This document shows, in pieces, positions 1-64,000 of a stretch of 64,000 nt of DNA. This DNA comes from Oikopleura dioica (taxonomy: Eukaryota; Animalia; Chordata). Below the pieces are notes generated by a model. The model was given only the letters and a program-made list of their open reading frames with translations, did not search any database and was not told where the DNA came from. The position numbers were made by a program, and so were the translations under genes. Where the stretch lies: positions 9,486,001 to 9,550,000 of the forward strand of contig OU015567.1 of the NCBI GenBank assembly GCA_907165135.1, read 5' to 3'. Each line of letters opens with the position of its first letter. The stretch's first letter is position 1.

Positions 1-2
1 CA

Positions 3-173
3 TCCTTCGTTGGCAGTTCTGTCGAATTCAAGACGATTGACGTTCTCGCTGACCTTTCGATTCCAACATTAACCCGCAAGCTGGCCCAGAAGAGATTAAA
101 AGATTCCAGACAATCTTCCTATGCAAGCTCCAGTGGAAACTCGTCGAATCGATCGGAAATTCTGCTGCTCTGA
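3..173 (+). CDS. 3' end of an unidentified gene running in from the left edge (...SFVGSSVEFKTIDVLADLSIPTLTRKLAQKRLKDSRQSSYASSSGNSSNRSEILLL*)
   Basis: Open frame from the window start to TGA at 171-173, with coding-like composition, followed by AT-rich sequence containing AATAAA near 234. Confidence 0.55.
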   Translation, partial: SFVGSSVEFKTIDVLADLSIPTLTRKLAQKRLKDSRQSSYASSSGNSSNRSEILLL

Positions 174-494
174 AAATACGGAAAATTTGTTAATTTATGA
201 ATTTCAAACACTGCCAGTTGTTTCTATCTGTAAATAAAGTGAGAAAAAGTAATATTTCTATCTTCGAGGACTTGATGAGTACAAATTTTTTGTAAGGGAG
301 GTTTTTGAATATTTAAGAGGTTGACTTTAACAGAATAGTGAAGTTATGGCGATAATACAGTTCAGCATATAAATTTAAATAAATTTGATGTTAGAAGCAA
401 AGAGACCAGAGTTAGGGTTAACCTGATTTTGATAAGAAGTGTATAAAATATGAACACGAAAGGAGAATAATATTTTGAAGCTATCATTTGTTTC

Positions 495-1000
495 TTAGGA
501 CTGAACAATCTGAACTAGGTAAAGTTCCTTGACAACACTTGTGGCAATTAGTTGAAGATTTTTCTGTTTGTAACCTAAAGATAGAAAATTATGACCAAAC
601 GCAAATAGGTTTTTGCAACCTGAGACCGTGATAAATTCTGTTGCAGGCGATTCTCCAGTTTCCTTGTGCTCAAAATACGATTCTTCCCTTATAAAAATTA
701 ACAGTCAGTCATAAATCACTGCGAACTTACGAGTATCTACCCTCCGCCAGAGCTTTCTCCACGCACCTGCTCACACCGTCAGCGATATCATCCCTACAAT
801 TCGAGTTTTACTACTTTATTGACCTCATTCAAAAATCGCTGACATTTCTTGACGGCCATCGTAAAAATTACTTACTGTGTGATATCTCCTTTTCGAAAGA
901 TGGTGAGTCCATTTTTATCGCCGAATCCCGAGCCGATAATTTTTTCGTTTTCCTCCATCAGTTCTTCCAAAGCACCCGAAAGATTTATGACATTATTCAT
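495..1000 (-). CDS. Small roadblock/longin-fold protein, LAMTOR5 (HBXIP)-like, about 3-4 exons
   Basis: ATG at 1000; two GTAAGT..AG introns and a probable in-frame 45-nt intron; TAA at 495-497. The N-terminus LEELMEENEKIIGSGFGDKNGLTIFRKGDIT resembles LAMTOR5 [30 protein letters not shown] as recalled. The family call is tentative. Confidence 0.55.
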
Positions 1001-1256
1001 TCGTAAATTACAAAGACCGTAAGTTTAAAATTTCACGAATAAATATTCCAAAACAAGCCTTTCTTTCTCTTTCAATCGAAATAATTGACGCTCAACGAAT
1101 CTTCTAACGACTCTGATTGGCCGCGTTGCGAGGATTTCCACCAATTGCGAATTCAAAAAAAGGCGGGCCTCTTTCGGTGATACAGAGAATTCTGGTGTCC
1201 GAAAAAGAAATTTTGATGGCGGTAATGAAGATCTGAAAAAATCAATTGATCTCGTG
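1001..1256. promoter_or_regulatory. Probable bidirectional promoter between the LAMTOR5-like gene and VPS13B
   Basis: Only 256 nt separate the divergent ATGs. The interval contains CTGATTGG (about 1093), CCAAT (1141) and GGCGGG (about 1162). Confidence 0.55.
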
Positions 1257-4200
1257 ATGCTTCGACTCGAATCATATGTAGCGCCTTTTCTGACGTCTTA
1301 TTTGAAGGTAACTCAACTTGTCAACGCGATTGCTTATCATTTTCATAACAAATCGATACATTTTCTTTTCATTTAATGAAATATGTTATTTCTGTGAAAA
1401 TTCTAGCGCTTCATTCGAAATCTTACTAGCGAAGACCTCAAACTTTCAATATGGAGTGGGGAAGTAGTCCTTGCGAACCTAGAGATGCGCCTCGACGTTT
1501 TGGAAGCGGAGCTCAAGCTGCCCTTCAAGCTCGATTCTGGACACATTCATGAATTGCGAATAAATATTCCTTGGATGGCACTGGGATCGGAATCTGTCAA
1601 AGTTAAAATTTCGACGATTGAACTTTCCGTCAGCTTGAGCAAGGAAGACGAGGATGATGAAGAGGGGGATGAAAATTTAAACCAGTCGTATTTGAGCTCT
1701 GAAACAGCTTCGCATCGACAGAAGCCGAAGATCTCACAGGAAGGGGATTACTATATTTCTTGTGCCGGTTTATTTAGCTTCACTTCCGGGTTTTATATTA
1801 AAGAGGATTGTTGATAATCCCTACTAAGTCAGGAGAAGATTTGACGCCAGGTTATTTGGAAAGCCTCTTGTTAAAAATTGGAAACAACGTCGACGTAGAA
1901 ATTCAAAATCTTATCCTTAAATACGTCGAGAATGACATCGTTCTCTCCGTCAACATAAAAAGTGTTCATCTATTTCCATGCGAGGATGAAAACTGGACTC
2001 ATGGCTGGGCGGAGATTTCTGAGCATGATCCTGTTGTTAGGAGGCTCTGCGAAATCGAAGATTTAACTGTTTGCTTGGACAAGGTAATTAAATTTTGTTA
2101 TCCTTTTATAAGTTTTATATTATTTATATTTTTTTCACTTTGCGGGTTTATCGACAGACGATTCTTTCTTTATTTTGGTACAGACGAGAACAAAAATTAT
2201 GTCACGAGTTTCTAACAGGCCGTCTTTATATCTTTCAGAGTGACATGTCACATCTGTTTAATTTTGTTTTCTTTCCGCTCTGGTCTGCAAGTCTTGGTGG
2301 AACATCTTAGATATAACACCAAACTGGCATTTTTCTACAGACCAGAGTCACCAGACTGTGACTCGCTCGGCATTTCCGCCGCATCTTTTGTTATTCTTAT
2401 ATCACACTATTTCAGCGATCGCCATCTGGTCAAATTTCATATTATGAAGAACCAGTCATTTATCGATGTGGCATTACAATCCGTCTTCTTGGGTCGTATT
2501 CGTCTCCGTTCCAAAGGGCCCCAGACCGACTGATCGTTTCAACAAAAATCAATCATGTTTCTGTATCCCTCAGCGAACAGCAACTTCCTATGCTCCTGCG
2601 GCTCTCCGAGCTAGGGATGGCTTTGTACTATGGAAAGTTAAAAACCTTAGCGGACGACACCCCTATGTCAACGGAAAACCCTGGTGAAAACATGTCTGTG
2701 GACTCGCCAGGGGACGACTCTGGCTGGGTAAGCTGGGCTTGGAACTCCTTAGTTGGCGAAGAAGAAGACGCGGCACATCCTGGAGAGCAGGGTGCTTCCA
2801 CTGGAATAGCTGGCGATTCTCTAGTTGTCATCGTCTAGGATTGCTGAATCCCGACATCTATTGATGCAATTTTAGACCTGAACTTATCTCTTTTTCCGGT
2901 GTTAAGATTTGGCCATCCTACTTAGTTCAAATATATATGGAAAACGTCTCGGTAAGACTGTCGACAAAGACAGCAACAAAGCGCGATTTGATCACGCTCT
3001 CTCTTAGTGGCATCGGTATAGAAAATGTTATAAAAGGTGATGCTTGGTTCAGGAACGGTTACCTTATTAGAATTAAATCGTATTTATGACGACAGCTTTG
3101 AAAACGGCATTTTACCAACGTTACATCACGTGAACCGCTTATTAGCTCTGTTGCTGGGATAACTGAAATCATTTGCTCCTATCAAGATGATATCGACGAG
3201 CAGACGGATATTTTGCACCTTGGTACGCCTCTAAAGGATCGGATGTCGTTGTATGACAGTCATGCAGCTTGATCCAGTTTCCATTTCGTATGATTAATCT
3301 TCTTCTTTTCATCTACGAGACGAGTTCTATGAATATATCATGACATCTTGAAAAGGATAAAACGGTTCTTAACTACACGACTGGGTCTATTTGGGATTTT
3401 CGAGCACCGGAAAACAACAACGGAAGATCTAAAGTAGCTCTTAATATGGCTGATCATGATGAAATTTGGACAGAAGAGTATTGTTGTAAACGATTCGGCG
3501 CATTCTTTACCGACTACAAGTTTGAGATGCAGCCTGATCTTGGGCTCTCAATAGGAAATGGGTCTTATTTAATGCACTGTTGATCGCAGTTGATAAAAAT
3601 GCTTGTGGAATTAACATTTAAATGACCTTTGAACAGTGGAGCTTGCACAGCCAGAAAACTGGAGGTTAGCAAAAGAGCACAGCTGCAAGCGGTTCTTCAT
3701 TCCCGTCATCACTGTCAATCTCAAGCCATCGATCCGCGAGCTCACCAAGCTTCCGGAGATTATTCGACATGAATATCAGCCTTACTTTAAAGAGCAAATT
3801 CCGTCACCATCCGCTCAGGATCCGGATTTGACGTTGGAAGAGATGCTTACGTTGCAAGAATATGTTCCGACAAGGGAAACGACCGTCACAATTAGTTCCG
3901 TCAATGTGAATGTTGATTTCGGCATCGACTCGCTGTCCTTCAAACTCGACAACATAGACATTGCGAATAAAACGATCATGTATCAAGAATCCTTCACGAG
4001 GGCCATCTATAAAACTTACGACAAAGATACTCAAAGCGGCTTGGAATTCTACACAGATGTTCATTGGAAACTATCAGTGGAATGCATCAAAACAAATTTC
4101 AGCTCGTTCGATATTTTAAGCATCGGGAATGTTGTCCTAAACCTTGCGAAGAAGATTCATCCCGTCTTCTGGCCTTCCCAACGGACGCTAGATATAAAGG

Positions 4201-7200
4201 CTTTCATGAACAGGGCGCAACTATTGGTGAATCCATTGATTCAAGAACGGCTCATGTATCATGTCGCGTCTCTAGCTGAACCGGATCTTATGTTCACCGC
4301 CAAGGCTCAAATAAAGTCTTCTCTCGTCATTACGATGGAAACGCTAAACCTTGCTTACGCAAACGATGTCTACCTAGAGGAGAAACTCAGGAATCGGTCT
4401 CAAAGATAAACATTCTCTTAAAAACTGTCAAGTCCGACCGCCTTTAAGCACGTTCCGTATCTTTCTCGATAGGATTCGCTGCGAACTACACGATGAGCAT
4501 GGACAAGAACAGCTAATTTTCGGCAACAAAAAATCTCTGATAGAATGTTGTGCTCAAATTCCAGTTTCGAAATCAGACCCGGCGAATCAAACGATTTTAG
4601 TAGGAAAACTCTGTAGTTTTTCCGCGACACTCTCGATGCCAGTTATCGACTTTTTGAAAGAAATGATCAGTCTTTTTGCAGGATTTATCCCAACAGATAA
4701 AGCGCGAAGCAATGGAAATCGCGATCTGAATTTAGTAACGAATATATCTTGGTCCGAGTCTTCGCTTGACTTCAGGATCAATGATCATGTTATCCATACA
4801 GGAGAGGTCTCACCATGTGATCACCATTGTCAATAGATAAGATATTCTGCTAATTTTCTAGGCTAACTCTTTCCGTGCTTAATTTTTTCATTGATTTGTA
4901 AGGTGAATCTTTGGTAGTACTACCCACGGGTCGAATTTGCAACGCTGGAATGTCGAACTTAGACACATTGATCGAACTGCCTGAATGGATAGACATCCCC
5001 ATTCATTTATCAAAAGGTAAGATTGTTTATTATATAATTGATCTGATAGAACTGCCGAAATTCCATTCAAATTTTTCTCGGTGCAATAATTGTTCTGCAA
5101 AAAATCGATCTAGCGGCCCAAATAATGTGTCCAAAGCGAAACCAACGTCCATGTCGAATTTTTTGTCGAGCGTTCTTCCTTTCTCGCCGCCAACACACCA
5201 GTGGTCTTAATTCTTTGTATCAAAATAGGCAAACGATAGCAGACGGGCAATGAATAGTTGGTAATAGACGATAGCTTCTATTTTCCGACACATGTGAGGC
5301 TTGGAATTTTATTGAGAGTCATATATTTATTTGATTCACTTCAATGTTACCTTTATCCCTGGCGCGCTCACGGTAGCACTGTAAGCCCTCTTCTGAGAGG
5401 ACAAAATTCTTCCTTGTGATGACTTTCTTTAGCTTCAAGAACTCTTCTATCTGTTCGATGGCCACCCATGGTTTTTGAAGAAACTCTGTCCCATCGACGA
5501 CTAGAATTTGCTTCTAAACAGATATTTTTATCGATGGAATCTATTTTTTCTCAACTCTGTTGAAATATTGAAGCCATCGAAGATAGAAAACAGCGTAAAA
5601 TCCATCCGACAATATTCGCTCTATCAAATCATATTGACTTTTCACATGAAATGGTCGTTGAGCTCCGTCGAGTCTATCCATTAGCGCATTAACTAGACCC
5701 GAAATTGTCCCATTTCCTTCGTGAACGGCGATGTCATTAAGAAAATACTGGAACTCTGGGAGACGGTGTCTAAGCATGTCATTGAACAAGGTTAGATTTC
5801 CGCCAAGAAGCTGCGCTTTTTTGAGGTGATATCTTTGACATGTGAAGATATCGGCTCATTGTTCTTCGGGCGTTGTCGCAAACTTTTAGAATGAATAAGC
5901 ATAAGGGGAAAATGAATGGTCTGCCTTACCTACGGAAATTATTTTGACTGTGGAGTTCATCGCCAAGATCCTGCTAGGCGCAGAGAGTGAATTGTAGTAT
6001 TCCGCGCTTTTTTCAAACCAGGTCTCATACTTATATCACGATTTCCATACCGTTCTATACATGAATAAATTGCCAACCATGGCGAATTCCGTCAAGGTAA
6101 CCATATGGTCCATCGTCATCGGACCCGGATCTAACTTACGGATCTAATTTTATATTTAATTTTATATTAATAAAATCGTGATCCTTTTCCATTGCCGATT
6201 GGAAAGAGGCTTCGATAGTAGGTGAAACCTTTATCGTAATTTTCATCTTTGTTAAAGAAATTAGGTTCCTTATTGGCCTGGAGCATGTCTTTTAGGGCTC
6301 AAGTTTTCATTTAATAGATAATAAAAATTAAAAATTGAGTCCTAATCTGGATGACTTTCTAAAAAATTAGCCACAGCCGTTGTCCCACATTTCATCACGC
6401 CGGTTATAATCACGCTCGGCAGACGTTTTCTTTTTTCAGGATAAATAACTTTCGAAGGGATTTTGTAGCGATTGTTCATTGCATTTTTCGACCACAGCCT
6501 TTCGTTAATCTCTGAATATTTTCCTTGATTTCGGAGACATCCAACGCCATCTTTGCAGAGGAAAAAATAACCGACGAGAAACAAGTTTATAAAGCTGCTT
6601 ATGATCACGAATGTTCTCTTCTTGATTTTTACCGTGATTTTTCTCATTTTTAACGAATACTTAATTCATTTCAAAATTCTTTTAGGGCCGATGTCAATTA
6701 CGGTTAACGTTGCCGAGCTGCGGATGTCAAGTAGCATCGGCGGTAACACGAGCGATGTTTTACTCTTCCCATCGTTGTCGGCTACCTTTACCGTTAGTCA
6801 TGGCGAGAAAAACGCGCATGGTGTCTCCGCAGTATTCATCAGCTCCTATGTAGAACTTCAAGCGCTAGAAATTTGCTTCACAGACGACTTGATTTGCCTT
6901 TTGTCATTCATCGTGGAGAATATACTGACAAACTCGTCAAAGAAGCCTCTGAAACGGGATCGTTCTATCCCGTTGTCGCCCGATTCCAGCAAGTCATTTT
7001 TATCCGATATTCCTGCTGTTAGCTATCCTCAAAGGAAAACGATGATCTATTTCGATGTATTTCAGGCTGAGAAACGATTTGATCGTTATTCCATTGATAA
7101 ATATACGTGAATTCTACAGTATGATCATCGCGTAAAAGCTCGTCAGCAAGCGTAAAAGAATGCTCAGATATTTTCGTTTCTGATCCAACGAATGAATCTC

Positions 7201-10200
7201 CTCCTGGCTCAGTCTTAGATTTAACCCTCAAACTTTGTCTGCCAGACATCAGGATCAAAATCAAACTCGAAACGCAAGAATTGCTCGCTACGATCAAGGA
7301 ACGGCTCATTTATTTTTTATCAACAGATAATATGTAACATATTATATGTTTCAAGATCAGTATCATGTGATGCTCATGAACATCCTGGGAGAAAAGCATC
7401 TCGAACTTTTTTCGAACTTGTGGAATTAACCAGATGCAGAATGGATGATTTTAAGAGCTAAAAGTTGATCTCATGACCAGAAACAGCTGGCGTTGTGGCT
7501 CACCCCACATGTGTTGCTAACAGAGTACATTTCTACAGCATTTCTCCGTCAGGAAGTCAAAAGTAAAGCGGATCCGTAGCAACGCCTCATTTTGAGCCAT
7601 GTTCAGGACGTATCTGTTGACTTCTCTTCTAATTCTACTTTCCAACAGTTTCAATGCCAAGTTCCTGCTGCGTTGTGCGTCGTTGGCAGTCAGACGATTT
7701 TCTCAAGCGAGGGTCGTGGAAAAATACAGATGGTTGGAAACAAAGATGGAGAAAAAAGGTAAAAAGAGCCCTCATGACAATATCATATGATTGCAGGGAA
7801 CCGGATTTCGCAACTGAATTTATTATAATATTTTTTGATTAAGAATGGCTCCAGACAACACTGGTATCAAGGTCGTCTGGACCAAAGCAAAGACCGAAAA
7901 CTGGCATCAGCGAGAGCAAATAATGTGTGATGAAACAACTTTGTTGGCTGAATACGTTGAAGAATTGTCCTTCACATCAAGTGCTCTGGATATTGTACTT
8001 GATAAGGATATCCTTTTTGAATTCGGTTGGCTAACAATAACAAGTTCTTAATTAAAATTTTATAGGTAAACTCTCCTCCCTCCTTCCAGATATGCCTTCG
8101 TCATCAACAATCCCGTATAAAGGACGCTTTCCGATGATATTTGTCGATGTTCAAGATATAGTAGTTTTCATGAGGGTTGATGATTACTGCTCTTTAGGAA
8201 AAGATGGCTATATTCTCATTGAAACTTAGAAAACAAATTGTTCTAACTGTAAGATATCATTGTGCCCATCTAAATGTCAGACGATACTTTCTATCTCTAC
8301 CTACGTCAGATAGAAGTCAATCCAAGGCCTGAATTTCCCCTGGACAGAGTAGTCATCAGTAGTGATGACTTCGCCATAGTCGAGGAGAAAGGATTACTGG
8401 CTATGCCTGGAAGTACCGTCGAAAATATTCAGTTTGCTGTTAATCTATCCGAACTAAGGAGAGGGTTTAATATCAGCGGATAGCATTTTGCCCAATTTTA
8501 CCTTTAATTGTCTGAAAACGGCCGAGAATTCTTCTTTGAATATTAATAACTAACGCTCAAGGTACCACATCTTGGGTTCACGTATACATATAATGAAATC
8601 TGAAATAAGCGTTGGCTCGTGCAATTGGTCGTGTACTGTTTCTAAACGTTGGATTTGCGGAATAAACTCGAAACCATTCGAGGCACAGAATCCTGCACTC
8701 GAATGGAACATGAAAAAAGAAATTAACACTGAAAGTGAAGCAAAAGTTGTCTATCCGCTGCTTTCTCCTACAGGAGAGGATCAATATCGTAATAGTTACA
8801 TTCGTACTCATTTTAAACTAGCATGATTATTGATTCTCATACAGATGTTTCAATAATTTTTGCTCCAGCGATATATTTTAAAAATCATGCTATTGCCGCC
8901 CACTCGCTCGAAGTGTCTCTCCGTTCGAAAGTTCTTTGTTACGGAAATGTTCCCCAGCTGCACCTTGTCTACAAAATGATCAACTCGTCTCTGAGGAAGG
9001 TGGGCTCGTTTCAACAACTGTCAGACGTCTACTCGATCAACAAACGAAGACGTCTTGGATTATTCAGGAATGTTTTTATTTTTTCCTAATTAAGGTCATT
9101 TCTATTCGATAGACGATTAAATTCGAAGTATGCGTACTGTATGAACAATCAAAAGACGTACGCGCAAGCGCACTATCTCTGAGTCGAAACGGAAAACTCC
9201 TTTGCTGCTTACCTCACCCATTCACTTTCTTGCCACAGGCGAGGAACTGTCTCTTGTTGTTTACGATTGCAATGGAAAGTTTTCTGTTGAGCCATTTTTT
9301 CACTTTATCCTCGATCAGCCTTCTATCAAATTTGAGTTCTTGGGCTTGCATCAGCGTCATTCAATGAAGGTCATCTGCTTCGATCTAAATCTGAAAACAT
9401 ACGCTGGAAAACCAGTCAGGAAGAATGTTCCGTTTCTTCCAGCTGAAGATGATTTTTCTACCTCTTGGATTTCGTCACGAGAAGGTATGACCGACAAGGA
9501 AATGTTCCATCAGATCTACTCTCATTCGTCAATAGATGGATTTAGCGCCGTTGTGCGGAGATAAATTTTGAATATTGATCAAGTCCGAATTTTGTCCTCT
9601 TTTTTCCATGTGCGTTACGGAATTCATGAACCCTGACAATGCCGAAACCGTTATTGAGTTCAACCGATGCCTCAAAATTGTGCTGGATTTTCCAAAATTG
9701 GCCGTTGCCGCCAATTTCATTTCGAAGCTGCGGAAAGATATCCGGCTTCATTCTCGCCGGCGAAGATCATCCAAACCGGAATCTGCTAATTCTGTAAACG
9801 GGGACTCTACTCTCAATGATATACTTCCGGGTTTGATAAGAAGGACTAAGATTTCCGTTCATCAAATTGTTGTGTTGGCTCAAGAGAGTCAGATTTCAGT
9901 GGAAAGTTCCGTATCAAGCTGCGAATTGACAGTATCTGCGGATTTAACGTCGAAATTAGCCGCGAAAATTAAATATCAGGGATGCACTATTAGACTCATG
10001 GAAAAAGGAATGGAATCATATGCAAAGTACAGCAGTTCTCCTTTGCCGCATTTAAAAATGTTTCAACGGCGGGCGAAGGCGGACAAGAATAGTTACTCAG
10101 AAATGAAAATCAAGGTATAAAATACTGAGATTATATCATAAATTATATGGCTAGGACTCTATGATCCCTCCCAAAGGATTCGAGTCTCACACTCTTCTGA

Positions 10201-13200
10201 AACCCTCATGTGGGCAAATTGATGTTGTTGGAAAGAAGGACCCACACAATTTATCAGTGGATTGGATTGGGTCTTTTAAAGGTCTCGGTGATGAATTATC
10301 CCATATTTAGTAATATAATATCACTGATATAATCACAGGAAGAATTTTCTTCCTGAAGAATTTTCCGGCTTGTCTCGCACTTGACATACACTAACATCGT
10401 ACTAATATCACTACTTTCATTTCGATTTGGCCACCAGACAGAATTTTATTGCTTGTCTGGCACTTGACAGATACAACTATCATACTACTGTCTAAAACAT
10501 GTACACATGTTCACTACTATCATTTCCATTCGGGCTAACCATCTTGGGGTCCATGGTGGAATTTATTTTGTCATAATTACATTTGTCTGTGTAAAAATTT
10601 TACAGTTAGTTTCTCGATTTATCTAAGATAATGATCACCGAGTTTCAAGCCCCCAGAATCTTCTTAAACTTTGACTTCTACTCTCTCGAATTTCAATTGA
10701 GTAGATCACTACTACGGATCATGTCGACAATCAATAATCTTGTTGAACAACGAACAAAGGCAAAATCAAGTGCATCCGAAGCTACTTCAGAAAACTTAGT
10801 TGATAATTGTGTGGATACGAAAAAGATTGAAAGAACTCAAAACGATCTTCACTCTGGCATGTTTACTTTTACGAGCGAAGCATTAAATGTTGATGAAATT
10901 ATCAAGTCAGGAACTTGCATCTTCTCTGTAGGCAATAATGAATGCCCAGGGTCCATCACTTGGAGATATGATCAACCAAGAGCAGTCGAACATTTGCTTT
11001 TTTCTCCACTTCCAGTCGGGCTAGAGACACCTTCAGGAACAGTGACTGTGTCGTTGGAAATGTTTGATGATATCACCATGAAATACATGCCAGTCAAAAA
11101 CTTCCCCGTATCGGAGTTATCCCAGACGATGATCAAGATACAAAACCTTCCTGGTAAGAATCATTCATTTTCACGCATTAACCAAGCTGCTCAATGGAGA
11201 ATGACGTTACCTGGCGATCCTCCTGAAGTAGATCTGGAATTTCAAGCTGCTTGTCTGACCCCTTTCGCATTGTGTGGTTCATGCAGGGTCGACTCTTTTT
11301 ATACCTACGAGATGATTCCAATGATAACTGGCTGCTTGACAGTAGGAGAATTAAGTTGTCAGTTTATTGATGATTTTGGTAACTCCCTTTGCAATGCAGG
11401 CTTACAGAACTCATCTGTCGTTGGTGATTTTTGGCCAAAACAAAGGATTCTCAATATCGATTGTCAAACCGAAATATTTGCTGAAATACTCAATAGAAGA
11501 AATTTACATTCGGAAAATATCATTCAAGGATTACAGCCTAGGGTGAAATTTCTCGTTGAAAATCTTATGATTGGAAAGAAAAAGGGGCTAGTCGTTGACG
11601 TTGATGCTAATTTCGGCTCTCCTGAAATAGGATCGTTAGAAAAATTTATTTCTAGGAGCGTGTGTGAATCACATGAATTCCAACGATCCTTCCTAAAGAT
11701 TTGTCATTTGAGTCTATCAAGACTTTGCATGATATAATTGCTGATTCTGAAATTAAGGAAGACTATTATTTCCTTGAAACGAATGTTATTGATAATATTT
11801 TCCTGAAAAGAAAATGCAGCTTGCCAAACAAAATTTCATTGTATCTATGCTTTGGCGAGGAATCGGCTGAAATAGATACAGCTATAATTGGAAAGCAACA
11901 GAATATTTGTTTGGGCGATGCAGTCTATCATGCGACTATAAAGAAATGCGGAGAAATTCATGTGAACACTGATACATGTCTTCTCAATCTGACCGATTTT
12001 CCATTGCATATATCGCTAGACGATTTTTGTTCTGGTGCAGTGGAAATGACATTGTTTGGGCTACGGAATTTCGATACGCTTATGAAAGAGGTTATTTTAC
12101 ATCTAGCTTATAACAATATCTATGGCTAAAATTATATATTCCGACAAAAGAATCCGAAAGAAACACGATGTATTTCCACAAAAATTAAAGGGATAAAACT
12201 AAAAGCACATGGTTCCGAAAATGACTTCACAAGAACAATACTTGTTGACGAGAATAGCCACACAGCGCTAGAAGTAAACGGGCCAAATGGCGAAGTGTTA
12301 CATGTTGGATTCTCAGTTATCTCAGCCCCTGAAGAGAACTCGGCGGCCAGTCTTGTGGCAACCCGCATGATTTTCGCTCCTCTATTTATCCTGAAGTCTT
12401 TTCTACCGGAGCCCATTGACGTCAGTCTCTCTTCATCAGCTGTAAAAGGGAATCTTTTGGATGAAAAATCTTCTGCCCAAGAGTTCCGACTTCCTGGTAA
12501 AGGCTGCTCAAACATGATTTACAGGACCGGTGGCATAGAGTTTACTGTCCATAATCTGCCGGCGAGACTAAATATGGGCATGTGGTGACACAGCTTGATT
12601 CAGGTGGTGACACCGTGGTGTCATCCGGTCTTCCATTTTCCACCCTCCTCTAGCCTCCACCCGCATCTCACTTACCATATGTGCGTCAACTTGCCGACAG
12701 TTAGTCTTCCTCCTGTCTCCATCAACTTGGGTCTCATATCCGCCCTGACTGATACTCATGCCAGCATTGAGTCCGAGACCTTCATCGTTGAGGATTCTCC
12801 TTGGCCGATGCGGGATGATGCAAATTTGTCCTCAGGACCGGTTTTTATTCACAGCTAAATTGGAATGATTCTTCCACTCATCTTGAATCACAAGGGATGA
12901 CTTTTACTCGAAGGCACAAGTGAAACCCAAATAAAGATAATCAACGCCTTACTGATGACTGTCTCTCGGTCAATCTTTCACCAAGATGGCCTTGTTTGCC
13001 CTGTATTCTTGTGACATTAACACCATCTGTTGTCCTCTTTAATTCTCTTCCATTTACGTTGATCATATGCCCTGGCGGTCAGGATGCCTTTCAAATTCCA
13101 TCAGGGGAGGAGGAGTACACCTCTAACCTAGGGATATTCCGATTTGGTTTGCAGCTGGACGGAAGTCCTGCGATTTATTTCCGCCGCAGCTTGAATCTGG

Positions 13201-16200
13201 TTGATCATGTTCGACCTCAATGGGCTGACGAAGCAGCTGAACCTTTCGAAATTCCCTTAGATGGGAACACAAAAGTAAGGATCAATGACGCGTAAGCTTA
13301 GTATGACATATCCTTATATCCGGTTGTAACGGAAGTGACATAAGTTTTTAAAGTTTCAGATCCAGTTGAGTGGAGCAAAGAATATCGATGTTGTTGTTCA
13401 CTCAGTTTGCAGCCATGGATTTCAGCGAATATTCGTCGAGTCTTCGGTTATAATTGAAAACATGACCTCCAAAGTTCTTCAATTCGAGACCGAGAATTCT
13501 AAAACGATCGCGAACCCAAAACTAAACGAAAGAGACGATCAATCATTTAGGATCTGCATTCCTAGTCAGTCGGACCATCATGTATCTCTAAATATAGGCG
13601 ACAAAAAGATTGCGACATTCTCAACAGACGAGTGCAATAAAGGAACTAAATCGATAATGCTCGAAAATCCCCCGCTTTATCATCACGACTGGGCAATAAT
13701 TCAAATCGAGAAAGAAAATGACTTTCAAAGAAAAATTCTCATCAGGGAATTGACCATAGAATGCCCTCCAAGATACGTGGTTTATAACGACTCTTTGGTA
13801 ACACTGTACATCACGGGTGCTTCTACAAATAATCACAAAAATATCGCGCTGGAACCTAAAATGACCATTTTCTACCATCCTTCGAATCAGGAAAGGATCC
13901 TTTATTATCCGTTAAATTTTCCATTCCCGCAGGCGCTAACGTTGAGACTCTCAACTTAAGAGCACTAAAACGGATCCTATCAAAGTCATCGAATGAAAAT
14001 AGTCAGCTTGTCGAGCCAAAGATTAAGTTAGCATGTGGTGGAATAGTTCAGCTAATTCCATTGGCTCTTGGCAAATATGGAATGAGACTGACGGATGTTT
14101 CTCTGGTGATAGAAGTGGAAGAAAAGTGTAGGAATCAGCGGAGGATTAGCATTTCAGAATTCCGAGTCGATTCTAAACGGGCGAATTCGTCAAAAATGGT
14201 TATTGCTAGAAGAGGAAGGCAGGGGTTAACATGAGTTAAAGTTCAATTTCTCGTCCGAAACAACTCGCTTTTTAATAAAAGTTTTTATATCAAATATACT
14301 TAATTAAGAAGAATTTAGGCTTCCCTCATGTTTTAATCCGTGTTTAGGCTCACCTTTGATAGCTTCTCTTTCACTTTGTCAAACAAAGGTCCGATTTTAT
14401 CAACAAATCTCTCAAAACTTGACCTTCAAATGGAAACCAGCCATGCCGAGACATACAGACTTGTTATCCTCCTAGACGGTGGTCTAACTGTTGAAAATTC
14501 AAAGTTTGGAACGAATGGTCTTTTCAAATACAGAAATGTATTACAGATAAATGACGGATCGACATTTCAAGCAGAACTTGTGCTTTCTAATGGAAACTGG
14601 TTGAAGAGCCTCGACTTAAAATTACCGAAAATTTCGATCTCAGTCGAAGGAAATTTGAAAATTTTTCAATGAACAAGGTTGTTCATACTTTATAAACATT
14701 AAAAATAATTCTCAAATTATCAAAGATGTTTTTGTTTTAAAGATGCTCGATGAACTAAGCACGCTAATTGAAATGTCAAATGTACCAGTCAACACTACTA
14801 AAAAGGGATCTTTTTCTAATGAAGAACAATTTATTTTCATGGAACATTTGTCAATTGACGAGACAGAGATTGAAGTATCAGCAAAGTCAAATTATGTTAT
14901 CAGTCTCGCTGCTGATAAATCCCGCATAACTTTGAAGAAATATGAAACTGGGCCTTTCAGTGGGTACTCAAAGGAGCTTGTTGACCAGTTGGCAAGCCAT
15001 TATTTGTACCAAGTGATCAGGCAGGCTGGCTGGTTTCTTGGTGGACTTGAGGCATTTGGCTCGCCAGGCAATTTCATTCGGGGGCTGAGTGCTGGGATCG
15101 TTGACTTCATCACTCTTCCCGTAAAAGGAATACAAAATGGCCCCCTTGGAGTTATACGAGGGGCAGCTGATGGCACTAAGAGTCTAGTCAAGAACGTTTC
15201 CTATTCATTTTTATCCTCGATTACGAATATTGCTGACTCAGTGTCGACAAACGCAGAACTACTCGCGCTGGACAGCCATACGTCCGACTCCTTAAGTTCC
15301 TTAAATCTTCGGGATCCAGTTTCCTCCGTCAATGGTCAACTCAAGAGTCTGGGCATGACGCTCTTGGGATCAGTCGCAGGAGTTGTGCAGCATCCGATAA
15401 ATGCGGCCCTGGAGGAAAATGCTGATTCAGGAAAGTGGATGTTTCTTTTTTTTATTGACTCATAATTTTGTTCTTAGCTTTTCCAGTAGAGCGTTGCGTA
15501 TCTGCTGGAATCATTTTTTCCCATCGAATAAGTCGGACTTGCATGAGAACACTATGAACAAGAATGAACCAAAATCAATGCAGAGACACACTTTTTGACT
15601 CCAGTCGCGTCACTAAATCTGCACATTCAGTTTTAATGAATATAAATAGATAAATTCTACAAATAAAAATTCCTCAAAAAAGCTCTTCTCAAATCCGGCA
15701 AGGTCGCCTTCGCTGCCGGACGCGGACTTGCCGGCTTATTTCTTCAACCTGTTGGTGGACTGAGCAAAGTTATTGCTAAAACAGGATCCAGCCTCCTTGC
15801 ATCAAATCAATCGAATGTCCGGACGATTCCCCGCTCTTTCAGGAAAAGAGTTTCGCCCAACTTTATAGAAAAGGCACTTGGACTTAAATTACTGACTGCT
15901 GAACGATGCCAGCTACTGAAAGAAAGGAAAAAAGGGTGGGTTTTGGTTTCAAGACATGGTGTGTGTATCCTACTTGACGGCGACTCTGTTTCTTTTGCTA
16001 CATTTACGATTAGCCAAATCGAGGTTCGTCACTCGTCGAAAAACGGAAAATCTATCATTTCTCTATCTACGTCTGGTCTGGTCCGGGCAACTTCTCGTGT
16101 TCAAGATTACTTGAATCATCACACGATACATGATAACGTTCCCGAGAACGAGCAACAATTTTCAGCTGAAAAGGAAACCTCAGGAAATCTTACCGATAAA

Positions 16201-16299
16201 ATAGAGCTTGAAATAAGCGAAAGTTCGATCGAGAACTTCATCGCTTCCATAAATATACTAAAAGCTCAAGCTGCTTCCCTCGGGTTTCATGTTTTATGA
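1257..16299 (+). CDS. VPS13B: Vacuolar protein sorting 13B (Cohen syndrome protein orthologue), multi-exon bridge-like lipid transfer protein
   Basis: The spliced N-terminus MLRLESYVAPFLTSYLK|RFIRNLTSEDLKLSIWSGEVVLANLEMRLDVLEAELKLPF..GHIHELRINIPW matches the chorein-N of VPS13B. Further matches are PGYLESLLLKIGNNVDVEIQNLILKYVENDIVLSVNI and RSPSGQISYYEEPVIYRC..SEQQLPMLLRLSELGMALYYG. The C-terminal region LGGLEAFGSPGNFIRGLSAGIVDFITLP is typical of VPS13. Stop at 16297-16299. Not every internal junction was resolved. Confidence 0.95.
5030..6647 (-). CDS. Heparan-sulfate glucosamine 3-O-sulfotransferase-like type II Golgi enzyme, nested antisense in a VPS13B intron
   Basis: N-terminal TM segment (FVIISSFINLFLVGYFFL); KRLPSVIITGVMKCGTTAVANFL (PAPS 5'-PSB motif); EPNFF; YDKGFTYYRSLFP; WFEKSAEYY; VCDNARRTMSRY (3'-PB-like); GFYAVFYLRWLQYF; QILVVDG; WCVGGEKGRT. 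ATG at 6647, TAA at 5030-5032. Confidence 0.88.
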
Positions 16300-16453
16300 G
16301 ATCATAGAAAAAAACTCTGAAGACTTCTATTTTTCTGTATTTCATATATTTTCAGCCATATCAGTTCTTGAAAACATATCATTGTGCAATAAATCAAAGA
16401 CAATCTTATTTTTCTGTTTTTATTGGATGGCAGATCAGTTGATTTTTGCAAAT

Positions 16454-16738
16454 CTAAGCACCGCCTAGATAATTCACGTAAGAGAGTCGACGACGAACTT
16501 TTTCAAGATCTTTTGGTTCGTCGACTTTGTTTACTATCATGAATCGGCCAAGGTAGCTCATTAATTCCTCGTCGCAGTTGTTGTCGCAGTGGACCGTAAC
16601 CTTAGGAAAGACTGGCCATCCTTCATCAAGTTGGCTGTGGTACATTCGGAAGGAGTGCGTCCGAGCGTTGTTCAGCCCTCGGTTGAACGAAATGCTGTCG
16701 CCAAGAGCCGCTGAAAGAAGAAGAACATTAACGAGCAT
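16454..16738 (-). CDS. Intronless 94-aa secreted peptide/precursor, paralogue A (SFNRGLNNARTH; C-x3-C; C-terminal RRRL)
   Basis: ATG start, hydrophobic signal-like N-terminus, upstream TATA-like element and clear similarity to 23351-23632. Confidence 0.8.
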   Translation of the reverse strand: MLVNVLLLSAALGDSISFNRGLNNARTHSFRMYHSQLDEGWPVFPKVTVHCDNNCDEELMSYLGRFMIVNKVDEPKDLEKVRRRLSYVNYLGGA

Positions 16739-16859
16739 CGTGAGTAGCTTGTTCTTAGTTCTTTCTTGTCGGAAACAAGTCGTTGATCTGCGAACAGTAT
16801 TGAAGAAGTCAAGCTTATATTTAATTCCAAATTGTAGAGGGCATAGACGAGCACGTCGG

Positions 16860-16870
16860 AGATGGCGCTA
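16860..16870 (-). promoter_or_regulatory. TAGCGCCATCT element upstream of peptide gene A
   Basis: The identical 11-mer lies at 23241-23251 upstream of the paralogue. It sits about 40 nt upstream of a TATA-like sequence. Confidence 0.55.
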
Positions 16871-17106
16871 CAGTTTGTGATTAATTCTCGGCAGTCTGGC
16901 AAAAAAGGAAGATTTCAATTGAATGCGGCATTCAGAATGCCCTTGTATCGATCATTTTTCTTTTGTAAAGTACGAAATCTTCCCTTTTGAATGAAACCAT
17001 TATAGAATACTTATTACATAATTTTTTTCGTAAATTATTGATTCTAGCTATTTAACGAAATTCGATAGTCATATGAATTTAAAGTTTATCAACGATAAGT
17101 TATTAA

Positions 17107-18049
17107 CCTTAGCCGGCCAAAGTGTTATTTCTGACCCTACCGGCCAAATGCACCATGAGTGGTACATCACCTGCTTTTATTCTTGAAAAAATCAACTCAA
17201 AGTCTCTTACGTTCGTCTTTGGGTTTGTAACAAACCGTTTGTTTTTGGGTTCTTGGTTAGGGTTCGGATTTGGATATTAGTTTGTGTTTGGGTTGGGGTG
17301 CGGGGTGCGAGTTTTTTGAAATCATCATGGGTTTCAGCATCAGATCAAGTCCTTCAATTCGAAGAAGGAGACTATTCTAGGGTTCGCAATGAAAAAATTT
17401 TATTCACTTGAAAATATTTATTTCAATATTGCTTTTATCATAATTTTGTCTCCCTCAGTGTGAGCGCTATCAGCTATCATGTTGATCAGCTTTAGAATAA
17501 GACAAATACGCATACATATTAACTTCAAAAAGTTCATTTCAAAATTACACTAGTTAAAAATTGACCACATCATGCTTAGGTTGCAAAAAAATGCCGTTTT
17601 TCTTTCCCTTGTGTTTTGCGAACGAAAAATGATATGAAAAATCTGATTTCAGATTTGAAATCAGGATGGCCGAATTAATATCTAAATTTATTCGAATTTT
17701 AAGAATTTACCCAATTACGTCCCTCGAATTTTTCATTGCGAACCCTAGACTATTCGGCCAATTTTTCGGAAAAATACTGCCTACCGGCCAAGAGCACCAT
17801 CACTGATGGTCCATCAGTGGTGTCGGCGCCATTGTAGCAATGCACCATACATGGTGCATGCAGTTATTCTCAAAACAAGCCTTTTTCCGAACCCTAACCC
17901 TAACCAAGAGTAGTCGAAAGGTAACCTATGGGTAGCTAATCGATAAAGCCCTACAGTTTCTTCCGTTTTTCGAAACTCAAAATCACTTCGGTGGGAGACG
18001 TAATTCTTTGACCCCTGTTCCATTGATGGTGCACTCTGGCCGGCTAAGG
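17107..18049. mobile_element. Non-autonomous piggyBac-type MITE (943 bp)
   Basis: TIRs CCTTAGCCGGCCA(A/G)AGTG at both ends, flanked by TTAA (17103-17106, 18050-18053). Internal subterminal CCGGCCAA..GCACCAT repeats and AACCCT-type repeats. No transposase ORF. Confidence 0.88.
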
Positions 18050-18692
18050 TTAATTGACATCATTTTGACGTTTCGAAATATGTGGAATATATGATATCAT
18101 ATGCCGCATATGATATGCGTATCATCTAGTACGATATGCTAGCATGGAGTCTCAGAATTGATAATCTGAAAGATTCACTGACTTTAGGCTTTTTTTCATA
18201 TAACGTAAAGGGCCATTTCCAAAAAATGGGTCGATATGCGTTCCGTCGAATAAATGTTCATTTCAAGTGTCCCCTCTTAATCGATTAATAGTAAAATTTA
18301 AAAAGATAAGTGACTTGTAAGTAAGTTCCATTATGGAACAGTAATGAATATAATTTCCCGTTCGTCTGCTCAGTTTACATGAGTACAACTTTCGGCACAG
18401 TTAAGAGAGTAGATTAATATGAAGCCGGAGCCGGCTGAGTCTGTTGGCTAAATTGAATAACGAATAATCGGAGATTTGCACACGAATAAGCATTTATTGA
18501 TTAATTTAATGCGTGTTCTTTGATACACAGAAGATCAAATTAAAAGCACGAAGAAATTACCCGATTGAGAGAATAGAAAATACAAATCATGAGTGGGCAC
18601 AGCCTTTGTCAGGCAAAATGAATTCGGTTTGATTTTTAAATCTGAATTCATTTAGGTCATATTTGGTGTTTCAGCTACATTGCCGTCGAGGG

Positions 18693-20344
18693 CAGGGCTG
18701 GTAAATTAGCGCACTATTTTCTCTCGAAGAGAAAAAAATTTGCGCACTAATTTTTTTTTCGAGTCATTTTTGCGTCTTTCGCGTCTTTAGTGCGCTAAAA
18801 TGACACTAATTTTTCCTCTCGGAAATTTTCGCGTCTTTTCGAGAGCTGATCAGCGCTAAAGACGCGAAAAAAGAGGCTCTTTTCATTATCCAATGGGCTC
18901 TTCCCGGATGACAGTCTCATGGAAGACGATTTTGATCAGGGAAGAATTTCTTCAAACTGAAACTTTTTCGCAGTTTCAAATTGAAACTTTCAATCATCAA
19001 TGCATCGTAAATATGTAGGCCTCGGACGTAAAAAAGACGATTTTCACCATCCGGTCATTGTACGGGAACATGAGAGGGCTCATTCGAAAGGTCTTGATAA
19101 GGGCTTTCTATTTGACCGATAAAAAAACTGGGCCCTCCCTTTCAATTTAATTTTAAAAAAATTTCTTATTTAGTAACAAATAAGTTGAAAAGAATAAAAG
19201 TCAACTTTTGTTTGAAATTCTCTCTGTCAAGCATTTAAATGATGAGCTAAGATAAGCTCTGTTAGGGAGGTCTTCTCCCTATTTTTTTTTTATCGCTGGG
19301 CCATCCGCAGCTGGATCTTCCTGCTTCATTAATTTTCTTAATTTTTTGCCTTTCTTCTTCTTGTCGTCGTCCGACAACTTCTCATCGCTGTCCTCAAGGA
19401 AGCTAGAGCAGCCTTGACAGATACGTTCTACTTCGAGGTCTTAGAGCTCTTCTGAGCATCTTTATATAATTCTCTATTCACAGAATCATATTTATTTGAT
19501 AATTTAGAAGGGAGGTCTCCTCCCAAATTCACGCTAAGTTGATAACTGCTAATGAAGAACTCCTCTCAAAGTTGTTTATGTTTCATATTATAATATTTCT
19601 ATTGTATTTATATTATTATAAGGTAAGCATGAACTTGGGAGAAGATCTTCCTTCTCAATTATAAAATATATTTCATTTTGTTAATTAAGAATTATATTAA
19701 CAACTCGCACAAAGCTGCTCCAGCTTCAGACTATTGAGGACATCGAAGATAAGTTGTCGAACGACGACAAGAAGACGAATGGCAAGAAAGGGAAAAGGCA
19801 GGAAGAACAAGCTGCGGATGGCCCTTCAAAAAAAAATTAGGGAGAAGACCTCCCTAAGAAAGCTAATCTTAGGCGAAGAGTCTAAGCTTATCATAATGAT
19901 AAGCTGAATTTCAAATCTAGCACAGAAAGAGTTGCAAACAAAAGTTGAATTATATTTTTCCCTGTATAATATAGCCTATATTATATAGTCTATATTTGTT
20001 TCTTTATATTTATAAATAAAATTAACAAATGGATTGATAAAGTCTTTTTTGACTTCATATTAGAAATTCACGCCCTCTATTACCCTATCCACTTTATTGA
20101 AACCAAACTTTTTGAAATTCTAGTTCAGACGAAGTTTGAAATTCTCAAACTTACGTAGTCTTCAGAATTAAAGAGCCCGCGCTCATTGGCGGGCCAATCA
20201 GCAGCCCTTATTTTCGACAGTTTTCGAGACACACGCGAAAGGCACGCGAAAGTCGCTAAAAGTCTCGACAAAATAAATTCGCGCACTAATTTTAGCGCAC
20301 TTAAAATTTTCGACAGAATTTAGGACGCGAATTTACCAGCCCTG
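18693..20344. mobile_element. Non-autonomous hAT-type DNA transposon (1652 bp)
   Basis: TIR CAGGGCTGGTAAATT / AATTTACCAGCCCTG; perfect 8-bp TSD GTCGAGGG (18685-18692, 20345-20352); subterminal GCGCACTAA and CGCGTCTTT-type repeats. Confidence 0.92.
19190..19950. repeat. Long imperfect inverted repeat (foldback) inside the hAT element; arms about 19190-19530 and 19625-19950
   Basis: Arms match in reverse complement, e.g. TCTTGTCGTCGTCCGACAACTT vs AAGTTGTCGAACGACGACAAGA, and GGGCCATCCGCAGCT vs AGCTGCGGATGGCCC. A GGGAG-N5-CTCCC-type mini-hairpin occurs four times. Confidence 0.8.
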
Positions 20345-20960
20345 GTCGAGGGTTAGATTCATCAAGAATATTTAATCATGAAAACGAATCATGAATCGAC
20401 TAAATTTGACGAAAAATATTTTTATAGAAATTTATGGAAGCTTATTATAATGAAACATTTGTGATTTATCCCCCGGTAGATAATGTATATAATCTGTTAT
20501 TTTCTTCATCTATTTCTGCTCGAGGCTTACCGTTCCGGATTCGAAAAGGGGCACTGAATGTGACCTATTCAATTTGATAAATAAAATCCGTAAAAAGTTC
20601 AACCCAGCCGAAGAACACCAAGAAGGCAAGAAAAAAAGCATTGGTCGTCGAAAATCGCCATACGATAAGTTTGACTTTGCTCGAGTGATAGTTTTGCAAT
20701 ACCCCTTTCACCATAAATTCACTCTCTCAAAATAAACCAAAAAGATCAGTAACTGACTTGTAAGAGAGAACGTGTATCGCAAGATTTGTGAGGTAGAAAG
20801 CCAATGAGTACTGTACATCTTAAATTAGCAGAAGTCGCTAATGAACCTTGACCTCAACATGCAACCACAAGTGATGATCGGTTCCAGCAGCGTGGATTAT
20901 TGTAGGGATTTGATTTTTTCGTCGCTGAGGAAATTTATTTGTGACGCTTGACGAGTTACC

Positions 20961-21598
20961 ATGGATCGGTAGGGTCTATTTTAGAATTTTTTGACTAATT
21001 TTCAATTTCGAAGATCAAACAGAAAAACCAAGCGAGAGGAAATTAGAGATTTGCAGAGATACAAAGATATTGGCTATTTGACCTCCTTGGTCAAGGACCG
21101 GCAAGATAGACAGGTAAAAATGAGGTCATGATTTCCTTCCCTTGACTAAGTCTATCTTAGCATGTATCAAATGTTTCGATGTACAAAGATATCGGTCATA
21201 TGTTTCGACGAGCAACGAAGCTATTCGATCGCGTCACTGCCGTTAATAAGGTAAATCAGAATACTTTAACATAAGAGTAGATGCGCACGCATTCATCTGA
21301 GAACTTTACTCTTGGGAACATAATGTGACATTATTAATGTCCTCGAGAATTGACGTAAAAATGAGAATAAATGATGAATTTTAGGAGTCGAAAAAGAGCT
21401 CATACAATGTGCGCGAGCTGATCGAACGAGCAAAATCTACATATAAAAAAGTTGGTAAGTTGCTTGGTAGTCAAATGAAGATTTGTAATAATAACGGGAC
21501 CTTATTTAGATGACATTCTTTCCAGACCAGATGTGAAAAAGATGCGATGTGTAAGCGCAGAGACGACCCTGTCACAGTATCGAAATTTCTTCAAATGA
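20961..21598 (+). CDS. Orphan 5-exon gene, about 119-aa basic protein (MDRSNRKTKREEIRDLQRYKDIGYLTSLVKDRQDRQHVSNVSMYKDIGHMFRRATKLFDRVTAVNKESKKSSYNVRELIERAKSTYKKVDDILSRPDVKKMRCVSAETTLSQYRNFFK)
   Basis: Four phase-compatible GT-AG introns join AT-poorer exons into one open frame from ATG 20961 to TGA 21596-21598. Absent from the ORF track because each exon is short. Confidence 0.75.
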
Positions 21599-21904
21599 TT
21601 TCTTACTGTCTTTCTTCACTTCCAAATACACGAAAGTAAAGAAGTATTGCTATAATCTAATTTGAACTTGAAAATTGTTCGACTGATTAACCAACAATAT
21701 ATTTATGTTACATTACTTATGTCACATAAGTTATGTGACTTAAGTATTGTGAGAAAGGTGAACGAAGTTTAAGCCTGCCTTTCATTTTTTGACAAGCATT
21801 CTCTCTCATGGTATATGCTTTTGTCGGGAATGACGACTCAGTTCGTTGCGACTAGGCTCGTGGGACTAAGTTCGTGGAGGGGGTTATGCCGCATAACTTA
21901 TGCC

Positions 21905-22536
21905 TAGGGATTCTCACGGAAAAACAAATTGTACTCAATTTTCGTGAAACTTTCCGTCTAGATGTAATTTTTTCCGCTGATTCTAAATATGCAAAAATCA
22001 TTGTGAAATTCTGAAGAAGTGGCAAGCTATAGCCGATAAGGTCGCTAGGTGGTAAGCCCTAGTATTTGCTTCGTTTTGGAAGTAATCCTTCACTATGAGT
22101 CGGCTAATTCTTAGCAAACGGGTAGCTTACCACTTCCGGGAACTTTTTTGTTCAGATAACCCGCCGTTATTTGTGACAGATTTCCTACAGTAGGTCAAAG
22201 TGTGCACCCCGGGACCTTTGAAAGCCTTCTAGTTTCTCCCCGGTCTTCAAACTTTAACAGACTCTAGAAAAACGTCTGTTCTTTGACATATCTCAAAATC
22301 AGAGATTCAGAAGGTCGGTTAGACACATAGAGAGCAGGTTTTCTTTGGATTTTCGTAAAAACTACGCTTTTTTTATGAAAATTTAAGTTTTTGAGGTCAA
22401 TTTATGAACAAGCGTCATCTTTTTCCATATATTCAGAGGTTTTTCAATGAGATTCTGTCAAGTTACGCGAAATAGATTGCCATCATTTTGCGCGAGAAGC
22501 GCCTCGCCGCGCGCCGTTTTTCCGTGAGAATCCCTA
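21905..22536. mobile_element. Non-autonomous hAT-type MITE (632 bp)
   Basis: TIR TAGGGATTCTCACGGAAAAAC / GTTTTTCCGTGAGAATCCCTA; perfect 8-bp TSD CTTATGCC (21897-21904, 22537-22544). Confidence 0.92.
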
Positions 22537-22573
22537 CTTATGCCAGACTATTGAAAAGGGGGTATATTATATA

Positions 22574-22973
22574 TTACAGCTTATAAACAATATAACGCGT
22601 GATCCAATTTGACAATGTCACATTGAGATTGTCTATAGCGATCGTGACGTACACTGGAACGGATTCTTCATTATTTCCGGATGTAAATGCTAGTAGACGA
22701 GTGCCACGCTCGTGAAATTCTCTGTAGCAAATGCGTATAGATTCCGGAATTAATTAAAATTAACGCGAATCTCCTCATCGGGTAGAGTTTGAGATCATGT
22801 GATCAAAGAGATGAGCACGAACTTAACGAAATACTATTGATTCTGGAGTTTATTAACATGATAAAATTCTTTACCCTGTAAAGAAAGTTCTCCAGAAGAC
22901 TTATATTTTTCTCTATGCTTACTTCGATTCTAGCCGCAAAGGAGTCATCCGCCGATCGAAAGATTCGTGCCAT
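22574..22973 (-). pseudogene. Possible degraded or short spliced gene (exon-like pieces MARIFRSADDSFAARIE|GKEFYHV.. and ..MRRFA|EFHERGTRLLAFTSGNNEESVPVYVTIAIDNLNVTLSNWITRYIVYKL*)
   Basis: One 47-nt GTAAGC..CAG intron and a second GT..CAG intron of similar size, but no single stop-free frame links all pieces. Confidence 0.25.
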
Positions 22974-23240
22974 CCAATAACTTAAGAATAAAGACAAGTT
23001 TAAAAACTAATTATTTATAGGAGCATTCCTCTGCTCCAGCGTTAAGTTCAGGAGCCCTTATTTAAGGCACTACCCCTTGAGACTCAAGGCTTGAGTACCT
23101 TGGTATTATCGCTTAGAAAGTAAAACATTCGTAAAAGACGAATCATTATCAGTAATTATAAGGAAAAAGACCCTTACTGCACCTTACGAACCAGTAAATT
23201 CAAAAAGGCACGAGAGCGCTATCAATATTTTCTTTAGCTC

Positions 23241-23275
23241 TAGCGCCATCTTTGGAATAAACTCTAGTATATAAA
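23241..23275 (+). promoter_or_regulatory. TAGCGCCATCT element plus TATATAAA box upstream of peptide gene B
   Basis: Shares the 11-mer and a TTTGGAAT 8-mer with the upstream region of paralogue A. Confidence 0.55.
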
Positions 23276-23350
23276 CACGCGAAAATAAAAGAAGCCATCT
23301 GACTTTGAGAAAGTTCTAAAATCGGGAACATCTGCTTTTCCTACCGAAAA

Positions 23351-23632
23351 ATGAAAGTCGCTAAATTCAGCTCTTTTGTTTTGACCGTCTTTGGCGACGC
23401 ACTTAGCTTCAATCGCGGATTGAACAACGGTCGAACCCACTTGCTTCGATCTCAGGAAACCCCGAATCCGATGGCATTTCGCTGTGCTCGATCTGATGAT
23501 TGTACTCTTGAAGAGTACATGGCAATTGCTCATCTCAATCGAATTCAAGGAAATCAACGAAGAGAGCGCACCCACAATGGCAACTTCAATCGAAAGCGGC
23601 TCTACCGACAAAAGATGATGGGTCGCTATTAA
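23351..23632 (+). CDS. Intronless 93-aa secreted peptide/precursor, paralogue B (SFNRGLNNGRTH; C-x5-C; C-terminal RKRL)
   Basis: ATG start, signal-like N-terminus, TATA box about 80 nt upstream; GDALSFNRGLNNGRTH is nearly identical to GDSISFNRGLNNARTH of paralogue A. Confidence 0.8.
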   Translation: MKVAKFSSFVLTVFGDALSFNRGLNNGRTHLLRSQETPNPMAFRCARSDDCTLEEYMAIAHLNRIQGNQRRERTHNGNFNRKRLYRQKMMGRY

Positions 23633-23849
23633 ACGACTTGCTTTGATATATGCTCCTGAAAATATTTCAATCTGAAAAAAATTAGAAAAATATAATTCAC
23701 AAAAAAACAGAAATCACCTTTTGCTTGTACATTTTGTTAGTTTATTTTTGAAACTCAATTGGGATACCCAAAAAACGTTTCCAGGTCCTCACCAAACACA
23801 GGTCCAAGATCTATGATCACTAATTCTTAGCAGGTGAGGTTGTTTTCTG

Positions 23850-26800
23850 CTGAAGATATGGCTCTCCTATCATGGAAAGGTGCTGATATCAGGGTTTGTT
23901 CAATTGAAGATAACTTAGGCGCTATTGCCTCTTCTGACCATTTTGGAGTGGTGTCAGTCTGACCATATCTAATTTTGTCGTCAGAAGAATTTTTACGAAG
24001 TTTGAAAGAGAACACGAGAGAAATCAAGAACCATGAAGCTCCTTGGCTCACTTGTTCCAATAGGCCAGGGATAATAGTACAGAAGCTTTGACTTAGCATT
24101 ATCATTAAACCGGCTTGCCAGTGCTTCGCTGAGCCTCAGATTATAGTTATTGTCAATATATGGATATTCTTTGCAAGCATTTCATCATCTCTGTATAAGT
24201 AATGTCACAAAAACAACTTGCCCAAGTTTGCTCAAACGAAAGTTGGCTCTTAGATGAAGATGTGATTTGTAGCAAAGGGAATTTAAAAGATTCCTACTGC
24301 ACAATGTTCTGTCCGAAAGGGCTTGAACCCGTCATGTCGGAATGTCTCTGTGGCAAGCAATGCAAGTGGATGCCTGCGCGGCCCTTTTGTACAAACCCGG
24401 CAGATTATGAGATGTACTACGTAGATTCTTGGGATGTCACAGAAGAAGAAGTTCAGCTAAGGATTTCAATGATTTGACGTAACATCACTATCTGTTTTTT
24501 ATCTTGAATAGAAATAGACTTCATTGTTCTTTTTCTTCTATTATTTCATGTAGCATTAGGCCTACTATTTGCGATAATTCCATCTAAAAAAATCCATCAA
24601 TAGACACAAAAGCCAGAAGTATCTCCCGGATTATCTGCAGATTCAATCGAATCACCAGAAAAATACAAGTCGGTTAATGCAATTGCTCCACCAAAATGGA
24701 CAAATAAAGAAGAAGAGACGACCACCGAATATGTAAGCACAACAGTAGTTGCAACTACTTTATCAACAACGGAGTCGCTGATCATTTCGCTCTCTACCCG
24801 AGATCCAAAAGATGATTCTGACCGAGCAAACAGCGAGAAAAAAACTAGTGGGAAACGAACTGAGGCTGAAAAAGCAGTGCTAAAACTTCAAAAACAGCAG
24901 TTGCGCAAAGCAGCGAAAAAATCTGCGAAATTGGCTGCGAAAGAAAAAACACAGAAGGAAGTCGAGAAGCCGGAAAAAGTTAGTAAGCCAGTGAAAGTGG
25001 AAAACATACCAGAGCGTGTGTGTGAGACACCATCCTGGTTCGAATTCGTGTCCTGCTCAGATGGGCGTCAAAAGAATTCAGTCTGTGAGACCTCCTGCTA
25101 TGGTCAAGGGATCACATTCGACAAAAAAGAAATGAAGTCCACCTGTCAGTGTACAGAAGGTGTCTGCGAGTGGGACAACAAGAATGGACCTTCTTGCGTC
25201 ATCATTAAGTCAGAAAAGAATGTTACTGAGGATAAGGAGAAAGAAGTTCCAGACTTTTGCGAGGAGCTAGAATGGCTCGAATCTGGAGATGTCATCTGCT
25301 CAGAGAAGAATCATAAAGACTCCGTTTGCCTGATGAAAAGCTGTTCAAAGAGGCAGATCTCGACGGCGGTAAAATGCAAATGCTATACGAAAGATGACGA
25401 TGTCTCAAAATGCAAATGGCAGGAAGAGCTTAAGGATGACTTTACCAAAAGAGGTAAAGTAACAAGAAGAAATAAACAATTATATCTTATTATAATTACT
25501 GTTGTTTTGAGAATGACATATCTTGAGTTGACTGGATCTTAGAACAGACACCTTTTCTATTGTCTGCTAGCTCGATGATTGTAAATCTGAATAATTTCAA
25601 GGAAAAGCTGTCCATTCAAGAATGATCCAAGAATGCAAATTCAAATTTCCAGCTATGTTTTTCTTATTACAAAGTATAATTAAGGTCCTCGATGTATTCG
25701 TCAAGAAAAACGAGGACTAACAGACGAACGATGCGAAGAAGAAGACTGGTACGCATCTTCATTTGGCGCCAATCCTAAAATAGAGTGCACAAAGATGAAT
25801 AAGGATAAATCCGTCTGCCAGCATACTCAGTGCAAGAAAAACCAGGCGCCGATTCCAGGTAACTCTATTTATTATTTCAAAGAGAATCTAAACCGAAAAT
25901 GAAGCTACGTGCATGTGCTTCGACCGCTCAAGTGATACCAAGAAATGCAAGTGGAATAGAAGGCCCGATTGCGGAAATCCAGATAAAGTCGAGGATCCAA
26001 TTTCGCTCGGATTTAGGTAACGCTAGACCTCTCTAAATCAACAATTATCTGACGGAAATAAGGAGCTCGCAACGATGCCATAAGCCAACGAATTGGGATT
26101 ATATCAATGCTGTCAAGTGTACTAACGGATACAACAAGGTACATTTTTCCTCGATTAATTTACTGATTTCGATCATAGGGATCTGAATGCAGGATCAATC
26201 GATGTCCAGGCACAATGGTTCAGGCAACAGCAACATGCTCATGCTATGGCATTCGATGCACCTGGCTCTACGATCATGGAGAAAAGCAGCCGACATGTGT
26301 TCACGAGCCGCAGCCAAGCTCCAAATCTCAACAAGGCAAGTCTGATAAGAACATTCTAAACAAATCATCGATTCTATCTCAACTTGATTTTCTAAAATGA
26401 ACATTTTCGATCTCTAAATGAACAATTCAAGGCGATGGAATGTTGAGCGATGTTGGTATGGGCGGTTTAATGGAGGTGGAAGAACTTGAAGAGCAAGACA
26501 TTGAATCTTTTGGTAAATGAGTCTTTGTTAAGACTTTCACAGATTTTTTCAAGACTTCTCAAGCCGGGAATGTGATTCGATCGAAAATGGTTACACAATC
26601 TGCACAAGTAGAAACCACGAGGGCAGTAAATGCCGTCGCCTTGACTGTCAGTCAACAGAAACCATCTGTGTCTGTGGAGAGGTACGTTACTTATGATTTT
26701 TTCCAGTCACACGATTCTCACATGTGACTTTGTGAGGCTGAGTCTGATTGTCCGAAAATAATTTGCTTATCAAGGATTTTGCGCGAAAAAATTGCTCAGA

Positions 26801-27720
26801 TTTTCTCACGTTATTTTATAATTTTCCACTCACATGAGCCTTTTTCGTAATTTTTGAAATGGTTTTATATTCTGATTCCATCCAGATTTGCAATTTTGCT
26901 TGCTTGTTTGTGATATTATTGCCCCCTGGATAAGATAAGGTATAATTGGATAATATATAATAATGGATAATATATGATAATTTCTCAAGGAAAAGATCTG
27001 TCGTTTTGGAATTTATTGTCATGAGACAGCATAACAGCAAATAATACCATAACAAGAGAAAAATCCTCAATATGATTTTCACTGGCTAGAATGTAGCTAG
27101 AAAGAATATATTTCGCCGGATGTAGATAGATTCCTTTAATGGTCTCATCAGGGTTAATCATCGGCTCCTTTTAACTTACTATTTTGAAGAACGGATGCTC
27201 TTACGACAAAGGGCTGCCAACCTGTATGAGCAAGGCTGTGATGGCACGAGGATGCGACAAAAATGGTAAGCGCGGAACGTATTTTGGAAAGTAAAAGATG
27301 AAATCCTTCATTCAGGTTGTGACGGATGCGATAAGGCCCCGTGGATGGATCAGCCAACAACTCAGTGTACCCATTTTAATTTTCCAGGCTCCCAATGTTA
27401 CAGGTATTTAAAATGTCGATTTGGCGAAATAAAATGTTGCGATTGAAAACTCATTTTTGACTAATCACGGAAAATTGCCGTAATGAAAGGAGTTGAGAGA
27501 AGTTGCCTCACGTTACACAAGCCCGCTTAGATTAAGATATCATTTATCAAAAATCCTGGCGGATGAAAAAAACTCTGACTTGTCCGAATTAAGATCGAAC
27601 TGCTACCACCCGCTCCAATCGACGCGTGCGACTTGCCTCTGCGAATCCGTCAATGGAGTCACGAAATGCGACTGGAACTCAAGCCCAACTTGCTTCCGCC
27701 AGGCTAGATATGGGCGTTAA
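23850..27720 (+). CDS. Multi-exon, probably secreted protein with about 7 degenerate sushi/CCP-like Cys repeats and an S/T/E/K-rich linker; candidate extracellular matrix or house protein; 5' end unresolved
   Basis: Repeats of W..(V/I)xC-x5-7-(D/G/N)SxC..C..CxC-x5-10-CxW..(P)xC at about 24230, 25010, 25250, 25730, 26050, 26540 and 27340-27700. Ends ..CDWNSSPTCFRQARYGR*. No TM segment seen. Confidence 0.78.
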
Positions 27721-27847
27721 TAAAGATCCGCCCAGCTTGCGCCTGTATATAACTTTTTTATACTCTTAGAGCGAAATAAATCCACAAATGTTTTTCATTA
27801 TCAAAATTTGAAAATGTCCTTCAAATTTTCCCATTGTCAAGAAACGA

Positions 27848-28198
27848 TCAAGATTGCCCCTGTGAATTAGAAAACCTTATGCTTTTATTACAAACTTGAA
27901 GAGTTGTTACGTTCACCTTGCTAAGAGAAGTCTCGTAATCCTGAGCCGATTTGGTGGAATGTGGTGGAGCATATTTTAAGTGTGGTGTCATTCTAGGGTC
28001 TCCCCGTTGAACTCGATCTGCTCGATTCTTTGATAAGACCTCGGAAAAAGACAAATTGATGGCAAAGTTGTAATTTAAAATTTTCAACTCTTTGCGACTT
28101 TTTCTTCCCTTTTTCTGCAATCTAATTGGTTGTTATAAAAAAACGCCATCATGCGGAATATCAATCTCTATTCCTCCAAAAAGACTCCCTGGAGACAT
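27848..28198 (-). CDS. Possible small spliced gene (MSPGSLFGGIEIDIPHDG|VLSKNRADRVQRGDPRMTPHLKYAPPHSTKSAQDYETSLSKVNVTTLQ|GQS*)
   Basis: Two phase-0 GT-AG introns can be threaded in frame. No recognisable homology; may be chance. Confidence 0.25.
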
Positions 28199-28949
28199 TT
28201 TGGTGGCGACCCTAGATGGTGGAGTAAAGTTGGTGTAGGCCACGAAAAGGCAGGTAGCGACGCTCTAAAGCAGTGTTAGAAAGCGTCTCTCTTGTACTAG
28301 ACCGAGGAAAGTCAAAACAGACAGTTGAACAAGAAACGATCACCGAAGCGGGGTGACGCAATCCACCCGCCACTCACGAAACCGTCACTTTTCTTTCTTA
28401 GCCAGCTCTATTGAACGGCTTTTGAAAATATTGAGATTTTACGCATTCTTATCATTTATCATTTCACTCCATTTATATATTTTTAAAGGGCATTAAACAA
28501 ATATGCTAATATACCAATTCTACTTGTAAGGACAGTAGTGCTAAATCGTATTAGTCCAGAGAAAATAATTGAAAATTCACCATCGAAAAAGAATCATTTC
28601 TTGCTCGATCCGCTAGAACCACGTTTTTTGTATTGATATAATTCGCATCTAATCGACAAAATGGATTGATATTAGATAAGAAAAAACGTGACATTTATCG
28701 CAAAAGAATATGCTTCTTATATCATCATTTGCGCCAGATATTGCGCATAATCATTGTTGTGATAAGTGTGTCCATAAATTAATAATAAGTCAAAGATACA
28801 TTTGAGCAGGATAGACCATCAATAATACACAGTCACGAGGTTATGCAGCAACGTAAATAATCTTTTAGCAGCGTTCGTATAGTTTCCCTTATTCATATAT
28901 GATATATCAAAGAAGCTAAGAAAGTAAGAGCTTCTGATGAAACACCAAT

Positions 28950-28985
28950 ATGGACCATATTATATGGTCCATATATTATATGGAG
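28950..28985. repeat. Palindromic ATATGGACCATAT-type minisatellite; related ATATGAT runs near 18085-18125 and 33836-33872
   Basis: Directly visible: atatggaccatattatatggtccatattatatgg. Confidence 0.7.
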
Positions 28986-29929
28986 AATTGATAATGGTCA
29001 TTGATAAACAAGGCGCTTTTATTCTGACAGGAATTTTTCATCAAAGTGGTCTTTTTATTGTGATATTTAATATATCATATATTATTATGGCTCGTAGAAT
29101 GTGAGAATGTCAATATTATTGTCACTTTAGAAAATAATAAATTAACAAAATTGAAAGGCTGGTTCTTGACTCTTTCTGCTACCGGAAGTCTTCCTTCTGA
29201 AGTGATTTAATATAAAGTTTTGATGGTATTATTCGAGTGCTCTAGTAAATTATAGCAGGCTTGGCGATGGTAGGGTTGTTCATTGAACGGTTTCTAAAAA
29301 GTGGTGGCGGCGTGCATTATCGGCTGAGGCGCTCCTATGCGCCATCGCGGACTGATGGTGGTGGAGGTGCCCGCGGCAACGAGCGCAGAGCCAATCAGCG
29401 CGCGCATCACGTTCTGAAGAGGTTTAGAAGGCTCCTCCAAGAGCCGAATTCTCAGTAATCGCCCTCTTCGGAGAAACGCGCCAGAGCAGGCTCACTCACA
29501 ACCGAGTACCGCGTATTTCGTGAACATCACTTTCAGAAAAAAAAACTTTTTTAAACTTAAGCGAATTTCATAATAAATTTTGAGAAAATCAAGAAAGAGC
29601 AAATAGAGAATCCAAGAAGACATCATCTGGTGAGTTTACCTTTTGGACTTAGAGAGAGAGATTTTGATGATGGAAGATACTTTTCGTTATGGCGATTTAT
29701 AGGGAGAATTTTCAGGAAATTTTTATGGTAAAAATAGAATGGGCTAACAAAAATGCCTTCATTTATATTAATGGATTGTAATGTAAACGGTCGATTACCA
29801 TAAAAAATACTTTTATCCAAAAAATAAAATATTTCCAAGCCTGCTATTTCGGAAAATGGTTCAAGTGTTTATCATCAAAAAATTGCTTGGCTGAATTGAG
29901 ATTCGGAATTGATGCAAAATTCGGTGGAA

Positions 29930-30200
29930 CCATTTCTTTTCTTCGTAGATTAAAATTCCGGCAGCCTTTTTACGGGAAATGGACCAAAGCCAAATGCGCA
30001 CGAAATTTGGAAAATTAATTCGTTCTGAATTAATTTTATCATTGTTACTTATCATGAAAATGAATTGAAATTCGTTATTAATCCTTAATCGGATGACATT
30101 GATCATTTTTCTCTCAATATAAAAAATTCCGGCACCCTTTTTAGGGCAAAAATAACATAACCAAATACGCACGAAATTCGGAAAATTCGCTTTTTTCTGA
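29930..30200. repeat. Degenerate tandem duplication (period about 170 bp)
   Basis: AAAATTCCGGCA(G/C)CCTTTTT and CCAAAT(G/A)CGCACGAAATT(T/C)GGAAAATT each occur twice. This explains the doubled NFPNFVRIWL in ORF 29861-30226. Confidence 0.7.
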
Positions 30201-32405
30201 ATTAATTTCCCTTTTTGTACGCACAAAAACTTCTATCTGTAGCGTATTAGATGATTTAATAAAGATTAAATTCTTGAAGGAATTTTGCGCGATTGACGGT
30301 CAAAGATTTTTCCGAAGTAAAAATTTTCTTTTGACCGTTCTTGATCATTTTTACAGTAAAAACGGGATATAAATATTAAGGATCTCCACTTTGATAAGCC
30401 TGGGATTGATTAAAGAGCTTGTCGAATCGAAATTTTCCGAGAAAAGCTTCTTCTTCTGAGTAGGCCGGGCGCGCGCTGATGTGGTTTGATGGTGCAGTTG
30501 CCAAGTGCTCACCTGAGCCGGGTGTAGTAACACCACCACCGCCATTCAGAGCTTACCTGACTAACGCAAAGCTTTACGTAACGAACGCTCCAGCGAAATT
30601 TGGGTTACATCAACCCTGTTTGATATGTCAGCACAATCCGAAGCTCGCTCAAATTCCATTCGAGACCATATAATTCTGCAAAAAATATAGCTCGATTTTT
30701 CACTTGAAAAAACAGTCATTTTTTGGCGTCATTATCAAAAGGTTAATGCGGACATTTATTGTTATTTTTAAGCGAAAAATATCAAGAAAAATAGTCATTT
30801 TCAGACAAATGTCTACACGTGCACGGTTTTTCATATATTTACCCATAAAAATGAGGAATAAATCACCTAAAAATCCGTTCAAAAAGACAGGTTCTGGAAA
30901 TATGCAAGTCAGTAGCGTCTATTTCATCAACGAGCCGAATTAATATGTATTTTGTCGGTTTTTATCGGCACCGATATAAAACAAATGAGTTGAAACATCG
31001 GTAAAATTACGACCCTGATTTCATTTTATCGGAATGAACGCGCCAAGGGCCATAAAACCAATTTTCGCTTATACGAATTTCCAGGCTCAGACTGGAATTT
31101 TCATCATCAAAATAACACTCTTTTTTTGCCATTTTCTTCTCCAAAGAGATTAACGAATTCATCCTTAGAAAATAAAAGAACGACATCTTCAAATCGATTC
31201 TTCCAGAGGAAATCTTCACAGTTGGTATTCATCGCATCCCTTCTTCACTTATCGAAATCATATTTTACAAAAAAAAAGAGAAATATTTAAAAATTTTGAA
31301 GAACTATTCAAAATTTTACAAATTTTTTTACTAAAAGAGCATAAAAATTATCGAGGATATTTTCTTCCGACAAGAGTAAAGATGAACGGCGCTAAAATAT
31401 TCTTTTGCCGAAATAGCGAGATCGGAAATGAGCTGATAATGTGTTTCCGCGGTTATTTAATGCGATCTTTCTAAAACAAATTGATTAGCTACTGTTCAAA
31501 TTCTAGCATATAGATTCCATGCCGAATAATGACATTTTAATAGCATTTAAGACGTAATTTTCAATATCCAAACCCTTGATTTCTAATTTGAACGAACGCG
31601 ACTGTAACTTGCGAAAATCTTATCACTACGGATTGAACTATCGAAAGAATGGTTGTTATACAGATCATCGGAATTCTAGAGCTCTGTGTGTAGGCACTTC
31701 CGCTTTAGAATGGTGCTGGTGGAGCACTAAGCGCCTGGCTGGAGCACAAAGCACTGGCCCTCGGGCGCCTCGCTCCTTTGTCCTTTTTAGAACCACTTTT
31801 TCGTACTGTAGCTCCACTATAGATTTTCGAAGTCAACATATTTGCAATCCAAAAAGTAGCTTCAAATTTATTTCAAAAATGAGTCAGCAATTTTAGAACA
31901 TTAGGAGCCATAAAAGATGAGCGGTATTTAAGGGAATGCGGGAGTAATGCCATATTGACAATATGATATTGTGGTCAAGTTAGACAGATAGTGACTCCAC
32001 CAAATACCACAGATGGAATCGACTTAATTCAACCTTTTTGTCATTTCTGAGATGATTAGCCTTAAAACATACTGATATCTTATTAGTTTATACATTAGAA
32101 GTCGTATCAATCATTTTTCATGAAAATGTCCTTGTTGATTTTTGCTATTTGATCGAGCGTTTTATGTTATTTTAACTTTTTACCAGAATTCAGTGACATG
32201 TGCTAACGATCATGCAAATTTCTTTGAAGCTGGTCAGCCAGAGGAACAATCTACCAGACGACAAATAACCAACTATAAATAAACTTATCGCATCCAAAAC
32301 AACAGGTTTTTATCAGCAGAAATGCGGTTGTATAACCTTATCTTTTTAATCCAAAAGTTTCTTCGAAAACATCCTTAAAATAATTCTAGAGCTAATCCTC
32401 TTAAC

Positions 32406-34344
32406 ATGGATACAATCGGTCTCACTGCGATTCCGCGTCCGATTCCGACAGTCGGCCTTCCGAAAATTCCAACAACAATTTCCGCCGTCACCACTTCTTC
32501 CACAAATTCAAATACAAAACTCAATTCCCAGCCTCACAAGACGTTGCCTCCGAAGCGATGCCTCAGTCCTCCAAGACATTCGCCGCCAGACCCAAATAAA
32601 CCAGTCATAAATCCAATCACCAACCGGTATTTATAGAATCAGCTATCTAAACGCTTGTTTTTATGAATATGAATTTTTCACAGCTATTTTTCTTATTATC
32701 CGAAGTCACGACTCTCGGACTAAATATATGGAAGTGCATTTTTGGATTACCAATGAGATTGCTGTATTCGGCCTACAGACCAATCAAAACTCTAATCCAT
32801 ATAATCACTTCCATATAAAGGTTCACCCCCAATTTTCATAAACATTTTTGAAAAGTCGATTTTTGGAATTACAAAATTTCGACCCCGGAAATGGATTCTA
32901 CGGGTCAAAGGACGATTTTTTGGGGGGTCTATCTCGAATCTAACATCCTCATAATCGCGTTTGAAATTTGACTTGGAACATTTAAAATAGCTCTCGCTGA
33001 AAAGCTACTATAATAATTATCTATCAAACTATTAGACTTAACTATCCGTTAAGAAAATCATATGATCACATCACCGACCGAGAGCTTCGAAAAAAGCTAA
33101 AAAACCGCGAATCGGCGCAGGCCGCACGTGATCGAAAGAAAGCAAAAATGATGGCCCTTGAAAGGCAACTCGGAGACATGGCCGAAAGAAACAAATTCTT
33201 GGAAAACGAAAATCGCGACTTGAAAGGAAGACTTCAGAGAGTTGAAGCCGAGGCTTTCTGGAGGCTCGTAAAACAGCCTGGCGAAGGTAGAAATAACAAA
33301 AATATCGTAGAATCGGGGATTCTAAATGTGAAAACTTGAGAATCGAATGAGAAAATAAGATTTCTAAATCAAATCTAGGAAATATGGAAGGCAACCCCAT
33401 GATGCCCAATGGAATGCATCCAAACATGCACGCAAACATGCATGTCGAAGGCCAGCAGATTCCGCCAGAGCTCCACCAACTCCACCAGCGACAGATGCAG
33501 CTTCTTTTCGAAAACGGTGCTGCTTTCAACCAAGCTGCGATGCAGCAGGGACAGAGTCAGCAAATGCCAATCAGTAAGCAGAAGAATTGTTCATTTTAAA
33601 CTATATTAATGATAAAAAGTTCCTTCTCTTATGAATTTTATTAGACAATCAGCAGCAACCGCAGAAGAACCAGCAAAGTCAGCGACCAGAGACTCCAAGC
33701 ATTTCTGACATCGATTCTACCGACTCCAATCCTTTCGCTTCTCTTCGCTTGCCCAAGGGAGAGCCTCTTGACGAAGACCAGCTCGCTGAATTAGCTTCAG
33801 GACGCGCTAGGTAATAAAGTTATACAGTGTTACCTCATATGATATGATATCATATGATATGATTCATATGATAATTTTCCGTCAATTGCTAATGGAAAAA
33901 CAATAATCGCTATTATTAGAAGATATCAGAATTTCAAATTCGTCCATGATCATTAATACAATATATTTTCTCTTCGAAAAGGCAATATAACAGCGTATTA
34001 AAAATATGTTAAGCGATCTCTTGGCCCTGACTGCTAGACGATTCAGCCTCAGTTCCGCCTCATCTGAGCTCGCTGCGTCCGTAAATCCAGAACACCTGGA
34101 TGACTGGATCTTGCGAAACTTTAAAGGCGAAGGCTCACCTCTTTCAAATAAGGCAGCCTCGACTGGCTACTCGTCTGGTTCCTGTGACTCTCCCGATCAT
34201 TCTGGTGAGCCCGCTTCGCCCGAATTCGCCGGTGCCTGGGCCGCGACTTCCGGCTCCAATCGAACCAGCTCATCTGACTCGGGCTGCATCGTCAATGAAA
34301 ACTGCTTCAGCCAAAAACTCCCCCCATTCAAGCTCGAGAAATGA
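32406..34344 (+). CDS. XBP1: XBP1-family bZIP transcription factor; exons 32406-32626, 33054-33286, 33379-33573, 33645-33810, 34014-34344
   Basis: The basic region RKKLKNRESAQAARDRKKAKMMALERQL matches XBP1 RRKLKNRVAAQTARDRKKARM. Four phase-compatible GT-AG introns, then Q/M/N-rich and acidic S-rich C-terminal regions. Family assignment is firm; one-to-one orthology is not shown. Confidence 0.85.
32818..32975. mobile_element. Partial copy of the Kolobok-type MITE family, in XBP1 intron 1
   Basis: GGAAATGGATTCTACGG..ACGATTTT..TTTTTGGGGGTCTATCTCGA is shared with 45531-45865 and, reversed, with 42199-42499. Confidence 0.75.
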
Positions 34345-35054
34345 GTTACTTCTGGTGTTCTCTTAATTTACAAATACCCACAGTCAACCGAGTCATGAGG
34401 ATCAAGCGAATAAGTTCCGAAACGTCAAACAAAAAATAATAATTCGATCCCATTTTGCCACGCGTTTTGTTTGCCTTGCCACCTTACTTGAATCTTTTTG
34501 CTTATACCATTTGAACCGCTTCGATATTTTGCCACATCTTTCTGTAGCTCAAAAAGCCAACAACGAAGATTACTATTCAAGGTCGCGATTTTCGAATTTT
34601 CTGCTCGTGGCTTCTCGCAATTCAGTGAAATTATACATCTTTTTCGTAAGACTTGCATTTTATGATTAACTCGGAAGAAGGGAGTACGAGCAGCGCGATT
34701 CTTAAAAAAACCCCCAATTGCCATAAAACAGAATTAAGTTCAAAGCTATAATAGTCACTACTTTCAGCGACCTTCGTGTATATTGCCATTCAAATTCACA
34801 TCTTTAATGATGTAATTTTGTGCCTGTATAAAAACACTTGAATATGAGCCACCAAGGCCTTTCATGACAATATTTCAAATTGGACGCGGTTTTCACAATA
34901 AATTATTTGTTAAAAAAGCTGTTGTTTTACTCTTCCTGGTTGTAGTGAAGACATAGAAGAGAACAAGATGTTTTGAATTTCAGGCAGTGTTGTATTAGTT
35001 GTGATTTCTATGTACAGTCAGATAAAGAAAGAAAAAATATTTCAGTGAAGGGAT

Positions 35055-35237
35055 TTAAAGCCATTTGAGAGCTGCAGCTCGTCGAATCTGCATCATTTTA
35101 ATTTGTTGAGCAGTTGGTTGTCTGATGACAGTTTGGCTAGCGAATTGTCGAGATCGGATAGCTTTGAGATGGTATTGAGCGGCGGTGGAAGCCGAGACTG
35201 AGGCAATGAGAGCGATGAGGAGAACGAGAAACTTCAT
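35055..35237 (-). CDS. Intronless 60-aa secreted cationic peptide (MKFLVLLIALIASVSA|STAAQYHLKAIRSRQFASQTVIRQPTAQQIKMMQIRRAAALKWL)
   Basis: Textbook signal peptide; A-rich leader CAAACAAAAAATG; TATTTAAA box about 55 nt upstream; mature region has 8 K/R and no D/E. Confidence 0.85.
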   Translation of the reverse strand: MKFLVLLIALIASVSASTAAQYHLKAIRSRQFASQTVIRQPTAQQIKMMQIRRAAALKWL

Positions 35238-35319
35238 TTTTTGTTTGTTTTGAGTTGCTAGTTTGATGCTTCTGATGCTGACTGTAGCTGTTTAAATACT
35301 CTTTGAAGAGGCCTCGACT

Positions 35320-35328
35320 GTGGCGCTA
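35320..35328 (-). promoter_or_regulatory. TAGCGCCAC element upstream of the cationic peptide gene
   Basis: Same TAGCGCCA core, same orientation and similar spacing to the TATA box (about 35291-35298) as in peptide genes A and B. Confidence 0.45.
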
Positions 35329-38300
35329 ACAACTCGCCACTAGTTGCGCATTCTGTAAATCCGGGATAGCCGATGCTTCATACTGGCGCACCATGGAATT
35401 TATCGACTGCGAGTAATGATCTGGACAGCTGAGAAAGAATCTATATCTACGAGCGAGTCGTCAATTTGCACCATCGCCTCGTCAGATCTGAGCAGCGGAA
35501 ACAATGATTTTTAACTATTTAGGTGGAGATTGAGCTTTAAATAAATGATCATAAAAATGTATTTTATTATCATTTCGGGAACATTTTTGACAGTATTTTT
35601 TAAATAATGAATAGTAAGAGTAGACAGTATGAAGACACTTTCTTAAAGGATTTCACGCACCTTGAACATCACCCACTAATTCAAGCTAATAAGAGCTCGT
35701 AAATAATTATTAAATGTTCAGAATTTTGTTCCCACGCAATTATCATAATCTTGGATATCACACGCGAGGAAATGATAATTCAGCAATCGTTACAAGTTCA
35801 CATCAACAGTGATGTCCCGAAAAAGTGAGAAACGACCTCGCAGATGCACGCGGAACCATAATTTTGTCTTTGAACCGAATAATGATTCGATAGGGAGAAA
35901 TAGCAATGTAAAATTTGATGGTTTTCAATATTACAGATGACGATTCGGGCAAATGACGACAACTCATTTCTAATTGCTGATTAACATTATGTGAAACTAC
36001 AAAATTATCATTCAGTGTGAAATTATACGATCATTGTTAACTGCAGATTGTGTCATCTGCAGATAACACACAGTCTGTATTAATAATAATAAAATTAAGC
36101 TCTTGAATTTTTTTCGAAGCAAAAAAAAATTTAGTAAAAAAATACATTAAAACTTGAAGTCTAAAAGTTGAAGACAATTTTGAAGTCCAAATTATCGCTC
36201 ATCTTTCAGTCAAAATTTATCTCACCCAGCTTTCGGTAGCACGGCTAATTACGAGTATAAGCGACGGATGTCATTGTCGACCCTTGTGTGTGGCTGTGAC
36301 GTTTTTGATGATCTTACTATCTGTGCATAATTCGGCGCTGAGGTTACGAGTTTGCTGCCGAAACAACCCGTCTTCAGAAAACAACTAACGCTTTTACGCG
36401 CTATCTGTTACGTCGCGGGGGAAATAAACTCAGCAAGAAGCAGAAAAGAGAGCTGACGAGTATAATAACGACGCGTGATTATCCTTGGCAATTGTACATA
36501 GCTCAGAATCGAAAAAAGAGATAAGAAAATGACGAGTATATGAAGACACTAGAGATTGTAATAAGAAAATGAAGGCTCCCAAGAGAAGTTCACAGGTAAG
36601 AAAAATCTTTCATTTTGCTAATGCCCAAAGTGATTTGCTTCTCGTTGAATAGTGAAGTTTTTATATAGCTACGGATTTTCGCGGGAAATCACAAATACGG
36701 TTAGTTAGATAAGGTAACCCTTGAAAATTAGTTATCTGCATCAGTTATCTGTGAAATTTTTTTAGTTTTTTCTCTCCCGTGGAATTTTGATCTCTAAGAA
36801 TTGAATTCACTTTCAAATTTGGTCGCTCCATTTACAACTATGTTGATCCAAGTAAGCAGCATCAAAACCGTTTTTGTCTCGCGCTGACTTCCGAAAATCG
36901 ACCATAAACCAATTAACCGCAAAATGATGATTTTATTGCTTTGTGATTATCGCTTTTATTAAACTTCCCGGAAAAAATAGCGGCCATATCAAATTTTGAT
37001 AAAGAAAGTTTACTCGGAGCGTGCTGACAGAATGTAAAAAAAGCAGTCGTCTTCCTTGATTTCACGCGCTATTGCGCGCTCAGAATACGTCAAAGAAGAA
37101 AATATTTTAAATGCTTTCGAAAAAAATATAAATCCTCGCTTACGACTTTCAAAACCAAAAGAAGACCGGGCGACAAAGTGATCCGCTTGATTTTTTTATT
37201 ATCCGCGTTTAAATCCTTAGTAATTATTATGAGTTTGTCATCTCCGCTGAGGGAAACAGCTTTGAAACTTAAAAAGCGGCCAATCCTACTAAATCCAGCT
37301 CATCGAAAGCAAGATTATGGAGGATAGAAAGTAATAAAAAACAAGAATTTATGATTTTCAAATTAGTGTCGAACGAATCAAATCTGAATCAAACTCTAGT
37401 AGCTAGACTTTAGCTTTTTTGGTGGGAGTCACGAGGCATTAATAAGTTTGATTGAAAAGGCAATTTTAACAAACTCTAAGAAAATTAATGGAAACAATAA
37501 AATCGAGTCGACGACGTTATACCGCATCTTACACCGCATTATGACGGTATTACGATTGCTTCTACCATAACTGGCATGCTCACATTTGAGTTTATCGTAA
37601 AATTATCTTCATGATTTCCGACCTCCTTCTTCCTCACCATAGGAAAATCGTTCAATCATAGAGGCTATCAAATATTGAAAAAGAGTAGCATATGAATGGA
37701 CAAGTTAGAGTGCGTCGAAGGATGATTGATGTCTGATTGATGAGCATAGTTATCATCGGTTGGACTGAAAGGGAAGCATTAGGGGTTCGTAAAAACTCAA
37801 GGCTTTCTCATGAATTTATGGAGATTCTAAAAAACAAGACAGGCTTCAGCATGGAATTTTCTAGTGCTCATAAGACAAATTATTTAAGGGATATCTTTCG
37901 ACTCCACAAAAGCGCAAACTGACAAATTCTTGAGAGTGGCCAATTTTCGGATAAAATTTGCATTTACCTTGAAAACCATTAGCTGCCTGGTGCGCGCAGC
38001 CGGTGCGCTATCAATACGCCGCGTGGTTAGCTCTGAGCCTCTAGAAAAAATACAGAAGGAACTATCTTGATAAGCAAAGTGTGCGCTTTAAATTATTGAC
38101 TCGCAGAATTCGATAGCCCTTCATGTTATTGCAGCAGGAGAATAAAATAAACGAAGGAGAGCTTTAATTTTCAAGCCTTCTGAAAAAAAAACGAGTCAGG
38201 TGAGTTCACGAAAATTAAGAAAATAAATTCTGACAGCCTTTTAGAACCTCTTTTTGATAAAATATTATTTAAAATGACGGTTAAATAGACGGTGTCTATT

Positions 38301-40249
38301 TGAGTATTTCGTTGGGACTCTAAATGGAGTTTGTCTTTTTGAGCTACAGTATTTCAACTACAGTCTAGATTTTTTAAAAAAGATTTTAAAGGAAAAATTT
38401 GTGAAAAAGTACTTCGGACATGGTTTTTCGAAGTTGTTCCGAAGCTCATGTTTGCGGATGGGGCGGCTCGGCTTGGGATTTGGCAGAAGGCTGGCGCCAA
38501 TCTAATCTCGAACTGCTACTACAACTTGTAATCACTATCGCCAGCCGTTAATAAACACAACTCTACACGTGCCGTCCTATTCTAAGCCCAATTATATCGC
38601 GATCGCTCATTTTAAGAGCTCATATCGCCACCGAATTACACATTTCGTAGATAAACTAACATTACCATAATCATAAAAATCGCGTCAGAGAAACTTCTTC
38701 AGTAATATTTCAGAGTTATTTCCACAATTTTCTACAGCTATATTCTAGCAAGTCATCGCAAATATACTGTTATAATAACAACTAATTATAACTCGTAGCG
38801 GCGCATGATTTGCATTATTAGCGCAAGTCGCGAATCGAGCGCTTTTTAGACTAAGCAAGCTCTCTTCAACAATACAGGAAGTGAAGCCGCGAATTCAGAG
38901 ATCTTTAAGAGGGCAATTCATCTCCGCCCTTTCTAATTTGAGGTTATGCTCGGGAGCAACGCATGAAAAGTGCTCTTTTGAGGCACTTTGGTTTCGGTTT
39001 GCTTCAGCGGTGTCTTTTAAAGTCGAGACCTTTTCAAGCACGCGTTATTCCGTTCTTTAGTTGAAAAATTCAGCGGCCGGACAGGCTGTGTTCCCTTTCG
39101 ATTCTTTCGTAATGAGATCGAATTTCCTTAATCGTTTGCTAAAACAAACTCGCTGGACGGCAAGTTCCGTTTTAGTCTGTTCAATCTGAATCATCTAAAA
39201 AATTCGCTGAGAGATGAAAATCACCGTCAACTCGTCCGGGTCATGTTCCGGCGATCGTGTTTGCGGCTAGCCGCAGTAAACGAGGATTTGTAATTGTCGG
39301 CGCTGGGTTCTTGGTTTTCAGGTTCAAACCATGCTGAGAAAATCTGCCGCGTAAGGGAGTCTTGAGCAGTTTCCGAAGGAGATTTGTAACCCGTATGCGC
39401 ATATTGGACGATTTTATCAAACTTGCTTATGTCAAAAAGCCGCTTGAAATTGAAGAATAGAATGACAAAAAAGTGTACTTTTTAGTCAATACTGTTTTTT
39501 ATATGTGAAAACTTCACTTTTCGGAGGACTAACTACTGTATTTAGATTGAGTTTTTGCTAAAAATCATTTGTTATAACAATAATCCTTGGGACAGCCCAT
39601 GATCCAGTTTCTTTCTTCAGACAAATCGGCATTTGTATCATTCAGATTATGCAAAAAAAAACAAAAAAAAGCTCGCCTTCCAAAAAAGCTGACGACGATT
39701 GAAAGCGTTGACCTTTGGGTGCGGCCCTTTGAATCCGATGCAAAAAATCCCTTCTTTTTCTTTTTGAAGCCGCGAGAAATATAATAAGAGAAGACATTGG
39801 AAACAAAATTTTCGTTATTTATTTTCGCTATTTTCTGACTTCTGACCATGCGTGAGGAATGGACTCCATTGTCCTCCGACAAGACATGTAAGTGACCGAA
39901 TAAGTCGAAGTTCTGCCTTTTTGTTTCTTCACTTCAAATAAGATTCTACGCCCCTCTAAAGAAGAAATAAAATAAGGGTGTCACTATGTTAATATCAGCG
40001 AAATGAACACAATAAATAAATTCTTAGAGGCCTTAATTTTATTGTTTGATACTTTTTGCGAAGGACTTCTGGGAATACGTCGTAGGTCGTAATATTTGGT
40101 TTTGACAATAAAATCAGAACCGCTTATAACCATCAATAGCGCGTAGACATATTTCAATGTCGCTCATAAAAATTTTATGCTTATGACAATTGCGCTTTCA
40201 GCCATTCTTGAGTGACCTTTTTGAATAAAATGAAAATTTTTATCAAAAA

Positions 40250-41038
40250 ACAGCGCATCCGAAATTCTTCAATATCAAAAATTGACAATTAACAATGCAG
40301 ATTGATTTAACAGTATTGAAGAACCGAGGCATCCTGAGAATGACCGGTCTTGTATTGTGTTTTGGATAAATAAGTATTACGTCAGTTGCAACATGCGTAA
40401 AGATTGACTCGATTCCGTGGTCCCGCAACGAGCGTGATGGAATGTAAGAACGAGAGTGCCTAGGGCGGCGGTAGCTTGGCAGCAATTCAGTTTGCCAGCG
40501 ACCTTTAACCGTCCCGCGGCGTTGCTGATTTAAAAAATGCACTTCTAATTGAAATCAATTAACCCTGCATTCATTGCATAAATTATTAATGGGTTGTACC
40601 TCCGTGTTGTTTTCTATGTCAAAATAACCCTTCAACCATGCGTGATTTCCAGAAACACTGCAATCTTATTTGTTGAATAGTTTCATCAAAGAATAAAGCC
40701 TTGAAAGTGGCTTTTAAGATTGGTGATAGTCGTACGGTAAGACTGCGTCAGTAATCTCAAGCGGAACACCCTTAAATTACCAACGCCCTTCTCAACTAAG
40801 GGCATCACTTTCCGAGGTGGCGGGATTTCAATCACTCCGTTTTCATCCGAAATGCTGATATTTTCTTAAACACGTGATCGCTCCTGACCTCAAACTTTGA
40901 AATACTATCTTCTTTCAGCAGCTGATAGTTGCCAAAATAAACCAACCGATCGTAAATGGATCCATCGTAGAAGCTCATCTTATTGCTCTTTGAATAATTT
41001 CCAATAAGATGAGCCGCACATTTATGAGTGGATTCCAT
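40250..41038 (-). CDS. Possible spliced orphan gene or pseudogene (MESTHKCAAHLIGNYSKSNKMSFYDGSIYDRLVYFGNYQLLKEDSISN|ISDENGVIEIPPPRKVMPLVEKGVG...)
   Basis: Coding-like blocks; a 41-nt GT-AG intron joins the first two in frame. Downstream junctions are unresolved. Confidence 0.3.
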
Positions 41039-42198
41039 GGTCGTTTAAAAGTGCCGACTAGCAGTTTTCGAGCAGTTATACTGTTACTGATTTGCAGGCT
41101 GGGATCCCGGGGCTATTAATCATATTACAGCATTCCAATTATATAAAAATGTCCGTTTTTTATTGTCAATTAACGACACTTTTTTAATAAAACAAAATAA
41201 AAAACAAGATCAAGTGCTAATAAACATTACAACTCGTAAATAGACTCAAAAGCCGCTCAAGATAATCGACAAATCCGGCATTTATATAACTTCAAATTAC
41301 CGTTATTATAATGGAGTTTGAACGCAAATGCTTCTCAGTTATAATTTCTAAAAATTCTTTAAAAGGTGGAAAATCTTGAACATTACAATTTAATAAGAAG
41401 AGACCTTTCATTAGTATACGCGCGCTGATATGTGGCCTTTTAAACAGATAAAAAAATGGGTATCTTATTTATTTAGAATCTAATTAATCGGTGAATATTG
41501 AAAAATATCTGAGCTTAGAAAAAAACTCATACAAAATTTTTTCATCAGAATTTTTTTACTGTCGCGCGAAAATTTTAATAGGATCTCATGCGTTTGATAT
41601 TGGTTTATGGTCAGAGTCGGACATCCTATTTCGCGATGCGAGCATTTTTATGACGGTCCCGCTTGAAATTTCCTTCACAAAAATTTTTTCCTGCATAGAA
41701 AAGGGTGTGATAAGTTGCTTTTGGTATTTTCGCGCTTATATTGAATTGAGATTTTTGGCAGATTCAGAGAAACAGTTCAGCGAAGGAAGTTACAGATCAA
41801 AAGGTTTGAACATTCCTTGCCCACTTGAAAATGCGTAAGAGAGAAATGCTCTAATAATAATAACGTGACTACAGAAAGACCCTGCGATAAGTAGGATTGT
41901 CAAAATCCACAAGATAAGGTGCTCGATTTATCTTACAACCGTTGCCCGCGCATTTTTTTTTTCAAAAGAAAACCTTATCACACATCCAAAGTCTCTTTTG
42001 TTGGATAATAACGGTGTATTCTTAACTCGTAATCGCGTTACTCGTAATGCCCGGTAAAAACGCCCGACCGCACGTTTTCCTCTCGTTGCTTACCAAAAAT
42101 TTACGAGCTCCTATTTTCTTAAGATCATCGATTTCTTATTCTATAAGGATAGACAAATTTCTGCGCGCCAGGGCTATCCTTTCAAAGATTTTTCTTAA

Positions 42199-42499
42199 GG
42201 ACCCCCCGTCAACAATTTCTTCAAAAATCGAAAATTTCAAACTAGCCGTATTTTGGCTTCTGATTGTGCCTGGAAAATAAATTTATCATAAGAACTTGTT
42301 AGGAGCACTTTTTGTTCGATAAAAATCTAAAATTTTAGCAAAATTGCGAGTTTTTCGTCATTTTTCGTCAAAAAGTGCAATTTTCAAACGCGATTTTGAG
42401 GGTTTTATAGTCGAGATAGACCCCCAAAAAATGCAGCCTCAAAATCGTTTTTGACTCGAAGAATCCATTTCCGGCGTCAAAATTGTTGACGGGGGGTCC
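42199..42499. mobile_element. Kolobok-type MITE (TTAA TSD, GG..CC termini), copy 1
   Basis: Perfect TIR GGACCCCCCGTCAACAATTT / AAATTGTTGACGGGGGGTCC flanked by TTAA on both sides. Confidence 0.85.
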
Positions 42500-42859
42500 T
42501 TAAAGGGAACATTCTATGGATAATGCAGATAGAATACAGGCGCAGTCTGAACGCTAAAACTATTCGCCCCCTTGATTACAGTCAAAAACAAAACAAAAAA
42601 ATTGAACTTTTCAATAAAAATATTTTAAGGAATCACGTGTCTTGAGGAGCCAACACGAGTCAAACTTCCTGCTTTGCTGTAAACTTGGTAAGTTTCAAAG
42701 TCCTTGCATTTCTTCAGGGCATCATCAGTAAAGCAGAGCAGTATCTAATTTACAATGTTTTTGTCTCAAAAATGATTTGGGAAAGAAAGTCCACAGTCAG
42801 CTGTATTCAATCTCTTCCTGTTTAATTCGGGCTAAATCAATTGTTAAAATGAATTTCAC

Positions 42860-43335
42860 ACTCGCTTATTCGGGACAGCGGCAAGTTCGATCAAAACGCG
42901 TGTCATGACTTGGAATCGAACATAGAGTCTAATATCTTCAAATTTGTTCGACACTTTTTTCTGGCTGATTATGCCATTTTGAGGGTTTTTTTTATGAACA
43001 ACTTTGTTTCTTTTTTTGAGGCAAACGCTGTATCGAAAATGAGAATGATTGAAGCTACCTAATCAAATTATTCTGAGCTGGGTGAAAATTGAGATTCTGG
43101 CGATTTTGAGTCCGGGCTTTATAAAACACAGGATATTTGTCTTGTTCAAGCTGCGGTCTACAGTCAGCCAAAAAAATCAACCAGCAAGAAGAACGAGTTC
43201 AACTCTTAATGGCACTTTCAAAACGTGGTTATATCTTAAGTCTACTTGCCTTCTCAAAATGCTCTTGAATTGGGCACTAGAATTACATCCTGCGGCATTT
43301 TTTGGCCTTCTAACTCACAAACTTAAATCTAAAAC
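42860..43335 (+). pseudogene. Possible pseudogene; exon-like pieces thread to ..MRMIEAT*SNYSELG|YLSCSSCGLQSAKKINQQEERVQLLMALSKR|ELHPAAFFGLLTHKLKSKT
   Basis: Two GT-AG introns of about 50 nt are phase-compatible, but there is one in-frame TAA and no recognisable family. Confidence 0.2.
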
Positions 43336-45530
43336 GGTGATAATATTTCTCGTTTCATGATTTGTTTTGCTTATAACATTTTTATTTTTTTTTTTAAATC
43401 TCTGAAAGAAGCGATAAGCGAAGGTTTTGGTCATCTTTGTCGTTGATTGGCATGAGTAGCCCCTTAGAGCTTGAAGAAACGCCTTATCAGTAAGATCATT
43501 TTTATGAAATTTCACAACAGTCTTTGGGTCGCAATGATAGAGATAATAGCTCCTGATTTTAAACCCACGTGCAAGGTTGCTTAATTGAGCAATTACGTGA
43601 GTGTCTGCATATGATATTCAACACCGCAAAATTACCTAATGCTCCCTTTTCCGAAGAATTAAAGCCATGCAATTTCGTAATTACTTGAGCAATTGCGGCC
43701 GCAAACGCTCTCAGAGCTGTCAAAGGGCGCATTCCAACTCCGGGTGCGGGGACCTATTAGAACCGGACAGAAATTTGCGCGCACAGGGGCAGAAAAAGTC
43801 AACCTTTTCTTGCCGTCATTATTTTATGACAGCACAGGTGACAAGATCCACGCATTGTCTTATACGGTTGATTTCGAAAATAAAATTCGCTAAGGTTAAA
43901 TTCTGTTAAAGCGCAAAATAACTGTATCTGCTTATTGTGGCGGAGTTGACGCGCTTTCGGAGGATGATAGAGATAAGAAAGGTTTGAGATGAATGTTTTA
44001 GGAAGGACCTATAGAGATGAATGAAAGAAGATAAGAAAATTTATTTATAAAATCTCGAGAATTTTTTTTTACTCTCTTCGGTGTGCTGATAATGCATTTA
44101 AATGTTTGTAGAAAAAGCATTTATTGCACAAATAGAAAATCTTCTAAACTTTCTCTCTTCTCGGTATTTTTGGTAATTTTCGGTGAACGCAAATTAATCT
44201 GTGTGCCCAAAAACAAGCATTGCCAGCGTTGCTTTTAAATAAATCGTAAATCTATGATACAAAAATATATAAAATTATAAATATAAGCCGCGTACGAAGA
44301 GCATATGTTTTTTTTTTCTTTGATAGAACTACTGGTGACCAACTACTTAAGGAATCGCATAAAACACGAAAAGGGTAGAGTGTTGACATATGCACGTTCT
44401 AAAAGGATGATTTGACGCGTGTAAAAACGATCATATTTTGAGCATGCTCGCGCAGCGATACATACATTTCTTTCGAAATTGACATAATAATTTATCATTA
44501 GCGCTTATCCATACTTGCTTGGCTGATTTTTGATTGTCACATGATGGTTCAAAATAAGTCTTGGAACCTCTGGCTTCGCAAAAATGTTAACCTTTTAGGC
44601 TGCCATTTTGTAGAGCAAAACCGTAGCCATGGCTTTTTATTTTCTCCTTCATATTTTGGAATCGTTCAGGTGCACAAAAATGACGTGATAAACAAATTTT
44701 GGAATTAGTTCAGATTTTCGAATAACCAGATTATTACCCAACTCATATTCTGATGGAGTATAAGGTGATCATCAGTGATTACTGAACTTTTCTTGGAAAT
44801 CTGTGTAGCTGGACTCAGCAACCTGAAGAAGGAAACATGTGTCTAGAGTTAAAAGCTTTCACTACGCCGCGTTAATACGTTAATACAAGAAAATAATTTT
44901 TGATGAAACGCTACGCGGCTTTTTATTAAGACTTTTTAAATCCTGAGTCAGATTTTCTAATCGAGGAGAATATTCCATACTGCTTTTTCTGAGAAGCATT
45001 TTTCCAAATATTTTTGGAATAAATGCCTCAGTCGTCCGCAGTCAGCGTTATTTTGCTGCTTGAAGTGCCTGGCTGCGGCATTTTTCCGATAATTAAAAAT
45101 GCTAAACGAGGCCACGTCATCATTTTATCCAAACAACGCACTAGACTTTCGCCGCATCGAGACTTGAAATGGCTTGTTGAATTTAGAGGTTAAGCCACTA
45201 TCTTCATATATGCTAAAAACAGAAGTCTTATTTTATTAAACATATTAAATTGAAAAAGAAGGTTCTAGCTCTACCTATCTTCGGCAAACTTGAAACTTTT
45301 GCTCGGCAATTATCAAGTCAATTCCGGAATTGATAGAGAGCCTCTAAACGTGGACGTTCATTATCTAATTAAAAACGCTCTACAAAATTGTGGTGACTTG
45401 AAATTGACGTCAATTTTCAATTTTTATTTATCTCTTTCTTGGATTATGACTCTAAAATACTTGATATTTGCAAACAAACTGTATTGAGCTAAAATAACTT
45501 AAAAATTTGCAGTTACTGTTACACCTTTAA

Positions 45531-45865
45531 GGACCCCCCACCTCAGCTTTTATCGGAAAATCAAATTTCGGAATTTTAAAATTATGACGTCGGAAATGGA
45601 TTCTACGGAACAAAAAACGATTTTGAGGCTACATTTTTGGGGGTCTATCTCGACTCCTTCACCCCCAAAATCGCATTTGAAAATTGGACTTTTCGCCGAA
45701 AATTGACGAATTTGCCCTAATTTGTCAATAATATTTATTTTTCTTGCTCAAAAACTCCTCTCACCAAGTTTTTGATGCAAGTTTTACCTGAGGAATCATT
45801 GAGAACCAAAAATATGGCATTTTTAAAAATTTTCATTTTTTAAAGGAAAAAGCTGACGGGGGTCC
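45531..45865. mobile_element. Kolobok-type MITE, copy 2, opposite orientation to copy 1
   Basis: TTAA-GGACCCCC...GGGGGTCC-TTAA; internal sequence is homologous to 42199-42499 in reverse complement. Confidence 0.85.
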
Positions 45866-46344
45866 TTAAGTCTATCTGGCTATCACGGACCGAGAGTTCA
45901 GAGCACTTTCAAACATCACGTTTTTGGGCAGCAAAATTTACCTGAAGGAAGTTATCACTAAATTTGCGCACCTGCCTCAGACAGGATGCGATTCATCAGT
46001 TCTAGCTCTTCCGTTTTGAAGACTTTGCATTTTGAATCAAGGTTTTTCATCTTAATATAAAAAATAACAAGTATATTTTCTATCTGAAACGATAGTTGAA
46101 ATACTTGGTAAGTTAAATCACAGGTCTTAGTCTTTATAATTGTCATTAAGGACTTTGGTAGAGCATATATTTTATCTTTATTTCTTATATAATTCAGAAA
46201 GAGCTTCAAACATGAAAAATTAACACTCTGAAAATCTCTTAATAGAATGATTAAAGAAAACGCTGTCGAGTTGTTTTTTAAATATCAGCTTAAAAACATC
46301 GAGCACCGAAATCGATGATTTTGAGGAATAGTAAATTCGTAAAA

Positions 46345-46685
46345 ATAGAAGAATTTTAATGGATTCGACGCATTTAACTTTTCAAATCGTGAGCAAAATG
46401 AGCGCTTAAATAAAACTTTCTCGTTCATTGGAGATCAATCGATGACTTCTTGTTGATTCTTAATCTTAACAAATAAAAGTTTGCCTATCTTCGTTTTAAA
46501 ATTTAATTATTATTAAAGATAGAAGAATTTTAATGGATTCGACGCATTTAACTTTTCAAATCGTGAGCAAAATGAGCGCTTAAATAAAACTTTCTCGTTC
46601 ATTGAGGATCAATCGATGACTTCTTGTTGATTCTTAATCTTAACAAATAAAAGTTTGCCTATCTTCGTTTTAAAATTTAATTATT
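46345..46685. repeat. Near-perfect tandem duplication, period 174 bp
   Basis: ATAGAAGAATTTTAATGGATTCG...TTTTAAAATTTAATTATT starts at 46345 and 46519; the copies differ at TTGGAGATC vs TTGAGGATC. Confidence 0.92.
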
Positions 46686-47129
46686 CCCAATCAAGTTTAT
46701 GTTCGTCATTTTCATTTAAATTCAACGCCGTGTATTTGTATCGAAAATTTACATCTATACAATGTATTGAAATTCGGAATGCGGAGCTTTGTCCGCTGGT
46801 GGTAGTCGTGCGCTGTGCCAAGCGCAATCGCAAATGAGCAGCGCGCGTTTGGTGGTGGTGCTGAACACCATCAAAATCGTGGGCGTTACGAGCATTCTAA
46901 CCAATCAGCGACGAATCAAAAAGGGGTCCTGCTGAACCAGGCGGTTATTCACTCGTGAGCCTGTTTTGAGAGTCAGAGCTGAAACAATGTGTCTAGGGCT
47001 CGTGTGGGGTTAAATCTTGCTCGGTTAGAAAAAGCACCAAGCAGACCCGCTCGACGAAAACGCGGCTCATTTATGAACCGCTTTGAGTCGATCTTTGTCC
47101 GCTAGTTCTTTACATTTCCGACAATTCCG

Positions 47130-47473
47130 CCGAACCTTTAAATAGCCACTTTGTACAGTTTTCTATTTTCCCGATCACTATTTTTTTATAAAACTTCAAA
47201 AAACGAGTTTATTTACCACAAGCAAAACACACACTTTCGCTTTTTTGTAAAATTTCTGCCGCTTTTATATTTTTGTACAGAAGCAAAAGAAGAAAAATCC
47301 ACCAAGAACAACAACTCTCACCTAAGAGAATCAAAAACTCACTCTAAAACAAAAACTAGAGAACAACTTTCGTCTGAAGAGAAGAAGGTTGACGAAGACA
47401 GTTTGAATTTTTCGATCAGCGATTAATGTTGATCGACTTTCAGCAGTTTCAAATCATTTATGAGACATAATTG
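47130..47473 (+). promoter_or_regulatory. Probable TATA promoter and non-coding first exon, likely of the ZP gene
   Basis: TTTAAATAG near 47137, an A/C-rich leader, a strong G|GTGAGT donor at 47474 and a TAG| acceptor at 48974 immediately before the ZP gene ATG. Confidence 0.45.
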
Positions 47474-48975
47474 GTGAGTCGAAAGTTTTAGTTGCATTTC
47501 AAAAAAGCAAGATTTTTGCAAGATGTTATGTTATTTTTGCTTTCAGTTTTTATTTATTTTATTTAAGTTATCTTTTATTACTATTTCTTATTTCATACTA
47601 TTAAATTCTTTCTTTTTATAAGAGACTTTCATTTGACCTCTAATATTATTTCTAGAAGTGAGTTAAATCATCAAAAATATTTTTTATTAGTTTATTTGAA
47701 TTTTCTAATTGATTTTTGATGCTTGTGGGACGTGTGAAAATGGATTGATGTTCTGATTTTGACCTAACTGTGTAGGTTTAAACTATTGGCACAGTGGATG
47801 AAGTTGATTTCACCCGCGGCCAAGGTGTATCTCTTGTCAACCTTTTTGTTGGTTACTCTTAGCACTAGCTCGTGCTGGTTGAGAAGGGGCGGCGCCACCT
47901 TTCGGAAGCAGTCCGACCGGTTTATCGCTGGACGGGCCGCTGGCCCTGGCAACACCCAGCGTGAATGCCTCGGCGCAACGCACCACCATGCATCGCAACA
48001 GTATTATGAAGGCGAGCGGGGATGGTGGTGGCAAAAAAGGGCGCGCGAGCGCCACCACACCACCACCATGCCGGTCCATGTACTCTGCCGAGGCCGAGCT
48101 TCTTATTAGGTTGAGAGCCAGTAGCGGATAGCGCAAAAATTTTTCCACCGCGCGTTTTTTCGATCCGCGCTACCGCTACTAAAAACCCGATACGAGAGAC
48201 ACAGTAGCAAAATTTATATAGAGAGTATCCATTCACACACAATCGCCCTCAGAACAGAAGTTTGATTTTCGAAGAATCCCTCTTTGAAGAACAGAACCGA
48301 AGAACTGAGAGAAAAACCGGAACATTAATTAATTTTTCGTTTGGAGTTTTCAAGGGAGTTATGAGGGCATGTGATGTAGCATGCCTTTTGTAATGCCCCA
48401 GCGTCATACAAAAGACCTTCGGCGCAAAAGGAAATTCCTGATACAGTTATGGGTTCACATTTTTTCATATAACAGGAGAAAACGTCACGAACCAGTTTTT
48501 TTTATCTTTACTAGAATATCATTTTTTCGATCTCAAAAGATCTCTTTTAAACCGAGGGCGCTCGTGTGCTGCGCGTGACTCTTCATGATTATGCTTTTCG
48601 ATTAAACGATAATAATTCTCTAATTTTATTCATTACTTTTTATTTATTTAAGATAAAATCTGAACCTTTGAAAGAAAAGTACCGTCAGTTATTGACGGTC
48701 CTCTCTGTACGAGTCAAACCGCGTAGGGTCCGTTATCAGGATTCTACCGCGGAAGACCTTAACAAAGAACGGCCAGGACAATGAGCGGCGACGGTTCAAA
48801 AATCGGAGCCATTCGATTAAACCAAAGGCCAATCAACGGTAATTTCACGTTTTTTATATTTTTGATGATTTAACTCATACGTTCTGTTATTTGTCGATAT
48901 AACGTTACAATTGAGCAAAACAGGCATTTATGAAGTCAAGATTTTTCATTTCAAAATTCTAAAATTTTGCGTAGA

Positions 48976-50802
48976 ATGAACCTGAATGTCTCGACCAACT
49001 TCTTCATTCTGGCGCTGGCAGTTCTTCAGGGATCCGTTCAAGGTAAATAAATAGTGATAATCAAGAGTCAGTCTGCTCACACGTCTATTTTAGCTCAAAG
49101 TGACAACCCCTGTGATGGAGTCACTTGCAGCAACAAGGGTTTCTGCGTTCCTAGCGAGCTATACAACAATGGCTACTGGTGCGAGTGCGATGAGGGATGG
49201 GTTGGCCAAAACTGTGGCCACCCACAGCCGTCAGTCGTCTGTGGCGATGCTGATATTTCGATCACCATTGACACAGGCATTGTCGAAGAGCTAAATCTCT
49301 CCACCGAAGCGGACTTTGTCTACTTCGGTAACTCGGACCCGCAAGGGACCTCTGAAGAACATTCGAAATGCAGCGCCAGGCTCGAGAATGGCAAATTTGA
49401 GCTCAAACTTGATGCGCCATTCTTGAGTTGCGGTACTCAAGTCATCTCGAAAGTAAGTACAGTATATTCAGTTAGCTGAAATCTCGATATCATTTTATAA
49501 GCAAGGAGCAGAACAAATAACATTGCGTTTTAGGAGAATGACGACTTCACGTTCAGTAATACTGTTGTTTGGAACTCTATGGTTAACAGTACCAACATCA
49601 ACCGAGAACTTGTCCTCCTGGATTTCAAATGTATTTACCAAGACGAATACACCGTCGCTCCTGGCGATGCTATTCCAACGTTAAGGTACAAAAACTGAGA
49701 ATCAACGTGACTTTATGATCCTCTATATGCTACTGTTAGAATGCAATTAAAATTTTTTCTAGTACACTCCAAGTCATCACCAACAAAGGTTCTTTCTCCG
49801 TTGCGATGTCTATCTACGAAGATAACACGTTTGCTCCGGATAAAGAATACATCAGCTCGCCTAGTATCGGAATCGGTACTTACGTTTACACCCAAGTCGA
49901 GCTGGAGAGTGTTGAAGATCCCAATCTCGTAGTAACGATGGACCAGTGTTATGCAACTCAAACGTCTGACCCTGCCGATCTTACTACCGCCAAGCATTTC
50001 CTCATCCGAGACAGGTACTTACTCGAAAAAGCTTAGCTACTGTAATTACTCAATAAAATTCATGTCTCAAAGATCTCGGACTAAATTTGCCTTTTAGATG
50101 TGCGGATAACGATCCAACAGTTGAGATCTACTCTAATGGTGAAAGCCACCAGTCAAGATTTAAATTCCAAATGTTTAAATGGAGATGGAGTGGTGACCCC
50201 CTTTTCTTGCATTGTGAAGTTGATATTTGCAACAAGTCAACTGAAGAGTGCACATCACGTGACCAAGCGGTAAGTTTGAAAACTAATTTCACTAGTAGCC
50301 AACTGAGTTGATAGCCAAGTTTTTGGTTTTTGTTTAGTTAAACCTTCTTTTTGATTTACAAAGGTAAAAATTTGATATTAATAAATATTTAAAGGGATGC
50401 AGTGGAGAAGGTTTGGAGAGAAACCGGAGAGATTTGGAGATTGAACCAACGATGGAATCCGATATGAAGGTCTCCAACCGAGTCCTGACTATGGGTCCCT
50501 TGATGGTCGCTGTCAACGATCTGCTCGTTGAGACTTCTTCGAGTCGACTTGCTGATGAAGGTAAATTGCGATTGCTTTTGATATCTTAGCTAGAATGCAT
50601 AACACTGTGAAAAATTCTAAAATAATATTCAGTCGATGTCACGATGATGTATCTCGGGCTCTCCCTCGGTGTTGTCTTGGCCGTTCTAGGTGCAATTGTG
50701 GGCGCTATTATCAGAAAGAGACGACAACTGTCATCCAAGATGGCAGATGCAGAACGATCCAATCGGCTTACTCAATTACGTTTCGTTCGCGAAGCGTTCT
50801 AA
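48976..50802 (+). CDS. EGF + zona pellucida (ZP) domain type I membrane protein (uromodulin/GP2/tectorin-like architecture), 7 coding exons
   Basis: Signal peptide MNLNVSTNFFILALAVLQGSVQ; EGF CDGVTCSNKGFC..CECDEGWVGQNC; ZP-N (VVCG..CGT..FSNTV..FKCIY); ZP-C (CYAT..RFKFQMFKW..LHCEVDIC); furin site RNRR; EHP-like MGPL; TM segment and RKRR stop-transfer. All junctions are GT-AG and in phase. Confidence 0.93.
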
Positions 50803-53800
50803 GTTTTCTTATTGGAGCGTACTCGTAACTACTCTAAATTACAACAAGCAAATCATGAAGAATTTATTTATCCAATTTGGTTAACCTAATATTGTTGAAC
50901 CGTATCTCAGCAGCTGGAAGGTATCAGTTGTGAGTTAAGCTTTCGCACGATCTACGGTAAAACCGGCGGTCAGCGTCAGAACGACTTTTAAACGCTATCT
51001 TGCTCAAACCAGCAACCGGTAAACCCAGACTTAGTAGCTGGAAATAAATCTCTTTTCTTATATTGCTAACCCATCGAACCCCCCCTGCGGTTGCATATAT
51101 TGCTCGACAAAGGCTGTTCCCCTTGGTCTGGCAGTATCCTGCGCCGTTCTTTACAAAAACGAACAATTACTCCGAAACATTGTGTGTATGTGGAGATATC
51201 TCGCTTGAGTGATCAGGCGCTTTGCTCGCCTCTCGAAGCTGTTCGCGGGAAAATACCAAACCAAACTTATGAAGATAACTATCCCCAAAACTCAATATAT
51301 TTTTGTGACATGGAATCTGTTGAGGTGAGTTGGCCCTGTCGCGGGTGACAGTGGGACTAACCCTCATATTTTAATGGTCTTTTGTTTTGTTACCAGTCCG
51401 TAGATGAGCTTAGTATGGCAGGCCAATCGACTATGCTCCCCTTTCTGGACAGGAACAGCTAAAGACGGCATCATTTAGGACCTCACGGAATAGTCAATAT
51501 TCCACCGGATAGCGTGGCTCGGCAACACAAAGAGCTCGCTCTTTTTTGGAACTATCACTTGGTTGGTTATTATTATGGAAATTGAACGCCCAGCCACGCT
51601 ATAAAACAAATTCAACAATTATTTATTTTCACACCCAAGGCGCTTATTTTCTGACAGACGATTTCAAGAGATCTTCTTTGCCAAAAGCGTAACCGAGCGA
51701 AGTTGCTTGCGCAAAAAGCATGTTACGGCGCTGCTTCAGTTGAAATACAGTTGTTCCCACGACTTGCCCCGTGTTTTCACGTCAGTGATTAACGCCGTGC
51801 AGCGTGTGCGCACTTTTGATGCTTTTGCTCCGCTTTTGCTCTTACCAATGCTCAATCAACCTAGCCCCGTTAACATAAAGGCGATGAGATTTGTACGAAG
51901 TCTTGTCGCAATTTATGAACTAGTTATTAACTTGCAGCCGATTTTAAGCAATGAGCGCGGATAAGGCCCCACATTTTTACAGAAGGGGTGCCAGGCAAAC
52001 GTGATGCGCGTACTCTAAAAAGCGCCACTGGTGCACGCTTCTTTAGCGCCACCACCTGGCTCGATGTCTTGATAATAGCCTGGCGCCGGCCCTTACTTGC
52101 CCAATACGAACGCACTCCCCGGCATTGGATGAGTGAGCTGCTGGATTGAACTTTTATCCGAATCTGATCCAAAAATTCTCTCAACGAAACTCAAACCGGC
52201 TCAAACCTAGGTTCGATTCGGGTACAATTCAAAAAGCCACCGGTATTTACTTTTATTTCTAATCTTTAACTGTTGACCTTGCTTTTTACTTGTTTTTGTA
52301 ATCCAGCGTTTTCGATTGATCACCTGATTTCCGAATCACGTGAACTCTTGTTGACGTACAAATACCAAGTCGCGAAAGTCACTGTATCATTGATAACATT
52401 TAATCGTAAAGTTTTATCCATCGGCCTTTTTCCCGCTCCGAATGGCAGGTGGCATATGCAAGTGACGAGCAAGTTGTTTGGCCGGAGCACGATTTTCAAT
52501 TGTGTATCTGCCCCTACGGCTTGCGATCGTCATTTGTTTTGCCGTTAAATTACCGCTCACACTCGACACCCATGTTCACGTTCAATGCTGTAGCAGTAAT
52601 CAGTTATATTCTGAACTCTACAGTCATGTAATACTGTAAAAACAATTTTTGTATTGTACAACAGACGTTCAACACACTCCAGTCCACTAAGTCTAATGAC
52701 AAAATATTAATTTTTTTGAACTCTGATATTCATTTTGAGCCTTCAAATTCATTTTATTATTTAATCATATCGTAGACGATCAAGATATGAGCAGATCTAT
52801 ATTCGAAAACAACAACAACCCGCAAATACTATTCTGATTAAAAACCAAATTTTTTCGATTATTTCCCAAGATTCGTGTTAACCGGACCGCTCAGATTTGA
52901 GCTTTCTGCCGAGATGCTTCGTAACTTAGCATAGCTGATTGAATTGTTAGATCACTATTAAATTTATTTAATCATCTTAAGACACCATATTCAACTTTCT
53001 ATTATGTGATCTTGATTCGGTAAAGGGCGATATACTAGTCTTAATTATCTACAGTTGAATAGTTTTTTAATCAATATCCTTGCTCAAATGATACTCTTTC
53101 AAATTTCAGATAACTAAATTTTCAAATTGACACGAAAAAAGCTCTTGAATAATGTCTGGATTCTCCAACTCGATTGAATGCGGTTGAAAATCATATTTTT
53201 TGGGTATTTACCGAGTTGCGCGTGCCTAAACAAAAAAATGAAACAAACAAACCAAAACCCGGCGGTAAGAACCTCCACCCGGTTGTATCAGTGACTTGCT
53301 CACATATTTGCCGGCCGGAAGCTGGGTAGTGAGACAGGCCAGCTTAGATTAGCTACACTTCTTCCCCTGGCGGATATGCGTCGCTTATATGCGTACTGGT
53401 AGATACTACTTATTTCCGCCTACTTTCGTGTCTTTTTGTCAAAAAATCACACACCCGGTACGAATAAGCATGAGCGATCTGGGAAGAGTGAAACCAGAGG
53501 CTCGGTTTTGTGATTACGGCTTGGCTCGATGCTCGTCGCGAGCGTTTGCGCACGTAGGAGACCACAAATTTCGTGAAAAATATCAAAAAAAAATGTCTCA
53601 ACCTTCGCGAACGACTCTTTTTTACCCCGTAAAAAATATTGTGAATGCTTCTTCGGAAGCTGAACAACAAAAAAAAAGCGACGCGGCAGAAATATCTTTA
53701 TCGACCCCAGAAAGCTGCCGAGCTCCGTCACGATTGCTCCGCCGACAAGACGGAAGCATCTGATGTTCTCAGTCTATCTCAAATTTCATAAGTTTCTCCA

Positions 53801-55455
53801 GCATCGCCCAAAAAAATCATTTAAATTTTTATCAAAATGAATGCTGGCGAACATGGAAGGCGAGTTTTTCTGTTGACTCAGGTTGGTTCAGTCCTCCCAC
53901 TCCCTTTATAATAAAGACCCTTGAGTTTACGGTACAGCATCTTGGGTTCAATCCTACTAAAATCAATGTTAGAAAGTCGTTTATATATGGGGAAAGAGAT
54001 CTGACTTTTTTTAATCTTCTTTCCGAATTTTGAGTATCATTTTTTCGCCTAAACACGGATAGTCAAATTTTTGTCTTATGAATATACAATCAGCTAAGCT
54101 TGACGATGCCAACCTATTCATGTTTGCGTTTTCGAACAAGAGCATGGAGAAGTCTTTGTCTTGGTTTTGCGAAGGATTGACCGAAAGGGCCTAACATTTC
54201 TCTCGTTCCCGAGTTAAGAAAAACTGAGTCTGACCTATGCACTTTCTATCAGTCAATTGCATTCTTGTTGATGATTGGTGGGAGTCATTGTTCTTGCTGA
54301 CATGCGTATCTGGGAAATAATCTTCGGAGCTAGAACTTATAAACATTTTTGGATGCTTTGAGTGTTTAGCGATGATCACTGATTATACTTTAGGAAAACC
54401 CGAACATGCACATGATGTCAAAAATTTGTATTCTGAACAGTTTATCATTTAAACCCATTCTATAGAAAACATTGATATCGTATCATCTTGGAGGGGCCTT
54501 GTCTTATCAAGAGATTGTAGCGCTGAACAGGCCTCTCAACGCTGCTTTTTTCAGTAAAGACTCCGCCCAACTGCAATTAATAAACCGGTTAACCTTTTAT
54601 CAAATACCTAATTAACCCATTCATTGTGGGTCCTCTTTAAATTCACTTAAATTTCTGAGACAATTCTGTAACTAGGACTGTAGGTTATAATAGATTTGCA
54701 CGCACAGAAGGATTTCGCTTAAGATTAAATCTTAAAGGTAGATGTCAAAACAGTGACGTTCAAGATCCCACTCCCACCTTGGGTGTTTCTGTATCCACGG
54801 AAAAGGTTAAATTAGAATGATTTTTGTGCGCGTCAAGTATGTTTTAATCGACACAAGCCCAGTTCCAGAGCAATTCAATGGACACTGGCTCTGCTTTTCT
54901 TCATTTCTTATCTCCAAATCGAGCTAAAGACTTCAAGAAAGCATACCCAGCCATTTGAGACTTTTGATTCTTATACATGCGAAAATCACTATTTTCTCTT
55001 TCTTGAGTAACTGTGAGACCACGCGATTGTTAATCTTTTCCTATTTTAACTTATGCCAATTCTTCAACGAATTCACATATATGGCCCCGTTACGCACCTC
55101 TAAGTGGAGGTTTCCACTTTCTCTTTTTGGTGAGTTCACAAATGCCAATTCCCACTTTTCTCTGGACCACACCATGACAGCCTCCACGTACATGTTAAAA
55201 TTGCTTCTTGCCATGTTTATAGGCTCTCGTCTGTGCCTCCATTTCTCCATTACATAACCAAACTTCCATTTTATGGTCTTTTGGTTTCTTTTTTTCTAAA
55301 TTCTGAGACTTTCAAGATATCCTGGAAAAGACTGTGCACTGTGAGCGTGTTGGTCTATGCGAATAAAATAAGAAAAAACAAAAAATCGAAGATATTTTAT
55401 TTTGGAATCATTTTTGAAATGGCAGTATCTTGTATTTAAAAAGGCTAGAATTATA

Positions 55456-58400
55456 TTATTGTCTAGTGAGAAGCAAGTAGAAATCAGTAAACTTATCTTT
55501 CGAGGCTAGAACTAAACCAGGTGCGATCGCTCTGAGAAGATTTGCATTCCAACCTGAACACATTATTAACAAATCAAAATTAAAACATGATCAAGTCCTT
55601 TTAAAAGTAATCAAGGGCTGTTAACCTCTGAAAAACGCAATAATGCCTTCTTGCGCGTAGATAGTTCTAAACGCTGAAATTGAGGAAGAGTAATTTTCTC
55701 CAGTTCCGGATGTCATCATCATTCGCCGGCGCAGAGTGTCTGTTGGGTAGGCTGGTATTGAGGCAACTATACTGATCACATATCCGAGCAGAAAGCTTAA
55801 ATAGTATAATTAGACTTAAGATAAGATTTTCGTAGCGCGATAATTCAAAATTTCTGTACCGGCTTGGCAACGCATCAAACGAAAAGAAGGCTGAACGGCT
55901 GCCAGCACTAGAATATGTTGGAGCGACTGCCAGAGGGCGCGGCTTTAACTCCACCATTTTAACACGCCGCAATTTTAGGCTTTATTACGGAAATTAAGAT
56001 AAAAATTGATTAGCAAGACTTCTCAGAAGGTCTTTGATTATAACCTCATTTTACAGCTATTAAGTTTGTCTCTTTATATGGGTAACAGGCAAATTCATTA
56101 TCTTTTAAATTTATTTCGAAAAAATGAGTACCTCTCACACCATATTGCGCTTACTACTGCTCACCGAAAAGAAAAAGAAACTGAGCTGAATCAACTCAAC
56201 TGAGCGGATGTCCACTTGTTCAAATAAATCCTCTCGCCATCCCAACAATCCACACTTATGATAAAACAAGCGGCCTGTCAAAACGTGACCAGATTTAACT
56301 TCAAACCGGTTGACCTGACACTTTTTCGTGTGTCCGCCCTTTCCTATCTTGTTGAGTGCTCACGTGAGGTTGTTTTCAAAGAACTGTTGATTTTCATTGT
56401 TTGAATATTCAACAGTTTTAATAGTCAAAATTATTATACTATTAGACAGTAAGAGAATTTTTTGTTTGATATAGAAGTAACTAAAATGAACACTAAGAAC
56501 TGCTTTTTTGGAGCCTAAAGAAGTGTTCTATACGATTCGTAAATTGCTTGACAAAATATAACTCTGTGGCTTTAAATCTGGACAGTTGCGTGGTGGCTAG
56601 AAATTATCAAATTTATGATAACGCATTCCCGCCTATTACAAGGACTTACAGAAGCCGAAAAGCCCTTTCGATTGCAGGGATTCATAGCGCTGACCATTTT
56701 AAGGATAAAATTATACATGCGCCACGAGAGCGAAAATTTAAAAGTACAAGTGGCCAACTTTAGAAGTGCTCATAGGCGAAAGTGATGGACGCATGCTAAG
56801 GATCGACTTAGCTGAGAAAACTTTTGGAGCTTGATTTAATATCACAGCCGCTCCATTATGAGCACTGCCGAATGCGAAATCGACTCATCATTTACCCAGA
56901 AAAGCGTCCAAGTCCAAATGATAGAAAATTTGTGCGATCCTAACGAGAGAATGATCTGTGAACAGTCAAAACCTGAATGTGGTTTTATAAGCGCCTAATG
57001 GTAAAAGAGAGTAGCTTCTGACCACGTGTGGTATTGGTTTTAAGAGCTCGCGAATTTAAAGGATTCTTTATGAACAAGATTTTCTCGCGATAAGAATACT
57101 CAGAAAAGCTGTATTTTCACGAGTTAAAAGTTGTGTCTTAAAACTCTGGGACTGAGCATATGGATTGTCATTCTGGTTCCAGATATTTAACGCATGAACG
57201 CACGAATTTTTTTTCCTGCTGAACGCATATTGCGCAGATTTCTGCGCAGCACCTTTAGAGCGCTCTAGCGACGATTTTGGTCAAGATTTGAAAAAACTAA
57301 AGCAACCAAAATAAAGCTCAGACGCTTGCGAACAAGCTTATAATAGTTTAAAATCCTAACCCTAACCCGAACCTCGCTAAAAATACTGATTTCTAAAGTT
57401 ACTCGAAAATAGACCAGTTTTTTTCATTTTTTCTATTTCATTGATCTCTAGTACAAATGCACAAAAAAATGATCTTTATGATAAAATTTATATTTTATTC
57501 GATGCAGAAATGCGATAAAATGGCGTAAAAATATTTTTTATCGACGGAAAAATTAATGCAGAGCTTTTAAAATGGTAATAAAACGTTATTCGAAAAAATC
57601 GGAAATTTTCGTTCTGAAGCCAAATTTTTATCCTGAAGTCAAAATTTTTTTTCGATGCCAGATTCGGATTTTTCATCGAAAAAGAGCCCCTAAAGTGGGG
57701 ATCCATTTAAAATTTTGATCAAGTAAAGTATGAGTTATCGAGCTTTAAACGTGCTCTGCGCAGAAATCTGCGCAATATGCGTTCAAGCGTTAAATACAGA
57801 AGCATCTGGAATTTACATGAAAATATTAAGTGCTTTTGCTGTGGAAATAAAACCCGTTGTATTCGCAAAAAATTCGTCGTTGCTTACCTTGGGACGAAAC
57901 CAATTTTCGTTTGAGAATGACGTTCCAGAATTGGCTTGACAGTATCATAAACGCCAAAATAGATCGCCCTAATCGCGTCGGTTCGTCCAAATACGTACCC
58001 CGCGCTTTTAGTATATTTGGACACGTTATTTAACTCGATTAAGAGATGCGAGATTAATATCGCCTCCCCTATCACAAATCCCATTATCTTCAAGCTATAT
58101 CGTTTCGTTAAAATCATAAGCGCATTATATTACCGATTTTCATTTGCCAGTAGAAAACAACGCGTCATTATCTCTCCGGATTCTAAAGGCTGTTGAATTC
58201 GTAATTTCAGAAGGAAGTGCGTTTAATCGAGTTTTGACCCGGACGAAAGATACACATTATTTTTAGATGTTTTTCCAGTATCCTCCGGAAGCCGTATGTT
58301 TGACTCGACATAGCGCTAGACCAAAGAATGAACTATTTTAGTCCCAAACAGCCATTCTTTCTCAAGAACAAGAACGGAGAAAAAGTGTTTTTAAGTTAAG

Positions 58401-61400
58401 CACTTTCCACTATTTGAAACAACGGTGTCGACAACGTTTTTACACAGTCTGAAAATGACCGCATGTGGTCGAGAATCCGAGGAATATTAAAGCGATTGCG
58501 ATTCTTTTGACCACAACTTGGGCTAGCCGCGCACGATGGCGTGAAAAATCATTTTCTAGTAAGTACTCTCGTCCGGTTTTTGCGATAATTATTTTTCGCC
58601 GATTCAAGCGCTTAGGCGACGAGAGTCTTAACTACCTATGTATATTAACAGATACACCCTTTCCTTGCTAGGATTATGCAAAACTGATTCAATAAAAGGT
58701 CTTTGAAAGTTACGAAATAAAAAGCGAAAAAGAGTTTCAAATATGTTTTTAGTCAGTTGTAAAAATTGATATTCAATTTTCCGCGAAAATAACTGTCATC
58801 TGACTCAGCGTAAAAAAATATGATGTTATTATGGAAAACAAACTTTGCCAAAATGTCTTCTCCGTAAACGTATTAATAAAGGCCCTTGTCCGTGGGGCGG
58901 ACGCGGCGGTACTAGAATTTGGCGAGGCGCTTCCTGTACATTGAGATACCATAAACACCTAACGCGAATCCACGATATAGTCCAACCACTCCATCTGATT
59001 TCACGATCTTCCGGAAGCAGTCCAAGGTTCCGCTAAACTTCCGATTCCCGGCGCTCTGAACGAGATCAGCGGCTAGGCGGTTCCGAGCAAAATCCAGCGG
59101 GTAGACAACTAAAACAAATTTTTTCATTTAGAAATTTTAGTAACCGCTTTGTTAAGGAATAATAAACAGGGGCCCGTCCCTAAAATTGTCGGCTTGATTT
59201 CAATATTTTTAGAGTAATATGGAGAAAAAAACCTATTTTTGGGATGGGTAACCAAATCGCCAATCTTGGGGCCCAAATTTGATTAAAAATCTTTAAGAAG
59301 ATCTTTAGGATCTTTTGACAAGGTTATTCTTCGAAGGTAATTACTCAAGTTTGCTAAGTTTCTACATGTTTTCAATAAGAAGTACTCTGTCCATTTCCGC
59401 TCCCAATTTCATGGCTGCTTCACATTCCTTCGTCCCTTCTTTTGAAAGACGATAGGCGCCACGAATTTAGAAGGCTTTAAGTTTTATGAAAGCTTTATAG
59501 GCCGAGCTGAGAGGAGGGAAGTAAAAAATTACGAAGCCGCTTCAGACTTCCCACTTGAGGGGGATTTGCGATTTTTCGCTTATCGCGCGCCGGGATACGC
59601 TTATCGCGTGTAAACCAAGCAGATACTGTTATACATCGCGAATATGTCCGTCCGTGTTTATCTACTGAATTTTAAGCAACTGTAAAAAGTTTGGTCGAAT
59701 TTTGAGATTTCGTGGGCTGGGCAGGCCACAACTACAACGTGTATTGGGAACATATGATGCGCAGATTTTAGAGGGAGGAGTCGGTTACCGCGGTCTATAT
59801 TACAGGTACCTTGGTCAATTATGAAACCACTTGTGGCTCCTGAGACGGGTGTTTTCAAGAAGTTATATAAATGCTCATTTAGCCACTTATTGCTTTTTTC
59901 GTGATAAAATCTACTTTGTTTCCGAATACTTGAAAACCATTAAGTGAGAGAGGTTCAAGTTGGGCTAAGTTCGTTATTTGTTAATTATATGTCCGCAAAT
60001 CACGGCGGAAATAGGTAAGCAATACCTAAAAGAGACATTCCACCCGCGACGCCACCAGCAATCAGGTTGGTGAATAACTTTTGTCTAAACGTAGCATCCG
60101 ATGCTGACCCAGGCTTCATTTTCTCGTATAATTAGAAAATGGAGTTATCTTGGAAGCGCGTTCGATTTTGATGACAAAATCTACAAAGGGATTACCCCAA
60201 CAAATTGGACCCTGCTCAGACCAAAAATAAATATTCCAACTGTCCAAAGAAGGGTTACTCGTAAGGTTGGCTTTTTTTCACGAATTGCGTAAGCACGTAA
60301 AGTTCCTTTGGTGTCATGAGTGTTTGTTGGGAGTCAGCGCTGAACACTGCTGAATTTTCCCAGTCGCAGAGAATCCCAATTCGTCCTACCCTTACAAGTA
60401 CTCAAGGAGGCCCTCTTAATTTTATGATTTCTTTGAATCAAGTTTTGACATCTGGACAAGCATCATACAGCTTGGCCTGAGTTCATCTGGAGTTGACTTT
60501 CAACGCTGTCTAGGTATCCCCTTTGAATTACGATTATACTTTTTGGTAACGCGCAGAGGCACTAAAATTCAAATTAACCCTTCACACACGCAATTTGCAT
60601 GTGAATCAACTGTACTGAATTGCGGGACAGCTCTCCCTGACCCGCACTTTACTTAGACACGTTGCAAAATATGTAACGGGAATGCGCTTTCCCTTGGCTA
60701 TTAACATAGCTGAAGCCCGTTCCTACTGGGAAAAGGTCCTTTCCATAAGGGGTCCCGGTCAGCGTGTTATGAAATTGAGGTGCACCCAGATTGAACTTTG
60801 GGAACTTTTTTGCGCAGAGAACATGATACGATTTCGGGAAACATGAAAACGAACAGGTGTGTATTTATTGAATATTATTTTAGGACACGTTTTTGATAAC
60901 TGTTTCGCAGAATATCAGGAGCTCAAAAACCTGGATTCCGGCTACTTCTGTACACCAAAACCACGTGTGTTTAAAATGGCTTTTATCTGTACAACTTAAT
61001 TTTTTAAACAAAACAGCCCTTGAAAGTCGAAAAGAAAACTCTTGAATTTCGCATACAAGCGAAAAACTTCATTACTTTTTTTCAAAAAAAAAAGTGCGTG
61101 AGTCAACCAAAAACGTCATAAAGCAAAAAACTCAACGCAAAATACTCTCAGTTCCCAAGAACACGCAAACACGAGAAATTCTTGAGTTTGCTCCGTGAAA
61201 TTCTGCAATTATAAGTTACTCGTTATTTTGTTATTTTTCTCATTTTACGCTCCCAAAAGTTTCTAAAGGTAGTTATGACTTCTTGATGGGATTTACAGGC
61301 GCACTGTGACGTTATCTGTACCAAAGAAATCTTCAAAAATTATCTGCTTTGGCGCGACAATTTTTTAAACATGAATTCTGTAAGATTCATGATGAGGTTC

Positions 61401-63695
61401 ATACAGAAACTATCTAAGCAGGGACCCCTCATTCCTGTATGGTATCCTTGATCGTAAAATTCATCGCCTAAATTTTATGTCGGAAGTGATCAAAGAAGAA
61501 AGGAACGTCAGGCCATCCGGGGCACGGACGGGTGTAACGGGCATGCCACTTATGTCGGCTTTCGTTTCGCTTACCTGTGTAGGGATGTAACGCACGCAGT
61601 TCACCCAGTTGCCCCTCCAGAATGACAGGAAACCGTCGTTTTTAAAGACCCGCTTGGCGCAATCAAGAACTCCTCTGTAAGGCCTGAAAGAAATGTTTGA
61701 AAATATCATCCTTTTTTGTGGCAAGTAAAAAAGAAGAATCTTTAAATTTCTGACTCATTCATTTTTTTGAAAAAGAAATCGGAAGAACGGATGTTCCGTT
61801 TAGAAACGACCGTTCCTGTTCACATTTGTCATTCTTATCGTGGGTGATAACTCATTAGAGCTTCTCGTCCAGATTTTGCCAACAGTAGCTGATTACCGAC
61901 CGCCATGTGGGTACATCCATTATTTTTCCGGATTATTTTTTTTGTTATGGCAGAGCATAAGACGGAAGGGTTGATGGTTGGTTCTGGGAAGATAGGTGGA
62001 GTTTTAGCAGATTATGGCTTTTGCCCTTCCTTGTTATTTTCAAGTTAGATCATTGTTCGTGGAAGCTCTGTAATCATGAGGTTGAACCTTTGCTCTCACG
62101 TGAGTGGTGGACCTTAAGAGTACGAGATACTGATAAGGGGGTGTAAATGGTTCTCGTTTGGGTGGTCGCCTGTGGTTTACGAAAATCGTTATCTGCGGAG
62201 GGTGAACAAACTTTAGGAATTGCTGAAGTAACGATGATTTTTTCGATGTTCCATTTCAAGCTCAATACAGTACGTCTTGCGCAAGTGCTGACGACTTGTT
62301 GAGTTGTATGTCAAAATAAGTTTAGGGCGTGCTGCGCGGATTGAAAATTGTAAAACAAATATTCGAAGCACCTGTCGAGGACGCCTTGCTTGATAAGTTC
62401 GTTTTGGTTCTGCATTAATATCTTTATCCGCTCTACAGGAGCCGCGGATGTTTTCGACACGCATGCCGCGAAGCCTTAAGGAGCAGGGTTCAGAAATAAT
62501 CGCATCTTCTAACTTAGGATCATATCTTTTAGCCAAGAACACTCTTTACTCAAATGTTTTCCTTTCGAAAATCGACTTCAATTAACGCTAGCTCGCCGGT
62601 TTACTGGAAGACACATCCTGTCTTTCCTGCTCATGTTTTTGCCACTTATTTAATCAAAAGTGATTCGGAGCACCACTTGGTCAATTTTAAGGTCGCTATT
62701 AACCCTTTCTTCTATCCTTTTTGCAGCGCTGGGGGGATTAAAATAAATTAAAAATTGCAACTCGTCAGAAGACGTAAACATGGGTAAGACCCTTAAGTTC
62801 AAGTCGTTAGGTTTACCGACGAACTGATCCAGAACACTGTCTGTTTATTTCGACAACTTTTTATCCGAAAGAATTCCTTATCAGTGAAAATATTTGGACC
62901 GCACAAGTCCTCTAAGTATACGACATGGCTAAAACAATACAATTCGAGGTGCGTTTTACTCCCTGCAACGCACGTGAAGCAGTTTACACGATGCATGTTG
63001 CAAATGTCAAGTACGAAAAAACTAGCGCTACCTTAAGTCAATTATAATTGATGTTAACTCAGCGGAGCACGAATTAATAGAGAGCCACTTATTGACAATT
63101 TATTTCTTGTTGACTTTACAAGCTCTTTGACGCCGATAACAAAATTATTTTCTTTTAAAATCGTTGTTTACAAGTCTAAATTTGTTCAAAAATGATGAAA
63201 TATGTCAAGCGTCGAATTCAAGAGAGCCCTACTAAGTCTTATCAGTTCATGGTTCAATATACCGAAAACACGCAGATAAGTAGCGACCCATTCCAATTAA
63301 TACCCATGCAGTTTTTTTCGTGGACCGATTTTCATCGCAAAAACAATGTAAAAATAAGGATAGAAGTTCAAATTTAAAAAAGATAACAGACCCTAAAGTA
63401 CCGGGCTTTGGTCAACGATAACGTTCGCCCTATCTAAATAAAACTACTCAGATAAGCACGGGTTTGCCAGACTTTGCCCTTGTGGCTAATATCAGGTCAC
63501 TCTAGGAAAACGCATGTTTAGACGAGTTCCGAAATCAAGCTGACAAATTCGAATATCAAAAAATTATACGCCGTACTTTTTTTTCCAAATTCAACCTGTT
63601 GCCAAATTATTTAATTAATCCGCAAGTCACAGTCTTGATTATTTCCGAACCCTGACGGAGAGGCCAAAGTTCTCGGCGGGTGACAGGCGTTTCAT
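55456..63695 (-). CDS. ANT: Mitochondrial ADP/ATP carrier (AAC/ANT, SLC25A4-family), about 300 aa; exons 63657-63695, 62372-62474, 61575-61683, 61435-61467, 60026-60122, 58934-59108, 57888-57968, 55626-55795, 55456-55553
   Basis: [65 protein letters not shown], and the AAC signature [15 protein letters not shown], followed by NANLLRA. Confidence 0.95.
57191..57789. mobile_element. TTAA-flanked MITE (piggyBac-like, 599 bp) inside an ANT intron
   Basis: TTAA-CGC(A/T)TGAACGCA termini; long subterminal inverted match GAACGCATATTGCGCAGATTTCTGCGCAG; internal CCTAACCCTAACCC. Confidence 0.8.
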
Positions 63696-64000
63696 TCTAA
63701 TGAAGATTAATTTGAATTTCAGACGTCTTCCGCTTTTCACCAGGTCATGGTCAAGCCATTCAAATTTATTCGCAAACGTTCTCAAGAGACATTCTCTTGA
63801 TGCACAGCCGAGTTTGGTCACGAAGGAATTGCATATTCAATCTTTTGGCAGTAAAAAGTAATATGGCAGGGGAACATTTTTCTTCGTGAAATTTTCTCGA
63901 CTTCTGGTTTTTTGTTTGTTTTTGAACAAATAAGAGATTTTTCGATGGAATGCCAAAGTAAATTTAAAAAATGACCGGCATTCAATGACTAATTTCAAAA

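Follow-up and report, generated by a model that had tools for sequence, protein, structure and literature searches.

Two single-exon genes of Oikopleura dioica belong to an undescribed, larvacean-specific family of predicted secreted peptides

Two divergent genes and their surroundings

The window, a 64,000-nucleotide stretch of Oikopleura dioica DNA, contains two short open reading frames in divergent orientation, at the positions and on the strands given in the initial annotation; 6.6 kb separates their start codons. Gene A (16454 to 16738, reverse strand) encodes 94 aa plus a stop codon in a single exon and corresponds to P0001 in the public protein set. Gene B (23351 to 23632, forward strand) is also a single-exon coding sequence, of 93 aa plus a stop, and was absent from the public protein collections searched. 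Both proteins had been described as having signal-like N-termini, and rule-based assessment agreed, predicting signal peptides of 13 aa in A (16700 to 16738, reverse strand) and 15 aa in B (23351 to 23395, forward strand). Each has a hydrophobic core, Ala (A) or Val (B) at -3, Gly at -1, and Asp at +1. The conserved head that follows directly, DSISFNRGLNNARTH in A (15 residues; 16655 to 16699, reverse strand) and DALSFNRGLNNGRTH in B (23396 to 23440, forward strand), was supported by BLASTP and the family alignment and, for A, also by dN/dS.

Beyond the head, the reported Cys pair followed by EE(L/Y)M is present in both proteins, as Cys-x3-Cys then DEELM in A (16559 to 16588, reverse strand) and Cys-x5-Cys then TLEEYM in B (23483 to 23521, forward strand). 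The orthologues P0002 to P0005 retain the Cys pair, and the A element is confined to the A/B branch, with most of the family described below lacking it. Near the C-terminus, A carries RRR and a tail with Tyr (16457 to 16495, reverse strand), and B carries RKR and the tail LYRQKMMGRY (23591 to 23629, forward strand). These tribasic sites had been proposed as possible convertase sites. The sites themselves exist in both proteins, but they are not conserved as such: the RKR of B is RTR in its orthologue, where the tail is unchanged, and the RRR of A is RR in its orthologue and PR in its paralogue on contig C4.

Upstream of both genes, a TATA or TATA-like element was found at a distance of 75-85 nt. 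The A promoter module (16814 to 16870, reverse strand) consists of TAGCGCCA at 16863-16870 and the TATA-like AAATATAAG at about 16814-16823, both of which are kept in the orthologue contig L008. The B module (23241 to 23275, forward strand) consists of TAGCGCCA at 23241-23248 and TATATAAA at 23268-23275, and its GCGCC core and TATA-type box were found again in L010, L016, and L017. An AATAAA polyadenylation signal lies about 30 nt past the stop codon of A (16419 to 16424, reverse strand), and none was evident downstream of the B stop.

The spacer between the genes contains a nested inverted-repeat, MITE-like element with dozens of genome copies (17102 to 18054) and a 1.65-kb foldback or inverted-repeat element with more than 100 matching genome pieces at up to 99% identity (18693 to 20344). 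A perfect inverted repeat with 21-nt arms separated by 590 nt (21905 to 22536) possibly marks another small element. An Rfam scan of 14-27 kb found no RNA family.

BLASTP between A and B returned a single shared block, with 14/20 residues identical (E = 1e-08). Within GDxxSFNRGLNNxRTH, common to both proteins, the DNA differences are mostly synonymous and include a TCG/AGC serine switch, which points to constraint on the protein rather than a DNA repeat. Environmental orthologues of both genes retain the same start and stop codons, bearing out the earlier view that A and B are intronless. The A orthologue (P0003, on L008/L009) gave a dN/dS of 0.25, and the B orthologue (P0002, on L010) is 80% identical with a dN/dS of 0.28. 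The closest paralogue of A, on contig C4, is 67% identical, and L016 and L017 represent more distant B-type genes. The downstream neighbor of B, which starts soon after it, is kept beside the B orthologue and is 98% identical there, compared to 80% for B itself, indicating that B evolves much faster. A more distant B-type contig carries a neighbor gene, and this one maps to a site 32 kb away from B.

On this sequence evidence, we conclude that A and B are real single-exon genes. Chance open reading frames or a DNA repeat were ruled out by the synonymous differences, the full-length orthologues with dN/dS of about 0.25-0.28, and the unrelated flanks of the paralogues. First exons of larger genes were likewise ruled out by the retained start and stop codons, the TATA or TATA-like elements upstream of both genes, the AATAAA after A, and the gene that begins soon after B. 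Exact-protein look-ups with A and B, sought as expression evidence, gave no match, and no transcripts were found among the environmental contigs examined; the contig carrying the B orthologue is clearly genomic.

A large family with a constrained head

The pair of the initial annotation proved to be an undercount, as at least 43 intact single-exon ORFs (E-values 4e-18 to 1.5e-4) were recovered when the O. dioica OKI2018_I69 genome was searched with iterated profiles. The family is undescribed, and the new result is many genes rather than one pair. Precursors are 55-110 aa long and consist of a 12-20 aa signal peptide, a head that starts at Asp1, and a variable basic body in which Arg and Lys are enriched toward the C-terminus. 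The -3/-1 rule holds in 43/43 members, with A, G, S, or C at -1 and V, A, or S at -3. The mature chain has a median length of 58 aa (range 40-95 aa) and a median pI of 11, with pI >9.5 in 40/43 genomic members. Cys counts are 0-2 per protein, and most members are Cys-free. We note that A and B are atypical: the Cys pair is present in both, and the pI of A is neutral, with a net charge of 0; its C4 paralogue is also neutral.

The head follows the pattern D-[LS]-[IL]-x-[FY]-N-R-x-x-N-N-x-x-x-H, with the family consensus DLIG[YF]NRLGNN. D1, R7, and N10 are invariant (43/43 genomic members), and N6 (38), N11 (33), and H15 (25) are conserved to lesser degrees. Position 8 is Gly in 6/43 members and Gln in the distant B-type genes. 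Pooled over 17 pairs, dN/dS was 0.10 in the head (motif range 0.10-0.16), 0.36 in the signal peptide, and 0.31 in the remainder, in line with the selection on the motif that had been suspected from A and B. These ratios indicate that constraint on the protein is strongest in the head and that the variable body is still under purifying selection.

Features expected around genes were also enriched near family members. A TATA element lies at -120 to -25 in 28/43 members vs. 11 on the antisense control, AATAAA occurs within 150 nt of the stop in 31/43 members vs. 17/43 on the antisense strand, and A is found at -3 of the ATG in 38/43. In marine metagenomes, one 33-nt degenerate motif pattern retrieved 33 contigs, and all 33 copies fell in ORFs of the same layout. 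All relatives observed came from larvacean-type DNA, consistent with the lineage specificity proposed earlier. A and B are best read as two divergent members that form an “SFNRG” branch with a Cys pair, within a larvacean-specific multigene family that is large, dispersed, and fast-diverging. A fifth FNRGxNN match, at C5:9885110, has no signal peptide and is probably due to chance.

Most family genes are unannotated, and the public protein set contains only 2 of the 26 genomic members queried. More than 40 mostly unannotated secreted-peptide genes would make up a considerable hidden share of the O. dioica secretome, and they show that annotation pipelines overlook whole families of single-exon micro-genes in the larvacean lineage. 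The motif, HMM, and gene list could serve as reagents for questions of signaling, defense, or house building.

The predicted processing of the precursors centers on Asp1. Furin-type sites occur only upstream of this residue, immediately before it in L048, L085, L089, and L104 (three genomic members and one metagenomic), in the forms RRTRR, RSGR, RQRR, and RRTTR, each abutting D1. Because either the signal peptide or an R-x-x-R propeptide adjoins the same Asp, the mature chain is predicted to begin with a free Asp1 after a signal-peptidase or furin-type cut. By contrast, a conserved cleavage site right behind the head was sought and not found among 79 members compared with shuffles, and there was no dibasic excess, as mature positions 13-24 were dibasic in 23/79 members vs. 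31.6 expected. As a candidate Gly amidation signal, NN-G-R follows the head only in B and its orthologue; Ala stands there in A-type genes, and neither is seen in most members.

At the other end of the protein, many metagenomic members carry NRR-x-x-Y-x-x-x-M near the C-terminus, and the B tail resembles this pattern, although its HMM score of 8.7 bits is weak. Only B, L084, and L091 scored >8 bits when the HMM of metagenomic tails was run on O. dioica tails. This model failed to separate O. dioica tails from shuffled ones, so a family-wide C-terminal motif was not found by this test.

Searches for known families and folds

The initial annotation had not recognized the family, and our searches led to the same position. 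Pfam gave nothing recurrent or significant for A, B, or 30 members, and with an E cutoff of 10 none of the 30 matched Galanin, GnRH, Pigment_DH, or similar families. A PDB profile search and two word-index searches produced nothing recurrent or significant, a HMMER profile search of a 1.84-billion-protein set returned only larvacean-type matches, and a literature search with motif strings found no match. Resemblances to NPS/NG peptides, corazonin, galanin, PTH, and PDF were spotted by eye, and none survived the family consensus or the Pfam scan.

With 8 sequences as input, AF2 gave a poor model (pLDDT 57). With 49 sequences and the signal peptide left on, the pLDDT rose to 76.6, with about 92 in the head helix and a pTM of 0.32. 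The chain is predicted to be helical, with no compact fold predicted, and Foldseek against the PDB found nothing below E = 4.6. The ESM Atlas offered no usable match for A. For a typical member, its neighbors were mostly neuropeptide precursors (PDH, DH31, NPF, and galanin), all at 0.90 or lower and the galanin lead at 0.84, and we treat these as only a lead.

Possible functions of the family

We tentatively favor a role as recognition ligands with an N-terminal “message” over one as antimicrobial or house-matrix peptides, and regard it as a reasonable prospect that falls somewhat short of an even chance. The head would act as the shared message, docking to a common partner that would most likely be a receptor, and the variable basic body and tail may adjust specificity or anchor the peptide to anionic surfaces or matrix. 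Intact chains of 40-95 aa would probably be the working form of most members, unlike classical prohormones, which are cleaved at conserved dibasic sites, with the RRR and RKR of A and B perhaps forming part of the basic tail rather than conserved cleavage sites. Still, several observations weigh against a ligand role. At least 43 paralogues with one common head would be unusual for a hormone system, and the head has no recognizable receptor-ligand signature. High pI, helicity, expansion, and TATA promoters are just as compatible with antimicrobial or matrix-binding peptides. A and its C4 paralogue depart from the basic pattern in their neutral pI, and in the O. dioica set the C-terminal motif cannot be told apart statistically from composition.

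Much of the same evidence could be explained by cationic antimicrobial peptides, whose basic helical body would disrupt microbial membranes while the head served biogenesis, sorting, or target recognition. Like cationic alpha-helical antimicrobial peptides, the family is predicted to be secreted, has a net positive charge in nearly all members, is mostly Cys-free with mature chains of 40-95 aa, and is helical in the AF2 models. Its size, dispersal, and quick divergence, the common TATA promoters, and the low identity of B to its orthologue relative to the neighbor gene also fit. However, the variable part is under purifying rather than positive selection (omega about 0.3), and the mature chain retains the most conserved part, behind which no conserved cleavage site was found, whereas known antimicrobial precursors shed a conserved pro-piece. 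Neither A nor its C4 paralogue is cationic, and we consider this explanation rather unlikely, at about one chance among several. O. dioica repeatedly renews its secreted house, and the peptides could instead be house or mucus matrix proteins whose basic tails bind acidic polysaccharides and whose head docks to a common house component. Short, intronless, TATA-driven genes would suit bulk secretion, and the bodies are strongly basic. Yet the proteins are free of repeats and Cys-rich domains, and Pfam showed no known matrix domain in them. In addition, the motif strings were missing from 11 supplement files of the house proteome (Hosp et al. 2012), a weak test given that this 58 kb of text may contain no sequences and that annotation is missing for most genes of the family. 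We regard a matrix role as unlikely.

Two further explanations place the family closer to known peptide systems. Cleavage at RRR or RKR, as in classical prohormones, would release a short tail peptide containing Y, M, and G. This would agree with the presence of tribasic sites in A and B, the identical tail of B and its orthologue, and the C-terminal pattern of many metagenomic members. But the sites themselves are lost or altered in the orthologues and in the C4 paralogue, no clear signature of amidation or other processing is evident, and the strongest constraint lies at the opposite end of the protein, which makes such processing very improbable. A divergent form of a known bilaterian neuropeptide, whether NPS/NG peptide, corazonin/GnRH-type, galanin/Ci-GALP, or PDF, seems hardly credible. 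In GnRH and corazonin precursors, the peptide lies directly behind the signal peptide, as the head does here, and PDH, DH31, and galanin precursors were among the ESM Atlas neighbors. The SFNRGLN heptad of A and B also resembles SFRNGVG of neuropeptide S and the amphioxus SFRNGVamide (PMC4422128), both groups being chordate secreted peptides. However, N and R are swapped (N-R, not R-N), the Gly at position 8 is not conserved family-wide, and the consensus DLIG[YF]NRLGNN is further still from NPS. NPS/NG precursors have dibasic-bounded peptides and, in invertebrate deuterostomes, a neurophysin domain, whereas in A and B the signal peptide abuts the motif, dibasic flanks and clear amidation sites are lacking, and there is no neurophysin (0-2 Cys, no Pfam match). 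Moreover, O. dioica was reported to have neither a receptor of the NPS/CCAP type nor an NG precursor (Semmens et al. 2015; PMC4422128). Galanin and Ci-GALP begin with GWTLNS, but the family has no Trp2 or GWT, and none of 30 members matched PF01296 with E-values as high as 10 allowed.

It is possible, though less likely than not, that the family is either a larvacean-specific ligand system, in which dozens of helical paralogues would share one receptor class via the free N-terminal D-L-I-G-Y-N-R-L-G-N-N head, with specificity coming from their variable basic bodies, or the first larvacean antimicrobial arsenal. A model chordate, O. dioica has a very compact genome and is missing many ancestral gene families. 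If the ligand reading is true, this animal would possess a home-grown signaling repertoire alongside the loss of many ancestral peptide systems.

Comparison with other peptide families shows where the present one departs from each. Chemokine-type ligands, with an N-terminal signaling element and a basic C-terminal helix that binds glycans, are a functional analogy only, in that they require a free N-terminal element and have a basic tail; our family has no chemokine fold or conserved disulfides, is much smaller, and shows no sequence or structure match. Hydra arminins and frog-skin precursors are likewise lineage-restricted and expanded, with a conserved signal peptide and N-terminal region and a variable cationic helical rest. 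However, their conserved acidic pro-piece is cut off at a conserved basic site, whereas the head here is neutral, would form the mature N-terminus, and is not followed by a conserved cleavage site. PTH, ghrelin/motilin, and GnRH/corazonin show no sequence similarity to the family in Pfam, the PDB profile search, or the large profile search. Compared to PTH-type hormones, the family also differs in having no conserved C-terminal processing or amidation site and dozens of paralogues rather than one or few. Still, PTH, ghrelin/motilin, and GnRH/corazonin share its arrangement, a small precursor with a conserved “message” at the mature N-terminus and a more variable remainder that is predicted to be helical. 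In prepro-PTH, a cut at an R-x-x-R propeptide exposes this N-terminus, as is predicted for some members of the family.

Genes A and B and their orthologues

As the initial annotation had placed them, ORF A (94 aa) lies at 16454-16738 on the minus strand and ORF B (93 aa) at 23351-23632 on the plus strand. The signal-like N-termini and the Cys pair followed by EE(L/Y)M were likewise recovered. By rule-based prediction, the signal peptide spans 13 residues in A and 15 in B, up to the mature Asp, and its cleavage site has G in position -1 and A or V in position -3; the Cys pair is C-x3-C then DEELM in A and C-x5-C then TLEEYM in B. BLASTP aligned A and B over a single block (residues 12-31 vs. 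14-33, 14/20 identical, E = 1e-08). Within this block, DNA differences were mainly synonymous (Ser TCG vs. AGC; AAC/AAT, CGA/CGC, GGG/GGA, CTG/TTG), indicating that the similarity is maintained at the protein level.

Environmental contigs carry orthologues of both A (P0003, on L008/L009) and B (P0002, on L010; 80% identity), each with the same start and stop. For the A pair, Nei-Gojobori dN/dS was 0.25 with dS 0.61; for the B pair it was 0.28 with dS 0.33. Contig L010 is genomic DNA. It retains the Cys-rich neighbor that follows B, with 98% of the protein sequence identical, so B changes far more quickly than the adjacent gene. Two remoter B-type genes share the N-terminus DQL[ST]FNRQLNAN..H (L016:123-404, and P0005 on L017). 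We note that database protein P0004 (162 aa; L016:123-407) is an artefact of a TGA stop read through, the real ORF being 94 aa. On L017, one neighboring gene shares 65% identity with an O. dioica gene located 32 kb away from B, indicating that a species clearly distinct from this O. dioica also has an orthologue of B. A, B, and the family to which they belong (below) are real, selected small proteins that are probably secreted. The ORFs downstream of B (24202-25542, plus strand) contain repeated Cys-rich modules (C...W...C...C..C.C...C.W...C) and had no Pfam match; the 98% identity applies to their first exon, which is far more conserved than B.

A large family with an invariant N-terminus

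Searches with A or B of the 64.3-Mb, 19-contig assembly, in which the window is C5:9486001-9550000, added two members: a paralogue of A on contig C4 (67% identical, 88 aa, without RRR) and, on C1, one of 75 aa that has no Cys. A degenerate FNRGxNN scan brought up these four genes again, together with one match that is probably due to chance. Iterated profiles, each built from the previous matches, expanded this from 10 to 27 to 45 matches, of which ORF extraction left 43 intact genes, one identical duplicate pair included. The initial description of a "pair" of paralogues was therefore an undercount. These genes are mainly dispersed over four large contigs, with a few small clusters. The duplicates (L024/L025, C1:3321012-3321278 and C1:3330206-3330472) lie 9.2 kb apart and encode identical 89-aa proteins, indicating a very recent segmental duplication. 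A family match with two internal stops (C1:5550524-5550721, L093) is a probable pseudogene, and a partial look-alike (C5:13413114-13413176, L094; C/DSLSFNRHRF with C-x2-C, without Asn10) is a possible further A/B-like member.

All 43 members share one layout, in which a predicted signal peptide of 12-20 residues is followed at once by Asp; three have a longer pre-sequence (26-32 residues). Residue -1 was A in 24, G in 11, S in 3, R in 3, and C in 2, and residue -3 was V, A, or S in 38/43. The mature chain opens with a 15-residue head, D-[LS]-[IL]-x-[FY]-N-R-x-x-N-N-x-x-x-H, in which D1, R7, and N10 were each present in 43/43. Position 6 was N (38/43) or Q (5/43), position 3 was I or L in 38/43, and position 11 was N in 33/43, followed by L2 (27/43), H15 (25/43), G (19/43) or S (11/43) at position 4, and F (14/43), Y (12/43), or Q (9/43) at position 5. 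Mature chains span 40-95 aa (median 58), most without Cys, and their median pI is 11.0 (>9.5 in 40/43), A and its C4 paralogue being exceptions at pI 7. Basic residues rise from ~10% in the head to ~31% near the C-terminus. Among the 26 genomic members of our alignment, only A (P0001) and P0006 (Oidioi.mRNA.OKI2018_I69.chr2.g5635) occur in a 5.8-billion-protein public collection, so the family appears to be mostly unannotated.

Selection on the motif, as originally suggested, was borne out across 17 orthologous or recent-paralogue pairs: pooled dN/dS was lowest in the head (0.10), compared to 0.36 in the signal peptide and 0.31 in the rest, so the body is not neutral. In three genomic members, a propeptide carries a furin-type site abutting Asp (slash): RRTRR/DLISWNR (L048), RSGR/DLIGYNR (L085), and RQRR/DLIGFNR (L089). 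Judging from these sequences, the predicted product begins at the same Asp whichever protease cuts, and a free Asp1 would be required.

Back-translated DLIG[YF]NRLGNN, used as an exact pattern in a single scan of JGI metagenome contigs, matched 33 contigs from three samples. All 33 motif copies fell inside ORFs of 60-117 aa that run from predicted signal peptide to Asp, head, and basic tail, with no qualifying ORF from L105 and two in L124. One Ga0115008 contig has a neighboring gene 89% identical to the O. dioica genome, indicating that this sample contains a close O. dioica lineage. AT-rich Ga0208946 contigs supplied 25 matches, and their members (within L097-L129) mostly have Cys at -1 (SC/D, QC/D, NC/D) vs. 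Ala or Gly in O. dioica. In one of them (L104:548-841), the propeptide holds a decayed extra head copy, DLIGTNL, ahead of a furin-type site and the intact head (RRTTR/DLIGYNR), a hint that the ancestral precursor contained two copies. In many metagenomic members the tail reads NRR-x-x-Y-x-x-x-M, and that of B is similar; an HMM built from the metagenomic tails did not discriminate genuine O. dioica tails from shuffled sequences, and this motif is suggestive only.

Known families and possible roles

The initial annotation did not recognize the family, and neither did our searches: no Pfam family recurred among 30 members, no PDB sequence matched at E up to 10, and the motif strings turned up in none of 8.4 million papers and preprints, and not in the supplements to the house-proteome paper, whose text possibly lacks sequences. 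An AF2 model of A (49 sequences, signal peptide attached) contained three helices, with pLDDT 76.6 (~92 across the head) and pTM 0.32, suggesting helical segments that are not confidently packed into a compact fold. Foldseek found no PDB match below E = 4.6. ESM Atlas returned nothing for A, while the entries retrieved with a typical member were mostly neuropeptide precursors, none scoring above 0.90, a class-level lead only.

Homology to a known neuropeptide could be read from the resemblance of SFNRGLN in A/B to SFRNGVG of neuropeptide S and amphioxus SFRNGVamide. However, the order of N and R is swapped, Gly8 occurs in only 6/43 members, and the family lacks the neurophysin domain and dibasic flanks of those precursors. 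O. dioica has also been reported to lack both the receptor and an NG precursor (Semmens et al. 2015, PMC4422128). The family also bears some likeness to corazonin, galanin/Ci-GALP, PTH, and PDF, but over short stretches that fail the family consensus or Pfam scan. We assign it to none of these peptides, and descent from any known neuropeptide is highly improbable. Prohormones cut at tribasic sites, as originally proposed, are also very unlikely. RRR and RKR are indeed present in A and B, but they are not conserved: RKR is RTR in B's orthologue, where the following LYRQKMMGRY is identical, and where A has RRR, its orthologue has RR and the C4 paralogue PR. Nor was a conserved cut releasing the head found, as dibasic pairs at mature positions 13-24 occurred in 23/79 distinct members vs. 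31.6 ± 4.3 in shuffles.

Across the family, the head is invariant and N-terminally exposed, the body is variable and basic, and we found no conserved internal processing site. The head could be a common element through which all members recognize a single partner, with the body modulating specificity or anchoring. We tentatively favor signalling or recognition ligands as the function of these peptides. Antimicrobial peptides are a less probable reading, and peptides associated with the house or mucus matrix are somewhat less probable again. The original observation stands, much enlarged, and its interpretation survives in part. The family appears to be undescribed. It is new as a sequence family, and its general kind, small secreted peptides restricted to one lineage, is familiar; its architecture is unusual and well defined, so that it can readily be tested.

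Spacer and promoter elements

Most of the 6.6 kb separating A from B derives from transposons. Two elements, a nested inverted repeat at 17102-18054 (MITE-like, or foldback with long inverted arms) and a 1.65-kb foldback with long inverted arms at 18693-20344, have dozens to >100 matching pieces genome-wide at 65-99% identity, and perfect 21-nt inverted repeats have arms starting at 21905 and 22516. One short nested stretch (query positions 337-464, window ~19016-19143) is found repeatedly, at 98-99% identity, and appears to be a small element of very recent origin. The head-to-head genes were probably closer together originally. An Rfam scan of 14-27 kb found no RNA family.

A, B, and their orthologues share a conserved upstream element of the TAGCGCCA type, placed 25-35 nt ahead of a TATA or TATA-like box, itself ~65-95 nt ahead of the ATG. 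The window contains four copies of TAGCGCCA vs. 0.9 expected. GCGCCA occurs at -70 to -155 in 10/43 family members. TAGCGCCA is also found at 35321-35328, ~20 nt ahead of a TATTTAAA box, in the upstream region (35290-35328) of an unrelated 60-aa ORF (35055-35237, minus strand) that has a predicted signal peptide and no Asp-head motif.
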